DNA of 62,841 nucleotides, filler included, from Choristocarpus tenellus KU-1152 (taxonomy: Eukaryota > Protista > Phaeophyceae), in assembly GCA_964200185.2 (NCBI GenBank). It is 11 parts of 11 records of this genome, joined end to end, with 100 filler letters (N's around TTAATTAATTAA, not from the genome) between each part and the next. Parts side by side here need not be neighbours in the genome. Positions count along the whole stretch, not along the records: positions 34,317 to 42,098 come from CAXNAD020005584.1; 10 more parts are not named here. The stretch is one strand, 5' to 3'. The position numbers and the translations under genes were made by a program. The notes below the pieces were generated by a model. The model had not been told where the DNA came from. It made no database searches and worked only from the letters and a program-made list of their open reading frames with translations. Positions within the stretch are counted from its first letter, which is position 1. The number at the start of each line of letters is the position of its first letter. Positions 1-62,841 of the stretch are shown in pieces.

Positions 1-1000
1 CCCTCTTTTTTCACTCATATCATCATGCCCTGCACTAAACCATCCTGGCCATATAAAAAGTCAGCGGCAGCTCTTCATGGTTCTTGCAGTGAAACAGAGA
101 AGTACTTAACAGGATTACCGCTTCACCCAACACGTTTGTTGCAACATGATCATCCCAGTGGATGTAATCCTCGAGACAGGTGTGATAAGAATCGAGATAC
201 CATTGTTCCGTTGAGTTGCGCAACTGTCTGCCGTGATGGAAAGTTAGTATCTCAATACTTACCAAAATCAAAGGATGTGGGATCGAATATCGCCGTAAGG
301 TGTCTTCACAGACCAAGACCCGAGCGAATAAGATCACATAGAATTCGAATTGAACGATAGTAACATTAGAATATTCTTCATGACTTCGTGAGACCACAGA
401 TTATTTGACGATCCAATATTTACTTGATCCTTCTTTATTCTCAAGAGGTTCTATGGTATATAAATTAAATACTTGAATCTACAAGCGCACTCCCCTCATT
501 TACGTGTTGTGTGGTCGATGGGCGCAGCAAGCTGTTCAGGAATCCGCAGCAGTATCCTGGGAAAGAAGGGAAGACTTTCCCCCCAGAAGATGAAGTCAGA
601 GCATGCCTGACCAGAGATATTGTGATGCCACATGACTCAAGTGGTGATGTGCTGGCTGGCAGTACTTCAGAGAAAAAGAGCGTAAGGGTATGATTGGAAT
701 AATTGGCCACACACTAGGACTCCCAAGGAAAATTCATGCTTCTAATAGATCTACACCAAAGACAACAATGTATGGTACATCCTAGAGCTAACCACATCAG
801 CAGCACGTACAAACTGGCATTGTACCATGCACCAATAATTTCAACAGCTAGTTCTTTGCTTGGCATGTGCGGAACTGCTGGGTGTCCCACCTGCTGCCTG
901 TAGGGATCACTCAGGGTGGTGTGCACTGGGTATGCCTCATAAATAAGAACCAAGAAACACAGGGTGAATGGCAGCTCTCACCACCAAAACACAGATAGCA
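1..1000 (-). mobile_element. Decayed LTR-retrotransposon (Ty3/Gypsy-like) integrase remnant
   Basis: Broken frames give PHMPSKELAVEIIG (like the integrase P..PF..L.VD.IG motif) and LEDYIHWDDHV (integrase WD motif); many stops and frameshifts; boundaries approximate. Confidence 0.45.
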
Positions 1001-1430
1001 CGAGGTTTCAAGATTCCTAAGGGTTGCACCTGTCTTGTTGTACTTTTAGTAATCAGCAAGTGAATTTCGCTCGGAGACCTTCCTGAAAAGAAAGTCAGAG
1101 TACTACATAGTAGTTTACAAGTAAGCATGGAAATGAGACAGATATCCATCAGCATGACCGTTCAACCAATGTATACAAATTTCAAACACAACCTGGGTGA
1201 TTCTCTTCAAAGAGCCCAGGGATCGGCACACACAAATCGGAGAGACCAAAGAGGCATATGCATAATGGATACCCACTTGGTGAGGAATACAATGTACAAC
1301 ATCTGCCCTGGAAATACAGCATCTACATGTAACATATTCACACCCTTCTTGGAAAGCCCTTGACAGTCTCAGCATCACCACCTGAGCATGTCCATCCTGT
1401 GAGTAAACTCGGCAACCAAAATGGGACAGG

Positions 1431-4400
1431 TCATAACTGATCCGCCCTACAAGGAGTAACCATTCCACCCATCCATCCAGCAATCCCACCCTTCGCATCT
1501 TCACTGCTACCCACACCACCCCCGCATTTCCTATCCTCGGCCCCCACACCACTCAAGTCACTCGTACCCTGGTTGGACTCAAGCTTGATTTCATAGCCAT
1601 CCCCTCCACTTTCTGTACCCAAGTCCTCCATATCCTTTCCTCTATCCACCACCTCACAGACTCCACTACCCTGCTGCACCACTGTAACTCCACCCTCATC
1701 TCCCTCCTTGTTACTCTGGTTAGATTCAAGCTTATCTTTATAACCGTCTCCCTCACTGCACATACTGCCCTCCTTCATCTCAGATTTGTGTAAGGAATCC
1801 CAAGAGGCATACACAACAGCAAGAATGCGTCCAAGCGCTGGGCCCACCCCTGGTAGGGCCAGTAATTGCTTCTCTTTGGAGGGTACTTTGCCTTGGTGCC
1901 TTTGTTTTAGTGTGAGGGCAGCTTCATGGATGTGCTTAGCCTTTGCCTGACACAAAGTCAGAGCACCGTTTGGTCACAGTAGAGGGTGAATGGAAGAGGT
2001 TAGGAAAGTAAGGTTATGACATGGCATGCATGCAACCTACCTTCAATCTTAGGGGGAGGGGGGGGACTTGCAAAGATTGAGGAGTCGAAGATATGTTACC
2101 AGCAAAAGAAGCACAATAATATTACGCTGATAAAGCAGTCCAGACAATAGGATTCACTCTATCTCCAACCTCCCCCTACACCACTAATGCTATTATTACT
2201 GCATTATTAATTTTAAAATGTTGCCATAACTTCTAACCCCAACCAACAATCCAAGCTACCAAAAAATGGGACTGTCTTGATCGTAAAATCATGCAGGCTA
2301 GCTGCATGTTGCATCACCTTGTTCCAGTGCACGCTCCGGATGATGTCAGCAAGCTCTTCCTGTTTAATTGTTGCCATTGCCTCAACAGTGAGCCCTCCCT
2401 CCCGTTTCTTCAGTCGGGAGAGGGCTTCAGCCACCTGTGCAGACAGCAAATCGTAAAGTTCGATACATCCTGAGGGATCAATGGAGCATGAAGATTATTC
2501 CACTGGTCAAAATGTTGCTTTCAATTAATGTCCCCAGGCCTCAACCATAATACTGTTGCAAACATTGGTATGAGTGCAGTCAGTTACACTTCCCCTCTAG
2601 CACTGTCTCAAGCCAGAGGTACTGAAACAGAGTATACAGTGTAACAATAAACTACCTGCAGCTCCAACATAATATACTCAGTGTGCTCAAGTGTACACAG
2701 GTGTGCTCAACAACATGCATGCGTTGTGAATGTCTGTGCGAAAGAATAGGTGCACTGATATTCTCATACACCATAAACAAGTAACTGGCAATATCAGACA
2801 CCTTTTAAGAGGCTCCAGAGGAGGAACAGCATGCTGTGCGGCTTACAAAATGATGTCCACTACTTGGGACATGAAGGCACTTAGGTTAGTGACAAGGTGA
2901 CCTTGCACATAAGGCCAGTTGTAGCCTATCCATCCATACCAATGAGTACATCGCACAATGAGTCCATCATTTAGCACATCACAGTAGGGGGTGCTACAAG
3001 AGTTTCCAGTCCTCTCTCCTCACACCACTATCATATTGGTGGGTATCGATTCAAACAGTTGACGACGGCGTGACAAGCAACAACTTACACACACTTGCGT
3101 AATATATTACATGTTTTGTACAGATGAACTGCATAGCATACATGTTAGATGGAGTCTAAAACAGGTGCAGAACATTGAACACTGGAGAGTACCTCACAAC
3201 TACAGGGTAACTCTTGCCTTCGCCCTGAGTATGTCCACCATCTAAGTAAGCTCGGCAACCAAAATGGGACAGGTTAAAACTGATCCGCCTTACAAGAAGC
3301 AACCATTCTATCCATCCGTACAGCAATCCCACCCTTCCCGTCTCCACTGCTACCCACACTACCACCATAATTCCTATCCTCGGTCCCCTCTCCACTCAAG
3401 TCACTTGTAACTCCCGTGGACTCAAGCTTGATATCACAGTCACGAAGTCTTCTGCACCCGTTCCTCTACTCATCACCTAACAGACTCCACTATCCCGCTG
3501 TACCGTAACTTTATCCCCATCCCTAACCACACCACATCCAAATCTAACTCTACACTCACCCCCCCCCCTCCAACCTTTGGATGGAAACATGCTGAATGAT
3601 GACTGCCTTGTGTGTACATTCTCGCTCACCAATTGAAATCCCTCTCTGCGACAAGGATCCTGTCATGGCTATCAATCAGTTTCCATTAAAATTACACCTC
3701 TTTCACACTGCCTAACTAATGTCAAGTTGGTATGGGATCACAAAATACAAGACCGGTTCTGAAGTTCTCCCTGTCTCTGCCATCAACGATCTTAACGACT
3801 GCAGCAAGCACTAATAGAGTAGGCTCCTTTCTCACCACAACTGCCTGGGCCCGACTGGAGAGTATTACGGAGACCAGAACCTGAAATCGCTGGACCAATT
3901 CAATCTCCTTCCCATCTGCCATTGCCCTCCACTTGTTTACCACACCAAGGCGTTCGACCTCGCTCAAGTTGTCGAAATCCTCCGCCCTAGAGCACAAGGC
4001 CTTGCCAGTAGCCACTTTCCCCTCAGACCTGTCAGGTTTGCTCTTTTTGGCGCGACCTGCCCAGGATTTATACAGCATAGATACTGATATGTAAGATAGT
4101 ATGCCCTGCTCAAATGCGGTCAACTAACACTTCGAGCTCATGGTAAAAGCTCGATTGGGTCTGGGAGGAGACACAAGGTTACTGTTGAAATTTGCTCTTA
4201 CCATTTACAGTGCCTGCCTTGCGTTTGAATGGACCCGATGAGTACTCTCCACCCCCGAGCACAGAATGTAAAGTATATTTGGATGTGGGATGATCGAGGT
4301 GGTTGTTACCCGCATCATCACCTGACCCCACACTCGGTGACCTACCAACAGTCACCTTGCTCTTAGTGGCGGTGGTACATCCACCAAACGCGAACAACGC

Positions 4401-4829
4401 AAAAGGATTACTGCTCTCTTCTGTGGTGGATGCAGGGAAGTCTTCAGGATCGTTGGCGGTCATATCATGAGGATGCAACGAGTCACCTCCGACTTCATCC
4501 TTTACTATAACAGCTCTTGCATCCTCCTTCCTGGGCCGCTTGCTTGGAAAGTTAACTTCATCACCGCCAAAGTTACAGTCTCCTTTTGCAAGCTTACGGT
4601 CTTTGCACCTCTCGAGTGCGCTACCAGATTCCACCTTATATGACTCAACCCAACCTACATTGTCCTCAGTCCTCTCTCCTGCCAACGGGCGACTGGCTTC
4701 TTCCACAGTAACTTCTTCTACCAGCATGTTATTGTCGACAACAGCAGCACGGCTTTGATCTGCGTATGTGGCTTCATCCTCCTGCTTACGACCAACCTTT
4801 ACTGGCAGCTTCAAGCGATTTACTTTCAT
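1431..4829 (-). CDS. Endonuclease III / HhH-GPD superfamily DNA glycosylase-like protein, 4 exons (4829-4202, 4056-3836, 2434-2318, 1946-1431)
   Basis: GT-AG introns with compatible phases join RFQVLVSVILSSRAQ, GGLTVEAM...ELADIIRSVHWNK-AKAKHI and the helix-hairpin-helix LLALPGVGP. Start codon and 3' end are less certain. Confidence 0.8.
3224..3520 (+). repeat. Diverged direct copy of about 1381-1700 (3' end of the HhH-GPD gene) lying inside intron 2
   Basis: Shared blocks such as ctcggcaaccaaaatgggacaggt, cagcaatcccaccctt, cactcaagtcact and ggactcaagcttgat occur in the same order at both sites. Confidence 0.85.
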
Positions 4830-6168
4830 GGGAACAAGTATTGAGGTTGGAAACTCAACTCCATAGTTTGTGTACCAACTCCCAAGTTCTATCAAAATAT
4901 GGTTCTCAACTAGTCCAGATCATGCCTAGTCTCTGATCAGCGGTCCGGATCTGGTGTTAACCATCCCCATCTACACGAGTCCGAGATGTTATGCAACAGA
5001 AATTCTAAGTCCGTCTGCGTCTTAGAGCAGCACCGGGTCCAGTCTCAAATGTTTACCAGTCCCCACATTACCCACAAAGTCCAAACGCACCATACACTAC
5101 ATCACATTTGAAGTCTAACAATATCAACCAAGGTGACAAGGTTCAAGTCCATCTTTAGAAAAAATGTTGAAAAGAACCAGGACTGGTATTTTTAGTAGAG
5201 TAGGGGTAAGATATATATAGTATAATATTGAATTATAAATTGATATAAATTGATATAAATTGATTAGGACAAAGTCAGTTTGATACAATGTATAGTGGTC
5301 GAAATGTCGTGATACTTTTTTGTTCGTTTTAATTCGTTGGGAAACATGGACAAAACCGTTCATTTTGTTGTCTTTAATGAACTGTTCTCTCCATGGTTTG
5401 GGTAATATTGGACAAAAAAAATTGAACTCGGACCCTCTCTTTTCATTCCCTCAGACCTGTGGTTTCCTGTAACAGTATTTGAGTTCAAATAATTATTTTT
5501 CTGTACGGCTCTCCATTAACAACACTGACTGATCACATTGACCTGGAGGAGTGTGTGTGTGTGATCGATCCTGGATGCAACACAATTCTTGTTCTTCGCA
5601 GTGTTGGATTACCCATGTAGTTTCGGGACTTTTTCCTTCCTGTCAAATTCTTAGTGACCCATTCTCAAAAAAACGGGCATTCTCAACTTCCCATCTGGAA
5701 TTAAATGAGGATCGTCACATGAGGAAGTGGCCTCAGACACCCAAGAAAGAGTCAATCGAGAGGGTCCCACTCCAGACCATTGTCACTCAACATATCTCAC
5801 TCAATGAAGCCAGCTGTCAAGTGTGGTGCTTGAGCCAGGAGAACTTAACAAGAGTTGGGAATCTATTGGATGATCTATTGGGTGACCACCACACCTCCTG
5901 AATCCACAAGAAAAACCTAAAAGACAGGAAAGCCCCTAAGTGAAACTCTCGACCCACCGAGCATTGTTGTTATTATGAAGGTGTTCAACAAAACAACTAC
6001 CCCCCTCAAAAATAGGGGTTGTTCCATACCTTGGTTAGGCGTTTAGGAGTATCATAGTGGAATTCGTCCACACCTTATTGGAACTTTCTTGATTTTTTTA
6101 TTATTCGATATGTGCCATTCATACATACCCATTTTTGATTACTTTTATGGGGAAAGTATACGTTTACC

Positions 6169-7485
6169 ATGACACATCCCTGCTTGGAAACCCCAGATCG
6201 TATTGTCAGGGTTAGGGATTGCAGGTTTGAAAGGGAGGAGAAGGGTGAGACACTTAAGTTGAACGTGTACCGCATCAATATGGTGTCTGATCCGGAAATA
6301 CCAAGCAATAAATACAATACCCCCGTTCACAATCGGGAACGCCTCGATGTCCCAGACGTCGAGTTGAGTCCATGCCTGGCCATGCTGAATGTTGGGGACT
6401 GCAAAACAGAATCAGACCCAAGTCGAGCAGGAAACCGTCACGTTAGCACCTTCGCGGCAGAAGTGGCGAAGCCGAAAGAGGGTCAAAATGTTGCGCGAGA
6501 GAAATTGAGCGAGGGTGATAGAGGAGGGCTTGGACGAGATGATGACGGGAACGGACCAAGTTTGATGGAGCAGATGATGGAGGAGGCAATGACAGCGAGG
6601 AAGGAGGAGGCTAAAAAAGATCGCAAACATGAGCGCCAGAAGGTCAGGAAGGATTTCGGAGGGGGCCTGAAAAAGGGCTTTCTCTCTGGTAGTGAATCGA
6701 AGGGAAAAGCGAAGGGAAAGAAGAAGGCGGGCCATACCAGTAGAAAAAACGAAGCAACAAGTCAAGCAACCGTTGTAACATCAACCAAGAAGGACATGCC
6801 CATAATCACAGGTCGCAAAGACCCGAATAGCTCAGCGAGCTCCCACAGTGGCCTTGAGTTTGATTTATCAACTGGAGGTTCAGCTGTTGCTGACGAGGGA
6901 TTGATCCTGCCTGAGGTTCAAGAAGCCATGAAAAGCAATGCCGGCAATCCACTTGGTGGTGAAGAGGGAAACACAACAAGTTGGCTCACACCAGAGCTTC
7001 TCACTAAAATCTCAGCCAAGCCCCGCCTAGCGGCCATGCTTGGCGACCCTCAGTTTGCACGGGCAATGGCACTGCTCGCTACAGCACCAGAGGAAGCGGC
7101 AAACCTCTTTGGAAGAAGTACTGAGACGAGGGAGACCTTCTCTGAACTGATGGGACTGCTTGGGGATCACTTCAACGGGCTGGATAATGATATGAAGAGA
7201 GAAGAAATAGAGAGGCGGAAGGCTGCGGAGGGACCTCTAATGCAAGAGGCCTTGCGACGACACGCGAAGGTCCCACGGGAACCACCATCAAGAGAAGAAG
7301 AGGTGGAAGTGCAGCAAATACTTGGGCAAGCAGAGTTGCGGGAGTTGTTGTTGGATCCTGAGATGCAACGTGTTTTGCACAAGTGTGGGGAACCAGGTAA
7401 ATTGAGGCGTTATATGGATGACCCAGTTGTTGGACCTAAGATCCAGAAGCTGGCTAAGGCTGGGCTGGTGTCTTTCCAGGGTTAG
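6169..7485 (+). CDS. STI1/HOP DP-repeat-containing co-chaperone-like protein (single ORF; true start may be a downstream ATG)
   Basis: 438-aa ORF with LAAMLGDPQF, LLLDPEMQRVL and terminal DDPVVGPKIQKLAKAGLV (STI1 DP-type C-terminus), plus a GGLKKGFL motif. Confidence 0.75.
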   Translation: MTHPCLETPDRIVRVRDCRFEREEKGETLKLNVYRINMVSDPEIPSNKYNTPVHNRERLDVPDVELSPCLAMLNVGDCKTESDPSRAGNRHVSTFAAEVAKPKEGQNVAREKLSEGDRGGLGRDDDGNGPSLMEQMMEEAMTARKEEAKKDRKHERQKVRKDFGGGLKKGFLSGSESKGKAKGKKKAGHTSRKNEATSQATVVTSTKKDMPIITGRKDPNSSASSHSGLEFDLSTGGSAVADEGLILPEVQEAMKSNAGNPLGGEEGNTTSWLTPELLTKISAKPRLAAMLGDPQFARAMALLATAPEEAANLFGRSTETRETFSELMGLLGDHFNGLDNDMKREEIERRKAAEGPLMQEALRRHAKVPREPPSREEEVEVQQILGQAELRELLLDPEMQRVLHKCGEPGKLRRYMDDPVVGPKIQKLAKAGLVSFQG

Positions 7486-8298
7486 TAAGAAGGACAAAGT
7501 CGGTTATGTTTTTTCTGTGACATTTTTCTTTGCAGCCGTTGTATATAATGTACATCTTGTCGCAGTTCTCTAGAGCTGTAGATTGTCAGCTCCATTAAAC
7601 AAAAAGGAAAGGAAATGCTATTCTGGATGGGCAGTATCTTTGTTACTCTAATATCCAGGGGGACGTTTGTGGGCGTCTAACCTCTTTCCCTGCCACATTC
7701 ACGCCTACCTTCACAAAAACAATGCACCACTTGAAGAATCCATCTACTAAGCAAAGCACTGCATCATATTCTGGCAATCTATGCCCAAGAATAATTGAAT
7801 CGTTTCTTCTTCAAGGTATCCTGACAGCACGCGGTGCAAATGACTCCTCAGCTTGCGTGCATGCAAATGAGGCTATCCATCAGGGAAGCATCTTACCCTT
7901 CTTATGTTCAACCACGCTGCCTGCAAGGTAGCACAGTGGAAATTTGCACTAGCCATTCCTGCCTGTACAGTGGCATGTCCAGATAATGAGTGAGGAGGCT
8001 AGTGCATCAAAGTTGGGGAACCACATCTTGCTTCTCCCCTCCTCGAGAGGTATCATTTTTTTTTTTCAAACGTATGTCTTACATTTTGTAACATCTTGAA
8101 CAGAGAGGGGAGCTAAGGTCTGATGATGAAAAGGAGTGCATAGGGGCATTTGTGAATGTTGAACCCTCATCTCTGACCCGGTAGCTTGTTATGAGAGACT
8201 TGATTTCAAGGGTTGTATGAGTCTGCCAGGGAGGGCACACTGACTTTTGTGCAACTTGTGAGTTGCTTGTATTAGGTCTGGGGGGGTAGCAAACTAAT

Positions 8299-8528
8299 TG
8301 AGAGGTAGGCAGGGTTGCATTTAAAGGATCCTGACAAAGGACAAAAAGACGCCATTTTGTACAATTCCAGAAATAACATTTGCTTAATTGTGGTGCCACT
8401 TTGTGTGTGGAAAGGGGGAATATCAGTTTTACATACGCTGTTGTGTAAAGGAAATGGAATGGAGTGTGTTGTACAGGGAAAGAAAGATGACATAAAGTGC
8501 GAAAGGGTACAAACCTGCCTACCTCTCA
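8299..8528. mobile_element. MITE family C, copy 1 (~230 bp)
   Basis: 19-bp TIR TGAGAGGTAGGCAGGGTTG ... CAAACCTGCCTACCTCTCA with one mismatch; second copy at 31547-31778. Confidence 0.8.
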
Positions 8529-9149
8529 AATGGGTTGACTCAGGGGTCGTTTGACCTTTTGGGTTGTAGTGCTCGTTAGTTTATTGCTATTTTAGACCTT
8601 CTCATCAAATATACTCAAGTTTGTTGTTTGTTTTGAGCTAGTCCTCATCAAATCTCTCTTATTGTACTCATGAGAACTAGCCACCTGATCTTAGAGAAGT
8701 ATCTGTTTAGATCCTTTTGAGCTCTTTGGACTTCAAAAATCTTCTGTCTGACATACAGTTCTTCATGACTGAAACGCGACTAACTCCCCATACTACTTAT
8801 TTTTTACTAAACATCATATTAGTCTGAGGGATCCCACACCCACAATCGAAAAGGTTATCAAAAGGAGGCAATATACACTCCTCGAAAAAGGAAACATGGA
8901 TCATAAAAGAAAACCAAAACAGTAGTGGAAGAGAAAGAAAAGGAGAAGGAAAAGAGAATGAAAAATATAAAATAATATAAATGAAGGTATAGAACCCACA
9001 CGACAAGAACGTAGTCACTCGAAAATAACGAAACGGGAAGAAAAGAAAGACAAAAGGATAAAGGATGCAAGAAAACAAAAAACATGATAAATGAGAAAAC
9101 CGCATCCAGCAAGCAATGGTGGTGGCGGTGATGTCGGTGGCTTGGGCAA

Positions 9150-9730
9150 CCTTAACTGCTGCTCTGGTATGACATGCTTAGCTTTCACAGCTTCCTTGGA
9201 TTGACACTCTGCCATGAAGCTCGTTGTGCTGTCAGCCACACACTCATACCACTCCTGTTAGTTAGGGGCGCTGGCACTCCAGCCCTAAGCCTTAATCTCA
9301 AACTTCTCAAGATCGTCATGAAAGCGTGTCCACCAGTTCTTCTCCTGACCTCCTTGCTTTCGCTTTCCAGTAACAACCTCCTCAAACATCAATACCTCAT
9401 CTCCAACGCATGCAACTCACTAACCCAGCAAGTAGGGATCTCTACTTGCGCACCATTGCCTTGATACTCTCACATCCATTTTTCACAAGAACATATTTGT
9501 AGGGCAGGATACACAGAACATAACTGGTGCGTTTTGTTTGTTGAAACCTATACAGCAGAGGAGAGATATGTGGTGATGTGAACAGAGCTTCACATGGTGG
9601 AGCTGGCAGAGTGTCCATGTCATACAACCATACTTCGAAGTATATCAGAACTTCAAGTACTTCAGACTTGTAGCAAATAGGTCCACACTTGCGTGTAACT
9701 GTATGTACATAAATACCTGGTCTACACATA
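9150..9730 (-). mobile_element. LINE (RTE-like) ORF2 C-terminal remnant
   Basis: EVLEVLIY..., YKYVLVKNGCESIKAMVRK*R...RRLLL match the post-RT region of LINEs; stops and frameshifts present. Confidence 0.55.
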
Positions 9731-10067
9731 GGTTACGTTCGTAGTAGTGTTAGTCTGGTATTATAGCAGTACAGGTGTTCATTGATCCAGACTTCTCATT
9801 GGAGGATACTCAAAAGAATGTAATTCGTATGAAATGCAACACCTCTAGCTGTAGCTTCCCTTATAGTACAATGAGGTCGTTGAGGTGAGCAATACAACAA
9901 CTCTGAGCCATCCTAACTTAGAGGGGATTGTCGTTGGGTGTTGAAGGTGCAGTGATTGCCTTCTGGTATATGTGCTTCTAGAACTCTGGAGGACAATTTC
10001 CGCTTATGTTGACTAAAGAACTTCGTCTCCACATATACAGGTAGCTACAGCCTCCTGATGGAGATGA

Positions 10068-10513
10068 GGCTCAAAGTATCCGAGGGGGGGGGAGGGATCT
10101 GAGTCAAGGTATCTTAGAGGGTAGAGCTGCGTCCATTTGGGGGGCCAAAATCAAATGTTGCGATTTTGATGTAAATTTGGCTATCGTGTTTGTTAGGAAG
10201 CGTCAATACCCTTGTTCCGGAAACATCTTTTTCATAATGTATACACTTTGCCTACTCTGAACTGTTTCGGAGTAGGCAAAATGTCATAAAATACCCATGG
10301 GAAGCCAAGCCCCAAACGGACAAACAGGGTAAAACTCGTACCCGCTGAGATACTTTCACTAGTCTACACTATAGTGTCCACTTGGGTCCTGATCAGGAAA
10401 AGTGCACTTACATCCACCCAACGCATGCAATCCAAATCACCCAAAAATCACGACATGGAAAAATGGCCCCCAATTGGACAGCCGCCACCCTCCCCCCCCA
10501 GATACTTTGTGCC
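10068..10513. mobile_element. MITE family B carrying a nested MITE A
   Basis: Ends GGCTCAAAGTATCCG(G)n ... (C)nAGATACTTTGTGCC; TGA on both flanks (10065-67, 10514-16). Confidence 0.85.
10101..10361. mobile_element. MITE family A (~258 bp) nested in MITE B
   Basis: Ends GAGTCAAGGTATCTTAGAGGGTA ... TACCCGCTGAGATACTTTCACT; colinear with copies at 19699 and 61746. Confidence 0.85.
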
Positions 10514-11027
10514 TGATGTGGGCATTGTCTTCGAGACCCAAGCAGGTTTGGCCAGGATGATGACTGTGTTTTTATGAAGGTGGCCAAATCATTCAGTCTG
10601 TCTGTGTCCGTGTTGAAAACAGAGGTCATGTGACTTCGGCCTCCTAGTCATGCTGCCGGGAGCATGCAGATCGAGGCACTGGACCAGACCTACAAGCAGA
10701 TCCAAAAGTTTGTTTAATTTGGGGGAACCTTCAGTGCTGATATCAGAAGTAGGATTCAGAAAGCTTGGAGTTGTTTGCAAATACAACAAAGTATTCTGAT
10801 TACAGGAACTCAGGTGTCTCCCTCGAGCCAAAGTTTTGAACGCTCAAGTATTGCTCATAGGAGCCAAGCATATCAACCTCTTCCTCACAACAAGGTTAGT
10901 CGAACCGTACAATCAGAATCGTGATTTTGATCCCACATGATGAGGGATTAAAAACAGAAGTTGTCGCATTGTTCTGAATAAAAACTCTTACTAAACAAAA
11001 AACTTGCACTGAATTATACGCCTCCCT

Positions 11028-11086
11028 TCCTACTACTTCTACTTCTACTACTACTACTACTACCACTACTACCACTACTACCACTA
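11028..11086 (+). repeat. (ACT/ACC)n microsatellite
   Basis: Direct reading. Confidence 0.9.
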
Positions 11087-11829
11087 GGACGAGAAATGTT
11101 TAAGATAGCTCTTGATATTTTGAAACAAGGGCATTTTACAGCTGTTTTTTCAGGGTCTCTCGCCAGAAGGGGAAAATAGTGTCCATCGGCACACAGTGAC
11201 ATCCCCCACACACATTGGAAACCTGAAAATGTAACTGCAACAACTTTACCATATTTGTAGAACCTACCTTCAACTTCAATCTTCATCCTCTCACCTCATA
11301 TCTCGAAATTAATATCTGAATTTTTGTTCGTATCTGATTTTGTGACTCCTTGGAAATGAAGTACCCTCCCCAATGTGGGCTACCCATTTATAGTTTTGTT
11401 CTTCAATTCTTCTGGGCAAATGCAAGGAGAGAGGTTCGCGGGCCAGACTGAATTCACCATTTTCTATGATACCTTCAAACCAGGTCCCCCAAGCATTGGA
11501 ACCTCTTCTGTCCTCCGACCGGATAGATTTCAATCCTGTTTGACATATCTAGACCAGGGTCATCAGATATTGTAGCCAGACCAGGTCGGCTCAAAGCATC
11601 TTGACTGGGCGGGTCCAGTAGATAATTTTTATCCATGGCCGTCAACTATTTTAACGTGGCTGGGCCGTGGGTCGGCCTGGTACCAATATGTTCTAACAGT
11701 CCATGGCCATCTGCTGTTTTGACATGACCTCTGAGTAGTGGACCAGGCCATGGCCATGGCTGAGCCCCGGTCATACTAGCTGGCCAGACTGAAGAAAAAG
11801 CCTCATCTTGGAATTGTTGTTTTATTATT

Positions 11830-11885
11830 GACTCAAAGTATCTGGGAGGGGGTGGCGGCTGTCCATTTGGGGTCAAATTTTTCCT
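11830..11885. mobile_element. MITE B partial (contig end)
   Basis: GACTCAAAGTATCTGGGAGGGGGTGGCGGCTGTCCATTTGGGG. Confidence 0.8.
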
Positions 11886-11985
11886 NNNNNNNNNNNNNNN
11901 NNNNNNNNNNNNNNNNNNNNNNNNNNNNNTTAATTAATTAANNNNNNNNNNNNNNNNNNNNNNNNNNNNNNNNNNNNNNNNNNNN
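11886..11985. other. Artificial contig linker (44 N + TTAATTAATTAA + 44 N); identical linkers start at 20487, 29616, 34217, 42099, 46783, 49508, 53512, 56138 and 59082
   Basis: Invariant 100-nt structure whose core puts stops in all six frames. Confidence 0.98.
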
Positions 11986-12066
11986 TGTAAGTGCACTTTT
12001 CCTGGTTATGACCCAAATGGACCCACCCTAGTGCAGATCCCCCCCCCCTCCCAGATACTTTGGGTC
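11986..12066. mobile_element. MITE B partial (contig start)
   Basis: ...CCCAAATGGAC...CCCCCTCCCAGATACTTTGGGTC. Confidence 0.8.
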
Positions 12067-12529
12067 AAAAACTGTTTTGAAATTCCAGCCTAACCCATGC
12101 CAACACAGTGATGATACCAACTATTCTTGTCACAAGGCCACCATCACTCTACCATGAGACCCATGCCATCTGTTACTAATACAATGATTGTGGAGACAGC
12201 ACTACCGTTGAAAAAATATTATTGTGTGCACCTGACAACAGGGAGTCGAGAGAGGATGGCACATCCCGAGGTGTCGAGGGGTGCTGGTGGGCCCTCAATG
12301 AACCGCATGCCTGCTGCGCTAGTCAATGTAATACCTGTTCCCAAGCAGCAGCCTCATCGAACCTGTCTCCTTTGGAGATGGGGTTAAAATAATATTATGT
12401 ATATATGCAAGGCATTGCAAGGGTCATGTATCTATTGGCGAGTCAATATTGATAGAGGTATCATTGTCAAGGTCAGGGCAAGAGACTTTCATGAAAGGAA
12501 AAAAATCATGTTCAAGGAGTTGCTGTAGA

Positions 12530-12655
12530 GGGTTAGGGTTGGGGTTTGATATTTGCATCCTAACCCTAAACCTATGTTGAGATTAGGGAGATCAAAAGGA
12601 GTATCTATTAATAGTGATATGGTACTACAAAAGAAGTTGGGGTTAGGGTTAGGGA
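12530..12655 (+). repeat. Degenerate interstitial telomere-like TTAGGG/CCCTAA motifs
   Basis: gggttagggttgggg, cctaaccctaaacc, gggttagggttaggg. Confidence 0.45.
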
Positions 12656-13029
12656 GGTCATAAGGCAGGCCTACAACTAGTACTATTGGATTTTAGTTAT
12701 TCTAGATTAATAGACATTTTTGTTGTTACTACCATCACATCCTTCAATTTTGTCCGACAACTATTCCATCTGTAGTCAGAGACCACCATACACTGTACTA
12801 CTTATCACCATACCCAACTACCACTAATGTTCGTTAATACTAATTGTTACACTACGAGTAATCGTACCCCCTCCATTGGTGGCTTTCTTCTCGAACATAA
12901 TGTTCAGTAATCCCACACCTCGTCGCTCCGTGTCCTCCCTCCAACCCTGTGCTGGATCACCACGATGTTGCATCTCAATCTTGGTCCGTTGTTCTTGTGA
13001 GTAAGCAACAGATAGGATAGTAGAGCTCT

Positions 13030-13172
13030 ACAGGTGTATAATGAAAAGATGTGTCCAGAACATGGATATTGACACTTCCTAACAAACACGATTGCCAAAA
13101 TCCATGAAAACCACAACATTGGATTTTGACCCCCACATGGACATGGCTCTACCCTCTAAGATACTTTGGCTC
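13030..13172. mobile_element. MITE A half copy abutting the tandem array
   Basis: Ends GCTCTACCCTCTAAGATACTTTGGCTC; the other half is absent. Confidence 0.8.
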
Positions 13173-13183
13173 CGTTTGTGACG

Positions 13184-13830
13184 CCACCATTGACAGCTGA
13201 TGTGTACACGGTTGTAAAGGTAACAAATACAGGGCATCGAATGTGAAAACGTTGGTGACACCACCATTGACAGCTGGTATGTACACGGTTGTAAAGGTAA
13301 CAAATGCAGGGCACCGAATGTAAAAATGTTGGTGACGTTATCACCATTGACAGCTGGTGTGTACACGGTTGTAAAGGTAACAAATGCAGGGCACCGAATG
13401 TAAAAATGTTGGAGACAACACCATTGACAGCTGCTGTGTACACGGTTGTGAAGGTAATTAACACGGGGCATCGAATGTGAAAAGGTTGGTGACACCAACA
13501 TTGACAGCTGGTGTGTCACAGTTGTAAAGGTAAAGAATACAGGGTATCGAATGTGAAAACATTGGTGACAACACCATTAACAGCTGGTGTGTACACTGTT
13601 GTAGAGGTAACAAATACAGGGCATCGAATAACAAAACGTTGGTGACACCACCATTGACAGCTGGTGTGGTCACGGTTGTAGAGGTAATAAATAGAGGGCA
13701 CATCGAATGTGAAAACGTTGGTGATACCACTATTGACAGCTGGTGCGTACACGGTTGTAAAGGTAATAAGTACAGGGCATCGAATTTGAAAATGTTGGTG
13801 TTATCGCGGCTGACAACTGCTTGGTACAAT
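13184..13830 (+). repeat. Tandem array of ~77-bp units, 8 copies plus a degenerate ninth
   Basis: Unit ccaccattgacagctggtgtgtacacggttgtaaaggtaacaaatacagggcatcgaatgtgaaaacgttggtgaca starts at about 13184, 13261, 13341, 13418, 13495, 13571, 13648 and 13727. Confidence 0.95.
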
Positions 13831-14659
13831 CTGCGAATAAAAATGAACACGTAAACAAGTGTTGAGCCGTGTGGTTGTGTTCATGACAGAGAAAAAGAGG
13901 GGTGGATACGTTGGAAACTCTTCAACGCTGTACACGTCGTCAATCTTGTCCTAACGTGAGCATTTGCTCCCTAAATTTCAAAGTGCCATGACATGGAGGC
14001 CTCTTAGTGTGCACGAAAAAGAAAATCACCAGTGTCGACATAGCCGAGGACTATACAGCGGAATAAACAGACCGGCATGCATAGATAGGGTTTACGCCGA
14101 TTTTGACGCGAAATTGCTTTCTCTCGGAATTGTATCTGGAGCTTCCGAAATATATTTACACAAGTGGCAACATAGCAGTGGTGGACGAAATTGGTATGGT
14201 CGTCGTCCTGAAAACCTTCGTACATAACGCGTTGGTGTCTCAATCGCTACTGCTTTACACTGCATTGAAATGCGAGGGAATGTGATTAGGACCCTGTCTG
14301 TGTCGTGTCTGTTTGTATGGGCTATCTTGTGTGAATCGATGTAGCATAGTGAACAGCAACGCTGTCTAGGCCTAAACGGAATTTGGGCTATACATTAAGA
14401 AAGCAATAATGAGATAATTCCTAACAGGAGGGGCGCGTTCGTGTTTTCGTCAAAGCCGAATACAAGACAGGTTGGAACTCTTTATCGAGAGCAACGCGTA
14501 CATAGGAATTGGGGGGATGTGTTACACATCGCGAGGCCGATAGATGAGGAAGGCTCGACATCGGATGGCCGTGTTCGGTACGACACGTTATGCAACAATG
14601 TTTGGGTTAGGGGGCGTGACTACGGGGTCATACAACCGCTTGGGTACAGAATCATGTCA

Positions 14660-15180
14660 TCCACATGCTAATACATGCTATGTGAACGGATTAAAGCTGC
14701 AACATCCACCGCAGGCGCTAAACCATGATGGTGTGTTTGCGATATTGGTCATTCAGAAACGCTCCCGTATCGGCTGCACAAAGGGTGAACGTTTCTGGTA
14801 TGGGGACTCGCCTTTTGATTCCCTTTGGAGGCATGGCGGCGTTCGGTGGTTGGACTAAGCCTCTCAATTGATCGCGTGATATCTGCATCGGGTGGGCATG
14901 TTGGAAATGGGACAGGGGAAACAAACAAAAGGGGAGAGAGAAAATGTTTTGCAAATCGAGTCAGGTCCAGAGAGGATGGCATGTCGCGGTCGGTTCACAT
15001 CATCCTCGAGCCGTATGCACCTGATCACCTTGCATGAAGAGGAAGTCCTTTCGTCTTTTTCCCTTCCGATACGCCCGGTGTTTAGCGTTACATACAGCAC
15101 ACAGGGATAGCGACAGATGAGCCCGATCCTCGTGGAAGGGATACACACCTGGTCTCCCTTGCTGAAGGAACTATGACGTG
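14660..15180 (+). mobile_element. LINE apurinic-type endonuclease (EEP) remnant
   Basis: TCYVNGLK...AILVIQKR (cf. TxNVNGL...IQET), HGGV and IILEPYAP (cf. vYAP) in the expected order across frameshifts. Confidence 0.5.
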
Positions 15181-15729
15181 TTCAACCTCTTTTGCCTGTC
15201 GGTTGTATGATAATCTAACTCTAACGAACAAAAGAACAACCACCTTTACCGAATGTTGTACCCCTATCAAATAGTAGTATATATATATATATTGGGGTTC
15301 TGAACAGGCTAGTTCGGGTGTTCCTTTTCCTCGGGAATCAAATAGGAGATTTAGTAAGGGGGATTTTGCTCTCTTCACAGAGGTATTGAAATTTCTATGT
15401 CTACGACTGCGTTGAAATATAGAACAAATAGAGACAAAAAGTGTATATATATTTAATTGTAACTCTCCATCCACTAGTTCTTCATTAGTGCGAGAGGGTC
15501 TACACTTTGAGTTTGCATATTTTTTTCATATGTTTGCACCTTTCAAGAATTATATTTTAGTGCATAGCAAAAAAATATTACCAAACCACATATGCGACAA
15601 AAACCACACTCGCTCACTCTCTCGACAACAAACCAACGGGCCTGGACAATATAGAGGATTCGTTGTCGTAGTTCTTCGAGAGGACCATACTCATCGCACC
15701 ACAGATGTACGATGACCACCCATCAGCCA

Positions 15730-17000
15730 CTAGAGGATCTGGCTAACAACGGGAATGAACTCGTGGACTTCGGAGGGGTAGACCCCAGGACATCCCAAAG
15801 GTAAGGCCAGGCCTCCGTTGCAACTAGATACACTCCAATGTAGCCTGTGTGTTCTGTAATTACGTGAAAGAGGGATTAGCGCTCGAAGACTAGGCATAGC
15901 GAAGCATATGGTCACCATATCCTTCCGAAAACACACATTTGCATTGAAATCAGAGGCACGTGGTGTTCACCAGTTCCAATGTAGCTCCAAACCGGTGACG
16001 CACACATCCTCCCATCAAGAGCAGAACGAAACCTAACAACGAAGTTCATGTCCTCCGATACCTTCATTCCGATATGTATCGGTAATAAACGATGGGTCAA
16101 TAGATGAACAAACATATTATTTGTTGTAATTGCCATGTGGAATTCGATCATTAAAACCAGATTATCTAGATTAAAGCCTGGTAATAACGGATTCAAGTTC
16201 AGACCAAAAATTCATCCAGGAAACTACCTCCTCAACCACTGGGTCGTGCATGAGGACGGTCATATGCACATAGACGTGAAATATATGCCATACACAACGA
16301 ATGCGGGCTGCTGTTTGCAGATCTCATGTCATGCATGGAGGATCCTCCATTGTCCGAGAACTTGGTGCTTGGGGAAATTGAAGCTGAGAAACCAAAGAGG
16401 AATAGGGGAGAACCGAAGAAAAACTGGTGGTGGTGCCTCCAAGTAAGATGGCTCAGAGTGTTCTGAGAGGTGGGTGTATTTGCTGCAAAAGATTTAGAAC
16501 AATGGAGGTAAGTGTGGAGGATGGAGCGAATCATACGACTGGCATTCTAGGGAAGACAAAATAGCACACCTTGCCACATGCAAAGGTGGTCGCGGTCACC
16601 AAGCATTCATACACCTGTCATACTAACTATTAGTAACGTGATTTGGGTTGAGTCCACGGGCATGTTCCTGATATTAGTGGATGTGTTGTTGGTGGGTGTA
16701 CGGTACCTGGTCTAATCTTATTTGCTGTGAAATCCTCCATAAGGGGATTTATGTCTTGGGTTGAACTTGCTGTGATCCGAGATGTTGGAGCTCACACCAG
16801 TCGGTTATTTGTAGGGGGGACTTTGATTGCTGATCATTCCTCGCTTCTCCAAAATATCGTTCTTTGAGCATGCGCTTCTTCCTCTTCAAGATATCGTGTA
16901 ATGATGCAATTCTTCAGTCAAAGCTATTTCGTTGGTCCCCTCTTGTTGCATGTACATTTCAGGTCGTTCCCACATAAAGTATTCACTTCATGTAGATGTT
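15730..17000 (-). mobile_element. Decayed Mutator/MULE-like transposase
   Basis: Hand translation: PVDST../..TN (first Asp), FSD (second Asp), then AARIRCVWHIF (MULE CxxH motif) about 20 aa later; in-frame stops throughout. Confidence 0.45.
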
Positions 17001-17875
17001 AAAGATGTCCTCCTTTGTCTTTCCCTTTTGGTATTGTCCCTCTCTTCAACAACTACACGTTACGGCATATTCTAACCTTTTTGGGGATTTTTTCCCGCGA
17101 CAACACTGTCAAACGTTTGAGTATCATTGCATCATACTAATGTGTGATGATCAATAAATATAGCCGTCCATGTATGTGCTTTCAGCTTCAGCGTGGTAAA
17201 AAGGGAACTGTTTGCCAACAACAAACTGCATGAAATATATCACATTCTGGGATAACTGGACCCTCCGTATCCTTTGACGAGCAAGTGGTAGAAGAGAAAG
17301 GCAGTGTGTATGGCACAGCCAGATACAAACACCCAGCGCCTTACATCTAGCAATAGAAAATTTCAAAAAATGGATAGGTGAGAGTCAAAATCAATGCATA
17401 CATATAAATACAGCAGATATCATCTGGTGTTGATTCTTTTGGAAGTGTACCTTCTCTCCTATTACCACCGCAGCTGAACGGTGCTTTTGGGCACATGAAG
17501 AAAAATGCATTTATTGATGGTGTACTTGTTTCAACATCACAATCGATCCCTCTGCCATACATTCTTCAATTTTTCTTCAGCGGGGTCATGGGTTCATGCT
17601 TAAGGAAGACCTTAGGTATAAAGAGGAGTGGTGTGTCGTCTGGAGAGAGCATAGAACAAGTCTAGTTCCATTTTTCCAAGCCTAGGCCCATACCGCAGGT
17701 GGCGTGGCATGCCCAAGCTTCGATTAAATGTCATCAATACTAAAGTTCTATGGAGTATGTATTATTATATACATATACAAGTCAGTTGTGTCTTTACCAA
17801 TATACAACTGACAGTAATATAACCATGCAGTACCCGTAGTTCCAACCACCAGAGACCAAAATAGGCGAAAAAACG

Positions 17876-20486
17876 GTGATCAAGTTCTACCAGTATACCA
17901 CATTGGCATCCACTCGGGCTCCAGAAGTATCGTGTATTGAAGCACAGTGCCATCACGCATCACGATTGCTGTACACAAACTCGACAAGTAAGAAAGAGAC
18001 CCTCAAAATAACACAACCTCAACTCGTTCTCCAAACTGTCTATGCGCTAATCTTCAAAAATGATTATGATAGAGTGACGCAGCATCTTTACAAGTTGACC
18101 TTGACGCCTTTTGTGGTACGATTGATGTTTGTTATATTCCTACCCTCCTACCTTCGAATCCGACATAAGAAATATGACCAAGCAAACGGCAATCTTGTCG
18201 AATTACCTAAGATGCAAGAGGAATTGGATATCAACCCCACGATGCTCGTTGTTTTCCTCCTACGACAATGATACTTCACTAACGCAAAATGTGTGCCGTG
18301 AGTCGTAGACAAAGGGATCAAACCAAAGACCAAGATAGCTGGAAGAGCACGACGAACCCAGGAGTCATCGTACAGTAGCTGTTCAGTCCTGAGAAAAGTC
18401 ATGTTTCGTTTGTTGTTCGTCAGACATAACTCAGTGACATTTGACCTCAGAAGACAAGCAAGAAACTAGAACGAGCACAATGTTATCAAAAGAAATTCCA
18501 CCAAGGACCACAGACATCTCTCATTCTAAACTGTGCGTGCCTCTCAGCAGGTTGTGTAAGAAAGAGAGAGAAGAACGGTACACAAATGATTTTGTTCCAC
18601 GAATAGCTGTGTCGTCTGCAAGCAGGTTTGCCGCAGGCAGACAAGGGTGTCCACCCACGTTTCCTTTCACATTATGCATGCATACCCAGCTCTGTGCACA
18701 GTGAGCAGGGGTTGAAAGGTCTATGCCAACGCTCTTTCGTAACACAAGGCGAAGTGACAACAATCAGGTACGCCAAAATACTAGATTATCCCAATCCAGT
18801 ACATCCCAATACAAAACGTACCTGATTAGAAATAAGGAAGGTGCTCAACACCGTCTCCTCTTAGTCCAAGAGACGGCGTACGTAGGGTGCACTCTTATTG
18901 GTAGTCTCTCCCATAGAACATTTTGGGAAATGCTTTCCCTTCTTGAGGCCTCTTCTTCAGTGTACCCTTCTTGAAAAAGCATTTACGGCAGTTTGTTATG
19001 CCCTTTTTACCGCAACCACTTCCAAGCAGAGGATCATCCTGCATCGATGTACACCTGTCGTCGCAGAAGATCTTCTTCCTCTTCGTCCCATCATTTTTTC
19101 GCAGGGGCTTCGTTTTGCACGCGGCGCCGCACGTTTGCAGACCACGCTGCACTCTCATCATTCTGGGACATGTGTTGTGTTTGGGGGTTTTGTTCTGTTC
19201 TGGATTCCCTCAACTGACTTCGAGATGTTGGGTCAAGACCTTTGATACTTGGTCTCACCCTCTGAGGTAAAGAGTTCACTCCGGTGATTGTGATTGCCCC
19301 TTTGAGCAGAGAACTTGGCACCTATGACACTTCCACACATTCAAGAACAAAAACGATCGGATGAAGTATCCGTAGTATAATGATTCGTAGATTTCTGCCA
19401 GTGATATTTCTTCTTCCTTTTCACATTTTGTAGATGATTTCGGGGAAATATCGTCTTTATCATCTCATTACCATTAGAAATCGTATATTATGGCATGTGG
19501 CAATTTCCTTCCATTTTAGTCAGTATGGTCCAGCATCCCCTGAAACAGTTGATGCTCGGTGGGTAGAATTATTACTACTAAAGAATTCTTCGTCCATGTT
19601 GATGCTAGTGAGAGTAGTGCTGGAGATTTCTTAGCACAACCTCGATCCGATAATCCTGCTGACCTAGGTATCATTTCATACTTCAGCAAGAAATGTATGA
19701 GTCAAAGTATCTTAGAGTGTAGAGCAGCGTATATTTGGGGACTGAAATTCAACACTGCAATTTTGATGCAATTTTGGCTATCATGTTTTTTCGAAGATGT
19801 CAATATCCTTGTTCCAGACAAAACTTTTCATAACGTATATATTTTACCTCCTTCAAAAAAAATTGAGTAAGTAAAGGGTAATTAAAAAAACCGTGGGAAG
19901 CCAAGCCCCAAATGGACAAAAAGGGGAAAACTCGTACCCTCTAAGATACTTTCACTCAAACTTAATGAAGCTCCACTTCACTATTCAGCTACATTAAGAG
20001 AGTGTTATGCAATCGTTACAGCTATCACTCAGCGACCGTATCTTTGGGGTAGACACTTTTTACCTGCATCATAGGTCATGCCGCATTGTGTTTCTTGTAT
20101 AAAATGCAGGATACCAGTAACATGCTTACTCGTTGTGCTATTGCGCTCCAAGCTTATGATTTCACTGTGAAACACAAGCCCGGTAAGGTCAATGTTGTAC
20201 CTGATACTCTACCTCATATTTTCAAGTATTAGGAACAGGAGAAATCCATTGCTCCAATGCTGGCACTAGTCTGTCGTAATGTTCCTGAAGGTAGTCGTGC
20301 ATTTACTACACGTGTTCAAAAGGAATATGAGTTATCTGCTTCTAACCTTGACCAAGCAATACCCATCCAAAGCGATCGAGAACTATTTACTAGTTCCACT
20401 ACTGTGTTTCCTGCGGTGGACCTGGAGCAATTGCGCAAGGAGCAGGAATCCGAGTTCGGACCATATTTCAGGTATTTGCAGTCCCC
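17876..20486 (+). mobile_element. Ty3/Gypsy LTR-retrotransposon remnant (gag-like region, then RNase H; RT apparently largely deleted)
   Basis: FFVHVDASESSAG..LAQ...IISYFSKK / LNEAPLHYSATLRECYAIV...RPYLWGRHF...ALQAYDFTVKHKPGKVNVVPD is a Gypsy RNase H; the gag assignment is positional only. Confidence 0.8.
19699..19957. mobile_element. MITE A, full copy inserted in the Gypsy RNase H
   Basis: GAGTCAAAGTATCTTAGAG ... CTCTAAGATACTTTCACTC. Confidence 0.9.
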
Positions 20487-20586
20487 NNNNNNNNNNNNNN
20501 NNNNNNNNNNNNNNNNNNNNNNNNNNNNNNTTAATTAATTAANNNNNNNNNNNNNNNNNNNNNNNNNNNNNNNNNNNNNNNNNNNN

Positions 20587-20669
20587 CCTCCTCCTCCTCC
20601 TCCTCCTCCTCCTCCTCCTCCTCCTCCTCCTCCTCCTCCTCCTCCTCCTCCTCCCCCTCCTCCTCCCCC

Positions 20670-20701
<32 letters not shown>

Positions 20702-20715
20702 ATCTCCCTCCTCCT
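20587..20715 (+). repeat. (CCT)n microsatellite
   Basis: Direct reading. Confidence 0.95.
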
Positions 20716-22081
20716 AGGTGCCATCAACGTTGCATAGGAAGGATGAAGGGGTATAGATTAAGGTAGTTTGAACGCGATCGAACAAATGCATATATCAAGG
20801 AAAGATTATTTGGTTCACTCGTACTTGTTTATCAGCCTACCAGAAGTCTTTCCAACACATTAAACATTCGCTACCAATTCAGGCAGAGCATCAACTTTAT
20901 GAGAGTGGGAAGTTAAAGGGAAGACTGCATGTATTTCGAGATCGATCCAGGCAGAGCAAAAATATCGAAAGGCTGGTAAGTGAACAGAGCGATTGCCAAC
21001 ATTAGCGAAGCATACGTTATCATCGGATGAACTGGAATGATTCAGGAGCACAGCTTACTTTGTCACTGCCTGAATTCTCTTCTTCGGGCGGCATTTCCTC
21101 GTCAGAATTGTCGGAGGACTTGGATTCATCATCTGAATCTTCATCGTGTTCAGCTTTGCGCCGTCGGGGAGTTGACCTCTTCGTGGCAGTCTTGGACCGA
21201 CCAACCCCACCGCTACCCCGGCTGCAACATTGACCCCCAGCATGAAACAACAGGGGGAGCATCAACTAAGTTCATAGGATATCTTCAGGGAAGAACGGAT
21301 TCATCTGAGCTATTTCCCATTCGCTGATTGGATACAGAAATAAAGCAGTGAAATGATGGAACTCGAGTGTCACCTGGACGGAGATGTCTTTTTCTTCTTG
21401 GCGGTATTCCCACCATCCCCGTCTCCTCCATATGTTTGGGTTTCCGTGAATGACATTGATCGCTTCATGGCCACACGTACACTGGCCATCGTGCAGCGTG
21501 CCCGTGTGCCAGAAGCCTCTGCTTGGGCTACCACCCCCGTCCAACTCCTCGGTCACAACAGGCCTGCTGTCTTAAGCAAGATATCGCACCCGCAGTGGGA
21601 TTTACCAATATGTCGATCAGAATTTCCTTAGCGCACCCTGCCTTCCTATCAAAGGGAGAAACTGCTAGCGAACTCTGACAGTACAGAGGAGGCAGTTCCT
21701 CCGAACGTGAAGGTAGGGTTCATCCCATTATACACGCCTTTTCAAGGTGTTGAGTTCATATGGGAGTTTTTTACAGTTTGGAGGGGGAGTCTACAAACCC
21801 ATCAAGTGAACGTTGCACTTAATCGGAAATAATCTGGTGCAGCAAGCCACACCTAGCGGATATATTCCTTAAGTGTTTGTCTCTTCTACGCTCTCAATTT
21901 TTGAGACATTCTGAAGGCCACAATAGGCGGGCAAGTTTGTTGCGAGGAGAGTTCCAGTGTGAAGGGTGTGTCTGTAGTTTCGCGTGCCTACTTGGGGGGC
22001 AACCCCGCCAACGTGCGGTCCCCCAACACTTGAAGAAAGGAGGCGATTAACATTGTCATGAGCAAGAGGAAAGTGGCTTTG

Positions 22082-23680
22082 ATGTCGTCGTTCGAAAACA
22101 TATCGCCGCAGGTCATCAGTCGCGTTGGTCGTGAAATACAAGACCTTCAGAAAAGGTGAAAATATCACCTCCTTCCAAATGTGAAGATGACCACCACGTC
22201 CTCAAAGAAGGCTTATGGTATTCTTTCTATTATGTAGCTCAAGTCTTCACTATATTCGCTCACAAGATGTTTCGAATCTCACGTGTTTAGAGTTTGTCTA
22301 TGTTCGGTGCAAATGACTAATATAACGTGTATCTCATACCCAATCACTTTTATTGCTCGGACAGCCCTCCCGATGGGATCCGTTTCCTGCCGCAAGAAGA
22401 AGATTCAATAGCGGAGATACACGTAGAGATAATGGGTCCAGGTGAGCATCTGTGGCTTTCGTCTGCGAAGTCTCTGGAGTCGGTTCCGTTACCCGTCCCC
22501 ACCTTGTACTGAGTTGCGGTCGGTCTAATTGAAGCTGAAACTCACCAGGGCTCTTCGCCACTTCGAAAAACCTTTTAAATCTATGTTGAATTCCCTCCCT
22601 AGACCCTTTTGAACCCCCTACCTAGCCTATATTCGCGGGTCGTGATTTTTACCTTTCTTAAGCAATCCCTCCTTTCCCCATGTGTTTTTGACAGTCGGCA
22701 CTCCTTACGAAGGCGGGTGCTTCCACATGAAGCTGGTTCTTAGCAATGACTTCCCTCACTCCCCCCCAAGAGGATTCTTCATCACCAAGATCTACCACCC
22801 AAATGTAGCACCGAATGGCGACATTTGCGTTAACACACTCAAGCGAGACTGGACCCCGGATGTCACCTTGACTCACGTCCTTCAGGTGTGAAGTGGAAAA
22901 GGGAATGTGAGCAGACTAGTAGGGGAAGAAACGCTATTAAAAATAGCGTAGTGCGCTCATAATGTACTGGAATTATGGTGTTCGGTGGATATGAAAATAG
23001 CATACAGGGATCTCGCCATGAAATGAATTGTAAGTGTAAACATTACTGACCAGGAGCATCGAATGAGTCTTTTTTTTTGTCCTTGTCCCACCTGACTGCC
23101 TGCCTTAGACATGGAATTGATCGACTGAGTCTAGACTTCAGCCTTGATGTCTTCCCCCTATTGATCCTATACCTCCAAGAACTCTCAATCCATGTCAAAT
23201 GAAGACACTCAGTTGTCCCGCTTCTTAACATTTACCCTCTGTATTCTGCCGTTTTGCGCTGACCTCACTTGAATCCTTACCCCTCCCTTGCATCAACAGG
23301 TAATCCGCTGTCTTCTCATTGTGCCATTTCCTGAGTCCAGCCTTAATGAGGAAGCAGGAAAGCTCTTCATGGAGAGTTATGTTGAGTTTGAGCGTCGTGC
23401 AAAGTTGTGGGTTGGTGTGCATGCGTCTCACTGTGTTGCGTCAGTTGAAACAGCAGGTGGGAGTCGTGGGGCTTCTGCAGTTGGTATCAGTGGCGTGACC
23501 AATGGTGAAGGGGGCAGTGGGAGCATCAATGGGGGTGGAAGCAACCCTGTGAGCACCAATGGGGCAGCGGCAGAACCCCTGTCAGTAAAGAAGAACAAAG
23601 GAAATGCAGCAAACTCGACAAAGAAGACTGTCAAGGACAAGCAAAAAGAGGCAAAGAAGAAAGGCCTCAAGCGCTTGTAG
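22082..23680 (+). CDS. UBE2S: Ubiquitin-conjugating enzyme E2 S, 4 exons (22082-22155, 22365-22441, 22695-22885, 23300-23680)
   Basis: Phase-compatible GT-AG introns; [34 protein letters not shown] (catalytic Cys), [22 protein letters not shown] and a basic tail ending KKKGLKRL characteristic of UBE2S. Confidence 0.95.
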
Positions 23681-26269
23681 CCGGCCCGACCTCCACAGGC
23701 ACACCCCTCCACTGTAGCTTGTCCCATCCATTTTGCCCTCCACTTCTTGTGCCAGGTATCATTTTGCTAAAGTGAGGTCATAGCCGGAGTGTTATGGGAG
23801 GTAGGTTTTGCCTTATGTTGCCTCCTCTACAACCAAGCTGTACAAGCAGAGCTGAAGGAGTGGTGATTGCTCGGCACTGTTCTTGGTGGCAATAGAACTG
23901 CTCATTATCTTTTGAGCTACTTGTAGACTGTTGGGGTATGGCCATTTGGCTTAGGAGTGATTATTGTGCACTACAACCCTGTGCCTTGTGGGCATGGTGG
24001 GTGAAGGGAAGGAGTGAAAGGATTAGGCATACCAATTTTTACCAGATGTTTTGCTGAAGATGTGGTCAGGAGCAGAGTTGAATTAGGCACTTTGGATTGC
24101 TACAGTTTTGTACTGCTTGCAACAGGAGACTCAGGGTTTATACCTGCTGGATCCGATAAATTAGGTCTTGGGAGAAGCTACTTGTGGCCTGCAGATCTAC
24201 AAGCTATTTGGTTGTTTGAAATTGTTTTTTGGAGATTCTTCTGTCCAATACATTTTGGTATTTGCAGAAGTGAACAGAAGGAAGCAGCAGGTTACATGCA
24301 ACGCACTTGTTTCCTCTCTCCTGCCTTTCCTTTGGGTGACAGGTTGCCATTGCAGCAATTTTTTTGCCTTGCCTGGAAGTGGAGGTCAATATGTAGAAAA
24401 GCCTCTACTCCGTGTCTTGTATTTTTTTGTTTTTGTGCCAGGTGTTCCACTCTGGGCCTCAGTCATGTGGGTGGTATGAGTTGTGGTTGGGGACATGTCC
24501 TGAGTCTTTGGCCTCAGTGCAGTTGATTATTACTTTTTTGTTTGGATGTATTTCTTTCTCAACTGTGCAGCAGACACTTGGTAAGGGAGATGGATTTTGT
24601 TTTTATTAGAGGGCGGATTGAATGTAGGTGTTGTATGTTGAACACTGTGTGCATGAGAAGGTGCAAGGACAGACAGTTACGAAATCAGCAAGAACTAAAT
24701 CAATTACTGCAGACAAAATTACCAGAAGACTAGAACTTGTTGCAGAAGTTTTTCAAACATGATGGGTATGAGACTGTCTAATGTGACCTCTCATACAGAC
24801 TTTGTCAAGCAGGTAAAAATGTCATGCTTGTCTAGGGCTACAGTGTTTCTTTACTTTAGAAAACTTCAAACTCTCCTACTCTGAGGGCGGCATGATTGTA
24901 CGCTGTCCCATATTGCAGATCAGCTGGAACTGTTGCTGTTGATACTGACTGTTCCTCTTTCATCAATGCGACAACTGATTTCCTCTATGTATTTCAACAA
25001 ATCTGATCTGATCTTCTTGCTTCTCCCTTGACTATTTACTTGATGGTTCCTACCACTCATCCCCTCTCCTACTACTGGCATCCATCCTTTCTTTCCTGTC
25101 CTGCTGATAATGTCCACCTCTCTTATTTTAGACGTTCACATATCTCTCTTACCACAAGATAGAGCTGGAAGTCGAGATTGTCACCTTACTCACAAAGCAT
25201 GTTACGTTGACCCATTGCCCCTCTTCCTTTGCTTGTCTTGCAGTGGGCACAACAGCACTAGATGGTTCTAGATTATTTCGAATAGGCATCAACAAATATT
25301 TACAAGTCCAAAACTGATGGCAACAGCATATTCAAGGAGGTAGTACTGAGATGACATGCATTTCTTCACATCTCCTCATGCAATGCAGTACAAGGTTCCT
25401 CCCTATTTTTAATGACTCTGACTTAGATGTATATTTTGTTCCATTTTGGATTAGCACAAAATCACCTCCATGTTTCAGAGGACAATGTGAAGCACTCCAA
25501 GTACTTACCATTGAGCTTCCACATAGTTGTCAGAAAGATTCAAAACACATGTTTCAAAGTTGTGTAATGGTCTGTATGCTACAAGCACGGAATCCAACAC
25601 CACTTATCATGTATTCAGATACACTTCATAAAGCTCATTAGCAGAAAGCTACCAGGTGGGGTAATGCCAAAAAGAGATCAAGAGCAACCTCCAGCTGAGA
25701 TAAGATGTTTTCTGAACCCTTGGTTATTCAGCCCTTTTTTGTTGACACGAGTCACTCTAAAGCCATACTGCACTATTTCTCCATCATCTATTCCAACTTT
25801 GTAACTGTTTCAGCACCACATGAGTGCTAGACAGCATACAAAATTCATACCTCCATGAGGATTGGGTCTAGAAGAAAACACAGTCCCACATTAAGTCCTA
25901 AACACACACTTCTAGATACACAGCAAACTGACTTTAGTCAAGCATGTCACAATGCTGAGACATCTATCTACTAGGTGGTGCTATTGATAGGTGCTATTCA
26001 AAAGAGTGAAAGAAACTTGTGTTTACATCTTCTGCCTAAATCAAGTTCACTCAAGCCATCACTTCAGATACTTTCAAATGCGGAAACAAAGGTAAAAAAA
26101 TGGCACTATTCACAGTCAACCGACACATGCACCTATTGCTATCTCATTTCTGTCCCCATGTAGGAACACCCTTGTTGCCTACCAGTCTTCAAGGATTGAT
26201 GATATTCTTTTCAGCATACCTTTATACGCCATATTCACATCAGTGGGTTCGACCCTCTACCTCAGTTGT

Positions 26270-27504
26270 TCATTGTTTCTTACCGCCTCCGAAAAAGTTT
26301 GCAATCTTCCCCATAACGTCGGCGTTGGGATCAACGTAGTCGCTAACTTCGTCAACCTCAACGTACGACCCAAAGAAACCAGCTTGTGTGCCGATCGCTT
26401 TCCGGTTCAGCATCGTTTCTGCCATTTTCTTACACGTTATCGCCGTTTGCCCTGGGACACGTGCCGCTATTTTCTCCCAGTAAGGGCGGCCTACTCCAGA
26501 GGGCACCTCTTGACGTGCGCGTTTGAACGCTTCCATCTAGAAAGAGTTACAGGAACATTGACATAGGCGTTGAGTCAGTTGCACAATAGAGAAGGTGAAG
26601 ATACTTGATGAACATAAGTCAAGTGGAAGTGGACTAGTCATCTGAGGTATTTCTTGAGTCTGCAGGAATTGGTGCAGGAAGTAATCATAAGGTGGTACGG
26701 GGTGCATCAAACACTGTAGATATAGATAAGTATTCCAGATGCTCACAGCATGAACCAACCTGTTTCGGCGTAAATATCCCCACTTTGTTTTTCTTTTGCT
26801 CTTTCTCCATCTCCATCTTAGCGAGGTATCGCTTGCGTCTTTCCACCGCAGGCCCAGTCCAGGAAGTTGTAGTCGATATGGTGGTCTGTCGGATCGAATA
26901 AGGGTTACGAGAAACGAGGATCAACTCTAAAAGTAAATTTAACGACGACTTCGCTTCTTTAAATACTATGGAATGCGAGACAAAAGAAGGCCATATTGGG
27001 CCTCTGGGGGTACTCTTTTCCCTGTTTCAGTGTAACTCACTTCTACTAGAACGCACGGTTTTTAACGCGTGTTCCGACTATGTATTAGATCGGAGTATGT
27101 TGTGCTAGTCAACATACCTTTTTTCCCCCGACAACCTTGCCCCCTGCCATAGGGCGGCCATTCCCCACAGATATCTTTGTGTCGACCTTAGCTCCTGAAA
27201 CCGACTCCTCTTTTGGATTTCCCCAACCGAAGAGCATGGAAGGCCTGTTGCCATAGCATCTGGCTGATGTTTCAGATCGGCGGTGCCCTCCACCCAAACG
27301 GACAACAGTCGTAGAGAACCCTGAGAAGATAGAAACAACAGACGAACATGTGTAATGAGGCTTAATATTACCACAAAATATGGCAGTCGCAACTATAGTA
27401 GTAGTAGGCAACAGTGAATATGAGGATGTGATGACCGCTGTACCTGTTGTGACATCTGGTCCGAACACCAGCATGAAAGCTGCTACGACAACGCCAGTCT
27501 TCAT
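26270..27504 (-). CDS. Small SANT/Myb-like domain protein with predicted bipartite plastid-targeting presequence, 4 exons (27504-27444, 27320-27118, 26885-26760, 26536-26270)
   Basis: Phase-compatible GT-AG introns; hydrophobic MKTGVVVAAFMLVFG..TTG|FSTT then an Arg/Ser-rich stretch; FTPKQMEAFKRA...YWEKIAARVPGQTAITC fits a SANT/Myb repeat. Confidence 0.75.
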
Positions 27505-27879
27505 TATATCTATTGAAAGCTACAGAAATGGTCAAAGGGGTACTCTTGAATGAGATACATAAGTCGATCAGCGCACGCGAACCATCGCTGACTAAAGCAG
27601 AACAAGTCAGACGTAAGGTTAGTGTTCATTGTTCCTCTTTGTCAGTCGTTTGTGAGGTGGTACAAGAGTGAGGTGTTTTGATTGGACAGGAGTTGTAGAG
27701 GTGGAGGAAATATTCGCGCGTTCTTGTGAACCGCGAGACAACGTTTAGAACATAATACTTTCTACCTTACATATTATTCCCTTCTACAACAAATAGTCTG
27801 ATACAACAGAGAGAGGTGGTTGGTGTAGACGTGTCATGCGTTTTAACCTCAACCTGATAAGTGGTACCAGTAGGTTCGT

Positions 27880-29220
27880 CCTCTGTGGCAATGCATCGGG
27901 TTTTACCAGGAAAAAAGCCTCACCACCTTTCTTCCTGTTTGTTCTCGCACCCACTCTTTGACCTCGGTAAGGATGTCCTTGTCGAGGCCCAGAACGAAAC
28001 GCCTCTTTTAGCGCCCTTGCTCCGACACCTTGATGTGGCCCTTAGTTTGGAAGTATCTCTCCCATTTACTCACAGCTTCCGACCTGACCATCGCATATCC
28101 TGCTGACATCTCGAGCGCCGTTTGACGGTCTTTCCCGTCGTTCACACACAGGTATAGGATTCGCAGTGTTAGAGCCTTAACTATCACATTTCCTTGTTGA
28201 GCGCCGGAAATGGGGGTTGTCCGTGTTTCCTGGACGGGTGATTTTTCATTATCAAGACGCAAGGGCGAGGGAGGACAGGCTTGAGTTGATTGAAAATTGT
28301 ATTGATTTCTCGAATGAATGCAGGCTGGCAAAAATTATGCGTCCAACCCTAAGTCCAGGAACAAAAGTGAATGTATGGCATCTTGCAAGAAGTGGGAGAC
28401 ACCAAACCATCAGTGTGCAAATAGTCTCAACCTCATCTCCTCTTCTTCCCTGGCGTCCTTGTCGATGGATACCTCCACCTTCTTCGCGACCTCTTCTAAG
28501 TAGAGGATAGGTGATATCAAAAAGTCTCCACAGCTACCTTTGTTACGATCGCTTTCTCCTCCACCTTGCGAGCCCCTTCGACCTTCTTTCGGGCTTCAGA
28601 GCCCTTGTACCCCAAGATTAAACTTGTTTCTCGTTTCCTTAACCCACTCCGGCTTGCACATGTTCCAAAAAGCAGGGCCTGATGCAACGTCGACTACTAA
28701 GATATTCTACACCCGGGTTTTCGCTTAGACGTTTCCTGAGCGCAATGGCACGAGGTCACACTGCTCTCTTCCCCAACCTTCCCTTAGGCCGGCCACTCTG
28801 GTTTTCCCTTCGCCCGCCACGACCAGGCTTCCCTACAGACTTCGTCACCGTACCTCCTGGTGATGGACTCGCCGCTCTCTTCCTGTTTCCCGAGGTGGCA
28901 GAGACTGCAGAGCTGTTCTCCGACGTGGTTGAAGACCCAACCACGTTTGTGTGGTAATGCTTTCAATGCATCTTCTCTTAGCTTCAGTGTCGCGACCGCG
29001 TGGTCCATTTCGTGATTTGATCATGCTACTGCACCACACTACTTGCATTTTCTCGTCAACTAACACCACACTGAATTTCACACGGTACTTGCTTTTCCGG
29101 CCCCTCTCAAAAGAGAAGGTGCTGAGAGTACATCCAGAGGGCAGAGTGGCCTCAGCGGCTCTCCTTGTCTCACTATCGTGGTTCATGTTGTTGTGTAAGT
29201 CACAAGTGTGTGTGCTCACA
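27880..29220 (-). mobile_element. Decayed DNA-transposon-like ORF (N-terminal HTH region)
   Basis: Frameshifted fragments ending in AVSKWERYFQTKGHIKVSEQGR*K...DILTEVKEWVR, resembling the HTH region of IS630-Tc1-mariner-type transposases; no catalytic core seen. Confidence 0.35.
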
Positions 29221-29567
29221 GAGAGTCTGTTAAAGGCGTTAAAAAGATGCCTGGATAAAAAGATTTCCAGAAATCTTGGTGGGTTTTTCTGCTATTTTCG
29301 GTAGGATTGCACCAGCCAAACTTGGGCAGCGACCTAACCCAGACCAGATTTTACAAGGAGTTCAGCCAACCACTTCATTTTTGTACGTTTTGAAGTCGTG
29401 ACCTTCAAATTGTGCGGGAGATATTCCCCCGCGTTTTTCCCATTATATTATCGGGACATAGTTCCCGTTCACCGAAGTTTATACATTCCTGTATACAAAC
29501 CTTCAAAAGCTCTTGTCATATCCTTTTATTTGATACATATATTTATGTTATTATGCCCTCTAACATT

Positions 29568-29615
29568 GAGCCAAAGTATCCTAGAGGGTAGAGCCGCGTC
29601 CATTTGGGGGTCAAA
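29568..29615. mobile_element. MITE A terminus (contig end)
   Basis: GAGCCAAAGTATCCTAGAGGGTAGAGCCGCGTCCATTTGGGG. Confidence 0.8.
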
Positions 29616-29715
29616 NNNNNNNNNNNNNNNNNNNNNNNNNNNNNNNNNNNNNNNNNNNNTTAATTAATTAANNNNNNNNNNNNNNNNNNNNNNNNNNNNN
29701 NNNNNNNNNNNNNNN

Positions 29716-29942
29716 CCTGTTTGTCCATTTGGGGCTTGGATTCCCACGGGGTTTTTATGACATTTTTCCCACTCCGAAATATTTTGGAGTAGGTAATATA
29801 TATATATTATGAAAAGGTGTGTCTCCAACAAGGATCTTTCCACTTCCTTAACAAACACAACAGCCAAAATTATATCAAACTTTCAACATTGGATTTTGAC
29901 CGCCAAAAGGACGCGGCTCTACCCTCTAAGATACTTTGACTC
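29716..29942. mobile_element. MITE A near-complete (contig start, reverse orientation)
   Basis: Ends GCTCTACCCTCTAAGATACTTTGACTC. Confidence 0.85.
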
Positions 29943-31546
29943 TCTCTCATCTACCCTATGATAGCCCTGTTTGTTGGCTTCCGTGCTCACCGACACGGAC
30001 TCCCTCCCTTCAGGAAGTGAGACTTGGCTCTCACTTAGTTCTGCATGTCTTGAGAGATGCTAAGTTTTCTTTTTATGACTTGTACATTCTTGAGCTTAGA
30101 GATTGCAAATTTGGAAGTGAGATAGCATAGGGCTCTCCCTACCCTCTAATTCCAGATATCTAGAACAATACTACTTTCAAAAGTTCCAGATATTTCTGTC
30201 CTTCTCAACTATATCGAAACTGTTCCTAGAGATCTAGAAGCTTTCCTTCTAGATGTATTATTTCATCTGAAACTGCCAGAGACAATTCCTTGTATTCTGC
30301 CACATTCCACTGGACAAACTTTGCAACACTTGTATGGTGCAACAACTACCAACCCCAACTCACCATGCCATGTTGTTCCGTACTCCAAGAATTTGATAAC
30401 CTACCAGAACATATATTTTGATCCATGATTGACTGAAGCCTACGATATACAATAACCTCAGCTACGTCCAAGTCAGTTCCCCTTCAAATCTTTTTATTCA
30501 GACAACCCCTTCTTAGCATTCCTAAACTTAGCCTCCACACTACGATACAGTGTATTTCTTTTTCATCATCGCACTAATGTGCTGGTGAAAATGTTATGCA
30601 TCAAGCGCCTCTGCCATTACATCCGCAGTCTTCTTTTCTGTTCTGATATATTCTGCAATGACAATTATTGTCCTGGACAGCCCTACAAATGAAGTGATAC
30701 CTCATATCTATATGTTTGGTATGATGAATAATAAGAGGAGATTTTTATTGAGCTTAATTCCCCCCTAATTATCTCCATACACTTTGAAATTGTAGTCCCC
30801 TAGTTTTAGCAACTTAAGCTGTTGTACTTGTAGCAGGAACACATATCTTTGACCACTTTTGCCTATGCAATGCATTCCATCTCTGTAGTTGACACTGCTG
30901 TCACCCTTTGGGTTTATGAAAACCAGATGATCGCAGCACCACCTAGCAGAATAATGCCTCTAAAAACATAGTGTTTTTCGTCTGGCCATGTAGTGCAGTC
31001 GGCATTCGAAAATGCAGTAATTTCCTTCGTTGCCCTTGGTCTCCCACTTGTCAGACCTCTGTCCTTTGTCCTCAGCAAGTACTGAAGTATCTTCTCCACA
31101 GCATTCCAATATATTTGTCCTGGATTCTCACATGATCTTGCCTATCATTTCTGCAATATCCTATCAAGGGTCAAGTCATGATAGATGCCTACATCAGCCC
31201 CCCCACTGCTTCCCAGTAAGGTATTTTATGCATTGCTTGCTTCTGCATAACGGAGTCCAGGCAACATTTTGTGGATGATATTTGTTCCCTGTGTTGCTGG
31301 AACTATGCTGGTCTTGGTGGTGTCGAATCTTGTTGCGGTGGTTTGGCAGTAGATGTGCTGGTCCATTTTTTGTTCCTTCTTCTTATGGTCATGGTAGATG
31401 CGACAGTCAATCTAGAAGATCTCTTCCCCAAGATCCTTCCTTGATCATGAACGTTTTTTCCAGATTTCTCACCAACTGCTCCATTGCAGTAATGACCCTA
31501 CTGCCCATCAGGATGTCATCAAATTGTATGGTGGAGTAAAACCAAC

Positions 31547-31778
31547 TGAGAGATGAGCAGGGTTGCATTTTAAGGATCCCGAGAAAGGGCTTTAAGATGC
31601 CATCTCTGTGCCATTGCAAAAGAAGCCTTTACTCAATCGTGGTGTCACTTTGTGAGTGAAAAGGAAAAATCAATTTTGTGTACGCTATTGTGCACATAAA
31701 GCAATGGAATAGAGAGTATTACACAGGGTAAGAAAGGTTACTTGGAACGAGAAAGGATACAAACCTGTCTACCTCTCA
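31547..31778. mobile_element. MITE family C, copy 2, inside Copia RT
   Basis: Colinear with 8299-8528; (CAAC)TGAGAGATGAGCAGGGTTG ... CAAACCTGTCTACCTCTCA(GTTG). Confidence 0.8.
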
Positions 31779-32453
31779 GTTGACCTTGCTCATTTTTTTT
31801 GCCTGTTTCCCATCCATAGTCCTTAGCATACAAGATTCAACTTTTAAATGCTCAACCCTCAGCGTCATTGAGTCCGTGAGAATGCAATTCCAGTTCCCTG
31901 ATGCCTGGAATAAACCATATATGGAACAGTTTAGCTTGGGCACAGTCCCAGGAAACGTTTGGTACTGCTCCAATAACTCAATTAATATTTCTTCCTCCAC
32001 TGATGCTTGAATCAACGCTTGTTCCACATCCAGATGTCTTAGCTTCAGCTCCTCCACTGCTGTTGCTTGCTTCCAGCAACAGCCTGATGCTCGCACTGAT
32101 GGTGATGGTGTGAACTTCTCCATGTAGTCCAGTCTGGGGATTTGCTAGGGAAGCTTCGAGCCACAAATCGGCACTTGTAGCTTGAACTTCGCTATTCCCA
32201 TCCACATTTCTCTTAAATACTATTATTGGTCCAACCACCTTATGGTCAGTTGGGTGTGGAACCTATATATCCTAACATTTTCTGTTCCAGCCCCTCCATT
32301 TCAACTACATGCTCCTTCTCCCAATGTCTTGATGCTCTTAATAACAACAGAGTTCATGACAGATTTGTTGGTTCAGGTGATAGTTCACTTGCCAGTCCCT
32401 CTGGCATGACCAGAGCTTGTGCTATCATGTAACATGATTTGAACTTCGGCACT

Positions 32454-32895
32454 GAGTGAACGTATGACCCAAAGTATCTGGGAGGGGGGGGGGGTCTACA
32501 CCAGGGTGTCCATTTAGGTCAGAATCAGGAAAAGTGTATTTACAGTATCCATCCGACGTATACAACCAAATCACCCAAAAATCGCGACATTAAAAAATTG
32601 CCCCCAAATGGACAGCTGCCACCCCCTCCCAGATACTTTGAGGCTATCTTAGAGGGTACGAGTTTCTCCCTGTTTGTCCATTTGGGGCTTGTCTTTCCCA
32701 TGGGTTCTTTTAAGACATTTTCCTAATCCAAAATGTTTCGTAGTAGGGAAAGTGTATACGCTATGAAAAGGTGTGTCCGGAACATGGATATTGACACTTC
32801 CTAACTAACACTATAGCCAAAATTACATCAAAATTGAAACATTGGATTTTAGCCCCCGAATGGACACGACTCTACCCTCTAAGATAATTTGTCTC
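32454..32895. mobile_element. MITE A whose left TIR is interrupted by MITE B
   Basis: GAGTGAACGTAT [B] TATCTTAGAGGGTACG ... TACCCTCTAAGATAATTTGTCTC. Confidence 0.85.
32466..32644. mobile_element. MITE B, full copy nested in the MITE A TIR
   Basis: GACCCAAAGTATCTGGG ... CCCAGATACTTTGAGGC with TAT on both flanks. Confidence 0.85.
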
Positions 32896-34118
32896 CCCTA
32901 CGACAATATGTGGCATAATGCTAAGCTGTTGTTGTTGATGACAACATCCTTCACATCAGCTTCTTGATTAGCCAGTGCTTCCGCCATCTGCTTCTTGAGG
33001 AATCTGGCCTTGTTGGATAAGCCTGTCCAGTTGAAGGACCACTTACTTGCTCAGGTGTTCTGGACACTAGTTGTTGTAGCTGATCCCCTGGATCTTTGGG
33101 TGACTCTGGTTGCTTGTTGTGTGACCTTCTTTTCCCTCAGATTGGCTGCTGGTCACTGTACCAAACTGCCCCGTATTCAGTCGTGGATCGCTTGGTCTCA
33201 TCTGGTTGTTCCACCTATGGATGCCATGTCACATCCTGTCGTATCAATATCGCTCAAGTTGCCTGATTGAGCACTCCTATCACGCCTTTGGCCTGTTTGA
33301 TGGCCATCCAAGCATGAGGTATTTGTACCCATGTGGTGCAAGTGTGTGACTCTGCTGTGTGTCTCGAAAATAACCCACCGTACCAAATGACTAAATGCCA
33401 TATAGATTCGCCAAAAAACCATGCCACTTCCCAAATAGTGATGTGCCTCCTTCATTCGTGGTCGTATCACAAAAGGTGGTTACTGCATATGGAATGGTCA
33501 TTGCTTCCACCCATGGGCTTGGGTTAGTTCCTTCCTGCACACTTTCCGGCATATCCACTGTTTTCTCTTTCAGCAGACCTAGCGCCCTCTCCACCACCCT
33601 ATTGTATTGAGGTGTATCAGGCACTGTCCTTTTGAGTTTGGATAGACAGCTTCATTAGCAATATACTCAACTCTCCTTCAAAACTCACCTCCTTCATCAG
33701 TACGAATGGTACTATTGCTCCGTTTCATTGCTTTAACAACGCCAGCAATGAATTCCCTGCATGTGTCCACCTTGTCACTCTTGTTTTTCAGGAATCACAC
33801 ACACTTCATGCAAGAGTAGTTGTCAACGAAGATCATGATATCGTGCTTTCCACCTTAGCTTGCCACCCTCACAAGCCCTGTCAGATCCACAAAGGGTTGT
33901 CCCAGTCATTGTTTTGCTCTGTTGTCTGTTGTCTTGGGTACTGTATGTATGCTTTCGCTTTGGAGCACCCTTTGCAGGGTTTTCCAGCTCCCTGTAAATG
34001 TGATGTTGTACACCGTGAGTGTTGCTTACGTGAACTGTTCATGTGGGTGCCCTTGTATGCTGTGCCTTTCCATGATATCTCTCTATTTTGCAGACATCAC
34101 TGCAAGTGCCGTCCCTGA

Positions 34119-34216
34119 GGCTCAATCTGGGGGGGGGGGGGGCCTACACCGGGGTGTCAATTTGTGCCCTGCCCGGGAAAGGGCACTTACATCCTCCACC
34201 CAAACCCTGCAACCAA
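34119..34216. mobile_element. MITE B partial (contig end)
   Basis: GGCTCAATCTG(G)n CCTACACC... Confidence 0.7.
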
Positions 34217-34723
34217 NNNNNNNNNNNNNNNNNNNNNNNNNNNNNNNNNNNNNNNNNNNNTTAATTAATTAANNNNNNNNNNNNNNNNNNNNNNNNNNNN
34301 NNNNNNNNNNNNNNNNAGGTTGGCGGTCAAATCTGTATGCTAAGACATGCATTGTTTGTAACACACATGACTAGAGTGTTGTTTACAATCTACTATTCAT
34401 TCATTGTATACCTTGAAGGTAAGGATGATAATAGGATGGATTTTGTATGTAAAGAGTTCATTGTTGTTTTCTGGAATATGACAGGGTTGTGCTTATTATG
34501 CCAGCAAGATACAGATGAGTTATAGTAGTGTTGTGTGTGACTTGCTATGTATAGACAGACGTAGGTATGTAGAGCAGAGTGGATGTGGTGTTATATGTAA
34601 AACAATGAAGACTTTGTTCGATGACATGACTTGCCTTGGGATCTTGTACCTTGTAAATATGTGTATGGTTATGATGATCCCCCTGCTGACTCTTTGATTG
34701 TTGTGTGTGCCTCCTCCTAACAG

Positions 34724-34840
34724 GTTCCTGATGATCTACTTACCAAGGATTTGAATGGAAAATCAATTTTGATGAATGTCGTCAAGAACGGATTTTTTGA
34801 TGTGATTAGGTTGTTGCTGGATACAACGGGAGTATCTGAG
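34724..34840 (+). CDS. Ankyrin-repeat exon (117 nt, phase 0-0)
   Basis: cag|VPDDLLTKDLNGKSILMNVVKNGFFDVIRLLLDTTGVSE|gtgtgg fits the ankyrin pattern D..G.T.L..A...G...++.LLL. Confidence 0.8.
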
Positions 34841-35697
34841 GTGTGGACAGAATATTTGTTATTTGTGGCGATTTGTATTTTGATTGGTATTATTTTGATC
34901 TCTGGTTGGATTGAATTACAAGAGGTTGGCAGTCAAATCTCTATGTTAACACATGTATGTTGAAGTATTCCACACTGAACTCACGATTGTGTGCCTTGAT
35001 AGAGGACAATAAGTGGCTTGATGCAAATATACAATGTTAATGTTACAAGAGGCCTTTGGTTTCAATTCCACTGACTGAACTCATGGGGTGAGGCAGGTGT
35101 AGATTACTATTACTATTCCTATAGCATGGGGTTTGCAATCGTCCACACTAATTTACTATGAATCACTTATTTGTTTTTAGTATAGCAAGCGTATCTAGAA
35201 CATGACACAAATTGATGGACACTAGTGAGGCAATAAATATGGTATATCGATAACCAGCTCTCCATCGTATTATTTATTCCACTGGTGGTATCTATGGTGT
35301 ATCAACAGCACTATCCACGAACAATGGATTGGTTTCTAACAAACATGACTAGAGTGTTTTGTACAAGCCACTATGCATTGATTGTATACCTTGATGGTAA
35401 GGATGGTGATAGGATAGATTTTGTATGTAAAGACTTGATTGTTTTCTGCAGTGTGACAGAAATTGGGATTATTATGCAAGCAAGACACAGATGAGTTATG
35501 ATAGTGTTGTGTGACTTGCTATGTATAGACAAATATTGACATATTGAGCAGAGTGGATATGGTGTTGTTGTGAGCAAATCAAAGACCCTATTTGATGACA
35601 TGATTTGCCGTCGGATCTTGTGACTTGGAAATATGTGTATGATGATGATGATCCCCATGCTGACTTTTTGATTGTTGTGTGTGCCACCTCCTATCAG

Positions 35698-35814
35698 TTT
35701 TCTGAAGTAGTACTTAGGAAGGATGGCGATGGACAATCGGTTGTGATGCTTGCCGCTAAGAATGGAGATACAGCAATGATGAGATTGTTGCTGGATACAT
35801 TGGGAGAAGCTAAG
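35698..35814 (+). CDS. Ankyrin-repeat exon (117 nt, phase 0-0)
   Basis: cag|FSEVVLRKDGDGQSVVMLAAKNGDTAMMRLLLDTLGEAK|gtgtgg. Confidence 0.85.
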
Positions 35815-38800
35815 GTGTGGACAGAATATTTGTTATTTGTGGCGATTTTGTATTTTGATTGGTATTATTTTGATCTCTAGTTGGATTGAATTGCAAGAGG
35901 TTGGCAGTTAAAGGTCACTTACGAAATGTGTGTGTTTGGTGCGAAACTGTTTGATGGTGGATATTTCACTTTTAATGAAGCTCAGAGCTTCTTGTAGCTT
36001 CGGACGCCAACAGGTTTGATGTAGTGTTTAAATGATCTTTTGCTGTGATTTAGTTATTATGATTCGCATTGTGCAGCATATTTTTAATCTCTCTGTTGAA
36101 TACCGTGTTTGTTGATAAGGTTCGTGTTTTGGTAGTTTATATCTAAGATGAGTATTTAGTCCTCTTTCATCCCTATTTTTTGTTGGTCACATCTTTAGTT
36201 TATTGAGGAAAACAGTATCTCGCAAAGAAGTTGTCAACGTAAAAAATATTTCAGTATATTGATACAAAATAGTATCAAGATATTTAGAATATTTAAATTT
36301 GGTACTGACAATATTTCTACCTTCCAAGTCTGGCATTTCCAGGATAGCGACATGCATTTTGTGAGATGATTAAGTTTGAGGGGTTTTTTTGTGCATCCCA
36401 TGATTTTTATGTGACATGTAGTTGCTATTGGTTTTTGCATGTGCGATTGAAAGAAGAAAATATTTGTGCTACCACGTGATGTTGTTATCCTTTGAGTTGC
36501 AATGCTTGAGCACACTGCAACTGGCGTCTGGAAACAGGATTAAAGTAGTACAGTAATATTTTGTGGTGGGAACTTTGCACTATGAAGTGGACTGAAACGT
36601 TCATGCTGTTCGCACATTTGAGTAGTCAATTAAACACCATTGTGTCACCACAGCGTAACATTTGCTGCAATTTGAGCTGATAGCAGTCTATATCTTCAAA
36701 GGTTCACTGGTTCTTGTAAACATTTTTACAATTTGTTAATGTAGAACATGACCTCACTGCCACTTGGAGGTGGGTCCCCTGCAAGTATTGCAAGTATTAG
36801 TTCAATATGAAGAGTGCAAGCCAATGATGTACAACCACACTAATCTTCGACCAACCTACAGACAGTAACAAGCTGTTGTTCTGTTCCAAAGTCTAGACTG
36901 CCTCTACAAGGCCTCCAGAAGTTGAAGCTACGGGCTGGAATTTACGAAAAATTGAAGAAAGGTCATTTGTGTGTAATAATTGTAAGATGCTGATAAAATG
37001 TCGAAAAGAGCTATAATGCATTTGTTGACACGTGTTTGAAAGTGAACATCAGAGCAGTTGGATGTTACAATCAAAAAGCTTAGCAGGTCATGGATAGAAA
37101 CCCTAGGAATGAACATGATTGTGAAGATGTTGACTGCAGAGAGTTTTGGTGTAGTGTTCTTGATAGAAGCCAGAAAAGTACTTGTGCCTTGTGGAATGGG
37201 TAGGATGCTTTATCGTGGAGTTTTGTAATTTGTTTTACTCTGTGAACAAAAAGTGGAACTGACTTGTTCACATGCCAAAGCAAATTGTTCACACCGCAAG
37301 ACTATTGCAGACCTCATAGGTCATGATGGATTCAATCTGAGCCAAAGAGTTCAGGTATGGGCTACTCTTACCCTTGCCTACCCGTCCATTGGTGAGCTTT
37401 TCCCTTGTATACCATCTGTGACTACAACATGGAAATGTTGATATTCCAATATCTACATTTGATTGCTGATAAACAAGGAAAATGAAGCTCATGGACCCCT
37501 CTGTTTATCACCCATTCATAGACTTCTCCCATGGTGCTATGAAGATATAGAGCCCTAGCTGTGCAGGTGTACAAATTGTGTGATCTCTCCCTATACTGTT
37601 TTAGTTGTAGGTTGACATGTTTCAGAAATGGCCTTTGCTATATGCAATGGAGATTTCTTGTTGTTTCTCCCCTATGACAGCAGATATGAAGGAATAATCA
37701 CAGACAGTTGAAATATTACCCTGTGCCATAGACCCATTGCATACAGGCCTGATCCACCACCTTTCTTGCAAAACTAGGCATTCTCTCACTGTATTGCCTT
37801 TGTTGATGATGGCCCTGTACTTAATTTATGGTCACAATAGTCTGTTCCCGTTTCAACTGCGTTCAAGTATGCGCTCAGAAAACAACTAATGCTGTACCAA
37901 TCGGTTTTGGTGAATAATATACCTACTCAATCCATGTATAAATTGAAGAAAAGACTGCAGAACAAGTGTGTTGCTTTGTGTCCCTTTGGCCTCAGGGCTT
38001 GGAGATTTACGGTTGACTTGTAGCCCTGGTGTTGATGTTTTTTTATGGAGGTGTGGACTGGACATAATATTTCCTGCACCTTTATGGAGGATGAGCCATA
38101 TGCATTGGGGCTATACCACACACACACACACACACACATATAAGATGGAGGCCTGCCTAGCAGGCAAGGCCCAGCAATATACCGTTGCCGCTTTGTCAAG
38201 CTGACACCTGACATCCTTGATGCAAGGGGGGTGTAGTTATTGAGGCCGTAATAAAGGTAATCAATTCTGGTCTGAAGGTTGTAACAAGATACTCTTTTTT
38301 GGTTTGTGAGAGTATCTAACTAGATTCTATAGCATGTGGGGGTTTTTATTGAGGAAGTTGTGACTTTTTTGTGATGCCCAGTTGAAGGTCCGAGCTTCAG
38401 CTTTTGAATATGCTGAGTTTTTTTTTTTTCTGGAAAATATTTCTGGTGAAGATACAGCACCTTGTTGGGAATAAAAATCAGGCCTAAAATGGTTTATAAT
38501 GTGCAATAATAATATGTTGCCCTGGTGTTGAGGAGTGTAATTGCAAGAAAATGGAATTTCAAATTCTGGATATGAGTTACCCTAATAGGCATGGATCTTA
38601 CCATGATGAGATGGGCAAATGAGGTAGCCCCTCACAAGCGGGCAGCTATTGTTGACTATATTTTTGACTGAGCAAGTTCCTGGGTACAAATAATGTTCAA
38701 GTTTCGAATAACCCCAGCGGCATTGGAACTGTTGGTAAAGGTGGCATAAGAGCACCTGGATAATGGACTGGATATGGATACAGCCTTTTGTTTCAAGGGA

Positions 38801-41800
38801 TGGGCAAGACAACTCTTGCAAGTAGAGCATGTAACAATTGAAGCCGTCCCAGTGCTTGGATGGATGAAAGGAGGTAACCCCGGAAGGCCAATGCCACCAA
38901 ACAGAGGATGAGGAGGTTTACTATGGAGTTGGGGTTGAGACCATGCTGCAAGTCATCACGCCTCCATCTCTGACCTCTTGATTGATAGGGTAGTCTTGAT
39001 GATGAGCAGCATCTTGAAAAATGGCACTGAGCATGTGTTGGACTACATGTTTGACTGAGTTCATCTGGTCTCCACTGTCTTTGTGGTTTACCTCATCCTT
39101 GGGGAGGCACCACCAACTTGCCCAGTCACCAAATGTTCAAACCCTTGATCTCAGATTCTTCTCAGTGCAGACCGGGTCATATTTAGTTTATGTAGACATT
39201 GTTGGGGATTTCGGAAGGATACGACACTTAGAGGCATGGAATTCTGGCAGAGCCTCTTCGCAGAGTGTAGGACTGAGCTGAACAACTTTGGGTGACAACG
39301 ACTTTGTGAGAGTACACAAGAAGCAAGAGGATCAGCTGAGATGAGTGTGTGTGTATGTAAGTTCTTGGTGGCCAAGACAATACTTTGTTTGGAGGGTTTG
39401 GCGAATAAGGAAATTCTTAAAGTTTGCTTACTTGCTTTGCACCTAATTTCATGTTGAGGTAATGACAAGATATAGTAACATATTGTGTATTCCCTGTCCT
39501 TGTTTCGCCCAAGGTTTGGTGTACCAGGTTGCTTTTATCATTGTTGCATTATTCTAGCAAACCACAGTAGGATTCAGGCACTGAAGAGGAGGATGCTAAT
39601 ATTGATCATTCAAACAGCAACGTTGAGTACTGGTGAGGTACATAAGCCAGGTGTACTGAGGTTGACATGCGTGAGCCTGTGGTGTGTAATTTATCACCCC
39701 CTGTCGATTTTTGTTTATTCTGGCCTCTGTGGTAGTTGCCTCTTTGTATACCCAGGTAGCTCTAGTTAATTTGCATTCTAGTGTTATTTTTAGGTACTGT
39801 TGCTGTTTTTGTGCTATTTGTGGAGTGTGTAATCACACCACAAACTTGCGACTGTCAGAAATATCTTGGAACTTGGTCAGTTTGAATTCCAAACCTTGAA
39901 ATTGGGGAGTTTATTTACATTATCTATATGAATCAGCACTATGCCTTGAAACAGAATGTGTGACTGTAGGTACAATTGGACTGAGATCCTCAGTCAATAA
40001 TATATTTTAATATTAAAGAACTACCACCTCCAATCCACAAGTCCTGGTTGAGGTTGGTAACAAAAGAATGATGTGATGTTTTGAATGGTTGGCATTGTTT
40101 ATGTATGAAACATTCGTGTCTTAATTGTTGTCGTTGCTATCAAATTTCTACTTCAAAGTGTTCAAGAGCGCCTTGTTGGCTATACTCCTTGCCGTTTTTC
40201 AAAGGTTTGCACTACTGCTGCACTGCAATGCCCATATGTGGCACAGACATCAAGCAGGTGCAGCAACTTGAGGCAGTTATTATGGGAAGTGGTAATAAAC
40301 TTGCAACAACCTGCAGTTGCATACTATGATGTTTAGAACTGTCCCATAGTGTAGAAGATGTGCCAGTTACAGTGAACATAATGTGGTGCTAAATTGAAGT
40401 GAGCATTTTATGAGTTTGTCAAAGGCTTGTCAAGGGGAGGGGATATCCTGTTGACTGTGGGACCATTTCTTATGGTTGAGGTGTATAGTTTCCTGTTAAA
40501 CTTGAAGCAAATCCCTACAGAACTATAGTATCTCCATCATGCAACGAGGGGATTGTCTCGGCATGTGTTACAACTAAAATTGGTCTGCATATCAAGACAC
40601 TAAGGACAGGTAGAGCCTAGAGAGATCCACAGATATCATTGACTCAAGAATTGAAGGAAATTTGTCTACTACTCTTGCACCTTTTGAGGACACGTTGAAC
40701 ATGAAGAAGGCTAATGAGCAGGATGAGAACATTTTTTTATCTTCTATTTTGTCAACAATTGCTGTTGATCTCTATATGCTCATATGGACTATGAGAATGG
40801 ACAACAAGTGTTAAGAAGGGAAGGACAGTTGAGGATTACAAGGATATTGTGTGTGTGTAATATTTAAATAATATTGTAATAGTACATGTATCTGTTTGTC
40901 TCGTGTGTTGTTTTAATTTTTATATTATTTTTTTATTATTTTTAGGCATTCTGCTCTCTTGTATGTAGTTGTCTCTTATACATCATTTTTGGTGCTCAAA
41001 TAATACTTCTGTCTATAGTAAACGTCTGTAATAATTTATGGTTATGAGATCATTCAACATCAGTCTTCTCACTAGTGCATTTAAAATGGACACGTTCCAG
41101 GTGAGCATTTGCCAATCTACTCCCAGGTATGCTTGTCCTCAAAAGAAGAAATACCTCCAACCCATGGCATGCACTCCAAAACCTGCCAGGCATAGTTTTA
41201 GCATATACACCTCCATGCATCCTCCACAATTGTGGAGACAGGGATATCTATCCACAGGATCTTTTTATTACTTCATTCTGAAGCCTCCCTATGGACAACT
41301 GTCACACACCTACACACACACACATACGCACCCTTATGTAGGTGAACGTGACTCCAAAGCCGCAGACACACCCACGCGTACACCAACAATTTGCCAAAGA
41401 CACAAGGAACCTCTGCTGAGGACCCATGTCGTTCTTCCTACTCTGATATCACCCCACATGTAGAAATCCCAGGGTTAGGCTTCCCTCCAATGAAAACGCT
41501 GTTTGTCTTATTATTATTTTGTTGTAAGCTTTACATCTTTACATCCTTGCAATTTCCATGGCAACAGAAAAAATAACAAGTAATTACAAACACCGGGTAT
41601 TCTTGTTGTGTTGGGCATTCCCCACAATCATGGATGTTATGCAACTGGAATTTTGGGCATGTTACTTGACACATGTATGTCATGCATGTATGTATGTGTT
41701 GGAATTCCCATGGCACAGTATCAAGTCAAGAGGAGGGAGGCTTTGTTTGTAGATGGCATTTGTTGTTCATAGGATTCCCTGTACGGAGTCATAAATGTGG

Positions 41801-44800
41801 AGTTTGGGGCCATGAACACGGCATGATGGGGTGCTGGAGTTAGCAACACCCCAGTACGCAACTTGGCAATATGTATAGTCTGATCCTCTACTACAATAAG
41901 AGGATGAGGAATAGATTATATATTTGCAGGGGGGGGTTCGGGCAGGGCATATTATAAATGACTAGAGATAGCTTCCATTCACCTTTCCCCTTCCGTTTCT
42001 CCACCCATGCAGCCCACAGTAACACTGCAGAGGGGGGAGGGGGTGAAGGGGGGGGGGGGTTAACTGTTAATGTTACTTGCTCCCAAACTGTACCCAGGNN
42101 NNNNNNNNNNNNNNNNNNNNNNNNNNNNNNNNNNNNNNNNNNTTAATTAATTAANNNNNNNNNNNNNNNNNNNNNNNNNNNNNNNNNNNNNNNNNNNNAG
42201 TGTGGAGGGGGAGGAAGTGGGGGTGGGGTGGGGGGGGGGGGGGGAGGGGGGGGGGGAAAGGACAAAGGAGACTGGGTAAAATTTACGATGATAGTTGATC
42301 TCCTTTGAGGGGAGGGGTAAGTGCGTTTTCAAGTGCTGGTGGGGTGTCTACAGTGTGTAGCATTGTAATGGTAGATGACTGACTGGTTTGATGATGTCTA
42401 CTACAAGCAGTTGTAGCAGCAGCAACTGTATCTGATGCCTTGGTGTCTCCATTTTTGAGTTCATGTAAGCGTGGACATTTTAGAGATTCTGGTTTCTTCT
42501 CTTGAAGGGCCGTGCAGGAGGGAGGGACCAGCTGGTTTCATTTTATGATCACAGGCAAAATAAATAGTGGTCAATTTTGGTTGGCAGTGCACAATGACTA
42601 TGTAAGAAATTGTTGGTGTTTTATTGTATATAGCACACTGTCAGCAATGGCATTTGTGTTGCCAAACCGTCCCACTGACCCCCTCCAATTTTTGGTCCGC
42701 GGCAGATATCAAGGATTCCCTGGATACATTTGTTAGCCCTCCCTCACTAAATAGGCCTGTTTGATTCACTGTTCATTAGAGCTCTGCCTTCTCCCTCATT
42801 TTGTTATGGAGAGTGGCACAGAGCACACATTTTGACTTGACCTTTTAACACTTAGTGCTAGAGCACACATGGAAGGTGTACCGCCTTTTGCTGCAATAAT
42901 GCAGGGTATTTTCTACCACAAGTAAAAGCTCTGACAATAGGTTCAAACACTTGTGAGTGGGTGTGTATGATTTCTTCCAGCAGTCGCAATGGACTTGTCC
43001 CTCTTAAGGAAGAAACTACAGCAACTCCCTACTGCGAAGCATTCCAGTCCATTGTCACGTGTTGCTCGTTCTCAAGGTGTGGTGGGTACTCTGTCCAACA
43101 CTGAAAATAATGGCGTTACAAAAATGGGCAAGGAGTATGTGGAGGAGCGTAAGGGTGAATTTGCTTATCCGACAATTACCATCATCTGGAGGATTGGATT
43201 TTTTCAGACAGATTCAATGAGCCAGCTAATTGGAGTTAGATTAGAGCAAGCCATAGTAGGTACTTGAACCCATAATAGTGGAGTTGGATGTGAACACGGC
43301 AAGTGTATTTACTTTGATGCTTTCCTCTTTCTTGCCTTTCGTTAATGTATCAAAGCAGTGTGGATATAGCCTATGAGTCGATCTCTCTGCTAGGAGGTAC
43401 TGAGCACTTGAGAGTGCTTGAAGGGGAGAACCACAGTATAGCCAGAGCAAAGATCAGTACAATTGGTGCCGCGTGTGATGAAAGACCTTATTGGTGGTCA
43501 AAAACTTGACAAGAACGATGGGTTCCTGGTTTATGGTTGCTCCTTAGCATCAATACTGCTTGTCTCTTTACACTGGGTGGAAATTGAGATTCATATATAT
43601 ATATGTTTTGGTAGTTGACGTGATGAACCGAAAATTGTATTATCCCACAGGACAACTTTGACCTGCTGGAAGCAGCTAAGGGTATGCCCTCGTTCAATCA
43701 GTCCATGATGAGCGAAATGGGCAGGAACTACAAAACATACCCGGAGAGATCACACAATATCTTGCTTCAATTTTGATACTTCACTCCTCTTGCCAAGATA
43801 TTTTTTGTTGTTTAATAATGACCGATACAAGAGTGTCAGGATCGATAATACAACAGTGAATCTTGAGCTTAGAACAGTCACCGCATCTTGTAAAATCTCA
43901 CATCCTATTAGGCAGGTACATGCCAAAACAGCAATGCCATAAGTGAGGTCGGATGTGAAGGTCAGAAGGGCGACGGAACAATACCCAGAGATACCTACCA
44001 ACTTACAATGATTTCATTTTCAAATCTCGGTATGAGGGACCATGAGTATTGCACCTCAACCTATATGACCACCTATCATGGATACTAAATGCCATGATGA
44101 GGAATGTTGATATGCTTTCTTTCTTGGCACATGTTAGTCTGCTGAGATTCCCTCCAATGGAAGTATACTCCACATGATAATTTGTTACTATTGTGTAGTT
44201 GATTTAACTTGGCATCATCAATAGGTATATTATTCCGTCTCTTATCATAATCAGCGGTATTGGGTGGATGTTTAGTACAAAAAAGAGGGACGGAGCGGGG
44301 GCACTTGTGTTGGTCAATTGTGCTGATCATTCCTGGTGTCTTTAAGACTCAAAATGCCTGCTGAGATCACCAAGGAGAACATCAAATACTCTTTAATGTT
44401 TTACCTGAATGAAACTCATCACACAAGGCTCTAAAATAAGGATGGAAGTTATAATTGGGAGACAACGAAGCACATTCCAGGAGCAAGAAACGTCATAAAA
44501 ATAAATAGATTTCTCTGCGATTGAGACCTCACTAAAATGTACCAATGCAACACTTTGAAGTATTGTAGTAACTGCGAGGTCAACTCGCTCGTTCCAGCAG
44601 CATTGCCCTCAATCTCCTGTTCAAAACTCATTTCACTCCACAATACAAACATAACAAGAAATAACAAGAGAGCCTAGGGCAAATTGCCACACGACATCAC
44701 ATTCCCACTCCACAATCGGCACAAGGTACCAACAGGTGACTTACGAGCAACAACACCCTCTCGCTATCAGGCACAAACCTACCCTCCCACAACTCTTATT

Positions 44801-45298
44801 ACACATACTCCGAAGAAAAAGATCCACCTCAAAACACAGCAGCATTCGAGACCGTTGTTAGGGTCTACTGCCCAGCACCGTATGGCTACCCAGTCCGTCA
44901 CTGATGATGTATGTAGCAATGTAGTAGTAAGGATCACGGTGACATACCACTCCACACAAAAACGGTTTCTTACTTGTGGAATTTGGGGTCATTTTGTGCT
45001 CCGCGAATTGAAACCATTTTTATCTACGAGACCAAGCCAAATCGACCAAAAAATTTCACACGCCTTCCATTGTAATTCCAAAACGATCATGGAGCCTCGC
45101 ATAAACCTATCTACCCAACCAGAGTGCACAATGCACATTTGGGAGAAAAACAAACAAACTGTCGAAAGCGGTCTCCTCAATGTTTGGTTTTTGATCAATT
45201 GCAAATAAATCAAACAAATTATTTCACAGCACTAGGATTATAGCATGGGCCAGGCAAAAAGAACACCAATAATCTTCAACGCTGGATCACAACCAAGT

Positions 45299-45482
45299 GG
45301 CTCAAAGTATCTGGGGGGGAGGGGGTCTACACCAGGGTCTCCATTTGGGCCCTGAAAACAAGAAGTGCACCAAGACTATATCCATCTGACGCATGCAACC
45401 AAATCACCTCAAAATTGCGACATAGAAAAATGGACCCCAACTGGACAGCTGCCACCCCCCCCGCCCCCAGATACTTCGAGCC
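45299..45482. mobile_element. MITE B, full standalone copy (184 bp)
   Basis: GGCTCAAAGTATCTGGGGG ... CCCCCAGATACTTCGAGCC with AGT on both flanks. Confidence 0.9.
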
Positions 45483-46255
45483 AGTGCATTGTATGTTCCT
45501 TTCCATCTATACCACTATTAGAGTAGTTAAAGTTCTACCTCCTCCTGCAATACACCAGTGCCAGGGTGGCAGGAGAGTCCTTCCAGTTGAGCAGCAAGAG
45601 GGGCCATGGGTGGCACAATATCAATAGCATTTACGATTTTCGTACTCAATCTCTTTATTTCTATGTAGCATATGCTATGCACCACTTACAAGGTAGCTAA
45701 AAAACACCTCAAAAAACCCCTTCGAGTTGGAGTTAGGGTTAGGGTAATCTAATCTTTTAGTGTGCAATGCTGAAGCACGTATGACTAGAGTCATTCAGTC
45801 AAGAATTGCAAAGGCAAAAACTCATAAAACCTTGAGTTGAGACATCATTCACGTCACCAACACCCATCAAGCAAACATTGATGCCTACAGGAATGAGAGC
45901 AAATGCTGTTGCGAGTTCACTTGCATGATGTTCTTGATTTTATAAAATGGAAGTTTTACGCATTGCTCATCCTTAAAAAAAGAGAGTTAGCAAGCACGCG
46001 CAACCAACTCTGAGCACAACACACACCCTCTACAATGCACCGAGCGAAACACAACAAAGGAGAGCCAGTCTACACAACAAAAAAACAAAAAGCAAAGCAC
46101 GCCTCCTCCAACAGTCCTCAAAAAATGTACACGCAAGCTCTGTCAGAACAGAGAGGAGTTGCATGCCACCCTCACCCTCCCCTAACTCAACTCCTCTTCT
46201 TTTCTTTTTTTCTCCTCCATGCAAGTAAAATACCTCAGGACCTCGCCAGTCCCAC

Positions 46256-46373
46256 TCAGCCACGCAGCGCGCTGGTGTTGAACTCCCCAGCAAACACGGA
46301 GGCATCTTCCTGCCCCGCCTTCTGCACCAGGTCAAAGCGTTCCATGCACGTGAAGACTATTCTCAGGTACGAC
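46256..46373 (-). CDS. Possible terminal exon of an unidentified gene
   Basis: Acceptor cacag followed by SYLRIVFTCMERFDLVQKAGQEDASVFAGEFNTSALRG-stop in GC-richer sequence; no recognised domain. Confidence 0.3.
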
Positions 46374-46520
46374 CTGTGAGACCGCAAGGGGAAAAGATAC
46401 ACCTTCCTTTTTAAAAAAGAACCAGATGAAAAAATAAAGGGTGCACACACACGCCATCCACTAATGACATGCCAAATTTATCTATCACGCACATGCCTAC
46501 AGCAAGGGCAATACAACTAC

Positions 46521-46551
<31 letters not shown>

Positions 46552-47070
46552 CATATATTCCTTTTTCTCATGACCCAATCTCCACGAGGGAGGGGCTCAG
46601 ATCGCTCGCAACAACAGGTGCGTAAGGCAAGGGAGACGAGAAGTGAGGCAATCGAGACAGAGTCAAATTGTGTGAGCGACCTTTATTTGGCGCAAGGGGG
46701 AGGGGGAGGGGGAGGGGGAGGGGGAGAGGGGGCAAAAAGGCAGTGGTGATTGGTGTCAGGTTTCAGAGTTTGACAACACGGGNNNNNNNNNNNNNNNNNN
46801 NNNNNNNNNNNNNNNNNNNNNNNNNNTTAATTAATTAANNNNNNNNNNNNNNNNNNNNNNNNNNNNNNNNNNNNNNNNNNNNCAAAAAAAAAAAGATGTT
46901 TCAGGCATCTCGCCCCTCTCGCGACCCCCTGTACATCACATCACGCATCCGTGGTTACAGTAGGAGGCGTTGCTCTTTTTTCCAACCTCCTGCCCCAATG
47001 CACCCCCACAAGCCTTTTTCAGACACAAAAAACGATCTGTTTCTGCACTGCACGGACTTGCGAACTCCAG

Positions 47071-47286
47071 GATAGCACAGGCGATGGCAGCATCTCCTAT
47101 CAGGAGTTCTTACAATTCGTTGGGGAGGAGGTGCGAGAAAGGAGCCCCTGCCCTTCACGCAGCCCGTTCCGCTCTAGGAGTCCTGCCAGAGGCAGAGCAA
47201 GGGAAGGAGAGGGTCCGATCCAAACGCCACCCAGGGTTATACGCACTCCAACAAGAAGAAGCTCGGAGAGGCGCAGAAGGGGATAA
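47071..47286 (+). CDS. Terminal exon of an EF-hand protein with an Arg/Ser-rich tail
   Basis: ctccag|DSTGDGSISYQEF is a canonical EF-hand loop; upstream exons lie beyond the contig end. Confidence 0.65.
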   Translation, partial: DSTGDGSISYQEFLQFVGEEVRERSPCPSRSPFRSRSPARGRAREGEGPIQTPPRVIRTPTRRSSERRRRG

Positions 47287-49433
47287 CGCAGGACAAGCAA
47301 ACTCCGCTCTATCAGACAGCCGCTGTACGGACATACGGTTGGTTGTACACACAGACTTAAAAAAGGCACAAAGTGTGCTTGCTTTCCGAGGTCGGAGTAT
47401 TTGGATGTATGCCCGAAGTATCACTGCAAAGGGGCATGTGTGTTGTGTGTGTGTGTGTGTGTGTGTGTGCCAGGGGGCAACACATGCTCAGCTCTTGACC
47501 ATTGACACAGTGTGTATTCATCTTTGTGTCTAACACAGCAAGGTGGAGGTTGTGTGAACCCCTGCTGCGGTGGTTTCTGAGAACTGTACGGGGTACAAGG
47601 AGCTTCATTTTGCGATTGTGCTCTTCCATATGACACAACATGCATAATAATAATAATAATAATTACTACCTCGAAGTATTATTGTGATCATTTTTTTTTC
47701 ACTCCTAACCAAAAAAATATATATATTTTTTGCAGGATCTGACGGCAGGAATGGATGAGGTGGACGGTGGCAGTATCCACATTTGACTGACTTTGTGGCC
47801 TGGCCATCACACTACTCCCGATGAAACCGCCGAGCGCCCACAGTATATGCGTGTATGCTCTTTTGCTCTGAGCAGCTTCCCTACCTCACTCCCTCATTCT
47901 CGACATGGATCTACAACCATCGTATTTTGACTTGCTGTGTGTGGATCCTCTCGACAAAAACACTCCATCCCCATCAGAACGTCCCAAACCGTACGCCTCC
48001 GAAGTGAAAAAAAAAGAAAAGAAGATGATGTCACAGGCAGGTTGAACGCCCAGGTTCCAGAGCAGCACACTAGGGCAGCAAGGCCAGTGCTTCACATGCA
48101 CCACATACTCCGAGCAGGAACTAGCAGTAGCGCTGACATGTCGCTGGAACGAAATTAACTGCCTTCTAACCACAACCAGAAACGATGCGCTTGTACCTTG
48201 CTGCTTGGAAGCACTCCCTTTTGCTACCCCCCTCCAAAATCATAGTCCAGTCTATATTTTGACATTAAATGCACTTGTCTGTCTACCTGTCCGCTTTGTG
48301 TGACACCCACCCGACCCGTTCAAAGAACCGGATGGTTTGCTTGCAAATAAGAGGCCACAAAATAATGTGTGTGTGTGTGTGTGTGTGTCTGTGTGTTTGT
48401 TTTGTTTTTTGTTTAAATGCCGAACGATGAGGATTTATTCTGCTGATCTCACCATCATACATTTTGCTTAATTGTGTCTCTACCCACAATGATATCCATC
48501 AATCTGAAGAGAAGAGGACCGTTGGTACAACAGGTTCCTTATAAAAAGCCTAAAAACACTTGATAAAAGGAAAGTCCATATTTTCCCGCCATTGTCTGTA
48601 CACCACCAGCAAGTGCAAATAAAAATAAAATACTTCCAAATGAGCAAAAATTTGTTGCTCTTAAATTTAATTCGAAAAAATATAATCAACGAGATTTGAA
48701 AGTTGATGGGGGGGTACACACAATGATGCCCTTTAGTCGGAGGAGCACTCAAAAACAAGAGAGAGCAATTATTTCTAGAGACAGTGGAGGTGAAGAGGCT
48801 CTTCATACACACTCATCCGTCCCATACCCAAATCCATTACACTAACATATTTCCTACAGAATTAAGGCAAACACGCATCCAACTACTCCCTTCCCCCTTC
48901 CCCCCCCCCAAAAAAAACAAACTTGAGATGCAGTCAAACTCCCTCCCTCACTCCTAGAAAACCCCAGGGGTACTAAAAAAATTGAATTGTCTGCAGTACC
49001 AACAAGTTACTACTAGTAGTGTACCAGAGACCATCAGGTGAACCCAGCAGCATGATATCACCAGTCCAGACCAGACAACACTGAACCAACTGCAGTCAGT
49101 GTATCAACCCAATCTCACACAATATGGAGGCGTATTTGATACATAAAGGTTAATAGCCGCAGCGTAAACATAAATGTAAAAGGATAAAAAAAAAAAACAG
49201 GTCTGTATTTATTAACGCTCTCTCTACACTGCTGGTGAGAGTGTTAGCTAGGTGATCCAATGAATAGAAGTGTACTAATGTAGCATATCGTATAAAAAAC
49301 ACTTCCACTAGCACACACAACTTACAAATACACAGTATCGTACTTCATGGGTACCTATGCTTAATGATACAAAGCAACCCACCACCATGGCACCACCGTC
49401 TGCCACCTCGAAAGTTGGTCACAACCATTGAAG

Positions 49434-49464
<31 letters not shown>

Positions 49465-51517
49465 TTTAAAAAACAAAAAAAAAAAGACAAACAAAAAAAA
49501 AAAAAAANNNNNNNNNNNNNNNNNNNNNNNNNNNNNNNNNNNNNNNNNNNNTTAATTAATTAANNNNNNNNNNNNNNNNNNNNNNNNNNNNNNNNNNNNN
49601 NNNNNNNGGTGATTCTCTTCACCACCCTTGCCTGAGTGAACCACGCCGCCACAGAATCACACGATTCACAATTCGGAGTATATTGTCTACTTCTTACCTA
49701 TAGCGTTCAGAAGTTCAATACACTACATCATCCATACAGAGGTAATTGTAAAAGATCGAGATGATAGTGCATGGTCTACCCTATATGGACCTCTAACAAC
49801 TCCTCGGCTGGATTGCCCTCTAACAACGACGTACACCTATTAACTTGATAAATACAAATTATGTTCTTATATCATAACAGTCGTACATGTGGGATGGAAT
49901 TTTTGAGTTGGTTTTGTATATTACAACTGGTAACAAACTTTTTCGTGCTATGTTGAATGAGTTATCAAGGGGATGAATTGTGAGGCGGACTGAATAGCCG
50001 TTTCCAGAGTAAGGATGTGGATAACAGCATGAATAGGAACTGCAATGACGTTTGTGGAATTTGAGCTTTGTCTACATTGTTGTATGTGTACCTGTATGAA
50101 AGGCTTCAAGTCCAAAGTTCGAAAAAATTGGACTGGAAAACCAATTTGAAGGGAAAGACAACAAATCCTCAAGGCCAAGAGAACCAAGTATCAACTGAAG
50201 GAGCCAATGAAAAGCAACGGCGAAGAATGGAATGAGTACACATGCGGCACCCAACACAGCCTTGTATACCACCCTACACCCAAATCCTTCTACAATGGTG
50301 TCTGAATGGAAAGCAAAAATGACTTCAAACTCCAGGAAAGGAGAAAATGAGGCACAGGATGCAACCTCCACCTTTATTGCTCTATATCGATCTAAAGAAG
50401 AAATCACTTTCTGTGCCCTGAAACCTTTCCCAGAATGTCAAAATCCCAACAAAACAAGTGCAAATCCCAGCAGAAGGCTCTATTGCATACAACCATATTC
50501 ATTGCAACTGCAGAAGGATGGGAGAACAAATACATGCCGAGATGGAGCCCTCGTTAATTGAATTCTAGCACCGTTCCAGCCACGTCCATTGTAGACGTGA
50601 GAGTCACTCATGAAGGTGCAGGACGAAGTGGTGAATGAGTGCCAGCTTCCGATTGGAGAGGGGGAGGGTGTGAGGGGTTCACCATACTACTGCATTGGTA
50701 CACCGGAATGAACACATACAGGTGACCTACATAGTACCGTCAATACACAACAGTACATAGTATGCAGCTGATAGATCCTTCGCACAAACATCTCAATTCA
50801 CGATGCCTTGCATCACATCAAATAATTACCCCTTGCATGTACCCCACAACAAGAAAAATATATCTCAACAAGATTCACCAATCTAGTGTTTTCAGATGCA
50901 CCAACCAGGTGCCTTGCTGAACAATGGTTGGTGGATGGGTTAGGGGCATATCCCACCATGGTCAGGAACGTCCACCTGACCTCGCTTGAGGGGCTTGACG
51001 TGGAGTCTCATGCTGACCCAGCCTGGCCTGCTTCGTCATGTGCTTACGCGTGACTGAACAGGTCTTGTCCGCTGCTCTATCTAGCCAATTTCAGCCCAGG
51101 ATAACTATCCCTGACATGTGGGGGTAAGAGGAATGGCATAACTAAAGAAGAGCCTTGGGATTGCACAACACTCTGAGGCGAACACCCACTCAGTGACCTC
51201 ATTTTACCTTGAGCTGTGGGGATGTGCTTCATGTAGTTCGAGCCTCATTGCGCAAGTGCTTTAAAACCATACTTGTAGTTAGGTCATTGGCCTCCTTGAT
51301 TCCTGATACTTGTAACTGAAAGCAGAGGTTCCTTGATTTTTATTGCCCCCCTTAACGAGCACAAGACAAACTAGCTGGTGGTGGTAGCTCGGATGGAGGA
51401 TTCTTCCCGCTAGTTTATTGGCGAATATTTCAGGTAATAGTTACTTTCTTTTTATGCTAGCTCCATGACTACACGATCACATCTCAAATGCACTTCCGAG
51501 GGCATAGAATACTTCTA

Positions 51518-53196
51518 CCTCTGTGCCATAAGTCTGTGCTGCGTTGTCCATTTTGAAGATGTTGATGAAATTCATTTCTGAAAGAAGATTTGAAATCCTT
51601 GACTAATTTCCGGTTAGGGCCAGCTCTTTCTATTCTTATTACTCCGCATCTACCACAATTTTATCAATCACAGAAAAATCCTCCATGTCTACCTTCGGCG
51701 TGTTTTCAAGCTCACCAGACAATTGCCTTTTCCTTACCCCTGTGTGCTCCACACTGAAGTCACTCCCCCCATTTTGTCTAAGTTCTTCATTGTGCACCAC
51801 AAAAAGGATTTGCCAAGCCCTCTCAAGCGTGGTTTCATCACATTCCTCATACTGTTTCTTAATTACCTTCACCATCTCCTCATGGACCCAAATCGCTCCT
51901 ATCACCGGGCATTTCAAAGACCCGAAGAAGACAGGTCTATGATATTGAGGTCAGGGTAGTTAGATGACTGGGTCACAAGCCTAATCGACCACCCCTCAGT
52001 CTTCCCTGCCCTTGACAAGATTCCTGAGTTGCCATTGCCCGTGTGGGGGGTAGCACCGTCTTGCTGAGCAACAACGGGCTTCCCTCGCAACCAAGGCATC
52101 TTGATCTTGATTGCAGGCAGTAACTCCTCCGTGTACCACTTCTTACAAATGGTCAAAATTACAGTCCTGCTCATACACATCCCCCTTTTTATGGTTCTTG
52201 CTTGTCCTGTCTGCCGTTTTTGGCGCACACACACACCAAACACCAAGCTTTCCATCAAAGCTGTGAGCCGAATCTGGGCGGGCTTTGGCTGCAATGATTA
52301 TGGTTTTGGGGATATGACTCTTGTGTTGCACAGTAAGGGACCCTGGAAGGTCGCTATCATTCTCATGCGGAAATACTCTAACCCTTTCCCCATCAGTCAT
52401 CACGTAAAACAGGTGTTGGTCACATGGATCGAATTTTCCATGGAGGCGTACATACCACGTTTTCAGTCCACTTGATCGCAAACAAAGTCCATTCTCCATA
52501 CCTTTTGCCAAGATTTAAGCTTGGGTTTGATCCAGCGGTGATTCAGCATGGTCCCCATATCATCCAACCACCTGTTTATGGTGCTCTTCCTATAATTCAG
52601 CCCCTTGGCGACCATCTTCGTTGTCACCTGATGCACTGTGGATGACCAATTATCGGAGTTGATACTATTTATTGCGGCCATCTTGGTCGGTGTGAGTTCC
52701 GAAGACCGCCTGCTACGTGCACCACTCCTAGGTCAAGAGTGTGTCCATGTGTGAGCTGATCGGTGACGTCCTTCCAGAGCCCTCACATGTAACGCTTGGA
52801 CATTCCAAACTTCGCTACAAGGGCCGACCCAACGTGTCGTGGCAGCTTATGTTCACCAGGGACCATCGTGAGGGCATGCCGCACTGCAAGTGCAACCCTG
52901 TTATTCAGGGACACTTGGGCACCCTTCCTATGCAGGGGGGTCGACGGGGGGGTTGCCATGCATGCCGGCATTCTCACCCTCGACGTGCCCAGTTCTGGCC
53001 TCAAAATCACCCCAGAAGACCCCTTCTTTGATGACTTGAAGCACCTCGAGTTTATACCTGATGATCCTCGATCCCCGCCTTTTCCGAAACCTGAGATTGT
53101 CAAACCGATTTCATTCTGTGGGGTTATCGTCCGATTCGGCGCCGTTCTCGCCCGGTGAGCCCAGATGTTTCGCGGCACAAACTTATGGCACAGAGG
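51518..53196 (-). mobile_element. Mariner-like (plant/oomycete DD39D-related) transposon, TIR to TIR, transposase frameshifted
   Basis: 26-bp TIRs CCTCTGTGCCATAAGTCTGTGCTGCG / CGCGGCACAAACTTATGGCACAGAGG; TA at left flank; VQHKSHIPK...ARP...FDGKLGVW, QQDGATPH and LVTQSSNYPDLNIID motifs. Confidence 0.9.
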
Positions 53197-53611
53197 TTTT
53201 ATTATTTATAGTAATATTGTTACAACGTGGAAGTCTCAGTAGGACCTCCATGTTACAGCACGCTTCAGAGGCTTACCTTCACAAGATGTATAGCTCCAAT
53301 CCGATTGTATAGCTCCAATCCACAAGCCTATAGATGACACTGATGCACGTATAGGACTTCTGATGTACAAGTCGTCAAATATGCTGGATCTCTCACTTGC
53401 ATTATTCCCTTCATAAGTATCATCAATAGCATCATATACAAGGAACTGGCAACGATGTACCATCTAACAGAGGATTTTCAAAATTGAGGATGGAGCGGGG
53501 CTATGAGGATGNNNNNNNNNNNNNNNNNNNNNNNNNNNNNNNNNNNNNNNNNNNNTTAATTAATTAANNNNNNNNNNNNNNNNNNNNNNNNNNNNNNNNN
53601 NNNNNNNNNNN

Positions 53612-53681
53612 ACAAAAAAAGTGAAAATAGAAAAAAGGGTGAAAAACGGACGCCGACACCCCCCCCCAGATACTTTGACCC
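53612..53681. mobile_element. MITE B terminus (contig start)
   Basis: CCCCCCCAGATACTTTGACCC. Confidence 0.7.
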
Positions 53682-55389
53682 TGAGGGTTGACTTCTCTAT
53701 TGCTTCAAACGTCTGGACACAAATCGGACACTGTCCTACATCCATTTGTAAAAAAGCAGAATGTTGCACATATTTGCCTGCATCCTTAAATTACAACTCG
53801 GGGTACCTCTAGTTTACTTCGACGCATTATTAGTTCAGGACTCCTTATTGCCCACATATGGGAGGCCAAAGTTATACACTGACTCCACAGCTATATACGT
53901 ATGCATTTTAATTTTGCCCAATCACTCATATACAGGCACAAATTGACCCCCTATCAATCCTTCTACCTAGGCACAGCCCCATCCCATTGCTATATACCTC
54001 CTTGAGCTACTGGAGCACCGTGACTACTGACTGGTGAAGTTTCTTCTCTTTCTCCAAAGGAAGAGAGCACGCAGCCCCCCCGTGCACCATTCTTCCTTCT
54101 GTAGCCCTAGTACTTTGGCCGACTGCGGGCAAATGTTCTCTTCTTTTCCCTCAACATTGCCGCCAAAGGGTTACCCAGACGCAACCCCCGACTGACACCC
54201 ACTTCGCTCACAGCATTGTTTCCTCCAGTATCTCATTCTGAGCACAGAAAGTTGGCCCCAATCTATCGTGCTTGTTACAAGTGAGACAGAAGTACTTGGG
54301 TTATTACTCCACAGTATTATTGCAACTGGTTTGTCTGAGTGGATTTGATTCTCCACACGGGTGTAATTCTGTAGACAAACCGGAAAGGAACGAGTTGCAA
54401 AGTGAGATACTGGCACCAAGCATACATGAGGTTGTTTGCAAGGGACACCCATGAAAGAGAGAACGAGCATCTTTGCCACATGTTGGTCTGCGGCACATAT
54501 ACGAACACAGCAGCATAAGTGGAGCGTAGGTCACACTCCCACTTAGTCGTTTGTATCCTGCGCTCCAACCACCATCGTCTCACATGCGTTGGAAGGTCTG
54601 ATGAACGGAAGTCCATACCCCCATGCGCTACATAGACCTCAAACGACACCCTCTCATTGTCCACTTCGATTGGTAGGAGGTAGATCGTAAATTTCGTTTG
54701 TGCGATTGCCTACAAACCCACTTTCTGGCACTTTGTGAAGTGATCTCATCGCACTCGGAACAATGAGTGCAAGCAAAGGGAGGGGTGTGCCTCTAACTGC
54801 TAACGACGATTGATCTTGGGAAATACGAAGCACAAACCAAGTCAAACAACAACTTTACCCTCGTGATATACTTCTCTTCCTTGTGTATGGTATCGGGTGC
54901 AAGCAAAGGACAATCCTTTGCACGATTCCTTTGAGTAGCATGCTCTATAGGAGAATTTGAAAAAGTGAATGGATTTTGAGTAGTATTGTTATTGAAAGTG
55001 GAAACAAATTGATGGTGGGACTCGCCTTCATGCTAATGAGGGTGCGACATTGACATAAAACTGGCTCTATGTTTTAGGTACAAACACTTCTTCTATATAA
55101 AAAAATATATATTATCTCGCTCGCGTCAACAAAAGTGATTTCAATACAATCAATACCTTACCGCATCCGCGCGCGTCCCCTCTCCACCCACAACACCACC
55201 AAGATCAAAAAGTGTTGCACCTTACTCTCAACCTGGAACCTCTAACCCAGAGGAATCAGATTGATTGAAGGAGAAGAGGGCGACACTACCGTTCAATTGG
55301 TGCAACTACTGTGAGATTTTTCATCAGGGGTTCCCTCAAGTTGAGCGATCACCTACTGTGGAAGTTGAGTCAACGTAGATCGATCCACA

Positions 55390-56137
55390 GCCATGGGAAA
55401 GAAAGGCGACGCTAAGCAACCCAAGAAAACTCGTACCATTGCTTCATCTCCCGCTAGTGCAGGAAGCCTGGCAGATACCTCAGGAGATGGTGATGGACTT
55501 CGCGGGGAAACACTCCGTATGATAAAGGTGAGCACCCTTCCTCCTCATCAGCATCTTTGATTGTTGGATCACTGTGGCCATCCGTATTGTCGGATTCTTG
55601 CGTCTTCCCATTGCCTTACTTGCACGCTCTCTGAACCGATCTCACAGGAGCATTGATAGAGAGAATACAGCAGCCGCAACATGCTTCTTGTCGTCGCCAT
55701 GCACTGCCGTCGATGACCTTTTACTTGACTCTCCCATGCCTCATTCCTTGTGCCACAACGCGATGTTTTGTATATGCAATTGCGACGTTGTCTCTGGTTT
55801 GAAGTTAATCTTGTACCTGATAATCCATTCGTGCCATTGCCCCTCCTCCTTCTCTCTAAAACTTGGACGAGCAGGAATTGGGTATATCAGGGGCTGCTGA
55901 CACCTTTGGCACCTCACCTCCATCGGAAGTCAACAAGAACTGGGAGGGGGTAGGGGGCAGGGGGGGAGGAAGGGGTAGAGGAGGACGTGGAGGTAGTGGG
56001 GGCGTAGGACGCGGTGCTGTTGGAACCAATAGTCAGGGAAGAGATTCAGTCCATGGCAGGAGCAGGGAGCAGGGTAGTGGGAGGGGTTCAAGTGGAGGAA
56101 GGGGCGAGAGGGAGCGGCAAGGGTGGGAAAACAGGGG
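55390..56137 (+). mobile_element. Probable decayed LTR-retrotransposon gag region
   Basis: Broken ORFs ending in a Gly/Arg-rich GRGGRGG tract typical of gag C-termini; no diagnostic motif confirmed. Confidence 0.3.
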
Positions 56138-56559
56138 NNNNNNNNNNNNNNNNNNNNNNNNNNNNNNNNNNNNNNNNNNNNTTAATTAATTAANNNNNNN
56201 NNNNNNNNNNNNNNNNNNNNNNNNNNNNNNNNNNNNNCCCCCCCTGGTGAAGGGAGCGTAGGTCAGATTGTCAAGGATTTGGCTGTTGACCCTTCCATTG
56301 ATGATGGGGAGGGAGGTCAGGTTGACTTGAGTCTGTCCAGAGACACTACCTGAGATGGTGAAGGGAGTGTGGGATATGTCTTATCGTCAAGTTCTCAGCA
56401 CTTGCCTCAGGCAGTTGCTGACCCAACAGCTGCCCGCACTGTAGCTCGCCAGCTGGAAGACTTTCTTCCCAATCCAGTCCGTGAACCTTGCTTTGAGTTG
56501 GGTAGGACTAGACACAGGAAACTGGTGCCAGAGCTGAAGGGAGTGCTGGTGTTGGTAAT

Positions 56560-57840
56560 GTGATGTCTCTTGTTGCTAGTGTAGAGAAGAAACACGTTGC
56601 TTATGCCTTGGCTGTACGGCCCATACCCGAGTCTGTGTTGACGAGTACCCCCCTGCATGATCGTCTTGTTTCTGAGTTGGAACCAGTCCCTCAACCTTTT
56701 GCTGAGGCTCAAAAGTCTGAATACTGGCCAGTATGGGAAGAGGCCATGTCTAAGGAGTTCGATGGTTTGTTGGACACAGGTACCTTCATTGCTGCAGATG
56801 TACGGTTTCCGCCCTTACACGCAATGGTTTTGAGCAGTGTCTGATTGACCCATGTATATTTCGACTCAGGAGGAATGGTGTTATCAAGATGATACTTGGC
56901 ATTCATATAGATGATATGATGGTTTTGGCGTCTGGTGATGATTGCAATGATCTTTGTGCTGCCCTGAATGAAGAGTTCCCCACCAAAAACCTTGGCTTAT
57001 TGCCTCAGTTTTCTGGTTGCACTTATACAAGAGATTGGAAGCGTGGTACCCTCTCCATTGCCCAGACTAACTATATTGACAGCTTATGTGAAGGTCTTTC
57101 CATCCAATCAACAACTCCCATCCCTGCAGCCCCGTCCAGAAAGCTTGGAATCAGGGAGGGGGACAATATCTCAAAGGATTGTCCCTTCCGAGATGCGGTA
57201 GGAGGGTTGGTGTGGGTCAGCAACATGACCAGACCAGATGTGACTGATGCAGTAAGAACTGTTGCCCGTCATTCGCATGCTCTGAGCCAAATACACTGGA
57301 GAGCTGTGACCCAGATCCTCAAGTACCTCAAAGGGACGCGAGAGTTGGGTCTAACCTACCGGAAAGGCAGAGGATCGGATTTGATTACCTACGCTGATGC
57401 GGATTGTGCCAATGAGTCCTTTGAGAGACGTTTTGTTTCCAGTGATATGTGGGGGAGCAGCAGTTGCTTCGCTTTCTAGGACCCAACGTCTCATAGCGCA
57501 GTCGACTGCAGAGGCAGAATACATAGCCATTGGGGGCTGTGTGGATGATTTGTTGTTTCTGCGAGGTGTGTTGGAGTTCTTGCAACCTGATAGGACTGGG
57601 TCGTGTTATGTAGTGTATGAGGATAACACAGGGGCCATCAATTTGGCTAACAACCCTTTGAGTTCCGGGAGGACTAAACAAATAGATGTGCGACACCATT
57701 TCCTAAGAGAATTGGAAGCCAATGGACAAATAAGGATTGTTCATGTTACCTTCAGATGAGCAGCATGCAGATGTATTCACCGAGTCTTTAGCAGAAGAAT
57801 CTTTTTGGAGGCATGCAGGGACTTTGGTAAATTTAGACTA
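56560..57840 (+). mobile_element. Ty1/Copia RT-RNase H pseudogene (RT N-terminal part deleted)
   Basis: PQPFAEA...WEEAMSKEFDGL..TGTF, GIHIDDM, TRPDV..AVR.VAR, YADAD, STAEAEYIA, YEDNTGAI, RTKQIDVRHHFLRE. Confidence 0.95.
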
Positions 57841-58795
57841 TGTTTAGTGGTTTGTTTCTCGCTGAATTTGAACTTCTTTGTGTTTGTTTGGGTTTAGTTT
57901 TTTCAGTGAGTTCAATAGCTGGTTGTTTTCTTGTCATACAGGATTGACCTGAGGAGTCCTTTAGGATCTAGGATCCATATTTGTACCTTTTCAGTTCTCA
58001 AGAGTTGTTAGAACTATGGAGGGTGTTCGATTAGACTCTTCCAACTCTATCGGACAGGTGTGGTAAAACTGTATGCGGAGTGAGGGAACAACCATTAGTG
58101 ATTGAGTTGATCAGAACCTTTAATTAGTGATTAGCTATATGAGAACATTTCTCATATAAATGGAAATATTTATGATTTTATGGGGTGCTGCATGCCCCAC
58201 CTAAATTTAATCAATCACTCTACAGACACCAAGCAATCTCCTTGGGTTTATCACCTTTATTGTTTTTGATGATTTGGGTGATACTTTAACAGGGACGGTC
58301 ATCAACCCAACGCAGGTGGGGCAAGACAAGAACGGAGGTATAGTGGTAGTGCAACAGGTAGTAGTTAGTATGACAAGTATTGCAGTGTGTTGCACCTCTA
58401 ACCACAGGTCGGATAGTCCCCTGACATAGTGAAGTGTAGAAAAGCAGATAATATATACAATTCAAATGATCAAGTCATTAACATCTGAACTACGCTGCGA
58501 ATCAGATGGATAATAAGTCGTGATTGTTAAAACATAGGCTACTCATATTTTGTGTACTTGATACGGATACTGTACAATATAGACTGATAGTCTATATGGG
58601 TCATACGCATTTAGTCAACTCTACTAGACAACAGGAGTGTTGGCTAAGTGGAACAAGTGTCATCGACGTCTGTTCGTGTGTGTGAAGTAATGAGTTTGAA
58701 TCTCAGATGTCCGGTTTCTTATTACTTGATAGAAATGGACTGTTGGAGGAGTTTTGAAATAGTTCTAGCTACACAGTATAAGTGACACAGTACGA

Positions 58796-59081
58796 TGTAA
58801 CGGCAGGGCACGTTTTGATGTGTCAGCTGATGAGTCAGCTGATATATGTAACAAACAATAAGACAATAAGAGAGAGCACCCCCCACCACCGAGGGCTGTG
58901 CTCACTCCGCTATTAAACATATCCATACCTCACAAAGCAAAATACTCTACTTGAGTAGTTCTTGTTTGCATAGATTATGAGCCTCAGCGGTATGGAAGCG
59001 GACCCCCGTAAGCTGCCACTCTGGAGTGGAGCACAGGGTCATACACGGGAGAAGTGGGCTGAATGGCGGATGGCTTTGGTG
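58796..59081 (+). mobile_element. Possible Copia 5' LTR (TG...CA, 58796-58970) with PBS-like site and gag start
   Basis: TGTAA...TTGCA followed by agattatgagcctcag (resembles GGTTATGGGCCCAG-type Copia PBS) and an ATG. Confidence 0.35.
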
Positions 59082-59181
59082 NNNNNNNNNNNNNNNNNNN
59101 NNNNNNNNNNNNNNNNNNNNNNNNNTTAATTAATTAANNNNNNNNNNNNNNNNNNNNNNNNNNNNNNNNNNNNNNNNNNNN

Positions 59182-59252
59182 CCCAAACATCGCGACATGA
59201 AAAAATGGACCCCAAATGGACAGCCACCCCCCCCCCCCAGATACTTCGAGCC
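59182..59252. mobile_element. MITE B partial (contig start)
   Basis: CCCCAAATGGACAGCCACC(C)nAGATACTTCGAGCC. Confidence 0.8.
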
Positions 59253-59876
59253 AAAATATTGATAAGAAAAGCCGACGGGGATCCTTCACATCCATCCTTT
59301 CCACAGACCACCTCAATTCGTACGTCCCTTCCTACATATGTTCTCGAATTCTCATTCCTATTGGCAGAAGGGTCAATCTCGATGATTATTGCCCTCTTCG
59401 CTGAAGGCTTGCCCTTACCGGAGTAAGCAGACAATTGCTGGACAATCCTAGCACCCAATCCGTCCTCGTCAGAACCGTCAACCTCCCTCGCCCTTTTACC
59501 CACAGAGTGAGCTTCTACTGACTCATCCGCGCTTGTGTCAACAGTATTGATGATTGGAAAATTTCGCGAATCCTTCCTCCCAAGCATAGATCTAGAGGGT
59601 ATGCTTGGCATTTCCTGCATGGCAGTGTGGTCATCTTCATTGGAAGAGTCCAAAACGCTTCCACCAGACCGGTTGCTATTGCAAGGAGAGTTGTCTTCTA
59701 ATCGCACGGTGGCCAGGTCCCCATTAGAGCGACTCCCCATCCTCCCGACTTTCTGGATCCTCGTGCCTTGCCGTCATTGCACCTCATCCCAATCCCTGTC
59801 CCTGTGTCAGTTGTCGTTGAGTTTTTGCAAGCTATCGCTGTCTTCCAAGTCCCCTGCATCCACTGGATTGCTACCC

Positions 59877-62841
59877 TGTTGAAACCTGAATCGAATGCAT
59901 AGTACATGTAAGTGAAATGCGTAGACTACTAGCAATGAGGAATCATGGTGTTGCAAAGCACCGATGAGTGATATGCGTAGTCTATGTTATGTATAGGTGT
60001 GATGATGCTGCAAAGCACCGATGTATTTATTCTGTTGTAACTGAGGTCATTGATCTCTCAGTCAAGAATGATGCGATGTTAATTTAGTATTCTTTCATGT
60101 GGTACACTGCGAAAGAAGTCCATGCTCTGTGGAGGGGCTTGTTACCTTGGCTGGCAAGGGTTCCGCGGATGGTTTTAACTCTGAATATATTACATCCATG
60201 TGTATGTTTGATACACAGTTTTCATAGTGGCGTTGATGCAATTTGAGAGATCAATGGCAGTCACGAAAGAAATAATAATCAGTCATCAATATAAAACTGT
60301 CATCTTCTGCTGATAAGGAGAAAGAGTGAAAGAAAAACAAACAACAGAGCAACAGAACAAAATTGAAACAATGTGTAATGCAACTAAAGTGACGTACACT
60401 ATACTATTTGTGTGGAACGCAGAGTGACTGTTCTGTACTAAGGTGTTCTGATTGTAGTTGATGCAGTGATGACGAAGTAGTCAAAGTAACGTCCAGAACG
60501 TAACAGACCAATCAACAGTCAGTGTTGACTGGTGGAACTGTATCGTATAAAGGAACAAACAGATGAGTAGCCTATGTTTTAAGATGACCTAGTAGCGCCA
60601 TCGGTGCTATGTGCTCTCCTCTCATCTTCTCTGAGCAGAAGTGTTGAAATCTCCTCACCGCCTTTATCACTCCCAGAGTCAAGTCCTCCACTACTACCAG
60701 GTCTCAATTCGCTACCCTCCACTGGTGTCTGTGAGGGTGTAAGCATGCTGAACTTGGACAGGTTCTAGCAAGGAGTTCCAGAGTCTTTGTGTTGTATTTA
60801 CCTCCCAGAATGGTACAAGTAATTACCGTCCCTCTTGACTGGCTTAGCATTTTGGCGACGGCATTTGAGTGTGACACACGGGTTTTGTCGTGTAGCTCAT
60901 CAACATCTCGTGTTCGATGGAGATTTGACCGTCTGGCGTGATCATGATGTGAGTTGCACGATTGAACTCTGCTACAGTGGACGTCAGGACAAATGAAGAG
61001 GCAAAGGTAATCGACGCTAAGCAACAATGGAGGATCGTTGCAGACAATTCTCTGATGTTAAAATGCAATGTGCTGCTTGGAGTCGGATGATGGGAGGTCT
61101 TCTACAAAAATTGGCTGTCCAAGGGATGAAATGTTTTGATGTTCATAATGGAACCGAAATAAATGAAAGCACGAGCAGTCGTGCATGGTTGGATTTATGG
61201 AAGATGGATAGCTTCGAAATTTCCAAAGACAAACACTATCAGCGACAAAGGTAGAAAATAGATACAGTCACACAAAATAAAATGTTGAGCGGCAGAATCA
61301 GGCCGTGTATGCTGTGTCGTGCCAATGGTCACTACACATTCAGAACACAATTATGTTGATGCATTCGTTATCTGTTTCAAAATATCTGTGACGCAAGTAG
61401 ACCTAGAGAAAAGTGGGTGTGTGAAAGTGTGTAATTGAGGGAATGAATCATATGAGAGTTGAAACAGTGTGGTTGAAGAGAAGAAGAATGTGTGAAGTAT
61501 AAATATTTTGCTGTCAGACAAATAGTACGGGGATATGCAGCCCACATGCGTCCTGTATGTGTGGGTGAACCCTCCACTTTTCCTGAGGGACTTCATCGCC
61601 ACATCCTGGTTGGCGTACCAACACACAGTGAACGACTGCACCACCCTAAAGAGGAACTTGTCCCATGGCGGAATATGTACAGCGTGTGAAAGAAAGGGCG
61701 ACCAGATTAGTGTAGGTGAACGAGGGAATGTGACGAGGAATGTTGGAGTGAAAGTATCTTAGAGGGTACGATTTTTGCCCTGTTTGTCCGATTGGGCTTG
61801 GCTTCTCACAGGAGGTTTATGACATTTTACCTACTCTGAACCGTTTCGGAGTAGGTAAAATGTATATATTTTGAAAAGGTGTGTCCTAACAAGGATATTG
61901 ACACTCCCTAATAAACACGATAGCCAAAATTACATCAAAATCGCAGCATTGGATTTTGTCCCCCAAATAGACGCAGCTCTACCCTCTAAGATACTTTGAC
62001 TCTTTGTTACCCTCATACCGCAAATAACACCGTGTGATACAAGGCACGAACCGGACATCTAAAATGTAGATGGCTACATATGGTATGAGTGTGGTGTTTT
62101 TCGACCACCTCGATTGGAGACGTTTGATGTTCAAGTATGGGCAAGGCGGTATTACAATTACACTGTCGCACTTCTTGTGGTCTCTCCATACGCCGAGCAA
62201 AAAGTCTCGACCTCGTCCATTTCTTGTCGAAAGGAGTGAGGTCAACGAAAGAGGGAGAGTGGTTAGTCTTCCACACCAAATTTGTTTTAATCTACGTGGA
62301 TAACAAAAACGAAATGATTTCTAATGATCACACGAAATACTTCCTCAAAAAAGAGTCAGTGAAACCCTGTCCTTATCTGGACAAGGGCGGCCACGGAGTT
62401 ATGGAATTGAGTTGTGGTGCGGTATGGTCTGTGACATTCATGATACCACTCTCGAAATTTGCATCCTCCCAGGCCTTGTTCAGGAATGCCTTTATCGTAG
62501 GAGCATCTTGACGTCCACCAGAAACACGCAGACTTTTCCTCCTCAAAGTTACTATCTCAAGACAAAACTAGATGCACTGACTCACCAGCGACCTGTTGTC
62601 TCTTGACTCTGTCACATACGGTGGGGCCGGTCATAAGTATACTCTCGCCTATACTCCATGATCGCTCGTTGTTGAAACCTGAATCGAATGCATCGTACAT
62701 GTAAGTGAAATGCGTAGACTACTAGCGATGAGGAATCATAGTGTTGCGAAGCACCAATGAGTGATATGCGTAGTCTATGTTATGTATAGGCGTGTTTGTG
62801 CTGCAAAGCACCGATGTATTTATTCTGTTGTAGCTGAGGTC
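59877..62841 (-). mobile_element. Short, internally deleted LTR element (Gypsy-like); LTRs begin at 59877 and 62670 in + coordinates
   Basis: 172-bp direct repeat starting TGTTG with about 10 mismatches, running off the window end; internal RNase H-like HFNIRELSA...MLMSY...NAVAKMLS on the - strand. Confidence 0.7.
61746..62002. mobile_element. MITE A, full copy (257 bp)
   Basis: GAGTGAAAGTATCTTAGAGGGTA ... TACCCTCTAAGATACTTTGACTC. Confidence 0.9.

Follow-up and report, generated by a model that had tools for sequence, protein, structure and literature searches.

The analysed piece is the 3' end of a tandem array of ~600-base cassettes within a eukaryotic protein-coding gene on the + strand. 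Each cassette comprises one intron and one symmetric 117-nt exon encoding a single ankyrin repeat, and the units follow one another head to tail. Similarity between units is much higher in the introns than in the exons, which inverts the usual pattern and points to either conversion restricted to introns or accelerated change in the exons. An ankyrin-repeat gene grown by tandem duplication of cassettes, with its introns kept alike by gene conversion, has in our judgement about an even chance of being the correct account. Directly observed are the exon borders, the ankyrin identity of the exons, their greater divergence relative to the introns, the multi-copy state of the cassette, the tandem junctions and one intron-less exon-exon junction.

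Architecture and copy number of the array

The piece lies in a window of 62,841 nt (the whole stretch of DNA that was analysed) and contains the last two units of the array that are complete, preceded by the truncated tail of another unit and followed by ~14 nt from the start of a further one (Table 1). Both exons have AG directly before them and GTGTGGACAG directly after them (for exon 1, AG at 34722-34723 and GT at 34841-34842), and in each the ankyrin frame is the sole open frame on the + strand. The initial annotation had described two phase-0 exons of 117 nt, each specifying one 39-aa ankyrin repeat, and the tail of a third cassette at the contig start; both descriptions are upheld. The sequence 34317-34352 matches the unit junction 34923-34958 (86%), which indicates that a preceding cassette has been cut off by the contig edge, and the existence of this cassette to the left is supported by a joint 34895->34317 in a contig of single-copy depth. 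Unit 2 is 976 nt long rather than 606 nt because its intron carries a separate repeat of ~372 nt (34959-35331). At the other end of the array, likeness to 34841-34937 stops at 35912 and depth is single-copy from 35917. The downstream sequence has a positive GC skew and a negative AT skew up to about 40.9 kb, where both reverse, and is possibly a continuing intron or transcript. A six-frame scan found no further ankyrin exon downstream, the 20 longest open frames gave no Pfam match, and neither a start nor an end of the gene was found within 6 kb downstream. The GC content of the piece is 38-40%, compared with about 53% in Ectocarpus.

Table 1. Features of the 3' end of the cassette array (positions along the window)
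Feature	Position	Strand	Remarks
Intron 5' of exon 1	34317..34723	+	Truncated by contig edge; first ~36 nt are the preceding cassette's tail and junction
Exon 1	34724..34840	+	117 nt, phase 0/0, one 39-aa ankyrin repeat
Post-donor intron segment and unit 1/unit 2 junction	34841..34958	+	Unit 2 begins at 34923
Separate dispersed repeat (non-autonomous element) in unit 2 intron	34959..35331		Outside the cassette proper
Intron 5' of exon 2	35332..35697	+	Aligns to 34354-34723
Exon 2	35698..35814	+	117 nt, phase 0/0, one 39-aa ankyrin repeat
Unit 2 post-donor segment and first ~14 nt of third unit	35815..35912	+	3' end of array
Unique downstream sequence	35913..40900	+	Same + strand G+T excess; no exon recognised

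The abundance of the cassette was assessed with contigs from three public runs (X1, X2 and X3) of the same organism and from one study, 735 of which were placed in X1. Single-copy depth is 44 in X1 and 10.5 in X2. In both runs the summed depth of homologous bins is ~20-50x that of the single-copy flank, summed contig depth not being a copy number. The cassette is present tens of times in the genome, in agreement with the earlier supposition that copies exceed 2-3. A collapsed 262-nt intron contig, which spans 35469-35585 and 34620-34722 and ends at the acceptor, has a depth of 911x in X1, 214x in X2 and 56x in X3, amounting to ~20x single-copy depth in X1 and X2, and the post-donor segment likewise has a high summed depth. 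The contigs that bear exons are individually at single-copy depth. Exon 2 is the common type in the genome: its bins (35677-35836) read 1008-1678 in X1, are built of contigs of single-copy depth (20-33), and sequence like exon 2 occurs at about the abundance of the intron. Exon 1, by contrast, reaches only about 2x single-copy depth at 80% likeness and is thus a rare variant. The joints 34895->34317 and 34949->34354 are additional unit-to-unit junctions that do not contain the insertion.

Splicing of the array had been put forward as something that transcripts should reveal. In one contig, an exon-1-like end runs directly and in frame into an exon-2-like start, without an intron and exactly at the predicted splice sites, and to this extent the expectation stands; the run concerned is not on record as RNA, and none of the runs that are on record as RNA contains the stretch.

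The insertion in unit 2, which is absent from unit 1, is a separate dispersed repeat and is much more abundant than the cassette. A bin within it (35117-35196) has a depth of 39255 in X1, where single copy is about 44, and where other copies begin and end is indicated by loose contig ends at 34990/34993 and 35321/35323. It has no tRNA or Rfam match. Two further readings of the conserved intron were tried and rejected. As a structured RNA or snoRNA host, the cassette gives no Rfam or tRNA match and fold z-scores of 0.1-0.7 (z=0.13, no fold signal, for 34841..34958), and only about 9 nt separate the ATGATGA...CTGA words that precede the acceptor, too short a spacing for a C/D box RNA. The in-frame read-through after the donor, which would give a hydrophobic peptide resembling a membrane helix, is not taken as coding, since a 1-nt indel between the copies breaks the frame; the stretch is T-rich.

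Ankyrin identity and divergence of the exons

Each exon alone matches Ank_3, Ank_2, Ank_5 or Ank of Pfam at E=0.001-0.005 (exon 1 against Ank_3, E=0.0024; exon 2 against Ank_5, E=0.001). These scores fall below the gathering scores, as expected for a lone single repeat. A profile of the two exons matches the designed consensus ankyrin 1n0r at E=1.9e-20 and also matches thousands of ankyrin proteins. The product of each exon is one long-loop ankyrin repeat with the helix-turn-helix of the consensus ankyrin. The position of the TPLH motif is occupied by S-V/I-V/L-M, about 6 additional residues follow helix 2, and the framework residues G12, KNG 21-23, RLLLDT 29-34 and G36 are retained in both exons. 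Bearing on a possible stacked domain of several repeats are the two consecutive exons, the further cassette implied to the left and the in-frame exon-exon junction contig.

A HMMER search with the two-exon profile gave 6789 matches. Those listed, 150 in number, are ankyrin proteins of a generic many-repeat type whose periods are 33-36 aa, and neither a close relative nor a partner domain can be derived from them. Among the 150, only one (P0080) has a 38/39-aa period, and its source is an intron-less metagenome contig of 2.2 kb. The protein atlas returned generic ankyrin clusters only. Word-index protein searches gave no match either for exon 1 plus its read-through (79 aa) or for the 93-aa open frame around exon 2, an exact search for two open frames from the window matched no contig, and a metagenome scan with a 24-nt word from the conserved intron was likewise negative.

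The exons differ at 37/117 nt and have 16 of 39 residues identical (41%); 23 codons alter the residue and 3 are purely synonymous, exactly as counted in the initial annotation. The intron after the donor differs at only 3/97 nt plus one 1-nt indel (34841-34937 against 35815-35912), in line with the roughly three differences given before. The intron before the acceptor differs at 52/361 aligned nt, a proportion of p=0.144 (34354-34723 against 35332-35697), so that divergence of the intron is patchy (p=0.0013). Over all aligned intron, 61/495 nt differ, and the contrast with the exon is strong (Fisher p=2e-6), confirming that the normal order of exon and intron conservation is reversed. The exon is the most diverged among 511 sliding 117-nt windows of the unit. 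Neither exon contains an indel, compared with 7 events in 495 intron nt (P=0.01-0.17).

The intron distance is 0.13 and the intron divergence 0.12. The synonymous distance of the exons (NG86) is 0.30, with a range of 0.16-0.58, and is not below the intron distance, while exon pN, at 0.34, lies above the intron divergence. With dN at 0.38-0.45 and dS at 0.16-0.58, dN/dS is ~1 (0.7-2.7 by method, on 27 synonymous sites), the exon figures all coming from a single pair, the two exons that could be aligned. Positive selection, looked for on the suggestion of the initial annotation, is not evident from this pair. Random placement of 37 substitutions gives an expectation of 16.5 +/- 2.1 identical residues, where 16 are observed, and a probability of no stop codon of 0.30. 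Mapped onto the ankyrin binding face, as suggested before, the variable sites show no concentration there: the differing residues are spread across both helices and the loop, and 3/6 of the positions randomised in designed ankyrin binders differ, against 20/33 of the others.

Origin of the reversed pattern of conservation

If the gene grew by cassette duplication, the array would have expanded by unequal crossing-over of whole cassettes, and the likeness of the introns would be maintained by continuing gene conversion and unequal exchange. The exons would then be ordinary neighbouring ankyrin repeats of older divergence, which may resist homogenisation either through being too dissimilar to pair or through selection against converted exons, and the product would probably be a functional many-repeat ankyrin scaffold. 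Since their synonymous distance is not below the intron distance, the exons look older than the last common ancestor of the introns, an argument from 27 synonymous sites in two exons that is not significant (p=0.07-0.16). The patchy divergence of the introns is what conversion tracts would give. Against conversion, a pN of 0.34 above the intron divergence would also be expected under positive selection, and conversion confined so neatly to introns needs either selection or mismatch rejection in the exons. The pattern can reasonably be read as introns acting as recombination handles, but it fits plain concerted evolution equally well.

The main rival to conversion is diversifying selection. The gene would encode a recognition receptor, with exons that diverge under positive selection and are exchanged from cassette to cassette, introns serving as recombination handles and symmetric exons permitting skipping or shuffling, as an ankyrin counterpart of the LRR-ROCO and NB-ARC-TPR genes of brown algae. 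We regard this as rather unlikely. Its appeal lies in a dN some three times the intron distance, in the exon being the most diverged window of the unit, and in the read contigs, where the collapsed intron contig stops exactly at the acceptor, the exon contigs are single-copy variants and the cassettes number in the tens. Moreover, every exon seen is of 117 nt and phase 0, which is the condition for shuffling given in PMC3341825, and among the nearest proteins by score are ones with NACHT/NPHP3_N-ankyrin and COR-ankyrin architectures, although the match is generic. Weighing against it are the method-dependent dN/dS of ~1, the reproduction of the observed residue identity by random substitutions, the lack of enrichment at binding-face positions, synonymous sites that likewise look more diverged than the intron, and the lack of a signalling domain within the piece: of the partners suggested earlier, no ROC-COR, NB-ARC, NACHT or kinase domain is present, the gene continuing beyond the left edge. 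A recognition system in which tens of single-repeat exons, set in near-identical introns as recombination handles, would have their binding surfaces rebuilt by exchange, gain, loss or skipping of cassettes appears distinctly unlikely. Overall, the original exon-cassette interpretation is partly supported: the multi-copy cassette, the non-transposon intron and the junction contig stand, and a diversifying immune-receptor function, for a pair with dN/dS of ~1 and no binding-face enrichment, is at most a candidate role.

The randomness of the substitutions could alternatively reflect an amplified, decaying gene fragment, in which part of an ankyrin gene would have been copied many times over into a macrosatellite-like tandem repeat whose exons were freed of coding constraint. 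The 6 kb downstream that show no further exon, gene start or gene end, the transposon in one unit and the absence of the stretch from runs on record as RNA would all suit such a history. However, neutral decay cannot yield an exon 2.6x more diverged than the adjacent intron, and the exons lack the indels found in the introns, both exons keep an intact pair of splice sites and have no open + strand frame other than the ankyrin one, the framework residues are preserved and an in-frame exon-exon junction contig is present; decay is accordingly judged improbable. Very improbable is an introner-type origin, in which the like introns would be copies of a mobile intron-generating element that repeatedly entered an intron-less ankyrin array. 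The high-copy intron contig does end exactly at the acceptor and conservation begins exactly at the donor, as such an element would have it. But the exons around them recur at similar depth, exon-2-like sequence being about as abundant as the intron; the introns interrupt all repeats at one and the same phase-0 site; in the last intron the likeness covers the first 98 nt only and then gives way to unique sequence, as would be expected of a duplication breakpoint but not of a transposon end; and the intron ends carry no terminal inverted repeats. The initial annotation's premise that the conserved intron is no dispersed transposon in its own right thus holds, since the likeness runs in frame through the exon and only the 372-nt insertion is dispersed.

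The choice between these explanations affects what the array would exemplify. If cassettes are exchanged or skipped, it would be an ankyrin version of the exon-shuffled LRR/TPR candidate receptors of brown algae and a natural counterpart of designed ankyrin binders; as a recognition system, it would make ankyrin the third repeat type so used, after LRR and TPR, and in a different lineage. If only concerted evolution is at work, it would provide a clean case for how conversion tracts stop at exon borders in a repeat-protein gene.

Relation to other repeat-encoding genes

In the animal ankyrin genes ANK1/2/3, most of the 33-aa repeats are single 99-nt exons, and the exons are conserved while the introns are unrelated, which is the normal pattern. 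The array shares with these genes a long tandem run of symmetric exons that each encode one ankyrin repeat, but differs in its 39-aa repeat and in introns that are 86-97% alike. Homogenised introns and diversified exons are found among paralogues of MHC class I/II and of snake-venom PLA2, where they are explained by conversion together with selection on exons. There too the introns are more alike than the exons; those paralogues are whole genes, however, whereas the units here are single-repeat cassettes inside one gene.

Exon shuffling has been proposed as a source of variation in the Ectocarpus LRR-ROCO and NB-ARC-TPR genes (Zambounis et al. 2012, PMC3341825; see also the brown-alga ROCO survey, PMC11378527). 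Those genes resemble the present one in having one repeat per exon, tandem phase-0 exons of equal length, a repetitive exon-intron structure and many cassettes. They differ in that their exons specify a 24-aa LRR in 72 nt, or a TPR, instead of a 39-aa ankyrin repeat in 117 nt, and the ROC-COR or NB-ARC domain of the Ectocarpus genes is not seen within the piece. Conservation of the flanking introns in Ectocarpus is not stated in the available text of PMC3341825.

The repeat domains of fungal NLRs (ANK, TPR, WD40) consist of highly similar repeats with hypervariable positions, according to the portions available of PMC13449251 and PMC12258605, and the likeness to the array lies in the evolution of ankyrin repeats through gain, loss and exchange. 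The library proteins with the highest scores have the NACHT/NPHP3_N-ankyrin architecture, as in fungal NLRs. In proteins of the fungal NLR type, however, the repeats are of 33-36 aa and all lie in one exon, and as far as these sources describe them they are near-identical at all but a few sites. The exons of the array, by contrast, share only 41% identity, and the high similarity lies in the introns instead. Among solved structures, the designed consensus ankyrins 1n0r and 1n0q are the best match (E=1.9e-20), exon positions 4-33 aligning to the consensus repeat; unlike these, the exon repeat has ~6 more loop residues after helix 2, and M replaces the histidine of TPLH.

Structure of the ankyrin cassette array

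The feature at the left edge of the contig part 34317-42098 (38-40% GC) is a genuine multi-copy array of ankyrin exon cassettes with a reversed pattern of exon and intron conservation. Self-comparison reveals a duplication over 34317-35912, with units arranged head to tail, each an intron plus one exon coding a single 39-aa repeat. Unit 2 is longer than unit 1 only because of a sequence inserted in its intron.

Features of the cassette array
Feature	Position	Strand	Remarks
Unit 1	34317-34922	+	606 nt, truncated by contig edge
Exon 1	34724-34840	+	117 nt; AG before, GTGTGGACAG after
Unit 2	34923-35898	+	976 nt
Dispersed repeat	34959-35331		~372 nt; inside unit 2 intron; depth and loose ends in reads
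Exon 2	35698-35814	+	117 nt; AG before, GTGTGGACAG after
Third unit	35899-35912	+	~14 nt only; unique sequence beyond

In each exon the same single plus-strand frame is open, and the remaining two have 4-5 stops each. Pfam ankyrin families match each translation singly (E 0.001 to 0.005), under curated cut-offs because the query is one repeat. An alignment profile of the two translations matches the designed consensus ankyrins 1n0r (E=1.9e-20) and 1n0q (E=1.6e-14), the consensus repeat aligning to exon positions 4-33. The exons differ from these designs in two ways: the TPLH histidine is replaced by M, and helix 2 is followed by about six added residues, the latter explaining the 39-aa period. 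Both share the framework residues L6, K8, D9, G12, S14, M17, KNG 21-23, RLLLDT 29-34 and G36.

With this profile, HMMER found 6789 proteins at E<=0.001. Those listed, 150 in number, are generic ankyrin proteins of many repeats whose period is 33-36 aa, NACHT/NPHP3_N-ankyrin and COR-ankyrin architectures included. A period of 38/39 aa occurs among them only in P0080, a library protein encoded on a metagenome contig of 2.2 kb that is intron-less. This alanine-rich protein of 415 aa carries the same S/T-x-L-M ... MRLLLD pattern as the exon repeats, and shows that long-loop ankyrin repeats of this period exist elsewhere. The exons were searched one at a time rather than joined. Word-index protein searches gave no match, and neither did exact look-ups or a scan of metagenome DNA. 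No further ankyrin exon was found in six frames of 34317-42098, nor any Pfam match in the open frames downstream of the array, of which the 20 longest were compared.

Copy number and splicing in the sequencing reads

Contigs from three public runs of one study on this organism (X1, X2 and X3) were aligned to 34317-36716 at 80% likeness. In each run a single contig covers the single-copy flank, with a depth of ~44 in X1 and 10.5 in X2; in the cassette region, 735 and 503 contigs were aligned, respectively. Depth summed over homologous bins of both units comes to ~1090-2350 (X1) and 260-380 (X2), or some 20-50x single copy, a figure good to an order of magnitude because summed contig depth is not copy number. 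The cassette is thus multi-copy, as the initial annotation needed it to be. A collapsed 262-nt contig of the upstream intron has depths of 911, 214 and 56 in X1, X2 and X3; in X1 and X2 it lies at ~20x single copy and terminates at the acceptor AG (34722). Listed contigs covering exon 2 have depths of 20-33 each, about one haplotype copy, and mismatch the window sequence at 12-18% of positions. The depth of exon-1-like sequence is only ~2x that of single copy, which makes exon 2 the common type and exon 1 a rare variant. The contig joints 34895->34317 and 34949->34354 connect a unit end to a unit start without the 372-nt insertion; additional units therefore exist, one of them directly left of the contig part.

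The insertion is a repeat distinct from the cassette and far more abundant: depth in bin 35117-35196 is 39255 in X1. The core of the insertion (35127-35172) lies at ~800-900x single-copy contig depth in both X1 and X2, and relatively higher in X3. Other copies have their borders at 34990/34993 and 35321/35323, where loose ends occur. It has no tRNA head and no Rfam match. Its ends, ATGTAT and ATGGAT, may be a 6-nt target duplication.

A contig of depth 6.1 in X3 extends up to 34837 and, after a single additional A, resumes at 35696, reading from an exon-1-like end (...TCT AAG) into an exon-2-like start, in frame and without an intron. This junction falls exactly on the predicted borders 34840|35698. 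Exon 2 bins in X3 (177 and 377) are 30-60x deeper than the adjoining intron bins (5.5 and 5.9), unlike X1 and X2; in X1 the exon bins are 1008 and 1678 and the flanking intron bins 708 and 434. The X3 pattern reflects either RNA in the library or an intron-less genomic copy, processed or ancestral, and both alternatives support the exon borders.

Exon divergence and intron similarity

The exon counts of the initial annotation were reproduced exactly: the two exons differ at 37/117 nt and share 16/39 residues, with 23 codons altering the amino acid and 3 differing only synonymously. The near-identity it described after the donor also holds, over 97 nt with 3 differing positions and one 1-nt indel. 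Between the units, 52/361 aligned nt differ in the intron before the acceptor and 6/37 at the unit start. Exon divergence exceeds that of all aligned intron (61/495; Fisher p=2e-6), and the exon is the most diverged among 511 sliding 117-nt windows of the unit, so the reversed pattern is real and beyond chance.

Tandem duplication of the cassette with homogenisation of the introns by conversion is the reading we favour, at about an even chance of being correct. Intron divergence is patchy (~3% after the donor against 14% before the acceptor, p=0.0013), as expected from patchy conversion tracts. Synonymous distance in the exons (NG86 0.30) exceeds intron distance (0.13), not significantly (p=0.07-0.16); if real, this would make the exons older than the present intron copies. 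Non-synonymous exon divergence is ~3x the intron distance, an excess in favour of the second-ranked reading, diversifying selection with exon shuffling of the kind proposed for Ectocarpus LRR and TPR genes (PMC3341825), which we consider possible but rather unlikely. For the exon pair, dN is 0.38-0.45 and dS, from about 27 synonymous sites, 0.16-0.58, giving an omega of 0.7-2.7 that varies with method. When 37 random substitutions were placed on exon 2, 16.5 +/- 2.1 residues stayed identical against 16 observed, and 30% of trials had no stop; the pair alone therefore does not demonstrate positive selection. Variable sites are not enriched on the binding face. Six positions are randomised in designed ankyrin binders; mapped via the consensus alignment, positions 10, 11 and 13 differ between the exons and 8, 21 and 22 are the same, against 20 differing among the remaining 33.

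Decay of an amplified fragment, ranked third, is doubtful. The random-substitution result counts for it; against it, the exons show signs of coding constraint: they have no indel where 495 intron nt have 7 (P=0.01-0.17), their splice-site pairs are intact in both units and framework residues are kept. A mobile intron ranks last and is very improbable.

Rejected candidates and base composition

Folding of the conserved stretches of intron gave no signal of RNA structure (z 0.1-0.7), and they match no Rfam family or tRNA. Reading in frame past the donors (34841-34960, 35815-35877) gives, ahead of a stop, a membrane-helix-like hydrophobic peptide. The stretch is probably non-coding, as a 1-nt indel puts the two copies out of frame with each other and the sequence is simply rich in T. 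A weak Rfam match to EBv-sisRNA-1 at 39336-39431 on the minus strand, scoring 24.5 bits where the gathering score is 58 (E=0.017), was taken as chance.

On the plus strand, G and T are in steady excess between the left edge of the contig part and ~40.9 kb. The skew flips at ~41.0-41.5 kb to C-rich, CA-rich sequence, and this reversal may indicate where a transcription unit ends. Towards the right edge lie (CA)n microsatellites as well as a G-run, at 38117-38138, 41303-41336 and 42031-42059.
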